A DNA stretch of 55,899 bases, from positions 1 to 55,899 of the IMG/VR virus record IMGVR_UViG_3300023174_003189. One strand, 5' to 3'. Positions 1-55,899 of the stretch are shown here, piece by piece (position 1 is the first letter of the stretch; every line of letters begins with the position of its first letter). The stretch is from a virus. Taxonomy: Duplodnaviria > Caudoviricetes. Both the position numbers and the translations under genes were made by a program. The notes under the pieces were generated by a model. It did no database searches and was not told the DNA's origin. It worked only from the letters and a program-made list of their open reading frames with translations.

Positions 1-104
1 TCTACATTACCACTAAAATATTCATTCTTTAAAAATGGTAATACTTTTCTAAGATATTCTTCATTATAGATTAGATTCTTTAATATCGCTTGTTCCAGCT
101 TCAT
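1..104 (-). CDS. gp41: Replicative helicase gp41, N-terminal part (runs off the window)
   Basis: Manual translation MKLEQAILKNLIYNEEYLRKVLPFLKNEYF resembles T4-like gp41 N-termini; uvsX-gp40-gp41 synteny. Confidence 0.8.
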   Translation of the reverse strand, partial: MKLEQAILKNLIYNEEYLRKVLPFLKNEYFSGNV

Positions 105-387
105 CAATTATTTCCTGTTCAATATTACTACCCATAATTTCAACGAGTAGGTCACCAATATAGTTTTTAAATTTTTCATCCTTCTCTAACTTTGCTGGTT
201 TACCTACTGTAGATTCTATCACATCATAAGCAAAAAGTAAATACACTTGTTCATTTTCTTCTTTGAACTTTACCTTGCCATATTTGAATATGGTATCTTT
301 ATAAGGACCTTCTAAGAATTTAATATGTACCGCTGTTCCATCGTTTTTGGGATATATGAAACAATAATCAATTCCTTCAATCATCAT
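64..387 (-). CDS. gp40: Head vertex assembly chaperone, gp40-like
   Basis: 107 aa, position between uvsX and gp41, IGDLLVEI-type C-terminal helix. Confidence 0.6.
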   Translation of the reverse strand: MMIEGIDYCFIYPKNDGTAVHIKFLEGPYKDTIFKYGKVKFKEENEQVYLLFAYDVIESTVGKPAKLEKDEKFKNYIGDLLVEIMGSNIEQEIIDEAGTSDIKESNL

Positions 388-631
388 TCACCTTTTGTTT
401 TTGACGTTTCTCTTGTATCGTATCTTCTTTCCAGATTTTTCTTGGATTGCCACAGAAAATACAATGTTTATTGCCACAACTAAACAAAGAACATTTCAAA
501 TACCGATGTGGTTGTTTCATTACGTCAGTCCATTTATATGCTTTGGCTAACTTTATTTTATTTTCAACTGTGGTCTTTTTTTGATGTATTCTTTTGCTAT
601 GTTTTGTTTTAGTTTCAATATCACTCATCAT
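377..631 (-). CDS. Hypothetical basic protein with Cys motif (CSLFSCGNKHCIFCGNPR)
   Basis: Likely start MMSDIETK at 631, overlapping the uvsX stop. Confidence 0.55.
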   Translation of the reverse strand: MMSDIETKTKHSKRIHQKKTTVENKIKLAKAYKWTDVMKQPHRYLKCSLFSCGNKHCIFCGNPRKIWKEDTIQEKRQKQKVNDD

Positions 632-1697
632 CTGCACCATTCGTAGTTTCAACATCAAAAGCTTGTTCAACATCTTCTTGCATAATGCTGCCAGCTGCAA
701 TTTGATATTTGTTCTTAATAAAATCTTGAAATGATTTCTGCTTTAAAATTGGTAACCAGAATTCTTTGCTATCAGTATCCTTGATACGATATTTCTTTTC
801 TTGGATTTCACCGTTCTCATCTACTTGGCTATACCAACCATTGGATGGTTTAACAACATGTCCGGACTCAAGTGCAATATCAAGTAGGCCGCTCCACCTA
901 CTAATACCACCATCAAAAGATACAGTAACGGGAATTTTAGATTTTTCTTTAACATAACGGGACTTTTCAACATTAATAATAAAATTGTAACCGACAACTT
1001 CGGTGCCTTCTTTTTCTTGTTGGCGGCCAATAATGAAAATGTTATCGGCAGAATAATAAGAACCAGTACCACCACCAACGATGTCTTTGGGGAACATACC
1101 AATTTCTTTATAGGTATGATTCACAACAATCATTGGCACATCTTTCATTGTGAGGTGTGGTGTGACCATACGAAATAATGATTTGACTTGTTTGGCACGG
1201 GACATATCAGCAACTGATTTACCCTCAAGTGCATCTTCAACTTCTTTCTTTGAAGCCAGATTACCAATAGAATCAATCACAATAATTAATCGGTCACCCC
1301 TATCAAGGTTCGTAAGTTGCTGCATAATGTCGAATTTGAGCTGTTCGATATCTGTAAGGGGAGTGTGCAATACACGCTCAGTATCGATGCCGAAACTGTC
1401 AAAATAGCTTTGAGGAGTACCAAACTCACTATCGTAGAATAAAAGAGCCGCATCTTCATATTTGTCCAAATAAGATTTTGCCATCAGTAAACTAAATGCT
1501 GTTTTAAAATGTTTAGATGGACCGGCCCACATTGTAAGACCTGGTGTTAAACCACCATCTAAACGACCAGACAACGCCACATTGATAATTGGAATTGCCG
1601 TTGGTATCATATCTTTGTCAGTAAAAAACTTAGACTTTGAAAGAATTGCTGATTCTTTAATGCTACTGTTCTTTTTAATCTTATCAAGTATACTCAT
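621..1697 (-). CDS. uvsX: RecA-like recombinase UvsX
   Basis: Walker A variant AGPSKHFKT, YDSEFG, IDSIGNLASKKE. Confidence 0.97.
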   Translation of the reverse strand: MSILDKIKKNSSIKESAILSKSKFFTDKDMIPTAIPIINVALSGRLDGGLTPGLTMWAGPSKHFKTAFSLLMAKSYLDKYEDAALLFYDSEFGTPQSYFDSFGIDTERVLHTPLTDIEQLKFDIMQQLTNLDRGDRLIIVIDSIGNLASKKEVEDALEGKSVADMSRAKQVKSLFRMVTPHLTMKDVPMIVVNHTYKEIGMFPKDIVGGGTGSYYSADNIFIIGRQQEKEGTEVVGYNFIINVEKSRYVKEKSKIPVTVSFDGGISRWSGLLDIALESGHVVKPSNGWYSQVDENGEIQEKKYRIKDTDSKEFWLPILKQKSFQDFIKNKYQIAAGSIMQEDVEQAFDVETTNGADDE

Positions 1698-1708
1698 AAT
1701 TTTCCTTT

Positions 1709-2692
1709 TTAAAAGTCACCGCCATCCAATTTTGCCGTATTCGCTTTTTCTTTGAAAGCAAATTCAGCATCATAATCATACTTAGGTTCTATTTTTTTCT
1801 CCGGTTCAGATATATGGTGTTCTTCATAAACTCCAGGAACTATATGAACTGTTAATGGAGGTATAGTTTCACCTGTTGCCTGATCTATTACGATAGGTGC
1901 TTCTTCTATCTCGGTAATATTTTCTTTTGGTATTTCAATTTTATCATTTGCAACTTCTGTATTTTGTGTTGGCACTTCTGGTATTATTTTGATAATTTCA
2001 TTATCTTTGACCTCTACCAACTTGCTTCTTTGTTGCAAAGACATATTTGCTGCTATTAATAATAACACAGCTAATGGGTCAAATACAACCATTATTAACA
2101 ATATTACCAAACGAACTGCTTTGTCAATGGCATTGGCATCATCAGTACCATATACCATATCGCCAATATATTTGATTGGCCCAACTTCGGCAATTAATTT
2201 ATTTTCTTCTTTAAGAAGTGGTAGTTTTCGTTTATTAATATCTGCCAATTCTTTTTGAGTTTGTTGAATTTGTCGGTCAACATTGGCTGATGCTGTTTCA
2301 GGATTGCCAGCACGTTTTAGTAAATAATCTAGTCGCTCTTTGGCAATCTTTTCTTGTTGGGTGAGTGTTCTTATTTCAACTGAATTGGCACCAGCATCTA
2401 AAGTAGAATCGATATGCGCTTTGGATAAAAATCCAAATATACCCATACTGGTGATTATCATTAATATAACAACAGAGGCCGTCAAATAAGATTTAAGAAG
2501 TATTGGACAAGTTTTCCAATTTTGATATAACCAAGATGCGGTAACTAATTTACTGGCTTCAAGAACAGAACCCATAAAAACGATTGGCCAAAATGCACCA
2601 GTAAATATTGCAGCAAGACCTATGATTGAATAGTATGCGGCAATACCAGATAGTAGTAATGCTGATAGTAGTGTTAGAGCAATTAATATCAT
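1709..2692 (-). CDS. Membrane protein with coiled coil, conserved phage hypothetical
   Basis: Several hydrophobic helices flanking a coiled coil, acidic tail. Confidence 0.7.
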   Translation of the reverse strand: MILIALTLLSALLLSGIAAYYSIIGLAAIFTGAFWPIVFMGSVLEASKLVTASWLYQNWKTCPILLKSYLTASVVILMIITSMGIFGFLSKAHIDSTLDAGANSVEIRTLTQQEKIAKERLDYLLKRAGNPETASANVDRQIQQTQKELADINKRKLPLLKEENKLIAEVGPIKYIGDMVYGTDDANAIDKAVRLVILLIMVVFDPLAVLLLIAANMSLQQRSKLVEVKDNEIIKIIPEVPTQNTEVANDKIEIPKENITEIEEAPIVIDQATGETIPPLTVHIVPGVYEEHHISEPEKKIEPKYDYDAEFAFKEKANTAKLDGGDF

Positions 2693-5223
2693 GAGAAGAA
2701 GTCCTCGATTGAACTAGTTTTTTCTGTTTTCCATCCCATACAATCTAGAATGATTCTGATCGGTTCTAAAAATGCCTTATCAAATTGCATATCATAATCA
2801 ATATATTGTTGTAATTCGAATTCTTTTGGAAGACGTGCCGGATATGAAATTACGGTATCTTTAAATGGATTAGGCATTTTTAGGTAAGTAAACTTAACCT
2901 TTTCACCTTCTTGAATGAGTGGATATTTCTTAGTTAGATTTTTTAATTTTAAATTGTGGTTATAAAGAATAGCACCTTTGACATGAATCGGCGTTCCTTT
3001 TTTATATAGTGTTAATGCATCAGAATAGGTATTTAGACCGTTGAGACCACGAGGAAAAGAAATTTCTTCTACGGGTAATGTCTTGAATTCTTTTCTAAAA
3101 TCTTCTATGAATTTGTGAATATCATCTTGTGTACCTGTTACCATTAATTGAATTGCTTCTTTCATCTTCTCACGAATGGCTGATGGCGTGGATGATTTGA
3201 CCATTTCAAGTCCCATCACTTTCATTTGTGGTTCTTTATATTGCACACCTTCATTGTTATACACGTTGAGAATGTAACGCTTCTTAGCAGTCCAGATACC
3301 TTTGTTGGACAAACCCTCTCGTTTCATTTCCATCTTCTGCTGATACGCATGAACATAGTCAGCCAACTCTTTATAACTCCTATCAATATAAGGTTGAATT
3401 TTATCTTCACAAATCTTGTCCATGATAGAGATGATCTTTTCAACTTTGAATTCAGGTTGAATGATGTTACCCATAATCGGACCAAGATTAAGATAAATCG
3501 AATCCGTATCTGACGCAATAACATAATCTTTCTCCGTTTTTAATAATTTATTCATCCATTCATTGATTTTGTTTTCAATCCAACGAATACTTAATTGGCC
3601 AGCAGTGGTAACGCCAAGTGCCATACGCAAATCATAAAAGCGAAAATATTGACTGCCAAGAGCACCGTAAGCAGAGTTGAGGGACACTTTTTTTGCCAAT
3701 TGAATATTGTTGTATTTGGCAATTCGTTTTTCAATTTCATACTTCTTCGAACTATCCGTTTCATTTTCATACTCCTGTTTTGCTTGTAACATCAACTTCT
3801 TAAATTTTTTTCTATCCTCATACATTTCTTCCATCATCTTAGGAAGAAAGCCTTGAAAGTCGGTACGGAAGAATTGACCATTCGGTGTGATTGTTGCATC
3901 TTCTAGTTTTGATGTGTCAATTTCTTTCTTCAACATCCTGTCAACAGAAACACCTTGTGAAAGTATATCACGCATGGCATCGGTATAGTTCTCAGGTTCA
4001 ATGAGAGTTTCTGGTGAAATATTATATTGCATCATCAAATGTGGATACAAACTGTTCAAGTCAAACGATGCCACCCAATCATGCAGGCCAACTTGTGGTT
4101 CTTTAACATATGCACCTTCAAAGGCAGCATTTTTTTCTTTGACGATTCTTGGTGGAACAATAATAGATTTCTCACGCAAATAGGAATATGTTAGAGAATC
4201 CCACATACGAGTTTGAGCAAATACATCTTCAAAGTTTGATTTGGTATCGTATGCAAGGGTAACTGCCAGTTCGAGTAGTTTTAGTTTATCTTCTAGTTTG
4301 AGAATCAAGTCAACGTCTTTAATATTATACTCAATAAACTTTTGATAATTTAAACGATAGAGAGCATGTAGATTATCATATTCATCATATGAAATTTTAC
4401 CTTCACCTAGTTCAACTTGTGCAATATTATCCAAACGATATGATTCTTGTGACTTACCGCCAGGTGCGTACCATTTGTATAGTTCAATATAATCAAGTGA
4501 TGATACACCGACCAATGTGTAATCAATCATTTGTCGATTGTTTACATAAGCATTACGCTCTGTGATGAAATTCCATGGTGATAATTTCTTAGCTTCTTCT
4601 TCACCAAGAATCTTTTTAAATCGATTGATGAGATAAGGTATATCAAAGAACTTTGTATTCCAGCCAGTAATGATATCTGGATATTTGTCTTTCCAGAATT
4701 CAAGAAATTTCTTACATAGATTGTATTCATCTTTACAACGAATATAGATTTCACCCTCTTGAACTTGATATTCGCCACAACCAAAGACGATTGGTTTACC
4801 GTTTAGAAACTTTAAACAGATTGCAGTGATTGGTTCGTTTGCTTCATATGGATCAGGAAAGCCATTCTCTGAACCAACCTCAATATCAATTACAGCAATC
4901 GAGATTTTATCAAAGTCATAGTCAACCATACCATGATGTTGGTCAGCAATAAAGGCATACTCGAATCGAGTTTGGCCATAAATCTTAGATGCACCAGAAA
5001 CACCATCAAATTGTTTGATATAATCTCTGGCAGCTTTGATATTTTGAAACTTTTTTTCGTCTAGATAATCACCCTCTAGATTTGTAAAGTTGGTGATTTT
5101 TTTGGATGGCAAGAAAAGAGAAGGTGTGTATTCAACCTTTGTTTTTACTTTCTTGCCGTTTTGAATGCCACGATAGAGTATGTTACCGCCGATACTCTGA
5201 ACATTAGTATAAAAATTACTCAA
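2689..5223 (-). CDS. gp43: Family B DNA polymerase gp43, probable TTG start
   Basis: ExoI DIEV, SFDLNSLYP, KVSLNSAYG, ASDTDS; TTG at 5223 overlaps the upstream TGA. Confidence 0.98.
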   Translation of the reverse strand: MSNFYTNVQSIGGNILYRGIQNGKKVKTKVEYTPSLFLPSKKITNFTNLEGDYLDEKKFQNIKAARDYIKQFDGVSGASKIYGQTRFEYAFIADQHHGMVDYDFDKISIAVIDIEVGSENGFPDPYEANEPITAICLKFLNGKPIVFGCGEYQVQEGEIYIRCKDEYNLCKKFLEFWKDKYPDIITGWNTKFFDIPYLINRFKKILGEEEAKKLSPWNFITERNAYVNNRQMIDYTLVGVSSLDYIELYKWYAPGGKSQESYRLDNIAQVELGEGKISYDEYDNLHALYRLNYQKFIEYNIKDVDLILKLEDKLKLLELAVTLAYDTKSNFEDVFAQTRMWDSLTYSYLREKSIIVPPRIVKEKNAAFEGAYVKEPQVGLHDWVASFDLNSLYPHLMMQYNISPETLIEPENYTDAMRDILSQGVSVDRMLKKEIDTSKLEDATITPNGQFFRTDFQGFLPKMMEEMYEDRKKFKKLMLQAKQEYENETDSSKKYEIEKRIAKYNNIQLAKKVSLNSAYGALGSQYFRFYDLRMALGVTTAGQLSIRWIENKINEWMNKLLKTEKDYVIASDTDSIYLNLGPIMGNIIQPEFKVEKIISIMDKICEDKIQPYIDRSYKELADYVHAYQQKMEMKREGLSNKGIWTAKKRYILNVYNNEGVQYKEPQMKVMGLEMVKSSTPSAIREKMKEAIQLMVTGTQDDIHKFIEDFRKEFKTLPVEEISFPRGLNGLNTYSDALTLYKKGTPIHVKGAILYNHNLKLKNLTKKYPLIQEGEKVKFTYLKMPNPFKDTVISYPARLPKEFELQQYIDYDMQFDKAFLEPIRIILDCMGWKTEKTSSIEDFFS

Positions 5224-5978
5224 TCTTTTTCTTTCGTCCAATGCACAATTTGCCATGTGCCGTCATGATGTTCCACTAAAGCGGTGCAGGATTCTACCCA
5301 ATCACCGTCATTCATATACAATATACCATTCAACTCTTTTATTTCTGCATGATGAATATGACCACATATTACACCATCAAATCCTTTTTTCTTACAATAT
5401 TCTGAAATGTTCTTTTCAAATCCTAATAAAAAATCAACAGATGATTTGACTTTATATTTTAGGTATTTGGAAAGAGACCAATATCCTAATCCAAACTTCC
5501 TTCTAAAAGCATTGAATGCTGAATTCCAGTTTAGGACCATATCATACATTTTATCACCAAGAAAAGCAAGCCATGGTGCTATCTTTGAAATACCATCAAA
5601 CAAATCACCGTGAGTTACCAGAAATCGTTTGCCATTTGCATCAATATGTTCTGTTTGACTAAATATTTGAATGGCACCAAAACTTAATCCGTATGGTATC
5701 ATTGGTCGTAAAAACTCATCATGATTTCCTGCCACATAGACCACACGGGTACCTCTTTTTGCATGACCAAGAATTCTCCTCACCACATTTGAATGAGATT
5801 GTTTCCAACGCCATTTGTTTTGTTGAATCTTCCACGCATCAATAATATCACCAATCAAATACAATGTTTCGCAGGTATTGTGTTTCAAAAAATTATTCAG
5901 TTTTTCGGCTTGACAATCTCTGGTACCAAGATGAACATCAGAAATAAAAATACTACGATAGGTTTTTGTTTCGGTCAT
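5220..5978 (-). CDS. Metallophosphoesterase, UDP-2,3-diacylglucosamine hydrolase (LpxH/YbbF)-like
   Basis: Calcineurin-like motifs FISDVHLG, LIGDIID, GNHD, HGD, CGHIH, NDGDW. Confidence 0.85.
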   Translation of the reverse strand: MTETKTYRSIFISDVHLGTRDCQAEKLNNFLKHNTCETLYLIGDIIDAWKIQQNKWRWKQSHSNVVRRILGHAKRGTRVVYVAGNHDEFLRPMIPYGLSFGAIQIFSQTEHIDANGKRFLVTHGDLFDGISKIAPWLAFLGDKMYDMVLNWNSAFNAFRRKFGLGYWSLSKYLKYKVKSSVDFLLGFEKNISEYCKKKGFDGVICGHIHHAEIKELNGILYMNDGDWVESCTALVEHHDGTWQIVHWTKEKD

Positions 5979-6141
5979 GTTGAATGATCCATTGTAGAGC
6001 GTCTGATAACTCTGTGTAAAGAGGTGACTTTGGTGTATTATTTAGGGTGAACCATTGATAATTTAATGTTTCTTTAATATCCCAAGAGCTATTTTCTTTA
6101 TCCCACTTTGCGGTACGAATGATGAACTTTTCTAATACCAT
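5953..6141 (-). CDS. Hypothetical protein
   Basis: 62-aa ORF translationally coupled to both neighbours. Confidence 0.55.
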   Translation of the reverse strand: MVLEKFIIRTAKWDKENSSWDIKETLNYQWFTLNNTPKSPLYTELSDALQWIIQHDRNKNLS

Positions 6142-6455
6142 TAACCTGTAATTAGTGATTTAGTTGGTGGTACCACAAGACCTGAACCAAAGATAGAATT
6201 ATAGTTGTTTACAAAATCTTGTGCCGGAACATAGGAGTATACTACATTTTTCTTAGACAAGGCAACCGTGGCACCAGTCTTTTGTTCGGCATGAATGGGA
6301 AATGGTGCAAAACCAACATTGGGTTGACCAGTTTTTGGATCACGGACAATAGCAATACCGACAGCATTGACCAATACAAATTCCGTCTCCGATTCTGATT
6401 CTACTTCACCCAAAACCTCTTCACCTGTTACTAATTTTAATGTCAAAATTTTCAT
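6141..6455 (-). CDS. Conserved T4-like hypothetical, Sm-like beta fold
   Basis: KLVTGEEVLG motif, GGAGG SD; similar N-terminus to 25242..25625. Confidence 0.7.
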   Translation of the reverse strand: MKILTLKLVTGEEVLGEVESESETEFVLVNAVGIAIVRDPKTGQPNVGFAPFPIHAEQKTGATVALSKKNVVYSYVPAQDFVNNYNSIFGSGLVVPPTKSLITG

Positions 6456-6471
6456 TTATTACCTCCAAGCC

Positions 6472-6477
6472 TAAATA
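6472..6477 (+). promoter_or_regulatory. Putative gp55 late promoter (TAAATA) for the plus-strand island
   Basis: Core of the T4 late consensus TATAAATA upstream of the 6582 ORF. Confidence 0.45.
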
Positions 6478-6496
6478 GTTATGTAGTTGAAATGAT

Positions 6497-6525
6497 ATTA
6501 TATCTGTTTTATTCTTTCGTGTCAA
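6497..6525 (-). promoter_or_regulatory. Sigma70-type promoter for the gp43 operon
   Basis: TTGACA-17bp-TATAAT, perfect consensus. Confidence 0.85.
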
Positions 6526-6581
6526 CCTGACATTCGGTATTCTTTATTATCCCTTAATAACAAAACTAACATATTTTAAAT

Positions 6582-7022
6582 ATGCCAGATATTAATTTGT
6601 CCGCAGGAAAAGCAGCTGTTGATTCTCTAAAAGAAGCTCAAAACATTGGCAAACAATTGGGTGGTGTTGTTACCGATCAACAAGCTGATATGGAGAGGGC
6701 CGTTCGTGAACAACATAGAAAACGAATGCAAGAGAAAGCTCAAGCCGAACTTCATGCTTTATCACAAGATTTCAAAGCCTACGACAAATACGAAGCAGAA
6801 AAAAAACATCAAAAAGAAATTGAAAAATTAAAATTAGAGGCCATCAAAAAATATGGTAAAAATGCTTGGTCTGAAATTGAAACACTTAAAACGAAATTGA
6901 AAAAAGAACATGATGAAGAAATGAAGTTTATGGATAATGACAGGTATAAAATGGCCAGAATATTTTGGTGGTGTATGACCGTTTCTGCATTAGTAACTTA
7001 TTTTTTTAAATTATACAAATGA
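6582..7022 (+). CDS. Coiled-coil protein with C-terminal TM helix
   Basis: 146-aa ORF, charged coil followed by a hydrophobic C-terminus. Confidence 0.7.
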   Translation: MPDINLSAGKAAVDSLKEAQNIGKQLGGVVTDQQADMERAVREQHRKRMQEKAQAELHALSQDFKAYDKYEAEKKHQKEIEKLKLEAIKKYGKNAWSEIETLKTKLKKEHDEEMKFMDNDRYKMARIFWWCMTVSALVTYFFKLYK

Positions 7023-7099
7023 GAGATCAACCATTAATTTTTATTATTACACTTGTTTTAATAATGTTTTTAATGTGGGCTGAACACGCACCTAAATAA
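7019..7099 (+). CDS. 26-aa single-TM peptide MRDQPLIFIITLVLIMFLMWAEHAPK
   Basis: ATGA overlap with the upstream stop; hydrophobic core. Confidence 0.5.
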   Translation: MRDQPLIFIITLVLIMFLMWAEHAPK

Positions 7100-7102
7100 G
7101 TA

Positions 7103-7261
7103 ATGACACCAATCCATCCAATAGATTTGTGGGTATATGTTATGCTCAATCTTTGGTTTCTTCCACACACACTACTAAAACACACAAATGAACGAACTAA
7201 TTTATGTCCTAGTAACAACACATCTTACAATTATCGCCGTAACTCTGTATCTTCATCGTAG
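7103..7261 (+). CDS. Small hydrophobic ORF (MTPIHPIDLWVYVMLNLWFLPH...)
   Basis: ATG 4 nt after a TAAATA motif; overlaps the desaturase start. Confidence 0.35.
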   Translation: MTPIHPIDLWVYVMLNLWFLPHTLLKHTNERTNLCPSNNTSYNYRRNSVSSS

Positions 7262-7898
7262 TCAAACTCATCTATCTGTATCATTTCACCCGTTAGTAAA
7301 TCATTTTTTTCGTTTTTGGTTATGGTTGACCACAGGCATGGTTACAAAAGAGTGGGTAGCAATTCATCGTAAACACCACAGTATGACAGACCAAAAAGGT
7401 GATCCACATTCACCTCAGCTATTTGGTATATGGAAAGTTTTATTTGGTGGTGCTTTGTTATATAACACGGCAGCCAAAGATAAACTGATGGTCAATGCTT
7501 TTGGTAAAGGAACACCAGAAGATAACATTGAAAGAAATTTATATACACCTTTTAATTACTTGGGTATCTTTATTTACTTTTCAATTTGTCTGTATTTGTT
7601 TGGTGTTTGGGGTATTTTAATTTGGGCAATTCAAATGCTTTGGATTCCTTTTTGGGCTGCTGGTGTAGTCAATGGAATAGGTCACTATTGGGGGTATAGA
7701 AATGTCGAAACGAGAGAATCATCTAGAAATATTTTCCCTCTTGGTATTATTATTGGTGGCGAAGAGCTTCATAATAATCACCATAGCGATGCTGGTTCTG
7801 CCAAGCTTAGTAGGAAATGGTTTGAGTTTGACATAGGTTGGTTCTATATCAAACTCTTAGAGAAATTGAAACTGGCAAAACTAAGCAGCAAACGATGA
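7188..7898 (+). CDS. Delta-9-type fatty acid desaturase
   Basis: His boxes HRSQTH, HRKHH, HNNHH; DPHSP; FDIGW. Confidence 0.93.
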
Positions 7899-8204
7899 TC
7901 CACAACCACAAGTTGTTTTAGCATTTGGATTACTAATTACAAATTGTGAATTAAATTTTTCTTCTTTATAATCTAGTGTTGCACCTTGTAAATACTGTGA
8001 AGATATCATATCAACAACAACTTTGACACCTTCATTATCAATCACAAAATCATCTTCAGCAATGGTTTCTTCAAATGTAAAACCATATTGATAGCCAGAA
8101 CATCCACCACCTTGAACAAACATTCTCAAAGCAGCATTAGGTAACTTTTCTTCAACCAATAAATCACGAACTTTATTAATTGCATTTGCAGTTATTGTTA
8201 TCAT
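7881..8204 (-). CDS. erpA: A-type Fe-S carrier ErpA/IscA
   Basis: GGGCSG and C-terminal CGCGSSF. Confidence 0.92.
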
Positions 8205-8574
8205 GCTTTCCTCTGTAATCGTTTATCGCAGCCTTAATTGCATCTTCTGCAAGGATGCTGCAATGTATTTTGACGGGCGGTAACGAGAGTTCTTCTGCAA
8301 TCTGAGTGTTCTTAATCTGCTCAGCTTGCTCCAACGTTTTACCCTTGACCCACTCGGTGACCAGCGATGAGCTAGCAATCGCCGAACCGCAACCATATGT
8401 TTTGAATTTTGCATCTTTAATTATCCCATCTTCCACTCGTATTTGTAGTTTCATTACATCACCACAAGCTGGTGCACCTACCATACCGGTACCAACATTG
8501 ACATCACCTGTATCTAGTTTTCCTACATTACGTGGATTCTCATAATGATCTATAACTTTATCTGAGTATGCCAT
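8176..8574 (-). CDS. iscU: Fe-S scaffold IscU
   Basis: [35 protein letters not shown]. Confidence 0.97.
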
Positions 8575-8575
8575 T

Positions 8576-8734
8576 TTATTTCTGTTGTTGTTCTATTCGT
8601 TTGAATTCTTCATCTTCAGCAATTGCATCATCAATATCTTTTGGTTCTGGTGGCATGGCACCTGTGCAACTGCCACCATTATTGAACCATAACTCCATAG
8701 CCTGTTTACGATATTTCTCTAAATCGGATGTCAT
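8576..8734 (-). CDS. 52-aa hypothetical (MTSDLEKYRKQAMELWFNNGGSC...)
   Basis: Manual translation; coupled to neighbours. Confidence 0.5.
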   Translation of the reverse strand: MTSDLEKYRKQAMELWFNNGGSCTGAMPPEPKDIDDAIAEDEEFKRIEQQQK

Positions 8735-8853
8735 CTGCCTCGACCTGCCTTTCGCATCACCGTCATTTTAGGAACAAATGTTTGTTTTGGTTTTGGTGCT
8801 GATGGCACTTTTGGTTTAGGTAAAACAACTGCTGGTTTTTTTGGTTCAGTCAT
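8731..8853 (-). CDS. 40-aa Pro/Lys-rich basic peptide
   Basis: AAGGAG SD; MTEPKKPAVVLPKPKVPSAPKPK...RKAGRGR. Confidence 0.55.
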   Translation of the reverse strand: MTEPKKPAVVLPKPKVPSAPKPKQTFVPKMTVMRKAGRGR

Positions 8854-8866
8854 AATATCTCCTTAG

Positions 8867-8941
8867 TGGTTGCGGGGGAAGGAATCGAACCTACGGCCCC
8901 TGGATTATGAGTCCAATGCTCTACCTCTGAGCTACCCCGCT
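8867..8941 (-). tRNA. tRNA-Met(CAT), initiator-like 1:72 mismatch
   Basis: Cloverleaf, loop CTCATAA, TTCGATT T-loop, encoded CCA. Confidence 0.9.
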
Positions 8942-9032
8942 ATAACTATATATCTTAAAAACTAAAATCACTTTTTTGGACTTTGAAATCGCCGGAAAAA
9001 ATTTCGGAGGCTCCGACACTTCCAACCTTTTG

Positions 9033-9746
9033 TCAAAATACTATAGTAAATTCTTCTCTCTCACGACAATTTGGCATGTCTAAAGAATTAGGAAAAGTAA
9101 TGTGTTTCTTTAATTTTAAATTCTCTGATGACGTGAAAGACAATTCAATGACTGATGGTATATATTCTTGTTCACTAATTTGTAAATAAGAATAATTGTT
9201 TATATGAACATGTACCAACTTTTGATCCAACTTACTCACAAAATTAGCCATCTCGTTTAATTTAAAATTATCTTGTATGTCATGAAATTCAATTACAATA
9301 CCAGAGAATTGTTTTGTGTGTATGATTATATCATTTAATATATCATATTCAGAACCTTCAATATCACATTTCAAAAAAATGTTTTGTCCTTTTTCTTTTA
9401 CAACATCAACAAAAGTAGTTTCAACATCAGTATTCTTTTTGCCAATGTTTTTTCTTATATGTTGCTTTGTGCCCGTAAAGAATTGTTTATGTGATTCATA
9501 TATTCCTTTACTCTTTAACATTTCATCATCAACAGAATTGTCATATCCATATAAAGGACAATTATTGATATTAAGAAACTGTTCTTCAAACGACCAATCA
9601 TCATTGATACCAAAAGACAATAGACATTCACTCTTTAGTATATCACTTTTATTGACAAGGTAACCACCATCATAGTCTTTACCAATTCGTATTAGATCGG
9701 AACAATAGTATGGCTGTAGTAATCTAGGTAATTTTATTGTTTTCAT
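9033..9746 (-). CDS. FkbM/Methyltransf_22-like SAM methyltransferase
   Basis: DGGY, LSFGI..DWSFE, LKCDIEGSEY, IEFH, HVHINN. Confidence 0.75.
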   Translation of the reverse strand: MKTIKLPRLLQPYYCSDLIRIGKDYDGGYLVNKSDILKSECLLSFGINDDWSFEEQFLNINNCPLYGYDNSVDDEMLKSKGIYESHKQFFTGTKQHIRKNIGKKNTDVETTFVDVVKEKGQNIFLKCDIEGSEYDILNDIIIHTKQFSGIVIEFHDIQDNFKLNEMANFVSKLDQKLVHVHINNYSYLQISEQEYIPSVIELSFTSSENLKLKKHITFPNSLDMPNCREREEFTIVF

Positions 9747-10459
9747 TACCATTCTCCAGACCAATGTTTAATATTAAATTCAGCATAAAATTTTTTTTTT
9801 AAATTTTCCCAATCCATATTTTTTTCACCTTTATAAATTATCGTATCGTTTGGAGGGCTTTCTCTGTATGTTTTAATGAAAGGTATCTTTTGTAAATAAT
9901 CACGCATCTGATTAAATTTTTCAACACCAGGATTTGTGTTAATCATTTCACCAAACACCACCATGGTTACCGCATGCATATATGTTTGTGGCCCTAAAAA
10001 GAAAACATTTGTGTGTCCTTCATATCGTCTTTTTAAGATCAACTCAATCGTTTGTGCTTGAATAGGATTTTTTGGTTCAGTCAACATGAAGTCTTGTGAA
10101 AAATCCCAATCCAAACAAGTTGGTAATACACATTTTATGCCATCAGTTACAACTTCTGATAAAGGCACATTGTAAAATCGGTCAATATCCATATAAAGAC
10201 CACCTTCATTATATAATTTAAACAACCTCCATAGATCGCTTTTCTCAACTATATGTATATTTTTAATTAAATTGTAATCTCTTTTGTTTAAAGTGGTTCT
10301 AAGATGCTCATCGATTTCATTATCATCATATACGGTGACTTTCCAATCTGGATTCATATCAATCAAATTACGCAAACCATTAAGTATGAGTGGTGATTGA
10401 CTATTCACCACATCTTTAGTTTTCCATGCAACGTGTGCAATTTTTGGTATGGAGCTCAT
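9746..10459 (-). CDS. DXD glycosyltransferase (OCH1/GT32-like)
   Basis: IPKIAHVAW, KSDLWRL..LYNEGGLYMDID, GP motif; likely start MSSIPK. Confidence 0.85.
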   Translation of the reverse strand: MSSIPKIAHVAWKTKDVVNSQSPLILNGLRNLIDMNPDWKVTVYDDNEIDEHLRTTLNKRDYNLIKNIHIVEKSDLWRLFKLYNEGGLYMDIDRFYNVPLSEVVTDGIKCVLPTCLDWDFSQDFMLTEPKNPIQAQTIELILKRRYEGHTNVFFLGPQTYMHAVTMVVFGEMINTNPGVEKFNQMRDYLQKIPFIKTYRESPPNDTIIYKGEKNMDWENLKKKFYAEFNIKHWSGEW

Positions 10460-10467
10460 TATAAATA
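10460..10467 (+). promoter_or_regulatory. gp55 late promoter TATAAATA for dnaJ
   Basis: Exact T4 late consensus 5 nt before the ATG. Confidence 0.65.
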
Positions 10468-10472
10468 AAATT

Positions 10473-11078
10473 ATGAATACAAACTTATATGATATTTTAG
10501 GCGTTTCTAAAAATGCAACATTTGAAGAAATTAAAGCCAAATACAAATCTCTTGCTCAGCAACACCATCCAGATAAAGGTGGTGATTCCGAATTATTTAA
10601 ACAAATAAAAAATGCTTACGAAATACTTAGTGATCCTATAAACAGAAAAAGATACGATACTACAGGACAATTTGAAACCAAATCAAGTTTACGAGATTCT
10701 GCTCTAGAGCAACTTAGTCGAATATTTTTCAATATAATATCAAATATTAACCCCGAAACTGATGATCCGATTCTTATTATGAAAAATGAAAGCAGGCGAG
10801 AAAAAGAAAATGTTAATCATAATATAAATGAATGTAATGGCCGTATGTTCAAATTAAAAAAAATAATCAATAAAATTAAAAGAAAAAATAATGATGGTGA
10901 AAATTTATTAAAGATGTTTGCTGAAAATCAATTAAAGAACCACGAAAATGAATTACAAAATTATATTAGGCAAATACAAATAATTGACACCATAATAGAA
11001 ATACTTGAAGATTATCAATATGGTGATGTTACAACTTTAATTGAAAACTTTATGAATCCTTCTCCTGAACAAGTATAA
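10473..11078 (+). CDS. J-domain (DnaJ-like) protein
   Basis: LYDILGV...HHPDKGG...AYEILSDP..RKRYD. Confidence 0.9.
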   Translation: MNTNLYDILGVSKNATFEEIKAKYKSLAQQHHPDKGGDSELFKQIKNAYEILSDPINRKRYDTTGQFETKSSLRDSALEQLSRIFFNIISNINPETDDPILIMKNESRREKENVNHNINECNGRMFKLKKIINKIKRKNNDGENLLKMFAENQLKNHENELQNYIRQIQIIDTIIEILEDYQYGDVTTLIENFMNPSPEQV

Positions 11079-11082
11079 TTAC

Positions 11083-11158
11083 TGGCTGTCTTGGCTGGGC
11101 TCGAACCAGCGACCCAATGATTAACAGTCATTTGCTCTACCGACTGAGCTACAAGACA
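11083..11158 (-). tRNA. tRNA-Asn(GTT)
   Basis: Canonical 76-nt cloverleaf with CCA. Confidence 0.95.
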
Positions 11159-11162
11159 ATTT

Positions 11163-11238
11163 TGGTGCCCCAACCATGACTCGAACACGGGACCTACTGA
11201 TTACAAATCAGTTGCTCTACCAACTGAGCTATTAGGGC
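11163..11238 (-). tRNA. tRNA-Thr(TGT)
   Basis: Canonical 76-nt cloverleaf with CCA. Confidence 0.95.
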
Positions 11239-11395
11239 TTTTTCTTGCGAGTGCGTTTCTAATTTTTGCTTTGATTTTTGGCTTGCTCGATTCTTCCAAC
11301 ATTTTTGTTAGTTGAGCAATATTTAGAGGACCTAATCGTGGTTTACCAGTTTTGGTCAGCATTGAATTTTTTTTCTTCGATTTGGAAACTGCCAT
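11201..11395 (-). CDS. Small basic protein whose 3' end overlaps tRNA-Thr
   Basis: AAGGA SD, Lys-rich 64 aa; stop codon lies in the tRNA anticodon loop. Confidence 0.6.
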   Translation of the reverse strand: MAVSKSKKKNSMLTKTGKPRLGPLNIAQLTKMLEESSKPKIKAKIRNALARKSPNSSVGRATDL

Positions 11396-11414
11396 AATAT
11401 AGTCCTTAGGAATT

Positions 11415-11484
11415 TGGAGCGGTGGCTTAGATTCGCACTAAGTGAGTAGATTGGACACCTACTCTGGTTCTATACCCCGACCGC
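11415..11484 (-). ncRNA. Atypical tRNA-Gly(TCC)-like RNA, 70 nt
   Basis: GCGG/CCGC acceptor, U73, CCA, TCC-centred 7-nt loop, 5-bp T-stem with TGCGAAT loop, reduced D-arm. Confidence 0.7.
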
Positions 11485-11501
11485 ATAAAAGAATTATAAC
11501 A

Positions 11502-12038
11502 TTATATAGGTTGATTGTCAATACTTATTTGTGGTACATTTCGCCAAGCTATTGGTTCTGGTGTTAGAGCTGCATCTGGATTACGGATATCTGAAAATAC
11601 TTCCCACAGTTTTTCTTTAATGGCAAACTTACTAAACAAACCAATCGATACGCCATATGCTTCTATTTCCCATGGTTCATCATAGTAATCTATATTTTCG
11701 GTAATTCTTTGGCCTCGCCAACGAGTACCATATTCATTTGTTTCACCGTAGGCATATTGCTTGACATGAACCATTTCATGTGCTAATGTTTCTAATATGT
11801 CATGTGAACCAGCAATTGGATTCAATTCAATTTGAAACTCTCTAGGTTTATTGCTTTCATTATAGTTAATAACATCTGCATAACCTAAAGCATCTATTTT
11901 AGAATCAAATTTAATACGGACAAAAATGTTTTCCAACATCTTTGGTGTCATTAATTGTTCAGCATAAAAAAAGGCAGCACGCTTCACAAACGGCCGAAAG
12001 CGTTTCTTATCGGGACATCCGATTATACTGAGTTGCAT
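11502..12038 (-). CDS. Zincin-like metallopeptidase
   Basis: LAHEMVHVKQY (HExxH) and PWEIEAY; TAAATA upstream at 12075-12080. Confidence 0.75.
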   Translation of the reverse strand: MQLSIIGCPDKKRFRPFVKRAAFFYAEQLMTPKMLENIFVRIKFDSKIDALGYADVINYNESNKPREFQIELNPIAGSHDILETLAHEMVHVKQYAYGETNEYGTRWRGQRITENIDYYDEPWEIEAYGVSIGLFSKFAIKEKLWEVFSDIRNPDAALTPEPIAWRNVPQISIDNQPI

Positions 12039-12088
12039 CTGAGGTTTCTCCTGTGAAAACCGACACTTCTCAAATATTTAGGTGCTCT

Positions 12089-12535
12089 CTAGATTTCACC
12101 AGGTGAAATTTGTTCTACTTCAACACCACAATTGTTTAAGAAGTCTATGCCGATGGTATCTCTATAAGAATTTCGGTAATATACCTTTCTAATACCAGCG
12201 GTATAGACTTGTTTGGCACAATGAATACAAGGAGCATGGGTCAGGAACATGGTGGATCCATCTCCAGATTCACTACCTCTAGCCAGTTTGGCTATGGCAT
12301 TAGCCTCTGCGTGGATCACTTCGTCCTTGGTTTTGGTGATAACTCCACCATCCTCATGTATTTCTACCACTTCTTCACACTCATTGGTCCATCCGGCAGG
12401 CATACCATTATAACCAATGGATATGATTCTATCATCTTTGACAATGATAGCACCAACCTGTAATCGTTTGGCGGATGATAACTTGGCGAATCTTTCTGCC
12501 ACATCCATATAAGCGTCAATAAATTTTTGTTTCAT
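12089..12535 (-). CDS. cd: dCMP deaminase
   Basis: GYNG, HAEANAI, PCIHC; likely start MKQKF. Confidence 0.93.
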   Translation of the reverse strand: MKQKFIDAYMDVAERFAKLSSAKRLQVGAIIVKDDRIISIGYNGMPAGWTNECEEVVEIHEDGGVITKTKDEVIHAEANAIAKLARGSESGDGSTMFLTHAPCIHCAKQVYTAGIRKVYYRNSYRDTIGIDFLNNCGVEVEQISPGEI

Positions 12536-12540
12536 AGTTT

Positions 12541-12617
12541 TGGTGGGCCTTGTAGGACTCGAACCTACGACCAAAGGATTATGAGTCCTCTGCTCTAACC
12601 AACTGAGCTAAAGGCCC
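12541..12617 (-). tRNA. tRNA-Ile2(CAT), lysidine type (or elongator Met)
   Basis: GGGCCTT/AAGGCCC acceptor, CTCATAA loop, resembles bacterial ileX. Confidence 0.85.
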
Positions 12618-12624
12618 CTTTGGT

Positions 12625-12798
12625 CTACCAACTACCGTCATCGACCCATATTCGAATCGTGATGGGTAATAATTCAATAATATATGATGTTGAAATTTCC
12701 CAAGCATCATTCTCACTACCTCTACTGCAAGCTATTCTCCAATGAAATGGATTCAGCTTCAATGTAATATTACAGCCTGAATATTTTAACCAATTCAT
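12625..12798 (-). CDS. 57-aa hypothetical (MNWLKYSGCNITLKLNPFHW...)
   Basis: Manual translation, ATGA overlap with the upstream ORF. Confidence 0.55.
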   Translation of the reverse strand: MNWLKYSGCNITLKLNPFHWRIACSRGSENDAWEISTSYIIELLPITIRIWVDDGSW

Positions 12799-13022
12799 TT
12801 ATACATTTCCATAACAGGTTCAGGAATATTGAATTGACTACGAATATATTTTTCTTTCATCATGTGTGGAATGTTTAGATATGGTTCTTCTAAAAGAAAT
12901 GGGCAAGGTTCTCCCCATTTATTTTCAGCCATAAACTTTTTAAACAATTCAATATCCTTTTTATTCTTAGGATCGAACTGCCTTTTTTGATTGTTCATTA
13001 ATTGGTAATTATTAAGAATCAT
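12795..13022 (-). CDS. Hypothetical protein
   Basis: 75-aa ORF in a coupled operon. Confidence 0.6.
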   Translation of the reverse strand: MILNNYQLMNNQKRQFDPKNKKDIELFKKFMAENKWGEPCPFLLEEPYLNIPHMMKEKYIRSQFNIPEPVMEMYK

Positions 13023-13213
13023 TTCACATACTCCATGCTGTCTTTTTTCATGTAATGAACGACCTGATTTTTCTTGGGATCAGGCATTTGTTTTACTACA
13101 GGAATAAATTTCTCGCCATCGATTTCTTCAACTGGCCAGTTAGAATATGTGTAGAAGATATCCGTGCCATTTCTAGCACGAACTTTTTTGAGAATAGGTT
13201 TTGATTTTTTCAT
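13019..13213 (-). CDS. Hypothetical early protein
   Basis: Immediately downstream of a sigma70 promoter. Confidence 0.6.
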   Translation of the reverse strand: MKKSKPILKKVRARNGTDIFYTYSNWPVEEIDGEKFIPVVKQMPDPKKNQVVHYMKKDSMEYVK

Positions 13214-13222
13214 AATATAATA

Positions 13223-13251
13223 ATTGTATCACAGGAATAGGGGGTTGTCAA
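13223..13251 (-). promoter_or_regulatory. Sigma70-type promoter
   Basis: TTGACA-17bp-TACAAT. Confidence 0.8.
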
Positions 13252-13260
13252 GACCCCCTA
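13238..13260 (-). terminator. Hairpin downstream of hsp20, with the -35 box in its loop
   Basis: TAGGGGGT-CTTGACA-ACCCCCTA; weak U tract. Confidence 0.5.
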
Positions 13261-13265
13261 TATGT

Positions 13266-13331
13266 TTACCGATTTTTTGGATAATTCAACTGTTCCCATT
13301 CCTCATCGGATACGGGCCACCAGTTAGTCAT
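13266..13331 (-). CDS. 21-aa peptide MTNWWPVSDEEWEQLNYPKNR
   Basis: Start overlaps the hsp20 stop; AAGGA upstream. Confidence 0.35.
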   Translation of the reverse strand: MTNWWPVSDEEWEQLNYPKNR

Positions 13332-13788
13332 CTTTCTTTTCCTTGATGGCAATCTTTTTAATGGTATCTTGAGTTTGCACAAGATTTTCTAACCATACAC
13401 GCAACATACCATTTACCATTTCAGCCTGACCAATTTCAATCTTGTCAGCGATAGTGAATGAACGTGTGAAGTTACGGTTAGCGATTCCCTTAAAGAGGAA
13501 GTTTTCTTCTTCTTTGAGTTCATCTTCTTTTGCAGCACCCTTGATGACCAATTTATTACCTTCAAGTGTGATTTCAATATCAGACTTGGCAAAACCAGCA
13601 ACTGCCATTTCAATGACATACTTGTTCTTGCTTACTTGTTTGATATTGTATGGGGGATACGATGGTACATTCTTGGCAACGTTTTTAGTAACTTCTTCGA
13701 TGTCTTTGAAGAATTTATCGTAACCAACGGTGAATGGATCCAGCGTTTTGTGAAAGTCAAATAGACTTGGTAATAGACTTGTGGTCAT
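13324..13788 (-). CDS. hsp20: Small heat shock protein Hsp20 (IbpA-like)
   Basis: YPPYNI, IEMAVAGF, FKGIANRNFTRSF, NGML. Confidence 0.95.
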   Translation of the reverse strand: MTTSLLPSLFDFHKTLDPFTVGYDKFFKDIEEVTKNVAKNVPSYPPYNIKQVSKNKYVIEMAVAGFAKSDIEITLEGNKLVIKGAAKEDELKEEENFLFKGIANRNFTRSFTIADKIEIGQAEMVNGMLRVWLENLVQTQDTIKKIAIKEKKDD

Positions 13789-13794
13789 ATAATG

Positions 13795-13843
13795 CTCCTT
13801 AGTTAAGCGAGTTAATCAAAATTATAGGCCCCTGAGGCACCTA
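13795..13843 (-). promoter_or_regulatory. ROSE-like RNA thermometer in the hsp20 5' UTR
   Basis: CTCGCTT pairs with the AAGGAG SD with a bulged G; additional upstream hairpin. Confidence 0.55.
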
Positions 13844-13849
13844 CATCCA

Positions 13850-13880
13850 TATTTATAACACAATTTATCTTAAATGTCAA
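13850..13880 (-). promoter_or_regulatory. Composite sigma70 and late promoter for hsp20
   Basis: TTGACA-17bp-TATAAATA. Confidence 0.7.
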
Positions 13881-13891
13881 TACTTTTGGTA

Positions 13892-14305
13892 TTAAAAATT
13901 ATCTTTTTTAACTTTATTACCAATATTATACTTTGGTATTAATTGCCATTCACCCTTTTCTTTATGAGAAAGAATCTTTACCTGTGATAGGAATATTGGT
14001 TCTGGTGTTTGTGTAGATTTTTTATCAACCAAAGTGATTAGACCCCAATCTTGTAATAGATTGGCAATCGTATTTCTGCGAGATAAATCATTTTCACTAA
14101 TATCGGTTGGTTTGCCATCTAAAGCAAACAATTCTTTGAAGTGAACAATATAATACTTTCCTTGCTTATGTAAAATATGGCAAGATTGATATAGTATTTT
14201 TTCTTTTTTAGAAGCGACACCAATACGGGTGAGTGTTTCTCTAACCTTTAGAAAATCGTCTTGTTGATTCAAAGTCACTTCAACCAAATCTGTAATATTA
14301 ATCAT
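13892..14305 (-). CDS. regA: Translational repressor RegA
   Basis: DFLKVRETLTRIGVAS, LYQSCHILHKQGKYYIVHFKELF. Confidence 0.97.
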   Translation of the reverse strand: MINITDLVEVTLNQQDDFLKVRETLTRIGVASKKEKILYQSCHILHKQGKYYIVHFKELFALDGKPTDISENDLSRRNTIANLLQDWGLITLVDKKSTQTPEPIFLSQVKILSHKEKGEWQLIPKYNIGNKVKKDNF

Positions 14306-14691
14306 TACTTAACTCCGCCTTTATCTGTTTTTCTTTTTATTTCAGCGATTTGTTCGTCAGTAAGAATTCGTAAAGCCTCTTTGGCTTTTTCATTGGAATA
14401 ACCAAAATATATCTTTACACATTCTATATTCTTGTCGACCTCTGATTTCTGCCACGGTTGGAATTTCCGTTTCATAGGCCTGATGGTATTTAGAAGATAT
14501 TGATATTGAAGGTCTTTTTCTAGACTTGGGTGCTTATTCAACTCATTGACATATAATACACAGTCCATGTGATAGGATAAGGCTCGGTTGATGATATATG
14601 GGTTATAATCTCTATAGTCCAACTCATCACGAAATACACTTTTCTTCTTCTCTAGTATGGACGGAAGAATTTCTTTGAATAAATCTGGCAT
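14305..14691 (-). CDS. gp62: Clamp loader small subunit gp62
   Basis: YNPYIINRALS, YFGYSNEKAKEAL; synteny. Confidence 0.92.
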   Translation of the reverse strand: MPDLFKEILPSILEKKKSVFRDELDYRDYNPYIINRALSYHMDCVLYVNELNKHPSLEKDLQYQYLLNTIRPMKRKFQPWQKSEVDKNIECVKIYFGYSNEKAKEALRILTDEQIAEIKRKTDKGGVK

Positions 14692-14692
14692 C

Positions 14693-15145
14693 TTAATATC
14701 CTGATACCGTATATTTCATCATTTCTGTCAATGTACCATCATCAACCTTTTGAATTGGTGTAACAGCTTCTTGTTCAATGTCAATCAAAATCATATCACG
14801 ACCATCTTTGGTGTAATAATTTCTTGTTTTAAATGATTTGGGATCAACTTTAAATAACCAACCAGCATACTTATAGCTATGTCTGGCTGCCGGCACCGTG
14901 ACAAAATACAACTCATCAACACCACGGCATTTACGTAATTGATTGGGTTTGATTGTGATTGCCTTTTCTTTGATGAAAGGTACCTGTGTTTTTACTTCAA
15001 TTGTTTTGCCATCACCTGTCAAATCTTTTTTACTATCAAAATGATTGAGTGCTTGTTCAACAATCACACCTTGTTTGGCTAAATAGTTACTTACGTATTT
15101 CTCACCCATACGGCCAAGAATGTCCATCATCTGTGAACGATCCAT
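14693..15145 (-). CDS. PD-(D/E)xK nuclease-like protein
   Basis: GRMGEKYV...KDL...IEVKTQ motif spacing. Confidence 0.55.
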   Translation of the reverse strand: MDRSQMMDILGRMGEKYVSNYLAKQGVIVEQALNHFDSKKDLTGDGKTIEVKTQVPFIKEKAITIKPNQLRKCRGVDELYFVTVPAARHSYKYAGWLFKVDPKSFKTRNYYTKDGRDMILIDIEQEAVTPIQKVDDGTLTEMMKYTVSGY

Positions 15146-15153
15146 AATAACTC

Positions 15154-16086
15154 CTATTTAAAAGAACAATCAACCATAATTTCTGTTAAACAGGCAATCA
15201 TATTGATTTCGTGGTCAGCCACAAAGGCAGATTGATATTGATACTTAGCAAGAATAAGAACCAATTGAGGTACAGAATCAGCACTCAATTCTTCATATAA
15301 TGAGTCATATAGTTTTCGATACACTTTGATTGGATCATTATCCAAATTATTAGTGACCCATTTACGTGCTGCTGCAAAATCTTTTTCTTTAAGTGCTTTG
15401 ATTAAGGCTTCAAGTTGAATATCAGCAACATTAGAAAGAATACCAGAATCAATGGAGCCAGAAGCTGAGTATCGCTGGAGTTCATTAAGAATTCTTCGAT
15501 TGTCCGGAAAATGTTTGGTGATGACTGCGGCAACAACGTCTTTGGAGTATTTGATTCCTTCTTGTGAAAGGATGTTTTCAACCCGCTTAAAAAACTGTGA
15601 CGCCAATTTTGGTTTAGAACCGTTGATTTTAAAATCGATAACAGAACAACGGGAATGGATCGGATCGATGATCCTATTTTTGAAATTGCAAGTGAAAATG
15701 AACGAGCAGTTTGATGCAAATTCTTCAATGGCTCCTCGTAGAGCAGGTTGAGTTGAGTTAGGATTGAGATAATCAGCCTCATCAATGATGACAACTTTTC
15801 TCCCACCCATAAGCGACATTGAAGAAGCATAGTTCTTAATTTTGTTACGTAAGACATCAATACCAGACTCATCAGAACCATTGATGATAATGTAATCGCA
15901 ACCAACCTCATTACACAATGCTTTAGCAACTGTTGTTTTTCCAACACCTGCCGTACCAGATAAAAGAAGATTTGGTATTTCTTTTCTCTTAACGAACTCC
16001 TGAAAAGTTTCCTTGAGCGCATCGGGAAGAATACAATCTTCAATTTTTTGTGGTCGATACTTCTCGACCCATAATAAATGTTTCAT
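15154..16086 (-). CDS. gp44: Clamp loader ATPase gp44
   Basis: LWVEKYRP, GTAGVGKT, IIDEAD, SRC. Confidence 0.97.
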   Translation of the reverse strand: MKHLLWVEKYRPQKIEDCILPDALKETFQEFVKRKEIPNLLLSGTAGVGKTTVAKALCNEVGCDYIIINGSDESGIDVLRNKIKNYASSMSLMGGRKVVIIDEADYLNPNSTQPALRGAIEEFASNCSFIFTCNFKNRIIDPIHSRCSVIDFKINGSKPKLASQFFKRVENILSQEGIKYSKDVVAAVITKHFPDNRRILNELQRYSASGSIDSGILSNVADIQLEALIKALKEKDFAAARKWVTNNLDNDPIKVYRKLYDSLYEELSADSVPQLVLILAKYQYQSAFVADHEINMIACLTEIMVDCSFK

Positions 16087-16122
16087 TCAAAACTCCCATA
16101 ATATAATATACAACAACTACAA

Positions 16123-16311
16123 TTATTTCAATTGACCTTGAATTTGGCCAACGACTTCAAGTAATCCCATATCAACCACAACATTTCCTGTGGTTGTATT
16201 AATAACAGTAAATTCACCTTCTTCAGTCTTTGAAGAAAATACCACCACAACGTAATTGGGATTAACAGCAATCGCTTGTTTTGTTTGTGCGTCTGTAAAA
16301 TATAATAACAT
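16123..16311 (-). CDS. Hypothetical protein
   Basis: Short ORF between gp45 and gp44; likely start MLLYF. Confidence 0.55.
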   Translation of the reverse strand: MLLYFTDAQTKQAIAVNPNYVVVVFSSKTEEGEFTVINTTTGNVVVDMGLLEVVGQIQGQLK

Positions 16312-16312
16312 A

Positions 16313-16984
16313 TTATTCTTCAAACTTAGAGTATTTGGCTTCAGTCGCTACAAAGTATTTAATATCTTGGCTCTTATTTGTAAAGAGTGAGAGTCCTTTA
16401 GATGAAATCTGCACATCATATGCACCAGGAATCATTCGCAAATTTTCTGTTAAGAAAACCATTTTGTATTTTTGACCATTACCTGTACCAACTTCAATTG
16501 TATTTGTGTGTGCGGACGAATCTTTAACATCAAAACTTGTTAAGTTAATGGTGTTACCTTCAGATTCAACCATAATGTTAGGAGATTGTAAAGCATTAGT
16601 GACCTTCATCAAAGAATCAAAATCATCTTTTGATAGTGTGAATGTGATATCAACAGATGGTAATGTCAATTCTTTTTCTGGTGGAATTAAAATACTTTCT
16701 TTTTCCGTTTTACGATACTTAGTTTTATTACGGCCGAATTTAAAAATAATATTGATATCGTCAAACTCAATATCGGTATCTTTGCCAATCGAATGAATGT
16801 TTAGAAACTGGTTCAAATCATAAACACAGAAATCTTGTGGAAAAGAATCTTTCAATGTGGCTTCAGCCAAAACATTCTTTCCTGTAGAAATGGTTTTGAT
16901 TTTATTGCCGGCTTTAAACTGAATGCCAGAATTTAATTTGGCAAAATTTTGTAATACGCTTAGTGTTTCACTTGATAACTTCAT
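16313..16984 (-). CDS. gp45: Sliding clamp gp45
   Basis: MKLSSETLSVLQNFAKLN, YDLNQFL; synteny. Confidence 0.95.
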   Translation of the reverse strand: MKLSSETLSVLQNFAKLNSGIQFKAGNKIKTISTGKNVLAEATLKDSFPQDFCVYDLNQFLNIHSIGKDTDIEFDDINIIFKFGRNKTKYRKTEKESILIPPEKELTLPSVDITFTLSKDDFDSLMKVTNALQSPNIMVESEGNTINLTSFDVKDSSAHTNTIEVGTGNGQKYKMVFLTENLRMIPGAYDVQISSKGLSLFTNKSQDIKYFVATEAKYSKFEE

Positions 16985-17004
16985 TGTTTTCTCCATTATA
17001 AAAA

Positions 17005-17298
17005 TTACTGCTTCGAATATATTGTATCATGTTCATATAAAAACATCAAGCAGCACATTGCGTGTGCCAAGTGATGTATACCAGATTCAGGATCGAATTC
17101 TTCACCACGTTTCCATGCCCATAGGTGGCGTTGTAGAGCATCAAAGTATCTGCGTTTGGAGTCTGGTACTTTTTGCCAATTATCTCTTTCATATTTCTGA
17201 GCACCAAATGTTAATACTTTGACCGTTTCTTCTAATGCATATGGTGGCAATAAACCATATTCTAATTTACCACCATCAAATTTACGACCTTCTGGCAT
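17005..17298 (-). CDS. DUF5664 dATP/dGTP diphosphohydrolase-like protein
   Basis: GRKFDGGK, GAQKY..DNW, RHL, DPESGIHHLAHA. Confidence 0.85.
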   Translation of the reverse strand: MPEGRKFDGGKLEYGLLPPYALEETVKVLTFGAQKYERDNWQKVPDSKRRYFDALQRHLWAWKRGEEFDPESGIHHLAHAMCCLMFLYEHDTIYSKQ

Positions 17299-18116
17299 TA
17301 CATTTCTCCAACGAAATTGGCCACAGCAGGCATATCTCCTTGGAAATGATATGTGCCAATATGAGATGTTCTCATCCAAGGACAGAGATGAATTGTGCCG
17401 CCAATTTTACGCCACATCTGGCAGAACATATAATCTTCTGAAAGATAACGATCAGAACCGCCACCAACAATACTATCTTTGGTGTCGATTACTGTATCAA
17501 AGAAGGCATGAATATAACGTGTGCCATCAAAGTGTGCCTGACCTACATGGTCTGGTTTATATCGAATCATTGGATACGCTTCTTCCATTTTCTTAAACAC
17601 TTCTCGTTTAATCATCATGAAGCCGGTACCAATTTCCAATACTTCTAAAGGTTCTGTAACAGTAAATTGTGCGGTGCCTTTTACCGGATTGAAAACATAA
17701 TCACCAGTAACTTTTTCTAATATTTGTGCATCAATATCCGGATTTTTTGCTACTGCAGTTTTAACTGATTTCCATTTAATTGCTTTCTTAGGATAAGGAC
17801 CACCAGAAACATCTTTGTCCATGGCCAATAAAGCAATCACATCTTGTGGATTAAAGTGAATATCAGAATCAATAAACAACATATGTGAACATTCTGACCG
17901 ATGAATAAATTCATCCACCAAATAATTTCTAGCACGGGTGATTAATGATTCATTGAAAAGAAATGAAAATTTCACCTGCACACCATACTGCATGCAAAGG
18001 CCTTGTAAGTCTAGGCAAGATTTCATGTATAGACCGTGATTCATGCCACCATACATTGGTGTGGCTACGAACAGGCTTTTCTTTTGTAATTCTTCTTTTT
18101 TAATTGAAATTTCCAT
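17298..18116 (-). CDS. GT-A fold glycosyltransferase-like protein
   Basis: ATPMYGG, NESLITRARN, FIDSDI, GTGFM, LSEDYMFC. Confidence 0.75.
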   Translation of the reverse strand: MEISIKKEELQKKSLFVATPMYGGMNHGLYMKSCLDLQGLCMQYGVQVKFSFLFNESLITRARNYLVDEFIHRSECSHMLFIDSDIHFNPQDVIALLAMDKDVSGGPYPKKAIKWKSVKTAVAKNPDIDAQILEKVTGDYVFNPVKGTAQFTVTEPLEVLEIGTGFMMIKREVFKKMEEAYPMIRYKPDHVGQAHFDGTRYIHAFFDTVIDTKDSIVGGGSDRYLSEDYMFCQMWRKIGGTIHLCPWMRTSHIGTYHFQGDMPAVANFVGEM

Positions 18117-18132
18117 TTGTTCTCCGAAAAAT

Positions 18133-18168
18133 AAAAAAAGGGAGTTTCGTTATAAACGAACTCCCTCT
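18133..18168 (-). terminator. Rho-independent terminator
   Basis: AGGGAGTTCG...CGAAACTCCCT followed by a T run. Confidence 0.8.
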
Positions 18169-18180
18169 GTAACCGATAGC

Positions 18181-18450
18181 TTAGTTAAAGCTGTAACCAG
18201 CCGATAGAGCAGCACGAACCAAAGCTTTGGTTGGCTTACCCATACGATAGGCACGAACTGTGCTACCATCGGAGCGGCGAACGGTGTTGGTATAGATGCA
18301 GTGACCTTCTTGACGCAACTCGTCAATACGAGCTGATACGTTTTGAATACCAAAACGAGCACGAGCTTGTGCTGTGGTCAAAGTGTTGTAACCTTCAGAT
18401 TTGCTCAAGTAATTGAGAATCTTTTGCTTAGCAGATAATTGCTTTTTCAT
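18181..18450 (-). CDS. Winged-HTH DNA-binding protein
   Basis: LTTAQARARFGIQNVSARIDELRQEG; has its own promoter and terminator. Confidence 0.75.
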   Translation of the reverse strand: MKKQLSAKQKILNYLSKSEGYNTLTTAQARARFGIQNVSARIDELRQEGHCIYTNTVRRSDGSTVRAYRMGKPTKALVRAALSAGYSFN

Positions 18451-18502
18451 AATAAAACTCCATAGTAAGTTAATAATAACCTTGCGTATTGCAAGTTCTC
18501 AC

Positions 18503-18532
18503 ATCATAACATTATATAGTTGTGTGTGTCAA
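18503..18532 (-). promoter_or_regulatory. Sigma70-type promoter with extended -10
   Basis: TTGACA-18bp-(TGt)TATGAT. Confidence 0.65.
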
Positions 18533-18553
18533 GTATATTGGTGGTATACTTGT

Positions 18554-19819
18554 TTATCTGCCAACTTGTGGCAAATACTTTGCCTTGGTTTCTTCCCAAG
18601 TTAAATCAATTAAATCATCATAAAAAAGTGTTTCATATGAAACATTATTTTTCTTTTGTAATTGCCGAATACGGCCTTTGGCATATTTTGTTTTCCAAAT
18701 ATCACTCAATGCTTTTTCACTGGTATCAAATGATTTTACCAATTTATCTTCGGTAATTTCTTTACGGAGAAATTCACTGGTATTATTATAGAGTGGACTG
18801 AAATAGATACCACGTTGATGTTCGGTACGAATTAAATTTTTTGGTATGTCTAGTTTAGAATAGGCAAAGTTCAATGATCGATTTTTATGATCACGCTTGA
18901 GTGGTAGTCCTTGTGTGTTTTTTGCTTCCCACCATTCAAAATATTTTCGTGTATGATTCTCTTTAATCCAATCAAACACCAATTTTTTGGTTGCTCGAGT
19001 TGGTTCAAAAGCAACTGAACCAGATGAGAATCCCATTTTATTCCAATGTTCTAGTCCATCATACTGAGAAAGACCATTAGACTTAGTGTTGCCATAAAGA
19101 GAAGTTGTAGTAACTCCGGCCAAGACATCTCCATATTGTCGTTTCCAATCTTTTTGAACTGTATCAGATAAACACAATAACGCCAACAATTTACCACCCA
19201 TATAATTAAAACCAAGAGGTTGTAATGGCACAATCGTAGAACCGATTGCAGTATGATTAATCATGTGTTGTTGTGTCTTTATATCTCTCGACCAGCCAAT
19301 TGCATTATCTCTCGGAGTCAAGTCCAGGAAGTCTGAGGAGATACATATCACACCAAGATATTTCTTACTAACTTCATCAGTAACAATATAATACAAATTA
19401 CGACCAATGTTAGAATTATTTTTCATTGTAGAAGAAAAGGTACGAATAGCATTCCATCGTTCCGCTTCAGGTCCATTGGATAAAACCATAGTTGGTTCCA
19501 ACTTTTCATAATCATCCGGATCTTTTGGCATCCAGAAATTAGCTTTGACTTCATTAATCATATCTCTTTGTTTGGGATCAACCATTAATATTTCTTGACC
19601 CCACAAAGTGGAAACTTCATGAACTGGATATCGTTCTTTTACTTCACACCATTTTTGATATAAGGTATATTCACGAACATCCATTTGTGAAGCATATGTT
19701 AAGTCCTCAATGAGAACTTTTTTCATTTGTTCTTCATCAATGTGCTCAAATTTATTGGCAGGATTTTTTTCTTGCCATGATTGCCATTGTTCTTCTACAT
19801 ATTCAATTGGTGTTGCCAT
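18554..19819 (-). CDS. DUF4338 / Druantia DruA-like protein
   Basis: GRNL...YLGVI, PLGFNYMGGKLLALL, TTTSLYG...SQY, recalled as DUF4338 motifs. Confidence 0.7.
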   Translation of the reverse strand: MATPIEYVEEQWQSWQEKNPANKFEHIDEEQMKKVLIEDLTYASQMDVREYTLYQKWCEVKERYPVHEVSTLWGQEILMVDPKQRDMINEVKANFWMPKDPDDYEKLEPTMVLSNGPEAERWNAIRTFSSTMKNNSNIGRNLYYIVTDEVSKKYLGVICISSDFLDLTPRDNAIGWSRDIKTQQHMINHTAIGSTIVPLQPLGFNYMGGKLLALLCLSDTVQKDWKRQYGDVLAGVTTTSLYGNTKSNGLSQYDGLEHWNKMGFSSGSVAFEPTRATKKLVFDWIKENHTRKYFEWWEAKNTQGLPLKRDHKNRSLNFAYSKLDIPKNLIRTEHQRGIYFSPLYNNTSEFLRKEITEDKLVKSFDTSEKALSDIWKTKYAKGRIRQLQKKNNVSYETLFYDDLIDLTWEETKAKYLPQVGR

Positions 19820-20391
19820 TATCGTAATTTTAATTTCTTCATTAATTTATTTCTTTTTTGTAAACCATATTGTAACGCCATTGGCTTAGTCTTACTAGTA
19901 TACACGATGCCATTCATGTGGTCAAGCTCATGTTGAAAACAACGAGCAGATATGCCAGAAAATGTGGCACCTTTCCATTCACCAGTAAAGTCTTGGTATC
20001 GAACACCTATCTCTGCCGGCCTAGTAACTCTTAATCCTAATAATGGAAAAGAAAGGCACCCTTCTACCATGTGTGATTCTTCTTTTGAAAAATTAATAAT
20101 TTCTGGATTAAAAAATGCCACATAATCATCATTGGTACCCATCACGAATACTCGGTAACGATAGCCACATTGATTGGCTGATAATCCATAACCACGATAA
20201 TGTTTACAGGTTTCAACCAATGCAGAAGCAAACAAATTAGGATTTACTGGTGGATTATTAAAATCAAATTCTTGCATTACCTCTCTTAATATTGGATTAT
20301 TTTCAGATACCAATTTAAGAAGATTAATTTGTTGTTTTGGTTGTTCAACTTTTACCGATTCTTCAGTATTAAATGTAATAATATCGCTCAT
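19819..20391 (-). CDS. def: Peptide deformylase
   Basis: GLSANQ, EGCLS, QHELDH. Confidence 0.95.
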   Translation of the reverse strand: MSDIITFNTEESVKVEQPKQQINLLKLVSENNPILREVMQEFDFNNPPVNPNLFASALVETCKHYRGYGLSANQCGYRYRVFVMGTNDDYVAFFNPEIINFSKEESHMVEGCLSFPLLGLRVTRPAEIGVRYQDFTGEWKGATFSGISARCFQHELDHMNGIVYTSKTKPMALQYGLQKRNKLMKKLKLR

Positions 20392-22103
20392 TTTGCCACC
20401 TGACTAAAATTGTTTTTCTTTTCAAATTTAATTACCGACCTAAATTTATCAAATAACTGGTCGCCCTTGTGTGATATAACAAATACATTAGTGTCTGTTC
20501 CCATTTCATGTATCAATTTTAAAAATTCTTCTGTACCAACGGTATCAAGGCTAGAATCAAATACTTCATCGAGTATTAATAAGTTTGTATTGGTACTATT
20601 CTTTAGTTTGGCAATCTGTCGCCAAGTAAACAATAGTGCCAAGTCAATACGCATCTTCTCACCTTCGGAAAAGTTGGCATAAGAGAATTCGTCACGGTGC
20701 CTTGACTTGATTGTTTCTTCAAAGTTTTCATTGATGTTAAAATTCACAAAAAAGTCCATGGCTGTCAAATACTTATTAATCAATTTATTCATGATTGGCA
20801 AGTATTGTTTGATAATCTTTGTTTTAATACCTGTATCTTTTAATAACACAGAAGAATAATCAAAGTAATGTTTTTCGATTGAATAACCTTCTTGTTGTTT
20901 TAACAACTCAGCCAACTCATTTTTTAATTCTTTAAGTTTAGCATTTTCATTTTCTAACGAGTCCTTCTTGGTTGCCAAATCACCAATTTCTTTTCGGAGT
21001 TTATCAATGTAAGAATGTATTGTTGATACGGTAGAATTGTGTTTGATGATTTCATTATTGTGTTCCTGTATGTGTGTCAATATTTTTTGTATTTCGGACA
21101 TTCTATTACTAGTATCTTCAATTTGTTTTTCAATATCAGCCAAAGCCACATCAACTTCACCTTTAGTTTGTTGTAATGTGGAGATTTGTTGTTGGCGAAA
21201 TTCTTCATCAATACCTTGTTTGCAAGTGGGACAATCACTATGATCGTGATAAAAACAAACATCTTTTTCGATCTTCTTTAATCGAGATTCTAGTTTGGAT
21301 TCATAGTGTACCAACTTGGTACTCTTTTTTTGTATTGCCATTTGATCCGAAACTTTACTATTCAATACATCAATATGTTTTTGAATAAGAGCAATTTCAC
21401 CACCAAGTTTTTGGCATTGTGCTTCTGAATCTTCTATCTCTTTTTGTTTCTTTTGAATCTCATCATCATTATGTTTCTTGTGTTCTTCAATTGATTCTCT
21501 CTGCATTTTAATTTTTTCAGCAGTCAAATCCATTTGATACTTTAATTTTTGGCTACTATCTTTGATGATAGCCAATCGTTCTTTGACAATTGAATTCATT
21601 GAAGAAAAAATTTGAATGTCTAATAAATCTTCTATAATCAATCTTCGGTCTGATGCCGAAAGTTGCATGAACGGCACGAATGATGCCGAACCAAGAATAA
21701 CGATTTGTGTAAACGATTTGAAATTGAGTTTGAGAATTTGTTTCTCTAGTATTTCTTGGTAGTCCCGTGAAGCGGCATCTTGATTGAGTAACTGACCATT
21801 ACAATAGATTTCGAATGTATTTGGTTTGATACCACGAACAATCTTATACATCTTTTTGCCAATGGTAAATTCAATTTCAACCAGACCTTGTTGTTGGTTG
21901 ATCGAATTTAATAGATTTGGTTTATTGATTTTACGAAATGGTTTACCAAATAAACCAAAACATAACGCATCAAGAATGGTTGATTTACCTGCACCGTTTT
22001 GGCCAATGATAAGCGTATTGGGTGATTTGTTTAGTTGTATTTCTGTAAAAGAATTACCAGTTGATAGTATATTTTTATATCTTATCTTTTCAAATAGAAT
22101 CAT
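20388..22103 (-). CDS. gp46: Recombination endonuclease subunit gp46 (SbcC/Rad50-like)
   Basis: GQNGAGKS, CPTC hook, FSEGEK, LDEVFDSSLD. Confidence 0.97.
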   Translation of the reverse strand: MILFEKIRYKNILSTGNSFTEIQLNKSPNTLIIGQNGAGKSTILDALCFGLFGKPFRKINKPNLLNSINQQQGLVEIEFTIGKKMYKIVRGIKPNTFEIYCNGQLLNQDAASRDYQEILEKQILKLNFKSFTQIVILGSASFVPFMQLSASDRRLIIEDLLDIQIFSSMNSIVKERLAIIKDSSQKLKYQMDLTAEKIKMQRESIEEHKKHNDDEIQKKQKEIEDSEAQCQKLGGEIALIQKHIDVLNSKVSDQMAIQKKSTKLVHYESKLESRLKKIEKDVCFYHDHSDCPTCKQGIDEEFRQQQISTLQQTKGEVDVALADIEKQIEDTSNRMSEIQKILTHIQEHNNEIIKHNSTVSTIHSYIDKLRKEIGDLATKKDSLENENAKLKELKNELAELLKQQEGYSIEKHYFDYSSVLLKDTGIKTKIIKQYLPIMNKLINKYLTAMDFFVNFNINENFEETIKSRHRDEFSYANFSEGEKMRIDLALLFTWRQIAKLKNSTNTNLLILDEVFDSSLDTVGTEEFLKLIHEMGTDTNVFVISHKGDQLFDKFRSVIKFEKKNNFSQVAK

Positions 22104-23170
22104 GCTTGTTCAGTATTCAAGGCTTCCACATAAAGTTCTCGCAGAATGTTTTTCAATCGGTCATTATCAATACTTTCTTCTTGAATGGTATCGACATACT
22201 TGTTTAAAATAGTTAAAGTATCTTCTGCTTGATCAATCATATCATCTTCAAGACCTTCTGTCAAGTCAGTAAAGTCCTCAGCAATGGTAATATCGATTGG
22301 ATTCACATCATATAATTTGGCCATAAACTTATCAAATAGATGTGGATTCGTTTTGTTGACCACCACCACTTTCACATATGTGTTGGTATATTTTGTTAAA
22401 TCTTTATTAATAACTTCTGTGATCGTTTCTTCTTTATCATCATAAACTATTTTGTGAAACATTACATTTGGATTTTTTACGAAAGTAAGGTCACGGCTGA
22501 CAAGGTCAAAAATATGAAAACCTCTAGGGTCATTATAATCTTGCCAAGTAAGTTCATAGGGGTTTCCGAGATAATGTATACCGTCAGCTGAGCTCCGATG
22601 ATGATAGTGACCGCTAAAAGTAATATCAAACTTTCTGAATAATTCACGACTTAATCCTTCCTGGCTTGGCATACCACGGTACATCGCAAAGCCTTGAATC
22701 TCAAAATGTCCCATACATATATCTGCTTTGGTATTGTTGAGTTCATTTAAACTATCTGTATAATTTTCTGGACAAATCCAAGGCATCATACAAACTTCTG
22801 TTTCACCAACCATGATTGTGGTGGGTTTTGAAATTACCCGTATATTTGTATATTCTTGCAATAACAGGTCTACCGAATTGACATCATTAGTGTTCTTGAA
22901 ATAAGTATCATGGTTACCGGCCAACATATGAACTTGAATACCTTTGGCATATAACTTATCAAAAAACATTTCTCTTGAGCGTTTTAATGTGAAAAAGTTT
23001 ACATACTTTCTACGATCAAAAGTATCACCCAATATAAGAACAGTATTGATACCGTGTTCTTCAAGAGTTGGAAAAAAAGTATCACGATAGAATCGTTCAT
23101 AGTAATCTAAAAAATGTATTGAATCATTACGAGCACCAAAGTGCTGATCAGTTATAACTGCTACTTTCAT
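22100..23170 (-). CDS. gp47: Recombination endonuclease subunit gp47 (Mre11-like)
   Basis: TDQHFG, GDTFD, GNHD, GHYH. Confidence 0.97.
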   Translation of the reverse strand: MKVAVITDQHFGARNDSIHFLDYYERFYRDTFFPTLEEHGINTVLILGDTFDRRKYVNFFTLKRSREMFFDKLYAKGIQVHMLAGNHDTYFKNTNDVNSVDLLLQEYTNIRVISKPTTIMVGETEVCMMPWICPENYTDSLNELNNTKADICMGHFEIQGFAMYRGMPSQEGLSRELFRKFDITFSGHYHHRSSADGIHYLGNPYELTWQDYNDPRGFHIFDLVSRDLTFVKNPNVMFHKIVYDDKEETITEVINKDLTKYTNTYVKVVVVNKTNPHLFDKFMAKLYDVNPIDITIAEDFTDLTEGLEDDMIDQAEDTLTILNKYVDTIQEESIDNDRLKNILRELYVEALNTEQA

Positions 23171-23565
23171 TGTTGAATACCTTCTACGCCAAATTTTTCT
23201 TTAGCCACTTCAATAGTTGCTGGATGAAAATGTTTACGGCAATCGAATTGTCGGCAAGATTTTGGTCGAATATCATAGATTGAACATTTGCCATCGATGA
23301 ACATTGAACAACCACCGGTTGGTGATTTCTTAAACATCGCCACCAAAGGACCAACATTTGGATTTTCCTGAAGTATATTTTTATCTGGCTGTATAAGACT
23401 TAACGGATAAAGTCCAGATGAAACTTCTTCAGGAGTTAAAAATGGAGTTAACACTTCACAACATTTGGTGCAAGTGCCACAAGGAACATCAGATATGGGG
23501 TCAGGACTATCAACCGATGTTAAATTGATATTAATAATTTTATATTTATTTTCTTTCAATGTCAT
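23167..23565 (-). CDS. YkgJ-family CxxCxxCC cysteine-cluster protein
   Basis: CGTCTKCC, CSIYDIRPKSCRQFDC. Confidence 0.8.
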   Translation of the reverse strand: MTLKENKYKIININLTSVDSPDPISDVPCGTCTKCCEVLTPFLTPEEVSSGLYPLSLIQPDKNILQENPNVGPLVAMFKKSPTGGCSMFIDGKCSIYDIRPKSCRQFDCRKHFHPATIEVAKEKFGVEGIQQ

Positions 23566-24325
23566 CTTCTTCACATTTTTCACCATATTGGATTTCTATA
23601 ATCTTCAATGGTTGGGTTTCATTATTTTTTAATTGATGCCACACACCGGTTGGTATGTTTACTGTATTGTGTTTGTAATAACTCTTTTCTGTATTTGAAG
23701 TTTGTCTTTCTTCAATTACTGTTGCCACACCTTCTACAATATGCCAATGTTCATTTCTATATTGATGTCTTTGCATCGTGAGTGATTGGCCAGGTTCAAC
23801 AACCAATTCTTTAACTTTGGTATTCGGTGTTTCATATAACACACGATAAAAACCCCAAGGCCTTTGTGTTTTAGGTGATTTCCATTCTTCGAGTAAAGAT
23901 GATGAAGAATTTAATTTTGTTTCTCCACCAACACCAAAAACAAATTCGATTCCTTCAACTGACATCTCTGGTATGTTTTCAACTGTTCTGTCGCCGCCAT
24001 TTGCAAATACAATGGTGCTACTTGGCCAAGTTTTCTTTACAGTATCAATTAATTTGATGGCACTATTGTCTGAATCGTCAAAGCTCACAACGTAGTCAAC
24101 GGCTTTCAGTTCTTTAATTATTCTAGAACGGTCGTGCCAATTCATAAATGCTCGACCTTTTTTGCGAATCAACCACTCATCACTATTGATACCAACAACA
24201 AGAATATCACCTAATGATTTGGCTTGATTTAGATAAGAGATGTGTCCTGAATGTAGAGGATCAAACCCTCCTGATACAACCACGACCTTAGTTACGGTCT
24301 GGTTTTCTGTGGTCAATGTTGTCAT
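23546..24325 (-). CDS. Cytidylyltransferase (RfaE/TagD-like) fused to a ManC-type cupin
   Basis: SGGFDPLHSGH, ANGGDR, RPWG, QRHQYRNEHW, IIEIQYG. Confidence 0.88.
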   Translation of the reverse strand: MTTLTTENQTVTKVVVVSGGFDPLHSGHISYLNQAKSLGDILVVGINSDEWLIRKKGRAFMNWHDRSRIIKELKAVDYVVSFDDSDNSAIKLIDTVKKTWPSSTIVFANGGDRTVENIPEMSVEGIEFVFGVGGETKLNSSSSLLEEWKSPKTQRPWGFYRVLYETPNTKVKELVVEPGQSLTMQRHQYRNEHWHIVEGVATVIEERQTSNTEKSYYKHNTVNIPTGVWHQLKNNETQPLKIIEIQYGEKCEEDDIERK

Positions 24326-24446
24326 AATATTTAATTTCCAATATAGAATCTACGGGTTGTTTAATACCAAATACTGCAGCTTCATCAAACCTTTCAAACT
24401 CTTTTGATAAAACATAATCTTCTAACAAATAAGTCACCTTATACAT
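24288..24446 (-). CDS. 52-aa hypothetical (MYKVTY...ILEIKYYD)
   Basis: Manual translation, AGGA SD; paralog of the adjacent ORF. Confidence 0.6.
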   Translation of the reverse strand: MYKVTYLLEDYVLSKEFERFDEAAVFGIKQPVDSILEIKYYDNIDHRKPDRN

Positions 24447-24454
24447 TTTATTTC

Positions 24455-24628
24455 CTATATGTTTACTGTTGGTGTATTTGGATCATTCTCATCATAGAAT
24501 TTAATTTCAAATAAACACTCAGCAGAAATAGTTTTGGCAAAATCAAGAGATTCTCTATGAGTTTTAAACCACTTGAATAATAGAACATCTTTTTTATCCA
24601 CAGATGGATAATATGTAAGTTTATACAT
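24455..24628 (-). CDS. 57-aa hypothetical (MYKLTY...LFEIKFYD)
   Basis: Manual translation, GGAG SD; paralog of the adjacent ORF. Confidence 0.6.
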   Translation of the reverse strand: MYKLTYYPSVDKKDVLLFKWFKTHRESLDFAKTISAECLFEIKFYDENDPNTPTVNI

Positions 24629-24632
24629 TATA

Positions 24633-25172
24633 CTACTCTCCTAAAAATTTTTCAATGCCTTTTGTTTTCTTTACCATTTGTTTTTTGGCTTTCTTTGTTT
24701 TTTCGTATGTACCAATAAACTCAGCAATATTGTCATAGAGTTCAAATTGTTTGGTGGTACCATCCTCAAACTCCATCATTTCCATTTCGTCTAGAATTCC
24801 CATTTGTTCTGTAGCTTTATACTTGACGTATGTTTGTTTCTTCTCTTTGCCGATTCTCCGTAAAAAGGCAAAGTAAATAACCTGTGTAAAATAAGCAAAC
24901 GGATTTTTCGATTTGGCTGGATCAAAGTTATCAAAATACTGTAGGCAGTTTTCAATACCATCTGATATCATCTCGTCACGATAGGTATAGTTAATGAAGT
25001 TTGGTTTGTGTGATAAACCCTCTGCTATCTTCATGAAACACTCACCTATGTAATTTGGAATAGCAGGTTTTTCTTTTTTTTCTTTCTTAGCTTTACTACA
25101 AGCTTCTTTGTAATCAACTAGTGCCTTTAAAAAATCACCGTTGTTTATATAATGTTTTTGTTTAGTCGCCAT
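24633..25172 (-). CDS. gp55: Late sigma factor gp55
   Basis: HYINN, IAEGLS.KPNF.NY, MISDGIENC, NPFAYFTQ. Confidence 0.96.
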   Translation of the reverse strand: MATKQKHYINNGDFLKALVDYKEACSKAKKEKKEKPAIPNYIGECFMKIAEGLSHKPNFINYTYRDEMISDGIENCLQYFDNFDPAKSKNPFAYFTQVIYFAFLRRIGKEKKQTYVKYKATEQMGILDEMEMMEFEDGTTKQFELYDNIAEFIGTYEKTKKAKKQMVKKTKGIEKFLGE

Positions 25173-25190
25173 GTTTACCACATAATGTTA

Positions 25191-25219
25191 TTGACAATCG
25201 CTTGACAAGTGTGTAAAGT
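25191..25219 (+). promoter_or_regulatory. Sigma70-like promoter pointing antisense into the uvsW operon
   Basis: TTGACA-17bp-TAAAGT with a second TTGACA in the spacer. Confidence 0.45.
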
Positions 25220-25241
25220 CGAGTATGTCCGGTTTTCAGAA

Positions 25242-25625
25242 TCAATGTATTACTGCTCCATCATAATTTAAATCTTCAAAGTCTTGTAATGCTTCTTGTA
25301 TTTCATCATCAGTCATATTTTCCACAAGTTTTTTTGCCTTTAAAAGGTCTTGAATCTTTTTCGTTGTGTTCAAATAATATTCACAGAATTCATCAGCAGG
25401 TTCTATTACACAGAGAATGTCATGTTTTTCTAAAATGATTTCATTTTTCTTGACTAATTGAATAGGCAACCAATGTCGCATTACGAGGCCAAGTTCATGA
25501 CCAGGACGTAATTCTAAACCAACTGACATTGGTTCGGTAATATCATATGCATTGATGCCGTTAGCTGTTAATTGACCAACAATATCTTCACCATTCTTTA
25601 ACCTGACTATTTTTATATTATCCAT
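25242..25625 (-). CDS. Conserved T4-like hypothetical, Sm-like
   Basis: IVRLKNGEDIVG; typical position between uvsW and gp55. Confidence 0.7.
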   Translation of the reverse strand: MDNIKIVRLKNGEDIVGQLTANGINAYDITEPMSVGLELRPGHELGLVMRHWLPIQLVKKNEIILEKHDILCVIEPADEFCEYYLNTTKKIQDLLKAKKLVENMTDDEIQEALQDFEDLNYDGAVIH

Positions 25626-27108
25626 TTTTTAGTCCTATTTTGTATATTTTGAATGGGAACTTCTCCTCATTATATATCTTCGTTCTTTCCACGAAATGTT
25701 TTAGTGTATAATTCATATGTTTTTTGTATCTTAAATCATCGGAGATATCATATAATGTGGCTATATTTTTGCCTTCATTTTGCCTAAGACTTCGACCAAT
25801 ACTTTGTAACGTTCTAATTGAAGATTTAGTTGGCATTGCAAATATAATATTATGCAAATTTCTAATATTGATACCAGTGCTAAAAGTACCAAAAGAAGCG
25901 ACAACGATTGCATCTTGTTCTATCTCCATAATTTTTCTTATTTCTTCACGGTCTGTTGTATCAGTACCGCCATAAACAAAGAACACTTTTCTATTGCCAA
26001 GTTTCTCTGTTTGTCTTATCATATCATACAATATTTTACCATGCTTGTCAACCATTTGAAACAATACGAGAGTATTTTTACCTAAGCTAACTGCAAGATT
26101 TTTAATGAATTTATTTCTAGTTTCATGTGATATCAGATATTGAATTTCTTCTGAATAAGTATAGTCTTTTACCATCAAACATTCTTCATCGGTATGTTTT
26201 AACACTAGACACTTTATCTCAAAATTTGAGAGTTGTTGTTTATCAATTAACTCTTTGGTACTGATAACTTTCTTAACTGTGCCAAACAAACCTTCTAACA
26301 CTAGTTTATGTGTTTTGGTTCCATCCAATGTGCCTGTTAAACCAATTCGATATTTGGCATTAATACAAGAAGTTAGTATTGTTGTTAATGATTGTGCCTT
26401 GAATAAATGTGCTTCATCACCTATAATGTAATCAAACTGGTGAAAATATTCTTTTGGCATCTTATACAAAGATTGCCATGTAGAAATAGTCAAAGGTTTA
26501 TCTGTTTCTTTTTCTTTGCCTTGATAAATGCGGTGAACATTGGTCATTTCACCGTCATTGTAATCACCAAAATCAGAATACAATTGTTCAACCAAAGAAG
26601 TGGTTGGAACAATTACAAGGCCTTTGAGATTTTGATATTGGTGAAGTTGACGAAAGATTAGATAGATGATGAGAGATTTGCCAGATGCCGTTGGTGAAAC
26701 TAACAACGCTCGGCGTTTTTGCATGGCATGAATGTAAGCATTGATTTGGTGTTCTCTTACTTCAATTGGTTCACCACGAGAATGTATATCTAATGATTCA
26801 ATAAATTTTTTGGCATGGTAAACAGAATAATCATCTTCGATATCTGGTCTTGGATCACCATACTCAAATTGATATTGCCGTTCATTACAAAACTCCTCAA
26901 TGTAAGGCAAAAGTCCAAGATATATTTGATTCGTTTGTAAATTAAACATACGAATTTTTCCATCCCAAATTCGATTACGATAGGCAGGAACAAATTGGTA
27001 ACCCGGAACAAAAAATGTAAAAAACTCCGATAACTCTTTTGCGATATGTTTTTCACAAGTTATCTTGGCATACACCTCATCTTTTTTAGTTATAACTAAT
27101 TCATTCAT
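25618..27108 (-). CDS. uvsW: SF2 helicase UvsW
   Basis: SPTASGKS, GDEAH, GLTGT, QSIGR. Confidence 0.96.
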   Translation of the reverse strand: MNELVITKKDEVYAKITCEKHIAKELSEFFTFFVPGYQFVPAYRNRIWDGKIRMFNLQTNQIYLGLLPYIEEFCNERQYQFEYGDPRPDIEDDYSVYHAKKFIESLDIHSRGEPIEVREHQINAYIHAMQKRRALLVSPTASGKSLIIYLIFRQLHQYQNLKGLVIVPTTSLVEQLYSDFGDYNDGEMTNVHRIYQGKEKETDKPLTISTWQSLYKMPKEYFHQFDYIIGDEAHLFKAQSLTTILTSCINAKYRIGLTGTLDGTKTHKLVLEGLFGTVKKVISTKELIDKQQLSNFEIKCLVLKHTDEECLMVKDYTYSEEIQYLISHETRNKFIKNLAVSLGKNTLVLFQMVDKHGKILYDMIRQTEKLGNRKVFFVYGGTDTTDREEIRKIMEIEQDAIVVASFGTFSTGINIRNLHNIIFAMPTKSSIRTLQSIGRSLRQNEGKNIATLYDISDDLRYKKHMNYTLKHFVERTKIYNEEKFPFKIYKIGLKNG

Positions 27109-27743
27109 TCTTTTTTATCAAATTGGTAGAACCATGAATCAGGAGTGCCAACACTCCACTTCGATACATTTTCTACTGAATAAACCTCTGTTGGTATTTT
27201 AAAATCAGGTGTTTTGACCACTGGTGGTACCAATGATACATCATACCATAGGCACCGATTATTTGGTTGACAGGCAAATTGACCATTATCAAGTTGAATA
27301 AAGTTATATGATTTGTGTTCTTGCACACCTTCTGAGAAACTGGTGTCAATACGATTGAAGTCTGGTGCCGCAAAATCAATTGTAAAAAGATATTTGCCAA
27401 AGTGAAACTGTTTGTCTTTGCCAAAATACTTTACTTTAAGACCACGTAGATTGGACTTTTCAATTACTGCCATATCATATGAGAGGCAATCCCAAATTTG
27501 TAGATTATCTAATGGCAGGTATTCTTCTACTGGTTTCCAAACATAGGCAGAAATTGGTAGTTTGTCAAATAATGCACCATAATCGGTCAACATACATTCG
27601 ATACGAAATGCCTGACCTTTGATTGCTTTGGCAGTCATCCATACACATGGTTCTAATTCACCATGACCTTTTTCATTGTTGTAAAGAAACTCTTTACGAA
27701 CAAAACATTTAACTGGTGGTATGTTTGCAACTAAGAATGCCAT
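27105..27743 (-). CDS. Conserved phage hypothetical protein
   Basis: Likely start MAFLVANIPP; HKSYN...NGQFACQPNNR. Confidence 0.7.
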   Translation of the reverse strand: MAFLVANIPPVKCFVRKEFLYNNEKGHGELEPCVWMTAKAIKGQAFRIECMLTDYGALFDKLPISAYVWKPVEEYLPLDNLQIWDCLSYDMAVIEKSNLRGLKVKYFGKDKQFHFGKYLFTIDFAAPDFNRIDTSFSEGVQEHKSYNFIQLDNGQFACQPNNRCLWYDVSLVPPVVKTPDFKIPTEVYSVENVSKWSVGTPDSWFYQFDKKE

Positions 27744-28177
27744 TATTGTCCGCCTATAAATTTTTCCCAAGAGATAAAATCTCTCAGTTGCCATGTTCTT
27801 TGTTTTAATTCATTGAGTATAGATTCTAAAACCGATACACATTCTTCGTGGTATACTTTTTTTTCTAACATCTTAATCAAATCATTATCACCTTCCAAAT
27901 AAGCATTGATGTCCGACTTTAACACGAAAGAGAATGGTTGCCATCCATTGGCATCTAGTTCTTCTTGGCTCATACGACCAGAATAGTATTCTATTTTTAT
28001 TTTACGCACTCGTAGGTAATCAAAATGTGCCTTTTTAGAAGCAATTTTATGTTTGGTAAGTATGGAAAGATATTGGTTGTGTAGTTTCGGAATTTTCAAC
28101 AGTTCTTTACCAGGTTCCGTTTGGTCAATTTCTGTATCTTTTTCCCACAGTTTTAAAATTTGTTCAAGGTTTTCCAT
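27743..28177 (-). CDS. uvsY: Recombination mediator UvsY
   Basis: IPKLH.QYL, YYSG, R.WQLR.FI.W.KF..G. Confidence 0.92.
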   Translation of the reverse strand: MENLEQILKLWEKDTEIDQTEPGKELLKIPKLHNQYLSILTKHKIASKKAHFDYLRVRKIKIEYYSGRMSQEELDANGWQPFSFVLKSDINAYLEGDNDLIKMLEKKVYHEECVSVLESILNELKQRTWQLRDFISWEKFIGGQ

Positions 28178-28206
28178 AATAAATTCAAAAAGGTTTATAA
28201 AACTAT

Positions 28207-28235
28207 AGTATACTACACTATTGGTTTATTGTCAA
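28207..28235 (-). promoter_or_regulatory. Sigma70-type promoter for uvsY-uvsW
   Basis: TTGACA-17bp-TATACT. Confidence 0.8.
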
Positions 28236-28243
28236 GCTATTGA

Positions 28244-28780
28244 TTAAATTTTTTCAAAGTCAAAATAATCAAATATAAAAACGGCATCGGCAGACATAAT
28301 ATCATCAGCCGATTGTTTGGTATCAAATGTGATATCCGATAAAGTGATTGGAAACATATTGTAAAACTTGACCCGGATGATTGGATTGTTTAAATTTGAC
28401 AATATGGTTAATGTGGCATCTGAATATTGCTGTTTAGTGGTAGACTTATTGTATTGGTTCTGTAGTGCTGTCAACCTATTCCTTTCAGAAAAACTGTCTG
28501 GAGATGCGATGGAGCGGAACCAAGAGTGTAATTGTTGCCATCCTATCAATCCTTCATCAAGTAAAAATGTAACACTAAACGGGTTGTAGGTGATCTTATT
28601 ACCAGGTGCGAATATGTCCAACATTGGAGTGTTGATTGGGGCCTGTCCTAGATTGATTCCTGGTAGGTTTACTAGTTGACAGAAATATTGGGTTGCTTTG
28701 CCAATGCGATCAAAACTCAACAGAAACTTTGTCGGTTGAAGTAGATTGGTGTTTTCGGGAGTTCTAGTTAATACAGTCAT
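28244..28780 (-). CDS. gp3: Tail completion / tube terminator gp3
   Basis: N.L.PTKF, YFCQ.VNLPGI, SDATLTIL, FP..LS; TAAATA at 28786-28791. Confidence 0.88.
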   Translation of the reverse strand: MTVLTRTPENTNLLQPTKFLLSFDRIGKATQYFCQLVNLPGINLGQAPINTPMLDIFAPGNKITYNPFSVTFLLDEGLIGWQQLHSWFRSIASPDSFSERNRLTALQNQYNKSTTKQQYSDATLTILSNLNNPIIRVKFYNMFPITLSDITFDTKQSADDIMSADAVFIFDYFDFEKI

Positions 28781-28797
28781 ACGTCTATTTAGGTCAT

Positions 28798-28830
28798 AAA
28801 AAAAGAGACCTCCGTGTGGGAGGTCTCTTT
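28798..28830 (-). terminator. Rho-independent terminator after gp23
   Basis: AAAGAGACCTCC-CACAC-GGAGGTCTCTTT plus T tract. Confidence 0.88.
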
Positions 28831-28858
28831 AAAGGTCACTCTTGTTGGTGACTTTTTA

Positions 28859-30208
28859 TTACATCAAGTTAGCTACTTTGAATATACGATAGTATACGTT
28901 GCTACGTGGTGTAATCTGGTTGGTAGAAGCACCGTTAGCCAAAGCACCTTTAGCAAATGGGTTAGCTACCATGCCGTAACGAGTTTTGAATCCAATCTTA
29001 GGTTGGAATGTAAACTGGTCAACAGCACGAACCATTTGTAGAGGAACGTATGGGCAATAGAAAATACCAGCATCGTATGGGCTAGAACCTTTGTAACCGA
29101 TAGTTACGAGTTCTTGGTTGCTTGTGTATCCACCAAAGTATGGGTCGATATAGACCTTGATACGTCCATGGAGTAAACCAGCAAATGTGTTGCCTGTGTC
29201 ATCTACTTGCAAATCAGCAGACAGAGCAGGAGTATATTGCAATACACCAGCCATTGCCATTGCAGAAGCAACGTCAGACGAAACGATCAACACGTTACCC
29301 TTACCACGGCGGGTTTGCTTAGCGATTACGTTTGCATCACGCTCGATTTGGAAAATCAAACCTTTGAAACGCTCAACAGACCAACGACCATTGGAGTCTG
29401 TGTCTAAGTCAAATGTACCAGCTGTAGTTGTACCGTATTGTGCACCTGTTACAGCGGACAAATAAATGGTACGGATAACTTCACGATTGATTTCAGCTAG
29501 AATTTCTGTAGACAGAATGTTAGACAATTCTGTTTCAGCATCAAGACCATGAATTGCTTTCAAGTCTTGTGCAAGTTCTAACGAATACTCAGCTTTCAAA
29601 GCACGTGATTGAGCAGTTACAGTAACTTTCTCAATGCTGAATGCCATTTGGCCAAATACGCTGTCAGAATCAGCACCAAGATTTTCAGCAGTTGCTGTGG
29701 GCATGCCAATACCAGTTGTAAAGGCGTTAGCTGTAAAGCTTGCTACAGGATTTGTTGCGATATCATTGTCAGGTGTTGTTGTACCACGGAAACCGTATGG
29801 GTTAGCAACAGAAGAAGCACCAGAAAATACTGTGTTGGCTTCGTTGAAGAAGGCTTCTGCACCTGTTTGATTTGTGTAACGAGCACGCATTGCAAAAATC
29901 AAACCGGTAGGACCTGTCATTGGCTGAACGCCAGCAACGTCATAAGCGATAAGATTTGGCAACGAACGGCGAACCAAGCTGATCAAGATAGGATCAAAAT
30001 TGCTGATACCAGAACCGGTAACGTTGGTAGGACCACCTGTACCGTATGCTGTTTCATTCAATGCTTGAGCATCTTGTGTCATAGCTTGTTGTTGATTCTC
30101 CAAAACGAGGGCTGTAACAGCACGCTTGTAAGGATCTTTAATGGCTTCGAGTTCTGGATGCTCCAAAACAGGTGTCCATTTCTTTTGTAGTTCTTCAGTC
30201 ATATACAT
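28859..30208 (-). CDS. gp23: Major capsid protein gp23
   Basis: GVQPMTGPTGLIFAMR, SRALKAEYSLELAQDLKAIHGLDAE, FQPKIGFKTRYG. Confidence 0.99.
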   Translation of the reverse strand: MYMTEELQKKWTPVLEHPELEAIKDPYKRAVTALVLENQQQAMTQDAQALNETAYGTGGPTNVTGSGISNFDPILISLVRRSLPNLIAYDVAGVQPMTGPTGLIFAMRARYTNQTGAEAFFNEANTVFSGASSVANPYGFRGTTTPDNDIATNPVASFTANAFTTGIGMPTATAENLGADSDSVFGQMAFSIEKVTVTAQSRALKAEYSLELAQDLKAIHGLDAETELSNILSTEILAEINREVIRTIYLSAVTGAQYGTTTAGTFDLDTDSNGRWSVERFKGLIFQIERDANVIAKQTRRGKGNVLIVSSDVASAMAMAGVLQYTPALSADLQVDDTGNTFAGLLHGRIKVYIDPYFGGYTSNQELVTIGYKGSSPYDAGIFYCPYVPLQMVRAVDQFTFQPKIGFKTRYGMVANPFAKGALANGASTNQITPRSNVYYRIFKVANLM

Positions 30209-30239
30209 TTTTTGTTTTCCTTTTTTTGTATATTTGTTA

Positions 30240-31430
30240 TTATTTGTTTACAGTTTGTGAAATTGCTTTCGAGTAAACTTCCATTAAAGGATCGGAAGAT
30301 TTTGTAACCTTCTTTTCTTCTTCAATTTGGACTTCATCATCCAAAGCAGAACTGTCAGCAGAAATTACTGGAGTTTTGAAATATGATTCTTTCAATGTTT
30401 CCAATTTTTCTGTGAATTCTTCCTTCGTAGTAAACTCAACACCCTCTGCGAGTGATTTCATTTTTTCTACTTGGGTCTGCGTCAGGCCTTCACACGCTGC
30501 GTAAATAGCCTCAAACTTTTTATGCTCATTGAGTTCTTTTTTCAACTCAATAGCAGATTGGACTTGTTGATTAAATGCTTCTTCGAGTTCTTCAACTTTA
30601 GAAGTAAGTTCTTCAACAACATCTACCTTTTCTTCAGGAATATCGATATAGTGATCTTCAAACAAATCTTTTAATCCAGCAATAAAATCTTCAACGATTT
30701 CGGCACGGAGTCCTTTTTCGATGGCGATTTGATTATCTTTTACCCACTCCTCAACCATGTAGTTGAGATAGTCATCAACTTTAGTTGCCATTTCTTCTTT
30801 GATTTCCTCAACGGCAGCTTCAAATTGCTCAGCCAAAGCTTCTTCTGCTTCAGCAATAACTTCTTCAGCACGTGCAATAACAGCGGCTTCAAAAATTGTT
30901 GTTGCTTTAGCGATGAATTCTTCAGAAAGATTTTCACCAGAAATTAAGGCATCAATATCTTCCTTCATTTTTTCTTTTTTGATCATTTTTTTAATCATGG
31001 CTTTATCTTCTTTCTCATCTTCGTGGCCTTCTTCTTTTTCGGCTTCAGCAATAACCTCTTCGTCAGCTTCAGTTTCTTCGTAAGTCTGGACACCAACAGA
31101 ACCTTTGTTTAAAGGCATTTGGTTTTTGCCAGTCTTGCCTTCTGGATGTTCAACAGAACCTTGCTCAGCAGGTTGACCTTTAAGTTTTTTGGCTGGTTCA
31201 GAACCTACAGGAGGTGTTGCGCCAGGAGCAGATGCTGTGGGAGCGCCCTTAGTTGCATCTGGAGCACCATCGGTTGTTTTGGTAACTTCGGTACCAATGT
31301 CACCGACTTCTTTGGTGCCATAGGCAACATCGCCAGTTAATTTTTGTGGTTTATCTTGGCCGGACTTTTTGCCTGCAACAGATGCATTCAAAATCTCTTT
31401 AGCGGCTTCGGACAGATTAAATTTTCCCAT
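30240..31430 (-). CDS. gp22: Prohead scaffold gp22
   Basis: Acidic coiled coil, TIFEAAV, VDDYLNY; TATAAATA at 31459-31466. Confidence 0.93.
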   Translation of the reverse strand: MGKFNLSEAAKEILNASVAGKKSGQDKPQKLTGDVAYGTKEVGDIGTEVTKTTDGAPDATKGAPTASAPGATPPVGSEPAKKLKGQPAEQGSVEHPEGKTGKNQMPLNKGSVGVQTYEETEADEEVIAEAEKEEGHEDEKEDKAMIKKMIKKEKMKEDIDALISGENLSEEFIAKATTIFEAAVIARAEEVIAEAEEALAEQFEAAVEEIKEEMATKVDDYLNYMVEEWVKDNQIAIEKGLRAEIVEDFIAGLKDLFEDHYIDIPEEKVDVVEELTSKVEELEEAFNQQVQSAIELKKELNEHKKFEAIYAACEGLTQTQVEKMKSLAEGVEFTTKEEFTEKLETLKESYFKTPVISADSSALDDEVQIEEEKKVTKSSDPLMEVYSKAISQTVNK

Positions 31431-31467
31431 TTTGAAAATCTCCTTGATTTATATTGGATATTTATAT

Positions 31468-32112
31468 TTAAAGTTTTTTTACGAGTGATTCCCAAATGCG
31501 TAGACTCACTTCTTCAATTTCCTTCTGCGAGGCCTTCTTAATTGCCTGTTTTGCTTCAGTAAATTGTTGTTCTGTCCATACACCGTTGACTAACACCCAT
31601 TCTTTGCCTTCCATGATACCTTGAACGAAAGCATTTGGAGCAGAGGGGTCTGCTACAATATCCGCCGCTGTGGCTAGATGAAAATCATCTTGAACTATGT
31701 TTACACCATTAACATTTTTAAGAGAACCCATACCACGAGAGGATACACCGATTTGAGCGCCTCCCTCGATTAAGCTCTTAACAATGTTACCCATAGGTGT
31801 GTCAAGAATTTTTGCTTTGCCTATCCAATCATTACCTTCTTGGCGGAGGTTCACAACCATGTGTGACACTCTGTCCAAATTGATTGATGGTGTGTCTGGA
31901 TGACCCAACTCACCAAAGGCACGGTTTTTATTAATATATTGTTCTGTATATCTTTGCACTTCTTTGGCCATGGTCTCTTTAAGGTACTTACGACCATTAC
32001 GATTGACCACTTCTGCTTGTAGAAATGGACCTTCAATGTAAAGATTTCTCTTGCCGTCTTTATCTTCGGCAAGATATTGTAATGTTTCGGTGACTTCTGT
32101 TATTAACTTCAT
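31468..32112 (-). CDS. gp21: Prohead protease gp21
   Basis: NRNGRKY, GELGHP, GVSSRGMGSL, DIVADPSAP. Confidence 0.97.
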   Translation of the reverse strand: MKLITEVTETLQYLAEDKDGKRNLYIEGPFLQAEVVNRNGRKYLKETMAKEVQRYTEQYINKNRAFGELGHPDTPSINLDRVSHMVVNLRQEGNDWIGKAKILDTPMGNIVKSLIEGGAQIGVSSRGMGSLKNVNGVNIVQDDFHLATAADIVADPSAPNAFVQGIMEGKEWVLVNGVWTEQQFTEAKQAIKKASQKEIEEVSLRIWESLVKKL

Positions 32113-32504
32113 TATAGTCCCATAGCCTTTCTTTTTCTTAAAGACATTTGCCTTTTTCTTAATGACTGCCTCAGTTTACTTCTTCGTTTAAACTTGGAAC
32201 GTCTGGCAGCCATTTTTCTACGCCTACGTTCTTGTGGCGACATTCTTGTTAACTTGCCACCACGAAATGTATAACCAGCTACTGCTGATTTTTTTACTCT
32301 CCGTTGTATCTTTCCACCACGAAATCTCACTCGAATAAGCTTTGCTCTACCTATTCTTTGTATATTGCCTTCAGCAATTTCATTTGCTAAACGCTCTTCA
32401 ATTTGGTCGAGTTTTTCATCGACTATTTCTAATATTCTTTGTTCTAATAATTCTTGTGCTTCTACCAGATTATTAGATAATAATTTGGTGATAAAATCTT
32501 TCAT
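32112..32504 (-). CDS. gp68: Prohead core protein, gp68-like
   Basis: Arg/Lys-rich C-terminus ending RKRKAMGL; synteny. Confidence 0.75.
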   Translation of the reverse strand: MKDFITKLLSNNLVEAQELLEQRILEIVDEKLDQIEERLANEIAEGNIQRIGRAKLIRVRFRGGKIQRRVKKSAVAGYTFRGGKLTRMSPQERRRRKMAARRSKFKRRSKLRQSLRKRQMSLRKRKAMGL

Positions 32505-33022
32505 TATGGTTTGAGGCCATACTCACCGTAATTAAATGCAGCAGGATCATTAAACTGGCCACGTTGATAATATTCATTTTCTTTACGTAGTTCTATGACC
32601 ATTGTATAACTGTCATTAGCTGCCATGCCACGAGTTACAACACCAATATCACCGTTGCATCCTCCTGTGCCTTTTGCATTATTTGGTATTGTTGTCCAAT
32701 TTCCCATACCATCATATTCTCCGTTACCATTCATAATTATTAATGGTACGTTGGTATTTGCTTTCCAGTATAGTTGAACATCTCCGCCTGATCCACAGTC
32801 ATACCATAAACGATTTAATGCTAATCCGTAATACGGTAGTGCTGAACCTCCAGAACTCAATAATCCAGGTACAGCGTTTGCATTTAGTGCACCATACAGC
32901 GAGTTTGCTTGTATACGAGAACTGTTTGATTCTTGGCCTGTGCCATCAAAAGATGCTGTAAGTTTAATAACAACGTGTTCCGTTGTATCTTTAATTACCT
33001 GGTATGTAAATGAATTTGCCAT
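32504..33022 (-). CDS. Hypothetical virion protein
   Basis: 172-aa beta-rich ORF in the head operon. Confidence 0.65.
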   Translation of the reverse strand: MANSFTYQVIKDTTEHVVIKLTASFDGTGQESNSSRIQANSLYGALNANAVPGLLSSGGSALPYYGLALNRLWYDCGSGGDVQLYWKANTNVPLIIMNGNGEYDGMGNWTTIPNNAKGTGGCNGDIGVVTRGMAANDSYTMVIELRKENEYYQRGQFNDPAAFNYGEYGLKP

Positions 33023-33025
33023 TTT

Positions 33026-33247
33026 TTATTCCTGTTTAAATTCTTCTGGTATGGAAGCAGACCACATCATTGTTTCGTATGGTATGGTTACATATTTATT
33101 AATTTTATCCACATAGTATAATGCCACTCTTTGGCCATTCGGAAACTGCCTAACAGACATACGCTTCATCATTAAAACATTAGGCGGATCTTGTTCCGTC
33201 TTTTTGTTTTTTTTACAAGCGGTACATAACTCTTTAAGCGTTTTCAC
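33026..33247 (-). CDS. Hypothetical head-region protein (GTG start)
   Basis: DPPNVLMMKR...VALYY...VTIPY. Confidence 0.6.
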   Translation of the reverse strand: MKTLKELCTACKKNKKTEQDPPNVLMMKRMSVRQFPNGQRVALYYVDKINKYVTIPYETMMWSASIPEEFKQE

Positions 33248-33473
33248 TCTCTTGTTCCTGTTCCGTTTCTTGTGCCTGTGGCGGTTCAATTGCTACATCT
33301 TGAGCCGTAGCCAAAGGATCTTCTACGGGATTCAACATTGTTTTTGCAATCTCTTGTTTATGTGCATCTAAATGTGCCATTACTCTATTCTGTATATCAT
33401 TATACAGAGCGTCCCGCATCTCTTTTGCGTTGTCATTATAAGCGTAATCAACAATAGCTCTAGTATTTTCCAT
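33234..33473 (-). CDS. gp67: Prohead core protein, gp67-like
   Basis: Small acidic ORF after the portal; TATAAATA at 33492-33499 and GGAG SD. Confidence 0.65.
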   Translation of the reverse strand: MENTRAIVDYAYNDNAKEMRDALYNDIQNRVMAHLDAHKQEIAKTMLNPVEDPLATAQDVAIEPPQAQETEQEQESENA

Positions 33474-33494
33474 TATTTTCTCCATTCAAAATAT

Positions 33495-35156
33495 TTATAG
33501 TATTTGTTTTAATTTAACAAACGTTCCGGCTGATTCTTTAACCTTGGCGGCCGCCTGTTGCATATCCATTTGATGCTCTTGGTCTGCTGGATTCTGTGGT
33601 TGTTGTGGTACCTGTGCCATCATTTGTGCTTGAGCTACATCATTTGTCACACCAACTGGTAATCCAAGACCAGCTTCTTTTTCTTCATCAATTTCAGCCT
33701 GCATTTGTTTGATTTCATCATCATTCAAACGTAACACATTTCTTTGTATCCATGCTTGAGAGAAGTAACGACCAGTATATGGATCAACAGAACCTAATAT
33801 CTGTAACCGATTGGTCATCAACTCAGCTTCTTTTAATTCACTAAAATTATTATCTCGTATAAAATCATAGTAAATTTGTTCTTTAAATTCTGACCATTCT
33901 TCAGCGGTACAAATGCCTTTTAACACACATTGTATGCGTAATGCTTGGTCAAAAATATCTGAGAATTTATTACGAACACGGTCAACAAACTTAGCAAATT
34001 TTAATTCATCACGGGTAACTTCTGCCACACGGCCAATTGAGAAACCTTGGTTTGGTTCTAGTCGTGAAATAGGAACACTTAACGATTGATATAATTTCTT
34101 TTGAAAGTATTTGACATCTTCCAATTCACCTAAATTTTGGCCACCAGGTAATGTAGTAATCTCTGTGCCTTTACCACCTTCACGGCGTGGCAACCAAAAA
34201 TCTTCCATCATAGAAAGAAACTTACGGTCATCACGAACTTCACCGGTGTTGGCATCATATACCAGTTTATTCTTATACTTGACCATAATATCACGTAGAT
34301 ATTGCTCTGCTTTTAACTTTGGCAGATTACCTACGTCAATATAAAATATACGGCGTTCTGGTGCACGTGAGATACGATAGATAACTGTCGCATCTTCAAT
34401 CATACGTAACTGATTGAGTGGTTTAATTGCTTTGTGTAGATAAGACAACACAACAGCACGGCGAGAATCCATCAATCCGGAAACAACAGAGATAATAGAA
34501 TCTGTTGTAATGCGAACACCAACAGGCCCATAATTAGTAGAACTACCGGTGACCACTTTGTCGTTGTAAATATAATACTCATTAGCCACAATAACAATTT
34601 CTGCACCAGTTTTTTCATCTTTTTGTTTTTTTAATTCACGAACTTTTCTTAATTTACGAGGATCAATGTAACGCAACTCTTTGATACCGGCAATTGGATT
34701 TTCTTTATCAATAATTACGTTGTAATACAATCTACCATCAATATAATAACGGCGGAAAATATCCTGAGCCATGTTATTATAGTTTAACAACTTTAGAATG
34801 TTTTGAAATTCATCTTTGATGGCTTTTTTAATTTTTTCTGGTTGATTTAGATTATCTAAAACAATGTTGGTTACTTTACCATCATCATCTGATACGATGG
34901 CTTCATTAACTATATCATCAATTGCTGATTCAATTTCTGGTTGCATAGCCATCTCACGATAACGAGAGATAAGTTCTACCTCATTTTTTGCAGTACCATC
35001 AAGATCAACATAAGTGCCATAATATGCTGCTGATTGTATAGTTAATGCACCATCTTCATTAGCTGGTGCTGTAAAGGATTGTTGCGCAGACTGATCACTT
35101 TCGGATTTGTCCCGAGCAATCGTAAAACCAAAAAGAGAGAATTTATTAGCTGCCAT
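33495..35156 (-). CDS. gp20: Portal protein gp20
   Basis: YRISRAPERRIFYIDVGNLPK.KAEQY, EDFWLPRREGGKGTEI. Confidence 0.99.
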   Translation of the reverse strand: MAANKFSLFGFTIARDKSESDQSAQQSFTAPANEDGALTIQSAAYYGTYVDLDGTAKNEVELISRYREMAMQPEIESAIDDIVNEAIVSDDDGKVTNIVLDNLNQPEKIKKAIKDEFQNILKLLNYNNMAQDIFRRYYIDGRLYYNVIIDKENPIAGIKELRYIDPRKLRKVRELKKQKDEKTGAEIVIVANEYYIYNDKVVTGSSTNYGPVGVRITTDSIISVVSGLMDSRRAVVLSYLHKAIKPLNQLRMIEDATVIYRISRAPERRIFYIDVGNLPKLKAEQYLRDIMVKYKNKLVYDANTGEVRDDRKFLSMMEDFWLPRREGGKGTEITTLPGGQNLGELEDVKYFQKKLYQSLSVPISRLEPNQGFSIGRVAEVTRDELKFAKFVDRVRNKFSDIFDQALRIQCVLKGICTAEEWSEFKEQIYYDFIRDNNFSELKEAELMTNRLQILGSVDPYTGRYFSQAWIQRNVLRLNDDEIKQMQAEIDEEKEAGLGLPVGVTNDVAQAQMMAQVPQQPQNPADQEHQMDMQQAAAKVKESAGTFVKLKQIL

Positions 35157-35188
35157 ATTGTTTACTTTTCCAATTCAATTAAACATAA

Positions 35189-35210
35189 ATGGGGTAAAAA
35201 ATTACCCCAT
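35189..35210 (-). terminator. Hairpin terminator after gp19
   Basis: ATGGGGTAA/TTACCCCAT stem followed by TTATGTTT. Confidence 0.65.
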
Positions 35211-35222
35211 ATAAAAAACATA

Positions 35223-35765
35223 TTAAGAAGTAGTATCTGATTCCCAATATTGGAATGCGAATGTTGCTGCATATTCTTCTATAGAATCATTTGAACCCCA
35301 ATCTAAATCAATTGGAGCTACATCTACTGGAAACACACCAACAAATTTATAATTTTTCAGTTCTTGACCAGCTTTACCATATTGAGTAACAACAGCGTCA
35401 ACTGAATAATTTGATGGATTTACAGCGTTAGGATTCCTTACGTTTGATACGTGACTGTTGATTGAATTCATCCATGATTCTAAAGAATTACGGATTAAAA
35501 AATCTTCGTCATTTATAATTTGTAATGTCCAATCTGTAAATGTTCTGTTACCAGCAAACTTTAATTCACGTCCAAAATAATATAATGGAAAGCTATTAAT
35601 TGTTGAACCAGGTAACTGTGCTGTTTTGGCCATGAATGTTGTCTTTTGGCCGGCCACAGCAGCATTTGCCACTACTGTTGGGAATGTTAAAGAGACCTTA
35701 AATAGATTGGGACGGGCACCGTCACCAATCATATTCGCTCTAAATTCTGCTACATTGAATGCCAT
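35223..35765 (-). CDS. gp19: Tail tube protein gp19
   Basis: ARPNLF, GRELKFAGNRTF.DW, NDEDF..R; TAAATA at 35788-35793. Confidence 0.96.
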   Translation of the reverse strand: MAFNVAEFRANMIGDGARPNLFKVSLTFPTVVANAAVAGQKTTFMAKTAQLPGSTINSFPLYYFGRELKFAGNRTFTDWTLQIINDEDFLIRNSLESWMNSINSHVSNVRNPNAVNPSNYSVDAVVTQYGKAGQELKNYKFVGVFPVDVAPIDLDWGSNDSIEEYAATFAFQYWESDTTS

Positions 35766-35793
35766 TTAATTTCTCCTATATTCTTAGTATTTA

Positions 35794-37479
35794 TTAGACA
35801 GCACCAACGACTGTTGTGAAGTCAACACCAGTTCCAACAGCAACAAAATTCAACTGGATGAAATTGACTGAACGAGCAGGTTTGATGTAAATATCACCAA
35901 TAAATTGATTAGAATCAATTACTTGTGGTGTATTATTTGTGGTGTCACATACGACCTTGAAGTCTGTAATACCACGGCGACCTTGAATATCTCTGAGGAA
36001 AGGTGTTATCAATCCAACAAACTGTGCACGTGTAAATTCATCATTGAATTCAAATAATGAATACTTGGCAGCTTCTGCAATTGCTTTCTCAAGAACAATA
36101 AACAATCTACGAACATTGATACGATCAAAAGCGGATGGCTTAGATTGTAGAGTTTTGTCACCAAACAACACGATGCCTTGACCAGGGAAAGAACAAACAG
36201 GATTAATGCCTAACGAATAAATCGTATCACGCTGAGTTTTATTTGGATTCCAAACTAACTTAACTGCATTCTTAACAGAACCACGATTGAAACCAGCTGG
36301 TGAATACCATGGATCACGAACTGTATCTGTATTTACACAGAGTCCAGCTACGTCACCATTCAATGGTACGAAACGATATGTATTGTTGTATTTGTCATAC
36401 ATGTATTTCCAACCAGAATCAGCGACAACATAAGAAGATGAACGATTCAAACTGGACAACCAAGTTGAAATACCAGATGTTGGAGTTACACTAATGTTAT
36501 CAATCGATGTTAATGGAGGTGAAATAAATGCTACACAATCTTTACGTGATCCAACAATGTTGTCGATAACATATTGTTGAATTGTTACGCCAGCATTACC
36601 CGTTATTGCCAAAGAAATGTTTGTTGTATCTTTGTTTGCAAACAAATTCCAAGCTCTCTGATGTTCTCCTGTTGTTGGAGTACCATCTAAACCACCAGCT
36701 AAATTAATTGATTGATTGGTTGTCAAGTTAGCAAATGTTGTGTTTGTTGCATTTGTTCCCCAAGTGGCTGAAGTTGTAATGTAACTAGGAGGATCAACGG
36801 CATAAACATATGTCGATTTATTGAAAATTACTTCTTTATAGTAATTTGTTTGACCATTTATAGAAGCATCTCGTGCTTTAGAAACAAAAGGATAAACTTC
36901 TAATACTGTTCCTCGAGCTCCAGTAAACTTACCATCAGCATCAACAACGACAATGTGCATTTCGTCATTTGAACCACCAACAGAAGTGGCATAATCAGAA
37001 GTGCCTGGTGCGCTTGTGAAATATGATTTATATGTCCAGCTTGTGAACAAAGAAGTATTGGCACAAACATGAACATCTAAAGAATTACCTAATGTGCCAG
37101 GATATCTTGCAGCAAAAGAACCGTAAGTATCATTATTATTTTGATTCAAATATAGATACTTGAATTCTTCTTCATTTTTAAATTGAAATGAACTGTTTGC
37201 TGTAGCGTTACTTGCGTTGGCGCTAATCACTCGAGCAACACTTAAATTATTGCCATATGCTAAAAAGCTAGCAGCAGTTAAAAAAGAAACGGCTGTGGTT
37301 TCTGTTGGTTTAGCAAAAATTTTTGATAGTGTATTTTCGCTATCTACTAAAATTATTGTTTCAGCGGGACCCCAATCGAAGGTTCCAGCATAGGCACCAG
37401 CGGTAGTTAATACCGAAGGAACGACTGTTGTTAAGTCGACCTCGGAAACATTTACGCCTGGAGAGAGTTGAAACGCCAT
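35794..37479 (-). CDS. gp18: Tail sheath protein gp18
   Basis: LSPGV...E.DLT, WYSPAGFNRG, FDRINVRRLF, IKPARSVNFI; TAAATA at 37532-37537. Confidence 0.98.
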   Translation of the reverse strand: MAFQLSPGVNVSEVDLTTVVPSVLTTAGAYAGTFDWGPAETIILVDSENTLSKIFAKPTETTAVSFLTAASFLAYGNNLSVARVISANASNATANSSFQFKNEEEFKYLYLNQNNNDTYGSFAARYPGTLGNSLDVHVCANTSLFTSWTYKSYFTSAPGTSDYATSVGGSNDEMHIVVVDADGKFTGARGTVLEVYPFVSKARDASINGQTNYYKEVIFNKSTYVYAVDPPSYITTSATWGTNATNTTFANLTTNQSINLAGGLDGTPTTGEHQRAWNLFANKDTTNISLAITGNAGVTIQQYVIDNIVGSRKDCVAFISPPLTSIDNISVTPTSGISTWLSSLNRSSSYVVADSGWKYMYDKYNNTYRFVPLNGDVAGLCVNTDTVRDPWYSPAGFNRGSVKNAVKLVWNPNKTQRDTIYSLGINPVCSFPGQGIVLFGDKTLQSKPSAFDRINVRRLFIVLEKAIAEAAKYSLFEFNDEFTRAQFVGLITPFLRDIQGRRGITDFKVVCDTTNNTPQVIDSNQFIGDIYIKPARSVNFIQLNFVAVGTGVDFTTVVGAV

Positions 37480-37550
37480 TTTATTCTCCTTGAATTATTA
37501 TGTGTTTTTGGCAGTTATAATACCATAGCAATATTTATCAACCGTAGGAT

Positions 37551-39233
37551 TTATAGATCCTTGAACCACTTAGCGGTGTAACTTGCGTAAGTATCACCAC
37601 CACTAGCAACTTCCCATAAATCTCCGCCTTCTAACATAAAATCTGGTTTAGTGCCATCATCAATAATTGGTTCAGGAAGAACTTCTTCATCAATCTGGTT
37701 CATATTTTCTAATTGAATTTGTTTTCTTAAATCGTGGTTTACGATTTCTCTGAAGTATTTTTGAGTGGCAGCCCATGCAAAAATAACTAAAGTCATTACC
37801 AAGTCATCATTGGCACCATCGGCTGCAGCAAATGATGTCTTATATTGTTCAAAAGTGGTCAATTCCGAATAGGTATCAAAATCATTGATTAATAATTTAT
37901 CTCCCTCAATCAATGTTTTGAGATTAGAACAACCAATTTGTTTGACCTGTGGGGACATTTTAAGTCCCATCTGAACACCTCTGGCAAAACCAGCCGACAA
38001 TTGTTGTGGTTTCTTATTACCAGTAAATATCTTTAAAAGGTTTTCATATTCAAGGTCTTGGTGTAGTATATCTGCCACTTGTGGGTTATTATTAATTTCC
38101 ACTAATACATAGGCATCATTGTATAGTTTGGCGGCATTGTATATTACGGTTGGAAATAATATGGGAGATATAGAAGAACTAGAATAAGTTGCCACTTGTT
38201 TGTATGGTGTCGAAGATATATCAATAACTGAAAATGCTGATGAGTCTAAATTTTTACCCTCAGAAACATCCACACAAATACAATACAGATGGTCTGATTT
38301 GTGTTCCGGTCCTTCTTTAATTGGATGTTCATAGATTTTCATCTTATCATGTTCAGTAATTGGATTAATATATCTCAATTGCTGTAACTTATAACCAGAA
38401 ATAAGTGTATTGGAAGAACCTAAGAATTCGGTTTCAAACTCTTGAGCGAATTGCCGTTCAGAAGTATTGCGAATTGTTTCTTCTTTCCAATCATCATCAC
38501 GGCCTGGTACCATTGACCAATGAATTTGAAATGGTTTGTATCCGTTTCGACCTTCAATTGAATCCATCCATAGTTTATAGAATAGATTCATACCATTTGG
38601 CGTGGAAACAATGATAATCTTTGAGGACTTACCAGATGAGATTACCGGATATACTGAGTTAAAGAATTCATTGGCAATATTGTTTGGTACGAAAGCAAAT
38701 TCGTCTAAGAATACAATGTTAAACGAACCGCCTCGGATTGCTGAGGATGATGTGGAGGCCGCAATAACCTTGGATCCGTTCTCTAGTTCTACGTTACCTT
38801 TGTTCCATGTAACCACACCTTGTTGGAGCCATTGTGGTAAATTTTCGTATGCCAATTGATATTTGGATAAAATATCACGAGCCAAAGAACCTTTGTTTGC
38901 CAGAACGGCTACGTTTTGAGAATCGGTAAAAATAGTTGCCCACAGAAGATAACCCACCGTTGTAGTAGTTTTACCAACCTGACGAGGACATTTGGTAATC
39001 ACAAAACGATTATCTTTGAATAGATTAATCATTTCTTTTTGAAAGTCCCACATATTAAACTTTATGAGGCCTTCATCCACGTTTACAATCTTAATGTAAT
39101 TCATACAAAAATACACTGGATCTTTAGAACATTTTACATATTCTTCTATTTGTTCCTGTGTATATTCGTGTTCGACACCAACTTTTTTTAGTAACGGGTT
39201 ATCACGATATGAATCTTTTGTTTGTGTGGCCAT
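37551..39233 (-). CDS. gp17: Terminase large subunit gp17
   Basis: PRQVGKTT, FLDEFAF, STPNG, DDLVM. Confidence 0.98.
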   Translation of the reverse strand: MATQTKDSYRDNPLLKKVGVEHEYTQEQIEEYVKCSKDPVYFCMNYIKIVNVDEGLIKFNMWDFQKEMINLFKDNRFVITKCPRQVGKTTTTVGYLLWATIFTDSQNVAVLANKGSLARDILSKYQLAYENLPQWLQQGVVTWNKGNVELENGSKVIAASTSSSAIRGGSFNIVFLDEFAFVPNNIANEFFNSVYPVISSGKSSKIIIVSTPNGMNLFYKLWMDSIEGRNGYKPFQIHWSMVPGRDDDWKEETIRNTSERQFAQEFETEFLGSSNTLISGYKLQQLRYINPITEHDKMKIYEHPIKEGPEHKSDHLYCICVDVSEGKNLDSSAFSVIDISSTPYKQVATYSSSSISPILFPTVIYNAAKLYNDAYVLVEINNNPQVADILHQDLEYENLLKIFTGNKKPQQLSAGFARGVQMGLKMSPQVKQIGCSNLKTLIEGDKLLINDFDTYSELTTFEQYKTSFAAADGANDDLVMTLVIFAWAATQKYFREIVNHDLRKQIQLENMNQIDEEVLPEPIIDDGTKPDFMLEGGDLWEVASGGDTYASYTAKWFKDL

Positions 39234-39652
39234 TAATCTTTGCCTTTAATGAGTTTATTCAACTCAGCCGTAGAGCCAATAAAAATGGCTTTATCAATGT
39301 TGGTACCACTTTTTTCTTTTTTGGAGTTTTCGTCCATCTCTCGCATTTGTTTTTGTATAGCCAATAATTCTTTATTAGCGTCTACCACATTTTTGAGTAG
39401 TGTGCCATATACTTCAAAAGCACGGGGATGCTGTCCTGCTTTAGCGATATTAAGTATTTCTTGCATTGCTTCTTGGCCTTGGTCAATAAGCCCTTGAAGG
39501 TTTTCTCTTGATTGTTGATAGGCATCAGTAAGGTCCTGTTTTAAATCAGGTTCGTTGAAGTGTGTTTTTAGTACCGGAAGTTTTTCTTTCTTTTCTTCTG
39601 GTAAAGGAGTTATGTCAAAAACATCAGACAAATTTTTATTCAAGTCGTTCAT
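39233..39652 (-). CDS. gp16: Terminase small subunit gp16
   Basis: HPRAFEV, FIGSTAEL. Confidence 0.92.
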   Translation of the reverse strand: MNDLNKNLSDVFDITPLPEEKKEKLPVLKTHFNEPDLKQDLTDAYQQSRENLQGLIDQGQEAMQEILNIAKAGQHPRAFEVYGTLLKNVVDANKELLAIQKQMREMDENSKKEKSGTNIDKAIFIGSTAELNKLIKGKD

Positions 39653-39668
39653 AGTATTTTATTTTTAA

Positions 39669-40133
39669 TTAACCCCAAGTGCCGCCAGTAAAATTTATAA
39701 AACGCCAAATGTTATTAGCGCCATTAGTATAATTTTCTACACAACGATATAATTTGTCATTATCAATTGCAATAAATCCTGCTTTATCTCCTGGGTCACC
39801 TTTAGATGTTAATGGTATTGGAGTGTGCCATTGTAATACAACATTGTCAACAGTAAAAACACCAGTAACAGTTAAATTATTTGCAGTCATTGTGTTGCTC
39901 AAAACAATGTTTGAAGATGTTATTGTATTTGTTACGGTCAAATTACCTGTTACTGTACCACCTGTGGTTGATAATTTAGTATTTGCTGTTGCAAGTGCAC
40001 GTCCACCAGGAGTTACGCCATTGTGAATTGTTAATGTTTGATTGGTCGTGTCGATAATCAACTCACCATTGGCACCAGTTGTATTGGCCAATGTTGCTGA
40101 ACTGTATCGTTTAAATTGTAGTGTGCGTGGCAT
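39669..40133 (-). CDS. Small virion protein with Mtd_N-like N-terminal module
   Basis: LQFKR...GANGELIIDT....L.IHNGVTPGG. Confidence 0.65.
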   Translation of the reverse strand: MPRTLQFKRYSSATLANTTGANGELIIDTTNQTLTIHNGVTPGGRALATANTKLSTTGGTVTGNLTVTNTITSSNIVLSNTMTANNLTVTGVFTVDNVVLQWHTPIPLTSKGDPGDKAGFIAIDNDKLYRCVENYTNGANNIWRFINFTGGTWG

Positions 40134-40144
40134 TTAAATTACCT

Positions 40145-41236
40145 CTATTGTAAATCTGTTGTTTTCTGTTGTAATATATGTAGGTCATCTTGACCAACTT
40201 GAAGCATGGCATCACCAGCAAAGTTTTCTGGTAAATCACCATCAACAATATTTGGAAACTCTGATATTTCGGTTGTAATATTATATGGTATATTGACGTT
40301 TGCATCGGTTGGAGATGGTGTAACATTGATTCTTGCAAGTGTTTCTGGCGTTGGACTATAAGAACTGAACGTATAGTTTGTGCTAGAACTTGTTGCACGA
40401 ATAGGAATATTTGAAACAAAATTTCCACTAATGTTTGTTAGGTGTAATGTATTGTTGTTCCAAAGAATAACTTTACCTGTAGCAGTTGCAGTGCCAGCAG
40501 AATAACCTTGATACACAATTTCACCTACTTGATAATTTCCAAAACCAGAATTGGCATTCATGTTGAAAAGAATAACATCTTCTGGCCCAATTTGATTTAG
40601 AACCGATGTAATCGAATGAGTAACCAGACCTTTAGATGAATTATTAATTTTGCCAAATATAAATCCTTTAACTGTAAAGTTTAATGTCCAAATAACTATT
40701 CTTGTTTCTCTTGAATGCACTCCCTCATAATCAATATCTTGTGATGTTGAATTTAAAACAATAGGAACTTCTTTAACAATACCCATCTCAGGTATTAAAT
40801 TCAATTTAATTGTATAATCTGGTGTAAAATAAGGAAGAATGTGTTCAATAATTTGTGTACCATCTTCAATATTTCTTACATAAACATATAAATTAAAATC
40901 AAAATTATATGGCACAGGATTATATTGTGATACTAAACCAGTATTTGTTTGTGCAAAATTTTTAATATTTGTATTTAATTTACGTGCTGTATCGTATGTA
41001 AATCCTGTCATCTCAAATGACATTCTTGGCAACGTCACCTGAACTTTTTTGTTTAATAAAGGATCTTCTTCGTTTCTGTATACATATAATTCTTTTGGAC
41101 CATATACAATAGGTACAATCAAACGTTCCGCTTCAGTTAAATTTGGGTTGTAACGAACCAAAGTAATATCATTAAATATATTACCAAAACCAATAACTAA
41201 TTTTCGTATAATACGGTTGTAAAATATATTGGCCAT
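40145..41236 (-). CDS. gp15: Tail sheath stabilizer gp15, with C-terminal extension
   Basis: FGNIFNDI, LPRMSFE, QIIEHILPYFTP. Confidence 0.93.
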   Translation of the reverse strand: MANIFYNRIIRKLVIGFGNIFNDITLVRYNPNLTEAERLIVPIVYGPKELYVYRNEEDPLLNKKVQVTLPRMSFEMTGFTYDTARKLNTNIKNFAQTNTGLVSQYNPVPYNFDFNLYVYVRNIEDGTQIIEHILPYFTPDYTIKLNLIPEMGIVKEVPIVLNSTSQDIDYEGVHSRETRIVIWTLNFTVKGFIFGKINNSSKGLVTHSITSVLNQIGPEDVILFNMNANSGFGNYQVGEIVYQGYSAGTATATGKVILWNNNTLHLTNISGNFVSNIPIRATSSSTNYTFSSYSPTPETLARINVTPSPTDANVNIPYNITTEISEFPNIVDGDLPENFAGDAMLQVGQDDLHILQQKTTDLQ

Positions 41237-42117
41237 TATATGCTTCCAAACGGATTAGTTTCAGAGAAGTCAATAATAGAATTGGCTTGATTTTCTATAA
41301 TGTAATTATCACTCGATTCATCACGTTGATTATCTTTTAATGGATTGTAATTAGACAACAAATAACTTGCATTACTTGATGCACCAATAATATTTCTATT
41401 CGTTACAAATTCACCAGCAATATTGGTTACATTTAGTGTATTGGCTTTCTTATTCCATTCTTGAACAATGGCCACAACAGTTGCATTGGCTTCAGTACCA
41501 TCAAGTGCTTGATAAACGATTTCTTTATTTGAATATGTACCTGTGCCTGCACCCACATTAAGTTGTATTGTGTAAGAAGAAAATGTTCCTGCATCATCAA
41601 TTTCTTGCACACCAGTTTGAATAATTTCGTGCGAAAACTTGAATTTCTCTAATTGTAATTCATAGAAATAAGGCACTCGTCTGCCTAGTGTATGAAAATC
41701 TTTATCTTGGTCTGCAAATTTAATTTCATACAATTCACCTGTACCATTTAAAAACGGCACATAAATCAAATCACCTTCACGTGGCCGTGTAAATGTATTT
41801 TGTGGAACTCGTTGTGCAAAAGACCGTTTTGAAACAATTACATTCACATTATTTTTAATTTCTAAACCAAATTTAGAAAAGAATTCTTTTTCACCATCAT
41901 AATCCAATGAATTGGAAAGATAGAGTTCTAATGGAAATGCCGATTGAAATTTTTTAACTGGATCTTCACCAAATAATAGGTCACGAGCAATATCATTATC
42001 GTTAGGTAAATAATATCCATCAAAGCCCATAATTTTTATGGACTCAACAATTAGATCCTCTAAAACTCTTTGTTCAGCTATTGAGTTATAGTTGTTAAAA
42101 TAAACTGAAGTTGCCAT
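41236..42117 (-). CDS. gp14: Neck protein gp14
   Basis: ESIKIMG, FFSKFGLEI, RPREGDLIY, DFSETNPFG. Confidence 0.95.
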   Translation of the reverse strand: MATSVYFNNYNSIAEQRVLEDLIVESIKIMGFDGYYLPNDNDIARDLLFGEDPVKKFQSAFPLELYLSNSLDYDGEKEFFSKFGLEIKNNVNVIVSKRSFAQRVPQNTFTRPREGDLIYVPFLNGTGELYEIKFADQDKDFHTLGRRVPYFYELQLEKFKFSHEIIQTGVQEIDDAGTFSSYTIQLNVGAGTGTYSNKEIVYQALDGTEANATVVAIVQEWNKKANTLNVTNIAGEFVTNRNIIGASSNASYLLSNYNPLKDNQRDESSDNYIIENQANSIIDFSETNPFGSI

Positions 42118-42118
42118 A

Positions 42119-42886
42119 TTAGTTCAAGAAAAATTCTAAAGGTGCACCATATTCGTTTTGCATCTCAGTTTCTAATTTTTCTATTTCTCCAACAGCTTCT
42201 TCGTAAATTTTATCACCATTTAATGTTACACCACCTGGTAGTTGTAGGCCATTAAACTTCTTTAGATTGTTACCCCATGTTCTTTTAATTAATGCGGTAG
42301 TATATTCTTTCATCCAACGGTCATTCCATACTCGATTGTAAATTGTTGGATCAATCATTGCGTAACATTCTGCCACTAAAATTTTTGGTGATTGTGACGC
42401 ACCCCATGCCCAATCACAATAGAGTTTTTGCATATGACGTTGATAACGGATTGGCACTTCACCAGAAAATAATAATTCTAATGAACGTAGATGTTGTAAT
42501 GTCAATGTATAATTAACATACGATGCAGAAGTAAAATCATATAGTTCATTTAAACGAAGCTGATATCTCAAATCAAACATACTAATGGAGGCTTGAGAAT
42601 CTTGAATTGGAAATATGCGAGTAACACCAACAATATCTAATTTATTGTTTGAACTGTCCTGAACATTACTTAAATCGATATATTTTTGTTGAATATCGGT
42701 ATTATCGATCCGTTTAACATAATAAACTTTTTGAAGTCCATCAAAATGGTAGTCTTGCCAATATTGAAGTGCATCATCGATACGATCTTCAATTTGATCC
42801 TCATCTACGTTAATGTCGATAACGGGAAAGCCTAATCTGCGTAGGCAATAATCTTTAAATGTTTGTCTATCTGTTACAGCCGGCAT
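42119..42886 (-). CDS. gp13: Neck protein gp13
   Basis: YCLRRLGFPVIDINV, QLPGGVTLNG; TATAAATA at 42907-42914. Confidence 0.96.
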   Translation of the reverse strand: MPAVTDRQTFKDYCLRRLGFPVIDINVDEDQIEDRIDDALQYWQDYHFDGLQKVYYVKRIDNTDIQQKYIDLSNVQDSSNNKLDIVGVTRIFPIQDSQASISMFDLRYQLRLNELYDFTSASYVNYTLTLQHLRSLELLFSGEVPIRYQRHMQKLYCDWAWGASQSPKILVAECYAMIDPTIYNRVWNDRWMKEYTTALIKRTWGNNLKKFNGLQLPGGVTLNGDKIYEEAVGEIEKLETEMQNEYGAPLEFFLN

Positions 42887-42955
42887 AATAATCTCCTATA
42901 TTAAGGTATTTATACCTTGCTGGTTAATGTTCATTAAAAGGAAGTTGAGAGTATG

Positions 42956-43186
42956 TCATAACGAAAATGATTGGATTAGTTGAAATTCGGCACCAGTAAC
43001 CACGATATAACCACCACCTACATTAACCGCTGTATCATCTAATACTGTAAAGGTATTACTAGCCACATTGGCATAGAGAACTTTAGGTGCCAATGTTTTG
43101 GCAAATGCTGCCGTGGCTGTATTACTTAATTGTACTGTGTCAATTGTGTAACTGGTGATCTGGTTTCCAAGAATTTTTGTGGTCAT
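42956..43186 (-). pseudogene. Truncated paralog of the Ig/RCC1 fibre N-terminus
   Basis: VLDDTAVNVGGGYIVVTGAEFQ matches LDDTAANTxGGYxVIxGTxF of the three fibres, then stops. Confidence 0.65.
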
Positions 43187-43206
43187 TTGAATCTATCCTA
43201 AAATAT

Positions 43207-43237
43207 GGGTGATTTATACTATATTTATAAATCATCC
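43207..43237 (-). promoter_or_regulatory. Late promoter TATAAATA (43222-43229) within a 12-bp inverted repeat
   Basis: GGATGATTTATA...TATAAATCACCC. Confidence 0.55.
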
Positions 43238-43245
43238 ACATTTGG

Positions 43246-44076
43246 TTAGACTCCCATTTGCTTACGAATCTTGGTGGCTGAGATGTCGGTGATTGATTTA
43301 TCGAAGGTTTCCTGTTCAATTTTGTAACCCACATCACGACCATAGGTGATATTGACGATATTAGGTACCACTTGAATCTCGTATTGACCTTGATAAATTG
43401 GATCCAAATCTCTACGGATATACGATTTAACCTGTTCAATGGCAAACGGATTAGAACCTTGCCATCCTTGGCAATCTCGAATTTGAATGACTACTTGACC
43501 AGTTTTGGCAATGGCTCGGTCAAACAATGCTCGGTGACCTTCATGCCATGGTTGCCAACGACCTAACATTTGAACTGTTTCTTTTTTCCAGTCAAACACA
43601 GGACGCCTACGATTTTCAATAATGTGATTACCAATAAACTCAGCCCATTTCTCTGCATTTTGTTCTGTAACACGGAAGTCATATACATCTGGTGGTATAA
43701 ACATTTTATTGGTATCTTCATAACGACCAGCTTCAATTGTATCAACCCAAATTGTCCAATCGGCTTTGAAATTGTTTCGCATCTCTGGAATAGGTGCCAC
43801 GAAATCACAGATAACATAATCACCACCAGCTTCAAGAGCAAACTGTGCCATTCTTAATGATTGCCGAATACGTCCTTCTTTTGAGAAATCCCAATCGTTG
43901 AATTTCTTACGAACATCATCTGCATTGAACCAAGTTACTCGAGCATTAAATCCTGTAATTGGTAACATTTCAGCAATATCATTTGTTGTGCCATGTTTCT
44001 CTAGGTATTTTTTCAATGCTTCGGCCAAAAATGTTTTACCAGAACCAGGTAAACCCATAATTAAAATCTTTTTCAT
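43246..44076 (-). CDS. APS-kinase-like domain fused to an HxGH nucleotidyltransferase
   Basis: GLPGSGKT, NADDVR, DFSKEGRIRQ; C-terminal GRWQPWHEGH and ISATKIR. Confidence 0.8.
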   Translation of the reverse strand: MKKILIMGLPGSGKTFLAEALKKYLEKHGTTNDIAEMLPITGFNARVTWFNADDVRKKFNDWDFSKEGRIRQSLRMAQFALEAGGDYVICDFVAPIPEMRNNFKADWTIWVDTIEAGRYEDTNKMFIPPDVYDFRVTEQNAEKWAEFIGNHIIENRRRPVFDWKKETVQMLGRWQPWHEGHRALFDRAIAKTGQVVIQIRDCQGWQGSNPFAIEQVKSYIRRDLDPIYQGQYEIQVVPNIVNITYGRDVGYKIEQETFDKSITDISATKIRKQMGV

Positions 44077-45074
44077 ACTTCTTCCTTAATAAAATTATCA
44101 ACGATTGCCAATGATGAACTGATTGCCATATCCATATCGATATAAACATACAATCCACATCTACCAATAAACTGGACCTTGTCGTTTTTTATGTCCTTAT
44201 ACTTATTATATATTGCTCGATTTAAACCTTCTGAATCTTTGACTGGATAATATCGTTCATAATTGTTATCTCGGTAATCACAAGGTTCTTCTAATGTATA
44301 ACTCTCACCAAATCCATGTTCAGGAAACAATTCCCATTTTGTAATTCGTGTATATGGTCCATCATCTGTAAAATTAACTACCGATGTTGGCATATCGAAA
44401 TATGATTTATTGGTGAAATGAAACTTAATTGATCGATATGGTAATTCACCATAACAGTAATCATAATACTCATCGATTGCCATTGAATTAAACACAAAGT
44501 CATAATCATTTTCCATTTGCTTGGAGAACTTGGTGTTTAATTTAATTTCTATGTTTGAATGATTTAATATATTCTCAAAAAGTTTTCTGTATCCACCTTT
44601 AGGCAAATATTGATACTGATCATTTGGAAAATATAATTCGTTTAAATCATTCCTCACTTTGATTCGGTTTAATATACTACTATCAATCTTTTCGGTTGGC
44701 AAGCCCCACATCTTTTTAGAATAAGGCACATACAGAGTTTCAAATAATTTATCACCTAATATTCTTTGTGTTTCTAAATTGGGTGGTAAAGTTAGATATT
44801 GGCCTTTGTGGTATGCTTTGACTTTGTGTTGGTAATCAATCCATTCGGTGTATTGGGACAACCATTGAATTACTTTATGATTATTTGTGTGTAGGATGTG
44901 CGGTCCGTAGCGATGCACTAGAACACCATCTATCATCTCATCATAACAGTTGCCGCCAATATGGCCTCTCTGGTCAATTATGGTAATATTGTAACCATTA
45001 TTTGCCAGTTCTCTGGCTATAACTGAACCTGAGAATCCTGTTCCAACGACCAGTATGTTTTGTTTTCTTCCCAT
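44073..45074 (-). CDS. glf: UDP-galactopyranose mutase
   Basis: VGTGFSG, HIGGNCYD, HRYGPHILHT, LPYRS, YYP, GR...Y.YIDMD. Confidence 0.92.
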   Translation of the reverse strand: MGRKQNILVVGTGFSGSVIARELANNGYNITIIDQRGHIGGNCYDEMIDGVLVHRYGPHILHTNNHKVIQWLSQYTEWIDYQHKVKAYHKGQYLTLPPNLETQRILGDKLFETLYVPYSKKMWGLPTEKIDSSILNRIKVRNDLNELYFPNDQYQYLPKGGYRKLFENILNHSNIEIKLNTKFSKQMENDYDFVFNSMAIDEYYDYCYGELPYRSIKFHFTNKSYFDMPTSVVNFTDDGPYTRITKWELFPEHGFGESYTLEEPCDYRDNNYERYYPVKDSEGLNRAIYNKYKDIKNDKVQFIGRCGLYVYIDMDMAISSSLAIVDNFIKEEV

Positions 45075-45850
45075 AATTTAATTACGGTATCTTTCGTTAT
45101 ATAAAACGGTATGTCCATCTTGTTTGACATATGTACCACTAGTGAACCCATCGGCATAAACATTTTAAATTCTGGTTTATTCCAGACCGTAGAGATAGTA
45201 TTGCCTTCCCAATGGTGTTCTTCTTCACCAATAATTAATAGTTTATCAAAATGTTCTTTATACTTTTTAAATATCTTAGCTTGAATCATAAATGATTCTT
45301 GTGTAAACCATGTTGTTCTATAATATCTATGCTGTGTAGGAACAACAAAACAAGGTCTATAATATGTTTCATTATATGGATGATTTGGATGATAATATAA
45401 TTGATTGAAATCTTGTGGAAAAATACCTACTTCTAATCCTGTAATATGTGAAAGATATGTCCACGATTCAATCATTTCTCCGATGGCACCAGAAAAATGT
45501 AGGTAATCATCTTCTACAATATATACCAAATCATTCTCTGGTAAATTATAGATGTATTCGTAGGCTACCTGAACTGAGTATCTTGATTTCTTTTTGGCAG
45601 AAAGGCCTTCTTGATTCCTTGGTGGTAAAAAATTAATTGTAATGAAATCGTATGGTCGAATTAATTCTTTGAGTATATCCTGAAATTCAGCAACCGAATT
45701 ATCATCAATAATGTGTAATGATTTCTCTGGTATATCTTTTAGATTGGTAATGATTGAGTTTAGGCACCGAAGAATACATTCGGATTTGTTTACGATTCGA
45801 TCAGACTGTAAAGAAGTTCTATTACAAGTCCTTAATACAACATGAATCAT
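45017..45850 (-). CDS. GT2-like glycosyltransferase
   Basis: IIDDNS, YIVEDDYLH. Confidence 0.7.
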   Translation of the reverse strand: MIHVVLRTCNRTSLQSDRIVNKSECILRCLNSIITNLKDIPEKSLHIIDDNSVAEFQDILKELIRPYDFITINFLPPRNQEGLSAKKKSRYSVQVAYEYIYNLPENDLVYIVEDDYLHFSGAIGEMIESWTYLSHITGLEVGIFPQDFNQLYYHPNHPYNETYYRPCFVVPTQHRYYRTTWFTQESFMIQAKIFKKYKEHFDKLLIIGEEEHHWEGNTISTVWNKPEFKMFMPMGSLVVHMSNKMDIPFYITKDTVIKLWEENKTYWSLEQDSQVQL

Positions 45851-46428
45851 ATTTTTCGTATCGCTGTTTGATAACCACTAGGCAACTCAAACACTTTTAA
45901 TTTCTTCCAATAACATTGAACAAAATTATCAAATGCCAATTTAGGTGAATCACATGGATTATCACCTTTTCTCCATGCCATACTATCATCACACAACATA
46001 ACACCACCAGAGTTTAGTAATTCAAAACTCAACACCATGTCTTGTAGAACACCTGGTGCTCGATGGTCACCATCAACATAGATGAAATCGGCTTTGACAC
46101 CACGGTTGTATAATTCAATCAAACCATCAAATGATTTTTTATTAATGAACTCAACAACACCTTTAGGTTCAAATTCATTTAGATTACTTAAAAATATTTC
46201 TTTGGTCTGTGGTATGTTTTCTTCTGGTAGATCATCACTTATATCGTAAGGATCAATTGCGTAGTGTTTATAATTTGAATATCGTTGATGGCAAATGGCC
46301 GCTATATTAAATGTGCTTTCTCCTTCAAAACATCCAATTTCAATAGTTGTTTTAGGAAAAGCAATTGATTTGACAATATGTTCAAAACTTCTAATCGTGT
46401 GGTCGTGAAACCTTACAGTATATTTCAT
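45847..46428 (-). CDS. Class I SAM methyltransferase (Methyltransf_24)
   Basis: EIGCFEGES, IDPY, FIYVDGDH, GGVMLCDD. Confidence 0.85.
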   Translation of the reverse strand: MKYTVRFHDHTIRSFEHIVKSIAFPKTTIEIGCFEGESTFNIAAICHQRYSNYKHYAIDPYDISDDLPEENIPQTKEIFLSNLNEFEPKGVVEFINKKSFDGLIELYNRGVKADFIYVDGDHRAPGVLQDMVLSFELLNSGGVMLCDDSMAWRKGDNPCDSPKLAFDNFVQCYWKKLKVFELPSGYQTAIRKI

Positions 46429-47141
46429 GTTTCCAATCTATCATTACGAATTGTTGAACGGCCTTCTAGTGGTCGGCCAAGTATGGTGGTTTTAAGATTG
46501 CCATCTTCTTCTCTTTCTTTCACATCATAAGCATAGATGCCCATCTGATGAATTGGAAATATGTCAGCACGAACTATAATATCAAGTGGCGCACAGATGC
46601 CAAACTTAATTACATGAGCCAACATATTTTTTGCCACGGCAGGATCGATGGCATACGCATGAGCCCTACAGATAAAGTGATAGTTTGGTCCTTCAGAGGC
46701 ATGAGTTGGTGTAGGTAGAATAGGCCAACCACCGTTGACCTGTTCGTTATTACCTAGATATGCGATTGAATTAAATACGGCATGCTTGAGATATGGTTGA
46801 ACCATAATTGAATCGTGCTCTAGAATAACGATTGGTTGGTCTATCTCAACACACCTAGACCATAATGAGATATGAGATAATGCACAAGCAACTTCACCTC
46901 TTGTCAAGTAATGATCGGTGATTTTCATCATTTTCATTACTGAACTATTTTTAGAATGTTCCGGCTCTTTGATGCGCCGAGAATAACCATCATAGGCATC
47001 CCAATATTCAAAAGGCATTTTAACCTTTTCACATGATTCGGCACATCGTAAGGCCACATCTTCAGATTTTTTATTATCTTTAACCCGAATGATGTAAGCC
47101 TTATCTACATCCATATTATACGAAAAAAACAAAGAATTCAT
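46425..47141 (-). CDS. GT25-family glycosyltransferase
   Basis: GEVACALSHISLW, ILEHD, AHAYAI. Confidence 0.82.
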   Translation of the reverse strand: MNSLFFSYNMDVDKAYIIRVKDNKKSEDVALRCAESCEKVKMPFEYWDAYDGYSRRIKEPEHSKNSSVMKMMKITDHYLTRGEVACALSHISLWSRCVEIDQPIVILEHDSIMVQPYLKHAVFNSIAYLGNNEQVNGGWPILPTPTHASEGPNYHFICRAHAYAIDPAVAKNMLAHVIKFGICAPLDIIVRADIFPIHQMGIYAYDVKEREEDGNLKTTILGRPLEGRSTIRNDRLET

Positions 47142-47158
47142 AACAAACTTTCAAAAAA

Positions 47159-47581
47159 TTACATTATTGCGTCAACATCCTCATGTGTAGCGGCTGCATT
47201 AACTTGAATAACACGAGCATCTCTGGTTGACTTGGCGGCTTCAATCTCAGCTTCTAGTGTAGAGATTTGGTCAGCAAACTCTGGCATATTACGCTTCATT
47301 TGCAATTGGTTTTCTAAACGCATTACTTCAAAATTAGCTTGACCAATCAAAGAACCTTTACGCTCTTCAACCGACAACTCACGCTTACCCCAAACAATCT
47401 CAATTGGATTTTTGGTGATATCAAATGTATGTGTTGTAAGAATTTCACGGTTAGGTGTGAGGTCTGGAGTAATCTCTACGGCTGCACTCCAACCGGATTG
47501 ACCTTCTGGTGCTGGTGTATCCCAGCAATCTGTTACCTTACCATCTTGAACTCGAACATTATAACCTGATCTTGTTGGCAT
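47159..47581 (-). CDS. Hypothetical, possible fibre assembly chaperone
   Basis: 140 aa, GGAG SD; C-terminal INAA.T.EDVDAI-like motif seen in tail-fibre chaperones. Confidence 0.5.
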   Translation of the reverse strand: MPTRSGYNVRVQDGKVTDCWDTPAPEGQSGWSAAVEITPDLTPNREILTTHTFDITKNPIEIVWGKRELSVEERKGSLIGQANFEVMRLENQLQMKRNMPEFADQISTLEAEIEAAKSTRDARVIQVNAAATHEDVDAIM

Positions 47582-47593
47582 TACTATCTCCTA

Positions 47594-49357
47594 TTACTTT
47601 TTAAAATTTTGTAAATCGACTTTGATCTGATCAAATGGAGCAGACCATTCTCCAAATACTTCTTGGCGATACAGTTTTACTGAATCATACCAAACGGTTG
47701 TATTTCCCGGAGGTGCCCACAAATAGTAAGGCAATACAGGTACTACGATCCATGTTGGTATACCCATGGCTCCACACAGATGTGCTACAGAGGTACATGA
47801 TGTGATAACCAAATCACACGATGCTGCTGCCATACGAGTTTGATCCCAATGACCTAGTGGTACATCTTTTACCCAATAAGGTTTGTATTGAGAACCCTCA
47901 TCTCGTTGCAGTGATATAAATTCTGCATCAACATCTTCTAAGGCATCAAATAGTTTTGTTGGTGGGAATATCCGATGCTGTTCATGTTCGAACTGTGGAT
48001 TACCTTGCCACCGTAGACCGATTCTCAAACCTTTATGTGGTTCTACTAATGGTTTATTTATGTATGGTTTTCCTGATATGTCCTTGTATTCGTAACCTAG
48101 AATAGGTATGGTGGACATAGATGGTACCCAATAGTCATGGACTACACCATAGACGGCATCGCTCTGACAGACGGCTACGACACCTTCTACATCACGGAAT
48201 AGTGTTGCCAACGAACCAGAACAGGCCACAATCACTTCTCCAGCAATTCGTGCAATATCCCTTGCGTAACGAACTCCGTGTATCTGGTCACCTAGTCCGC
48301 CTTCCATATTCAACAGCACGGTACCTTTTGATTTACCGTCCCACATTGGCATAGGTGACTTAGGAGGTTCATTACCAAATACACCTTCATCACGACCACG
48401 GAATAATAATTTTTCACCTTCTAAAAGTTTACCGTGTTGCATGAGATACCAACCACGATTGAAAGCGGCACGATTATTCCATGGTTCTTCTTTTTCTAAC
48501 TTCTGTGCTAGGCGCCAACCTTCTTCAAAGTTGCCCATCAGACCGGCAGCCAACTGTAAATCAAGGTCATGAATCGGTTTATTTGGATTGACTTTCTCAC
48601 CTAACCAAAATCTTGGTTGCACAAAATCATAATAACGGTGTTTCAATACTTCTTTAGAATCTTGTTTATGTTGGTAACCTAATTTTGGTTGAATGTCATG
48701 TAGACCTTTTACTTCCCAAATTTCTTCATCACGTTCTTGTAGATTGGTACCATCGATGGCATTTAAATCATATTCAAAATCAGGTAACTCTAGAAACTCA
48801 TGCACTCGTTTTAATTCTTTTTTAGGATCATTCATTAGATCATCATAATCAACAATCAAAAAACATTCTGGTGCAAATGAGAATCCTTTTTCAAATGTTT
48901 GATATGATTCTTTGAGATGTTTAATCAAATCATCTTTGAGAAGAAAGTGATCTAAATCTTTTGGTTTAGCAATACGAACAAATGAAGCCGCACAATCTTC
49001 TACATTACGAACTGTGGCAATAATTTTTGGCTTGTAACCAAACACTTTCGCCATGGTACGAATGTTTGTATCATCAGCCCAACCACGAGCCTTGTCAAGT
49101 ATGATTGGTTTATTCACATCGGCATACTGAGTTTCACAAACATTCTTTAGGATGTTTCGAATCTTATCTTCTTCTTTGGCTTGGTCGGTTTGTGCTCGAG
49201 TGTTTAGACTATCAGCCCATGCACGAAGTGTACCAACTAAAGTATCTAAAAGATTCGAAGTGGATGTGGTATGTAAACTTGGATGTTGGCTAAGAATTGC
49301 TGCCAAAACTGTTGAACCAGAACGTGGAAGTCCTGAAAGAAAATATATGTTTTTCAC
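47594..49357 (-). CDS. Sulfotransferase-TPR-GT9-like glycosyltransferase fusion
   Basis: GLPRSGSTVL (5'-PSB), TVRN...CAAS (3'-PB), EGGLGDQI, W.GNP, DLVITSCTSVAHLCGAMG. Confidence 0.85.
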   Translation of the reverse strand: MKNIYFLSGLPRSGSTVLAAILSQHPSLHTTSTSNLLDTLVGTLRAWADSLNTRAQTDQAKEEDKIRNILKNVCETQYADVNKPIILDKARGWADDTNIRTMAKVFGYKPKIIATVRNVEDCAASFVRIAKPKDLDHFLLKDDLIKHLKESYQTFEKGFSFAPECFLIVDYDDLMNDPKKELKRVHEFLELPDFEYDLNAIDGTNLQERDEEIWEVKGLHDIQPKLGYQHKQDSKEVLKHRYYDFVQPRFWLGEKVNPNKPIHDLDLQLAAGLMGNFEEGWRLAQKLEKEEPWNNRAAFNRGWYLMQHGKLLEGEKLLFRGRDEGVFGNEPPKSPMPMWDGKSKGTVLLNMEGGLGDQIHGVRYARDIARIAGEVIVACSGSLATLFRDVEGVVAVCQSDAVYGVVHDYWVPSMSTIPILGYEYKDISGKPYINKPLVEPHKGLRIGLRWQGNPQFEHEQHRIFPPTKLFDALEDVDAEFISLQRDEGSQYKPYWVKDVPLGHWDQTRMAAASCDLVITSCTSVAHLCGAMGIPTWIVVPVLPYYLWAPPGNTTVWYDSVKLYRQEVFGEWSAPFDQIKVDLQNFKK

Positions 49358-49389
49358 TGGTAAAACCTTTCAAATAATTAATTCACTAT

Positions 49390-49418
49390 ATTATATATGA
49401 TACTTGGATTAATGGCAA
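49390..49418 (-). promoter_or_regulatory. Sigma70-type promoter for the glycan/sulfation cassette
   Basis: TTGCCA-17bp-TATAAT. Confidence 0.7.
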
Positions 49419-49435
49419 TACAAAACACTACATTT

Positions 49436-51292
49436 TTAAGGTCTTGTTGTCATTGTAAGGTTACTAGCTATGCTTACTGTGTTAGCTAAATTCCATCCTG
49501 TGGTTGTTCCAACTTGAACTGGACTGGATCGAGCAACTATATCATTAAGTCCTAATTGACCATAAGTGTTTAATCCCCAAGCCCATAAAGTACCATCAGT
49601 TTTTGTGGCATGAGTCATGCGGCCTGATACATTTATTGAATTCCAATTCGTATTTGTTCCTACTTGTTTTGGACTTTGCAATACAAGAGCTCCAGGTCTC
49701 GCATCGTTATGGCCAAATTGACCTTGATAATTATTAGTTCCAAACATCCATAAAGTACCATCGGTTTTTATAGTGGCTATAGTTTCTCCGGTGTAGTTAG
49801 CAACTCTAACTAATGACCAATTTGAATTTGTTCCTATTTGCATTGGACTAGATCGAGAAACACCAGATGCACCTGAAAGAGTAGCTCCCCAACCCCAAAA
49901 AGTACCATTGGTTTTTATTCCATAAAAATTATTTTGAGAACCGTTAACATTTGACCAATTTACATCCGCTCCTACTTGAACTGGACTAGAACGTTCAACT
50001 ATGTTATTAAGCGCTAATTGGCCAGAATTATTTCTTCCCCAACCCCATAAAGTACCGTCAGTTTTAATAGCCATTACATGACTATCGGTTGCACCATCTC
50101 CTCCAACACTTACTTCTACCGATCTCCAATTTGTTCCAGTTCCTATTTGTGTTGGACTAGATCGAAAAATGGTATTGTTTTGTCCTAAATGGCCTCTTGT
50201 ATTACTTCCCCAAGACCATAATGTGCCATCAGATTTTGTTGCAAAACAAGCACCACCAGTGCCGCCACTTGCTGGAATAATTCTTACACTAGACCAATTT
50301 GTATCCGATCCTATTTGTATTGGACTAGATGCATAAGTGGTGTGTCCTCTATTAAGACCACAAATTCCGTTGTGACAGTAACCCCATGTCCATAAGGTAC
50401 CATCCGTTTTAGTAGCCATACCAAAATATCCTACAGTAGTTACCATTCTCCAATTTCCAGCACCACCACCAACTTGAACAGGACTGGATCTGTCAATTTT
50501 TGTACCATCAAGCAATTCTCCAAAGTTTGATTGGCGGCCCCAACCAAAGAAATTTGGAGGTGTAACGGTAATAGTTATGCTAAAAGTTCGTGTCGCATCT
50601 TGATTTTCAACGTCAGTCGCTTTGACATCGAATGTGTAAGTTGTTTGTGTACCAATCGATACAGTACCAGAAAATAATCCATTGGCTGCTAATGTGGTAC
50701 CTGCAGGTAATGCTGTGGTGTTTGCATATGTTATATTAGAATCAGATGATGCACTCAGGTTAACAGAAAATGCTGTGTTAGAGTTTTGATTGCTCAATGT
50801 TGCACCGGTACTCCATGCTGGGAATGAACTTGTTGTTAATCCATTAATACGAATGGCTGTACCACCATTACTATTTACCACATACACAGGATACGAAGCC
50901 GCTGTGAGTGCTGGTATCTGTGCACGCAGTGTTGTTGAATTTACAAAAGATACTGCTGGTGCTGATGTGGTACCAAACACCACCGTTGGTGTTGAAACAA
51001 ATCCTGAACCAGTAATAATACAGTAACCACCGGTTGTATTGGCTGCTGTATCATCTAAAGCATTGTAAGAAGAGTCAGCAATCGTAATTGAAGTGATAAT
51101 TGGAGTTGATGTGTTTGCTAAAATTGCAGAGAGTGTATTTGCGGTACTAAAAGCAGCCGCAGCCACCGTAGAGGCAATTGTTGCAACTACGTTTGCATTG
51201 TTTGCAGTCGCCAAACCACTTGCAACAGACGCATCAAGTTTGTCTGAAGTAATTGCACCGGTGAAGATATTATTTGCTGTTATTTTTGCCAT
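49436..51292 (-). CDS. IPT/Ig + RCC1-like beta-propeller fibre/adhesin 1
   Basis: Repeated KTDGTLWxWG...GQLG...RSSPxQVG; TAAATA at 51300-51305. Confidence 0.85.
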   Translation of the reverse strand: MAKITANNIFTGAITSDKLDASVASGLATANNANVVATIASTVAAAAFSTANTLSAILANTSTPIITSITIADSSYNALDDTAANTTGGYCIITGSGFVSTPTVVFGTTSAPAVSFVNSTTLRAQIPALTAASYPVYVVNSNGGTAIRINGLTTSSFPAWSTGATLSNQNSNTAFSVNLSASSDSNITYANTTALPAGTTLAANGLFSGTVSIGTQTTYTFDVKATDVENQDATRTFSITITVTPPNFFGWGRQSNFGELLDGTKIDRSSPVQVGGGAGNWRMVTTVGYFGMATKTDGTLWTWGYCHNGICGLNRGHTTYASSPIQIGSDTNWSSVRIIPASGGTGGACFATKSDGTLWSWGSNTRGHLGQNNTIFRSSPTQIGTGTNWRSVEVSVGGDGATDSHVMAIKTDGTLWGWGRNNSGQLALNNIVERSSPVQVGADVNWSNVNGSQNNFYGIKTNGTFWGWGATLSGASGVSRSSPMQIGTNSNWSLVRVANYTGETIATIKTDGTLWMFGTNNYQGQFGHNDARPGALVLQSPKQVGTNTNWNSINVSGRMTHATKTDGTLWAWGLNTYGQLGLNDIVARSSPVQVGTTTGWNLANTVSIASNLTMTTRP

Positions 51293-54200
51293 GGTAATTT
51301 ATTTATGATGTGTTAATTTCGTGTAGTTACAAAAGTGGTATTATAGGAAGCATCTGCAGCATCACCCGCAATGTCATACCAATTTGTCCCTGCTCCTATT
51401 TGAACTGGACTTGATCGGCTAACTCTATTACCAATTCCTAATTGTCCATCACTATTATCTCCCCATGTCCACAAAGTGCCATCAGTTTTAAGAGCAATCG
51501 TATGTTTCCAACCGAATGCTACTTTAGACCAATTAGTGTTAGATCCTACCATGCCAGGACTAGAAATTGTGCTTCTACCAGGTCCACCTAGTTGACCTTC
51601 AGTTCCCCGACCCCATGTCCATAAAGTGCCATCAGTTTTAATAGCCGCAACAACACCATTAGTTGCTGAACTAGTGAATATTTTACTCCAATTTGTTGCC
51701 GTGCCTACTTGTGTTGGACTGGATCTATTAATTTGGTCATTAAGGCCTAATCCACCAGATCCATATGGATCTTGTCCAGCTCCACAACTCCATAAAGTAC
51801 CATCAATTTTAATACCAACAAATAAATTTGTTCCATTACTAACATCACTCCATTCCGCTGTTCCTACTTGAACTGGACTGGATCGATAAACCGTATCGTT
51901 GAGTCCTAATTGACCATAATCATTTTGTCCACATACCCACAATGTGCCATCAGTTTTGAGAGCAGTAAATGCATTATTTTTAACTATTTTTTTCCAATTT
52001 GTTCCTGTTCCTACTTGTGTTGGACTAGAACGAGCAATTCTATTATTAAGTCCTAATCCACCAGTAGAATTACTTCCCCAAACCCATAGGGTACCATCAT
52101 TTTTAATTGCTCCTCCAGAAGTTACTCTATCTTGAAAATTGGATGATATACTCCATTCTGTTCCTGTTCCTATTTGCACTGGACTGGATCTATCGATTCT
52201 ATTATTAATTCCCAATTGTCCGGAATTATTATTCCCCCATGTCCATAATGTGCCATCATATTTTTGAGCAACTTTTGGTCCATCACCTCTAACATTCATC
52301 CAATCGGCATTTGATCCTAATTGCACTGGACTAGACCTATTGCCAGTATTAAACAGTTTATTTGTACCAGAATCACTACCCCATCCCCATAACTTAAAGT
52401 TTGGTGCAACATTTATACTAAATGCTCTGGATGTATTTTGCAATTCAACGTCTGTTGCAACCGCAGTGAAATTATAAGTTGTATCATTCTCTACAAATGG
52501 TATTATACCAGAGAACAATCCATTAGCTGCTAATGTGGTACCAGCGGGTAGTGCTGTAGTATTAGAATATGTTATATTAGAATCGGATGTACCACTTAAC
52601 GATACACTAAAAACATTACCTGAAGGAGTATTTGCTAAATTTGTGCCAGTAACCCACACAGGAAATGGACTAGTAGTTAAACCATTAATTTTAATTGCTG
52701 TGCCACCATTACTATTCACCACATACACAGGATAACTTCCTGATGAGATTGCAGGTATTTCAGCACGTAATGTAAAAGGATCAACATATGCGGTTGAAAG
52801 TGCTGTGTTGCCTGAACCTACCATAACAATGGCACCAGGTTGAAAATTGGTACCTTTGATTACTAGATATCCACCGCTTGTATTGGCTGCCGTGTCATCA
52901 AGAATAGTGTAAGAAGAATCTGCAATTGAAACTGTGTTGATTTGTGGTTGAATATTTGCAACTTGTTGTACCTGTAGAGTAACAAAAGTGTTGACGGCTT
53001 GTGCAGAAACGTTTGCTGAGATTGCAACAGCCTCAGCGACTGCAGCATTGTTTAATGTGTTTGCTGTATTCGTATCAAATACAAATGATTTGATAGAATT
53101 ATTGGCAATATTGATCGCACGGACATATTGAGTCATTTGAAATTAATTTGAGGTAATAGCTATTGTGTGTGATTGTCCAGCAAAAATTTTACTCCAATTT
53201 GTTCCTGTTCCTACTTGAACTGGACTACTTCTAAAAGGTGTTGAATTTAATCCTAGTCTTCCATCACCACCATCTCCCCATGCCCATAAAGTACCATCAG
53301 TTTTAATAGCTAAAGCGTGACTTTGGCCAACAGATATTTGACTCCAATTTGTGTTTGTTCCTACTTGTGTTGGACTGGATCTATAAGTTCTGTCATTGAG
53401 GCCCAATTGGCCACTACTATTCTGTCCCCATCCCCATAAGGTGCCATCTGTTTTGATAGCCATACTACAGCTCTGAGCTGCAGACACTTTACTCCAGGTT
53501 GTTCCTGAACCTACTTGATTTGGATTCGAAACGCTGACTTGATTATTACGTCCTAATTGGCCGCTGCTATTTTCACCCCAGGCCCACAGAGTACCATCGG
53601 TTTTAGTAGCTAAACAATGTGCACCACCAAGAGCTATTTGATCCCAATTTGATCCACTTACTTGTTGTGGAGTTGTTTGTGTGGTTATATTAAAGTTTCC
53701 TATTTGACCAGAACCATTAGCACCCCATGCCCACAGAGTACCATCAGTTTTGGTGGCTAAACCATTTTTTTCAGAAGCCTCTATTAAATTCCATGTAGTG
53801 CCTGAACCAACTTGAACAGGACTCGATTTATAATTACCACTACCAACACCATCACCTAATCGTCCATCATTGGCAACTCCCCAAGACCATAAAGTGCCAT
53901 CGGTTTTTGTGGCTAAAGAATGAAAAGGTCCTACTGCTACTCTGTTCCAATTTGTTGAAGATCCCACTTGAACAGGACTAGACCTATTAATTTGGCTGTT
54001 AGTTCCTAATCTTCCATATTGGCCAGCACCCCAGGCCCAAAGTGTGCCATCTGTTTTTGTTGCTAGGGTATGTGTACCGTCAAAATAATGATCAGCACCT
54101 GCTATATTATTCCAAGTCGTTTCTGTTCCTACTTGAACTGGACTAGAATAATATATTTGATTATTTTGACCTGATTTTCCATAGTTGTTATTACCCCACA
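49480..54200. repeat. Dispersed ~150-bp RCC1-blade DNA repeats within and between the three genes
   Basis: Recurrent ccataaagtaccatcagtttt and ttcctacttgaactggact words. Confidence 0.75.
51313..53136 (-). CDS. IPT/Ig + RCC1-like beta-propeller fibre/adhesin 2
   Basis: Same architecture and repeats. Confidence 0.85.
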   Translation of the reverse strand: MTQYVRAINIANNSIKSFVFDTNTANTLNNAAVAEAVAISANVSAQAVNTFVTLQVQQVANIQPQINTVSIADSSYTILDDTAANTSGGYLVIKGTNFQPGAIVMVGSGNTALSTAYVDPFTLRAEIPAISSGSYPVYVVNSNGGTAIKINGLTTSPFPVWVTGTNLANTPSGNVFSVSLSGTSDSNITYSNTTALPAGTTLAANGLFSGIIPFVENDTTYNFTAVATDVELQNTSRAFSINVAPNFKLWGWGSDSGTNKLFNTGNRSSPVQLGSNADWMNVRGDGPKVAQKYDGTLWTWGNNNSGQLGINNRIDRSSPVQIGTGTEWSISSNFQDRVTSGGAIKNDGTLWVWGSNSTGGLGLNNRIARSSPTQVGTGTNWKKIVKNNAFTALKTDGTLWVCGQNDYGQLGLNDTVYRSSPVQVGTAEWSDVSNGTNLFVGIKIDGTLWSCGAGQDPYGSGGLGLNDQINRSSPTQVGTATNWSKIFTSSATNGVVAAIKTDGTLWTWGRGTEGQLGGPGRSTISSPGMVGSNTNWSKVAFGWKHTIALKTDGTLWTWGDNSDGQLGIGNRVSRSSPVQIGAGTNWYDIAGDAADASYNTTFVTTRN

Positions 54201-54867
54201 TCCACAATCTTGTTTGTGGTATTACCGTTACTGTCAAACTAAATGTTCTCGAAGTATCTTGATTTTCAGTATCAGTAGCTTTTACGTCAAATGAATATGT
54301 TGTCTGAGCACCAATCGTAACCGTACCGGAAAATAATCCATTGGCCGCCAACGTAGTACCTGCAGGTAGTGCTGTGGTGTTTGCATAAGTTACCGATGAA
54401 TCCGATGTTGCACTTAAATTGACCGCAAATGATGTATTGGCTGCTTGATTACTTAATGTTGATCCTGTTGACCATGCTGGGAATGAACTGTATGTTAATC
54501 CATTTACTTTAATTGCTGTTGCACCAGTTACACTATCGACCACATATAAAGGATATGTTGCAGCAGCCAAACCAGGAACTTGAGCTTGTAATTGTTTTGT
54601 GTTTGCAAATGTGGTGCTAGTAGCATTGGTTGTACCAACAATCACAACGCATTGATTTGTAAAACCTGTTCCGTTAATTACCAAATAACCACCACCCGTA
54701 TTGGCTGCTGTATCATCTATAACATTATAAGACGAATCAGCAATTTGCACACTACTGATGGCCAGAGAAACAATGTTTGCAACGGCTGCATTGGCTGCTT
54801 CGGCTGCCGCCAGCTTTGTATTAATTGTATTATCTAAATTTGATGATGTTACTTGTGTAAACGGCAT
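53143..54867 (-). CDS. IPT/Ig + RCC1-like beta-propeller fibre/adhesin 3
   Basis: Same architecture and repeats. Confidence 0.85.
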   Translation of the reverse strand: MPFTQVTSSNLDNTINTKLAAAEAANAAVANIVSLAISSVQIADSSYNVIDDTAANTGGGYLVINGTGFTNQCVVIVGTTNATSTTFANTKQLQAQVPGLAAATYPLYVVDSVTGATAIKVNGLTYSSFPAWSTGSTLSNQAANTSFAVNLSATSDSSVTYANTTALPAGTTLAANGLFSGTVTIGAQTTYSFDVKATDTENQDTSRTFSLTVTVIPQTRLWMWGNNNYGKSGQNNQIYYSSPVQVGTETTWNNIAGADHYFDGTHTLATKTDGTLWAWGAGQYGRLGTNSQINRSSPVQVGSSTNWNRVAVGPFHSLATKTDGTLWSWGVANDGRLGDGVGSGNYKSSPVQVGSGTTWNLIEASEKNGLATKTDGTLWAWGANGSGQIGNFNITTQTTPQQVSGSNWDQIALGGAHCLATKTDGTLWAWGENSSGQLGRNNQVSVSNPNQVGSGTTWSKVSAAQSCSMAIKTDGTLWGWGQNSSGQLGLNDRTYRSSPTQVGTNTNWSQISVGQSHALAIKTDGTLWAWGDGGDGRLGLNSTPFRSSPVQVGTGTNWSKIFAGQSHTIAITSN

Positions 54868-54876
54868 TTTTTATCC

Positions 54877-55899
54877 TTAGATTGACATCTCTCTAATTTG
54901 AATGACCACATTGGCTACTGGTGCAGTTACAAACGTTAATGTTGATCCACTTACTGTGTAATCTAATACAGGCACTTGACAAATACCGTTCTCATACACA
55001 AACATTGAGTTGGCGGTTTGACCTGATGTTACAGTATATTGTGTTTGAACACCATTTGCTGTATATCTCCGCATTACAGGTTGTGTTAACGGCACCAACT
55101 TATTAATTGGTAACTCACGAATCTGTATTGTTTCATCTGATTGTGGTGTTTCTACGTATGTGAGTGTTGTACCACTTACTGTATAATCGGTAACAGGGAA
55201 TTGAGCAACACCGTTATTGAACACAAGCAATGTGTTTGCTGTATGACCAGAAGAAATTGTAAATGTGTTGGTTGTTCCGTTACCTTGATAGATTCGTGTT
55301 GAGTAAGCAGAAGGACTTACATTCATAATACTACCAGCAACTGTAACAACTTCTATATCATCGTTTGCTGTACCTGTTGCAGTAAGAACTACGTTTGCAC
55401 CAACAACAGAGTATGTATTTCTTTCTTGATAAACACCATTTAAAAATAAAAATGTGCTGTTGGCTGAATCAGGTGTAACCGATAATGTGAACTGTGTTTG
55501 GCTACCAATACTTGTAAATAAATCTTTAGTAGCAGTGAATGATGTTGGATTTGCTGAACCTGAACCAGCTGGTTTTGAATTTGCCGTATTGGCTAAAGTG
55601 AGTGCAGAATTTGCTTGATTGAAAGCTGCCTGAGCAAAAGTAATAATTTCAATACCACCATCATAAATTGCATCTGCGTATATATTTCCAGTAATGCCAA
55701 GACCACCAGAAATTGTCAAAGCTCCTGTTGTGTTTGAAATTGAAGCAGCAGTGTTTGCAATTCTATATTGTGTAGAAGGATTTGATGTTACTAATGATCC
55801 TGTGTTTGCAAGAGAATTATTTGCTTGATTGAAAGCAGCTTGTGCTTTAGTATCTGCTGCAGTAATATTTGTATTCTGAGTTAGGTCAACACCTTCAGC
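54877..55899 (-). CDS. Tail fibre / virion structural protein, C-terminal part (start lies beyond the window)
   Basis: Frame open to the window end; three repeats of G..T.FT...VF.NGV.Q...DYTVSG.TLT; AQAAFNQAN coils. Confidence 0.8.
   Translation of the reverse strand, partial: AEGVDLTQNTNITAADTKAQAAFNQANNSLANTGSLVTSNPSTQYRIANTAASISNTTGALTISGGLGITGNIYADAIYDGGIEIITFAQAAFNQANSALTLANTANSKPAGSGSANPTSFTATKDLFTSIGSQTQFTLSVTPDSANSTFLFLNGVYQERNTYSVVGANVVLTATGTANDDIEVVTVAGSIMNVSPSAYSTRIYQGNGTTNTFTISSGHTANTLLVFNNGVAQFPVTDYTVSGTTLTYVETPQSDETIQIRELPINKLVPLTQPVMRRYTANGVQTQYTVTSGQTANSMFVYENGICQVPVLDYTVSGSTLTFVTAPVANVVIQIREMSI

Follow-up and report, generated by a model that had tools for sequence, protein, structure and literature searches.

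Non-proteogenic tRNA-Gly genes are known from staphylococci and, according to the published account, no species other than S. aureus and S. epidermidis had been found to have them (PMC7826273). That account describes the staphylococcal species NP1-3 and the S. epidermidis species Ia/Ib as extra tRNA-Gly(UCC) paralogs that are still charged by glycyl-tRNA synthetase (GlyRS). Their T loops have TGC or TGT instead of TTC, the usual D-loop G19 is missing, with dihydrouridine at position 19, and they bind EF-Tu and the ribosome poorly; the weak binding to EF-Tu is set by the T-stem pairs 49-65, 50-64 and 51-63 (PMC7826273). They are full-size cloverleaves of one bacterial lineage, and are used by FmhB, FemA and FemB.

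We found a family of small phage RNAs that partly resembles these species. One copy lies in the viral DNA analysed here, a stretch of 55,899 nucleotides that we call the window. Its T loop has UGC in place of the usual UUC, and AGC or UGC occurs in the other class of the family (class B/C), in agreement with the staphylococcal type. At the T-stem pairs 49-65, 50-64 and 51-63, the window copy has C-G, U-A and U-A, respectively. By contrast with the staphylococcal species, the phage RNAs are only 66-70 nt long; their D arm has 3 bp, their central stem 7-9 bp and their variable region 1-2 nt. Moreover, they are viral, they form two classes, and none of the five phage records searched contains a Fem-type gene. 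A sequence-only reading of the window had already drawn the staphylococcal comparison, which the published TGC/TGT T loop and weak EF-Tu binding verify only in part (PMC7826273).

A similar shape is seen in the D-arm-reduced or otherwise short mitochondrial tRNAs of metazoans, in which changed stem lengths make up for the loss of the core. These tRNAs decode on specialised ribosomes. The phage RNAs differ in that one of their classes has no decoding loop, and in that they belong to a bacterial virus with ordinary tRNAs alongside.

Phage T4 encodes two small RNAs that are not tRNAs, RNAC and RNAD (species 1 and 2), on the tRNA strand of its tRNA cluster, with no role assigned to either (PMC3014915; NC_000866). 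The rnaC gene has a T-arm-like motif near its 3′ end (GGTTCGAATCC) and rnaD ends in ...CACCA, but the two RNAs, of 139 and 119 nt, do not form cloverleaves of the tRNA-Gly type. When our covariance model R1, described below, was run on the T4 tRNA region with filters off, it matched the tRNA-Gly (17.9 bits) and gave three weak matches of at most 7.5 bits (E 0.64-7.8), with no match at rnaC or rnaD.

Changes in the anticodon loops of phage tRNAs have been proposed to allow escape from host anticodon nucleases (PMC10264068). The likeness to our element is an anticodon loop that departs from the host-type consensus, here by G33. However, the tRNAs of that report are normal decoders with point changes, whereas the whole body of the element is rebuilt and decoding by it is unlikely.

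The RNA in the window and its surroundings

The minus-strand letters of the element give a cloverleaf-like parse (Table 1) that reproduces, letter for letter, the 70-nt tRNA-Gly(UCC)-like RNA proposed in the sequence-only reading. Direct reading also confirms the absence of U8, the D-loop GG, U33 and GTTC that had been pointed out there. The element departs from the canonical tRNA core (U8, G18-G19, U33, T54-Psi55-C56, D and anticodon stems of 4 and 5 bp, respectively, and a variable loop of 4-5 nt): a single G links the acceptor stem to the D arm, and the variable region consists of one nucleotide. The canonical 7-bp acceptor stem with discriminator and 3′ CCA is retained, with a single C-C mismatch at 6-67.

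In RNAfold, the cloverleaf is the minimum free energy (MFE) structure of the window copy, at -24.9 kcal/mol and 73% of the ensemble (z = -3.06), and one of 200 shuffled sequences folds as well. The MFE structure stretches the central stem to 8 bp, which leaves a 5-nt loop, and bulges C6.

Standard ARAGORN made no call for the element, and Rfam gave no match at the gathering threshold (29 bits for RF00005) or at E<=10 over either 2 kb or 91 nt; a pseudo call or a miss by tRNA finders had been foreseen from the letters. The four neighbouring tRNAs score 64-77 bits with the Rfam tRNA model. Among the tmRNA, viral tRNA-like and other curated tRNA-like families of Rfam 15, none matched at E<=10, and ARAGORN found no tmRNA. 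In its metazoan-mitochondrial mode, ARAGORN reports exactly these 70 nt as a “D-loop mtRNA-Gly(tcc)”.

Table 1 Features of the element and its locus, in positions of the window
Feature	Position	Strand	Basis or remark
Class-A mini tRNA-Gly-like RNA gene, 70 nt	11415..11484	-	direct reading, fold, models
Acceptor 5′ strand, G1 C2 G3 G4 U5 C6 G7	11478..11484	-	reading and fold
Reduced D arm: 3-bp stem GGU/ACC, loop AUAGA	11466..11476	-	reading and fold
Long central (anticodon-like) arm: 7-8-bp stem, loop UGUCCAA (G33, U34 C35 C36)	11444..11464	-	
T arm: 5-bp stem, loop UGCGAAU; G55 replaces U55, C56 kept	11426..11442	-	
Acceptor 3′ strand, discriminator U73 and encoded CCA	11415..11425	-	reading
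Sigma-70-type promoter, TTGACA-17 nt-TATAAT, TG before the -10 hexamer	11493..11521	-	12/12 consensus matches
Upstream 178-aa HExxH protein	11502..12038	-	weak SprT-like match; phrog_10499, unknown function
Small basic ORF, 64 aa as read	11201..11395	-	downstream gene, same transcription unit
Canonical tRNA-Thr(UGU)	11163..11238	-	ARAGORN/Rfam; next cluster gene
Canonical tRNA-Asn(GUU)	11083..11158	-	ARAGORN/Rfam

The element heads its transcription unit, at the extreme 5′ end. Its promoter is the sole perfect sigma-70 site in positions 10900-12800 and overlaps the last codons of the upstream 178-aa gene, with 8 nt between the end of the -10 hexamer and G1 of the RNA. Relatives show the same promoter arrangement ahead of the element; the 178-aa gene served as the anchor for finding these relatives. 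An ORF of 41 aa on the plus strand (11442-11567) runs antisense over the 178-aa gene.

Downstream, the small basic ORF has its Shine-Dalgarno sequence 20 nt past the CCA and its stop codon within the tRNA-Thr gene, and it has no Pfam or PHROG family. It was found in three of five records and is missing from the complete record G003, which rules it out as an obligatory partner of the element. We also rejected a terminator, as there is no T-run after the element and the terminator scan is negative there; an attP site or integration remnant, given the complete cloverleaf and the T4-like nature of the phage; and a tmRNA-like two-piece arrangement, as the acceptor helix closes inside the 70 nt.

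Five sequencing runs matched, each with 6-20% of the sampled words, and four of them were mapped. Depth in these four lies almost solely on three canonical tRNA genes, from many source organisms. Over the element there is a single contig of 151 nt, with a depth of 3, and the run it comes from is flagged as “probably DNA”.

A conserved phage family with two loop classes

Mini tRNA-Gly-like RNAs of this type occur in at least 119 IMG/VR viral contigs; among the matches listed, 80 sequences are unique and the distinct contexts number 109. The family pattern also has 35 matches in genomes of bacteria and archaea, about as many as a rough estimate gives for chance, and none of the 35 fits R1. A blastn search of 50,697 GenBank phage records with class-A and class-C RNAs gave nothing at E<=1. 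The nearest cultured relatives, with about 65% capsid identity, infect Pelagibacter, a Methylophilales strain, Stenotrophomonas and Synechococcus. With R1, the cultured relatives Mosig, Melnitz, HTVC008M, S-SKS1 and S-SRM01 were all negative at E<=0.1, and the same search was positive in all five element-bearing records. Literature searched by title yielded no description of such a phage RNA.

The classes are distinguished by their central loops, which are UGUCCAA in class A and (A/G)YNCCC(U/C) in class B/C. Classes A and B swap at one locus between near-identical flanks, and both classes occur in tandem in L034, L317, L329 and L289. At every locus listed by ARAGORN, the element lies inside a tRNA cluster on the same strand. 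Among the matches listed, a canonical tRNA-Gly(UCC) follows within 10 nt in 27 of the 109 distinct copies; in many relatives the gap to it is 1-6 nt. The element is present in lineages with and without an adjoining tRNA, and it is kept without a following ORF in L014-16, L031/32 and the tandems with tRNA-Gly. The full-size tRNA-Gly of L177 shares the G33 loop.

Evidence for conservation of the structure comes from several alignments; those named A3-A5 were fitted to the model, which biases them towards its structure. Only A2, a MAFFT alignment of 21 class-B/C sequences, and the single-sequence folds are free of this bias. In A2, paired cells make up 94.6% of 441 and there is compensatory change at 13 of 21 pairs; none of 500 shuffles matches it on any measure. 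In an alignment of 90 rows, which combines class A, class B/C and seven canonical tRNA-Gly sequences, 95.6% of 1890 cells are paired, compensatory changes are seen at 17 of 21 pairs, and the covariation score is 0.627, against 0.196 when shuffled. R1 was trained without any class-A sequence. A covariance model built from relatives had been suggested as a check, and R1 detects the window copy with 27.6 bits (E 1.7e-4 in 488 kb), while scoring a canonical phage tRNA-Gly at 28.5 bits.

All four helices are supported by such changes. All seven pairs of the central arm have compensatory changes, all three pairs of the D stem covary across the classes, and three of the four modelled T-arm pairs covary. 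Acceptor pairs 5-68 and 6-67 covary freely in the 90 rows, and pair 7-66 is usually mismatched (unpaired in 53 of 90). In class B/C, the T stem has 4 bp, in some sequences with a bulge, and the loop has C at 37, an A-U closing pair and a Watson-Crick 32-38 pair. Position 34 is U, A or G across the family, and G33 is fixed in class A. Across the classes, the loop has 5-7 nt and the stem below it 7-9 bp, and the loop shares no conserved feature but CC or CCC.

Other positions are constant. G1-C72, C2-G71 and G3-C70 are each unchanged in all 90 rows, as is G53-C61. U73 is found in each of the 33 atypical rows and, as judged by eye, in the complete set of 90; the ...CCGC-T-CCA end occurs in the same 33 and, by eye, in nearly all 90, two rows having TCGC. 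C35-C36, a numbering that presumes a 7-nt loop, stand at the loop centre in the 33 atypical rows and in all rows printed of the 90. The first D-stem G, the D-loop AUAG and G53, G55 and C56 are likewise fixed in 33 of 33 atypical rows. One variant (L297:4696-4763) changes the D-loop G and the T-loop C together, to U and A. The fixed positions are the marks of synthetase identity plus a few nucleotides of the elbow, and every helix is rebuilt around them.

The element is a real, conserved phage gene family under selection, and not a product of decay. That the stems of the window copy speak against random decay had been argued from this copy, and the compensatory changes in relatives bear it out. 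The idea would have failed if relatives had only a canonical tRNA-Gly at this place; instead, the atypical form is conserved, and coexists with canonical tRNA-Gly(UCC) in relatives.

Glycine identity, decoding and alternative explanations

The glycine identity set of bacteria is given as U73, G1-C72, C2-G71, C35 and C36, with G10-Y25 as a consensus feature (PMC9976931). All of the identity marks, as well as G3-C70, are present in the element. The sequence-only reading had stated that they and the CCA are retained, and its view extends to the family, in which the never-changing positions are the published GlyRS set plus CCA. Given that these positions are fixed and the rest is free, we infer that selection acts on recognition by the GlyRS of the host, and that the RNA would hence be glycylated. 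Several points could complicate this. RNAfold forms a Watson-Crick pair 32-38, and the resulting 5-nt loop might hinder the reading of C35-C36 by GlyRS. The GlyRS of some bacteria also reads core nucleotides (PMC9976931), and the reshaped core may fail such enzymes. The frequent mismatch at acceptor pair 7-66 is a further point. Additionally, the fixed CC could instead serve base pairing with an RNA target.

Decoding on the ribosome is probably not a function of the element, since U8, the D-loop GG, U55 and, in class A, U33 are missing and the “wobble” position is unconstrained. The variable position 34 and the framing of the class-B/C loops also argue against it. Nonetheless, the lengthened central helix (7 bp, plus a 3-bp D stem), the fixed D-loop G and T-loop C and their joint change in one variant suggest that an L-shape with a normal distance from anticodon to CCA is retained.

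Our preferred explanation, to which we assign a probability of roughly 0.5, is that the window holds a functional phage gene for a miniaturised tRNA-Gly(UCC) paralog, a mimic that can be charged with glycine and does not decode. The RNA would be transcribed from its own sigma-70 promoter on the coding strand of the phage tRNA cluster. For copies in tandem, the gap of 1-6 nt to the canonical tRNA-Gly(UCC) means that cleavage of this tRNA by RNase P would release the element, with a ...UCCA end. Host GlyRS would then charge it with glycine, and it would stay off the ribosome.

An alternative that we consider rather improbable is a tRNA-shaped regulatory small RNA. It would remain uncharged and use its C-rich loop (UCC/CCC) to pair with mRNAs of the phage or the host at G-rich Shine-Dalgarno regions, and the tRNA-like frame would do no more than provide stability and RNase P/CCA-type processing. 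In staphylococci, small RNAs are known that recognise Shine-Dalgarno sequences through C-rich loop motifs. The CC/CCC that all classes share would fit such a role, and the Shine-Dalgarno sequence 20 nt beyond the window copy contains GGAC, a possible pairing partner for GUCC in the loop. However, this pairing would be merely 3-4 bp and no target was identified, copies are also kept where there is no following ORF, and the constancy of the first three acceptor pairs and U73, while 5-68 and 6-67 vary, is left unexplained.

Quite improbable as well is an uncharged element for processing or stability of the tRNA operon, whose function would be to attract RNase P and the enzymes of 3′ trimming, or to shield the 5′ end, similar to tRNA-like punctuation signals in organelles. 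The location of the window copy at the 5′ extremity of its unit, and of others immediately ahead of tRNA-Gly, is consistent with this, and the T4 tRNA region also yields two small stable RNAs with no assigned role (PMC3014915). Such an element would need the shape of the acceptor and T arm, but not fixed C35-C36, U73 and first three acceptor pairs. It is moreover retained with or without an adjoining tRNA, and two diverged classes side by side are hard to account for.

A minimal tRNA-Gly that does decode, in the manner of short mitochondrial tRNAs and with a body reshaped to evade host nucleases of tRNA-Gly, is very unlikely. The mitochondrial mode of ARAGORN does call a tRNA-Gly(UCC), the class-A loop differs from that of canonical phage tRNA-Gly at position 33 alone, the stack of D and anticodon stems (3+7) equals the canonical length, and three partial records (55-82% complete) contain no GCGG...CCGCTCCA gene other than class A. 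On the other hand, G33 is fixed where U33 is expected, and U55 and the D-loop GG are absent. The class-B/C loop, with A, U or G at 34, C37 and a Watson-Crick 32-38 pair, is not a decoding loop, and this class takes the place of class A at the same locus. Also, a canonical tRNA-Gly(UCC) directly adjoins the element in many genomes. Finally, a decaying tRNA-Gly pseudogene or chance fold would agree with the silence of standard tRNA finders and Rfam, but it can be dismissed given the number of distinct sequences and contexts among the matches listed, the compensatory changes at most pairs, the element's own consensus promoter and its detection by an independent model.

Possible roles and implications

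For the chargeable, non-decoding paralog that we prefer, the leading candidate role, though on balance still an unlikely one, is that of an abundant, translation-neutral look-alike of (glycyl-)tRNA-Gly, which would titrate or escape a host factor aimed at tRNA-Gly. Candidates for such a factor are defence nucleases and toxins of the GNAT type that read U73 and G71; these two nucleotides specify the acetylation of Gly-tRNA-Gly by the toxin TacT (PMC9976931). The swapping of classes, the tandems and the G33 loop in L177 could be signs of conflict or diversification.

The role ranked next, and more doubtful, is a reserved glycyl donor for a tRNA-dependent transferase, by analogy to cell-wall synthesis in staphylococci. 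Searches of five phage records, one of them 100% complete, found no FemAB (PF02388), Acetyltransf_6 (PF13480) or Leu_Phe_trans (L/F-transferase) domain, and none of the five has a class-II aminoacyl-tRNA synthetase core (tRNA-synt_2b) or GlyRS-alpha (tRNA-synt_2e). To our knowledge, the hosts of the cultured relatives are not expected to use glycyl-tRNA for cell-wall bridges. A glycyl donor or decoy had been the inference of the sequence-only reading; its general part gains from the conserved atypical form with the GlyRS set and a loop unlike that of a decoder, while a specific use finds no backing in these five phage records, which lack Fem-family and L/F-transferase genes.

More broadly, we tentatively propose, at somewhat less than even odds, that a clade of uncultured T4-like phages carries mini tRNA-Gly paralogs of two classes that are charged by host GlyRS, kept off the ribosome and used in counter-defence or glycine supply. 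Because annotation tools are blind to this gene, a widespread type of RNA derived from tRNA has probably escaped notice so far. The conservation pattern makes the role of odd phage tRNAs directly testable, by asking whether they are charged and whether they avoid EF-Tu. If the RNAs are indeed charged and non-decoding, they would be the first non-proteogenic tRNAs known from a virus, and indeed from any source other than staphylococci, extending a phenomenon of the staphylococcal cell wall to viruses. They would also offer a natural compact scaffold readable by GlyRS, of interest to tRNA engineering. For the phages themselves, they would represent either a new principle of counter-defence, in which a tRNA look-alike acts as a sponge, or an unknown pathway of glycyl transfer.

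A tRNA-like gene within a tRNA cluster

The sequence-only reading had described positions 11415-11484 as a tRNA-Gly(UCC)-like RNA; its parse matches the reverse complement exactly, and the observation is confirmed. The cloverleaf is the minimum-energy structure of the 70 nt (-24.9 kcal/mol, 73% of the ensemble; RNAfold), with a z-score of -3.06; 1 of 200 shuffles folds as well. A pseudo call or a miss by standard tRNA finders had been predicted, and this was borne out, in that ARAGORN in bacterial mode calls four other tRNAs, all on the element's strand, and not the element. In metazoan-mitochondrial mode, the program's call covers exactly the element's 70 nt, as a tRNA-Gly(UCC) of the D-loop type. 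Rfam has no match at the element: neither the gathering score nor searches relaxed to E<=10, over 2 kb and over 91 nt, give a hit.

Parts of the element and features surrounding it in the window
Feature	Position	Strand	Description	Basis
tRNA-Met	8867-8941	minus		ARAGORN, bacterial mode
tRNA-Asn	11083-11158	minus		ARAGORN, bacterial mode
tRNA-Thr	11163-11238	minus		ARAGORN, bacterial mode
Small ORF	11395..11201	minus	downstream of element, followed by tRNA-Thr and tRNA-Asn	
Element	11484..11415	minus	70-nt tRNA-Gly(UCC)-like gene	
Acceptor stem of element		minus	7 positions, one C-C mismatch	direct reading
Linkers of element		minus	one G after acceptor 5' strand; A after D arm	direct reading
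D arm of element		minus	3-bp stem, loop AUAGA	direct reading
Central arm of element		minus	7-bp stem, loop UGUCCAA	direct reading
Variable region of element		minus	one nucleotide	direct reading
T arm of element		minus	5-bp stem, loop UGCGAAU	direct reading
3' end of element		minus	U73 and encoded CCA	direct reading
Sigma-70 promoter	11521..11493	minus	perfect TTGACA-17 nt-TATAAT, TG before -10 hexamer	sequence scan
178-aa HExxH protein gene	12038..11502	minus	upstream of element	
tRNA-Met	12541-12617	minus		ARAGORN, bacterial mode

The gap holding the element is 106 nt long, and 8 nt separate the end of the -10 hexamer from G1. A sequence scan found no terminator-like site 3' of the element. 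The promoter overlaps the last seven codons of the 178-aa gene, its stop codon and the next 9 nt. Since the promoter (TTGACA-17-TGnTATAAT) is kept in relatives along with the C-terminus of this gene, the stretch doubles as coding sequence and promoter.

The small basic ORF after the element has 52-68 aa in relatives, with a common NPMLTKNGKPRLGPLN-type motif, and belongs to no family in Pfam or PHROG. In the window it has no stop before tRNA-Thr and extends 38 nt into it. Of the other distinct variants compared, 8 likewise terminate within tRNA-Thr, overlapping it by 10-38 nt, and others end 2-10 nt ahead of the tRNA. Excision of tRNA-Thr, if by RNase P, would strip the stop codon from the small-ORF mRNA. 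A dCMP-deaminase ORF (12089-12574, minus strand) is listed with a TTG start within the second tRNA-Met, and an in-frame ATG (MKQKF...) a few nucleotides past the tRNA 3' end is the likelier start, which leaves tRNA and gene nearly without a spacer.

The window, 55.9 kb long, is a fragment from a virus record with an estimated completeness of 33%. Judged from its gene content, the virus is a T4-like myovirus. It carries gp43 polymerase, gp23 capsid, gp20 portal, gp18 sheath, gp17 terminase, a gp46-like nuclease, RegA, the gp62/gp44 clamp loader and the gp45 sliding clamp. In the capsid protein, identity is ~65% to Pelagibacter phage Mosig and Methylophilales phage Melnitz; it is ~62-64% to Pelagibacter phage HTVC008M, a Stenotrophomonas phage and Synechococcus phages. 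Auxiliary genes near the tRNA cluster (7188-8574, 13324-13788) encode a fatty-acid desaturase and IscA-like and IscU-like iron-sulfur proteins. A putative Hsp20-like protein, named from its sequence, also lies beside the cluster, and a DnaJ-domain protein (10449-11078) is on the opposite strand. One study calls a desaturase typical of freshwater SAR11 myophages (PMC7029224), which is a weak hint to the host of this phage.

A family with two versions of the RNA

With the 178-aa protein as anchor, we found 594 viral-contig stretches that encode a relative and took the best 80 of these. Downstream sequence was compared in 78 of the best 80 (L049 and L062, which end at the match, were left out), and in 32 of them (L001-L032) the anchor gene is directly followed by the promoter seen in the window and an element of the form GCGG...CCGC-U-CCA. 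The elements occur in two versions that have common ends but differ in their D, central and T hairpins: class A, the window type (70 nt), and class B/C (66-68 nt). When five close relatives are aligned by their flanks, little changes in the promoter or in the Shine-Dalgarno sequence and ORF start that follow the RNA, and the RNA interior is swapped between classes.

The family signature is present on at least 119 IMG/VR contigs according to a pattern scan, and a looser scan likewise yields only a lower bound. Among the viral loci collected, a script whose pattern overlooks some variants later picked up by the covariance model counted 109 distinct copies with 80 unique sequences (59 class B/C, 20 class A and one other).

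When 21 class-B/C sequences are aligned with MAFFT and scored against the four-helix structure, 94.6% of 441 cells are paired and 13 of 21 pairs have two-sided changes. None of 500 column shuffles attains any of five measures, and slid controls are 24-58% paired. Folded singly, 12/12 class-A sequences form the full cloverleaf, and 26/26 family sequences have the acceptor helix and a long central hairpin. The covariance model R1, built solely from the 21-sequence alignment, was searched over 488 kb and matched 17 class-B/C copies (79-94 bits), 22 class-A copies absent from training, including that of the window (27.6 bits, E 1.7e-4), and one canonical phage tRNA-Gly(UCC) (28.5 bits). Because R1 scores class A and the canonical tRNA alike, the three kinds are related at about equal distance. 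A second alignment of 90 rows fitted to the model (83 atypical, 7 canonical) has 95.6% of 1890 cells paired, compensatory changes in 17 of 21 pairs (384 cells) and a covariation score of 0.627, versus 0.196 in shuffles; four measures are attained by 0/500 shuffles and the count of pairs by 5/500. Such model-fitted alignments are biased toward the model, a bias from which the MAFFT result and the single-sequence folds are free.

Beyond these contigs, blastn found no match to the element among 50,697 GenBank phage records, R1 matches none of five cultured relatives (positive control 5/5), and a pattern search of species-representative bacterial and archaeal genomes gave 35 matches, none of which fits R1. 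The element belongs to a widespread, previously unannotated phage family of mini tRNA-Gly paralogs.

Wherever ARAGORN lists a locus, the element shares the strand of the tRNAs and lies within their cluster; by strand and cluster position, the phage genomes handle it as a tRNA gene. A canonical tRNA-Gly lies at most 10 nt downstream in 27 of the 109 copies (22 class B/C, 5 class A), the shortest spacer being 1 nt (L042, L115). Several phages have two atypical copies: class A and class C are 6-7 nt apart in L317 (2254-2397) and L329 (5916-6058), in L034 two small ORFs lie between a class-C and a class-A copy (2537-2988), and L289 (10188-10787) has a further variant and a class-A copy, then canonical tRNA-Gly. 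Class A is the sole GCGG...CCGCTCCA gene in three partial records of the window sublineage (82, 68 and 55% complete), and the complete 236-kb phage record G003 combines a single class-C copy with three canonical tRNA-Gly genes. Other tandem or near-tandem pairs of differing atypical copies were seen at L249:4120-4259, L309:2144-2364 and L297:4626-4763. In several second copies the acceptor and D arms are new (GCGAA.., GCGAG.., GCGGGAG..) and the UGUCCAA loop is unchanged. In the class-A variant L309:2144-2211, the T stem is the same as that of canonical phage tRNA-Gly and the loop alone differs, a shared stem that fits an origin through tandem duplication of the tRNA-Gly(UCC) carried by the phage itself.

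Fixed ends and altered loops

In the 90-row alignment, G1-C72, C2-G71, G3-C70 and G53-C61 each occur in 90/90 rows and G4-C69 in 88/90. None of 33 atypical rows departs from the 3' CCGC-U-CCA, from the G that opens the D stem and the AUAG of its loop, from the CC of the central loop, or from G53, G55 and C56. Free variation is seen at pairs 5-68 and 6-67, throughout the D stem and the seven-pair central stem, and at three pairs of the T stem. A review of tRNA identity lists U73, G1-C72, C2-G71, C35 and C36 as bacterial glycine identity and G10-Y25 as a tRNA-Gly consensus feature (PMC9976931). Set against that list, the family's invariant positions read as glycine identity plus CCA and a few nucleotides at the normal D/T-loop contact. 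In the divergent class-A variant L297:4696-4763, a D-loop G to U and a T-loop C to A occur together, possibly a single compensatory exchange at a tertiary pair of the G19-C56 kind.

In all class-A sequences position 33 is G, and the rest of the loop is that of canonical phage tRNA-Gly. The class-B/C loop is (A/G)-Y-N-C-C-C-(U/C), with A, U or G as would-be wobble base, C at position 37 and positions 32 and 38 able to pair. In RNAfold predictions the loop of either class shrinks to 5 nt. The element lacks U8, the D-loop GG and U55, and the class-B/C T stem has four pairs, bulged in some. Given G33, the unfit class-B/C loop, the predicted 5-nt loop, the missing core nucleotides and the four-pair T stems, the mini RNAs are probably not decoders. 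A staphylococcal study has TGC/TGT replacing TTC in non-proteogenic tRNA-Gly genes and the first three T-stem pairs setting EF-Tu affinity (PMC7826273).

Full-length phage genes also show unusual loops. L177:6269-6342 (plus strand) is a 74-nt tRNA-Gly whose D loop has GG and whose T loop is TTCGATC; it is canonical except for its anticodon loop, the class-A UGUCCAA (G33). It may be an intermediate or a decoding tRNA resistant to nuclease. On other, partly GC-rich contigs, full-length tRNA-Gly genes (L101, L178 and L133, of 74-76 nt, and L118, L150 and L185) have T loops that depart from the canonical form (AGCGTTA; ATCGTT / ATCAATG-type), and their D loops lack GG. These six may be an independent non-proteogenic-like set in other phages.

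Predicted charging and candidate uses

With both RNA ends fixed at GlyRS identity positions and the rest drifting or rebuilt, the element is best explained as being charged with glycine. Profile searches found no phage-encoded synthetase in five phage records, so charging would fall to the host GlyRS. The loss of decoding features points to a role away from translation. With identity positions fixed and decoding features lost, the earlier proposal of an aminoacylatable, ribosome-excluded RNA is the best-supported reading of these sequences. Three rival readings are less probable: regulation by an RNA with a C-rich loop, a role in processing or stability alone, and decoding by a minimal tRNA.

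Two candidate uses remain side by side. As a look-alike, the element would titrate or evade a host factor directed at tRNA-Gly. The swapping of classes between conserved flanks, their maintenance together in the same phages, the very strong promoter (predicted, perfect consensus) and the recurrence of the G33 loop in the full-size L177 tRNA-Gly favour this use. Also in its favour, phage tRNAs have been proposed to change their anticodon loops and so escape nucleases (PMC10264068), and U73 and G71 of Gly-tRNA-Gly are described as read by the TacT toxin (PMC9976931).

The element may instead be a glycyl donor, by analogy with the staphylococcal precedent. Against this, a Fem-type or L/F-transferase gene was found in 0/5 records searched, in a partner search that covered five protein families in genome records that are mostly fragments. 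In addition, the hosts of the nearest cultured relatives are not expected to make glycine bridges.

T4 itself has small stable RNAs in its tRNA region, RNAC and RNAD, whose roles are given as unknown (PMC3014915). In T4 (L338, NC_000866 70908-71171), the T-arm-like motif GGTTCGAATCC lies near the rnaC 3' end, and rnaD terminates in ...CACCA. Neither RNA matches R1, and by this measure they are not homologous to the mini tRNA-Gly family. From these sequences, T4-like phages in general may carry extra RNAs with tRNA-like 3' parts in their tRNA clusters.
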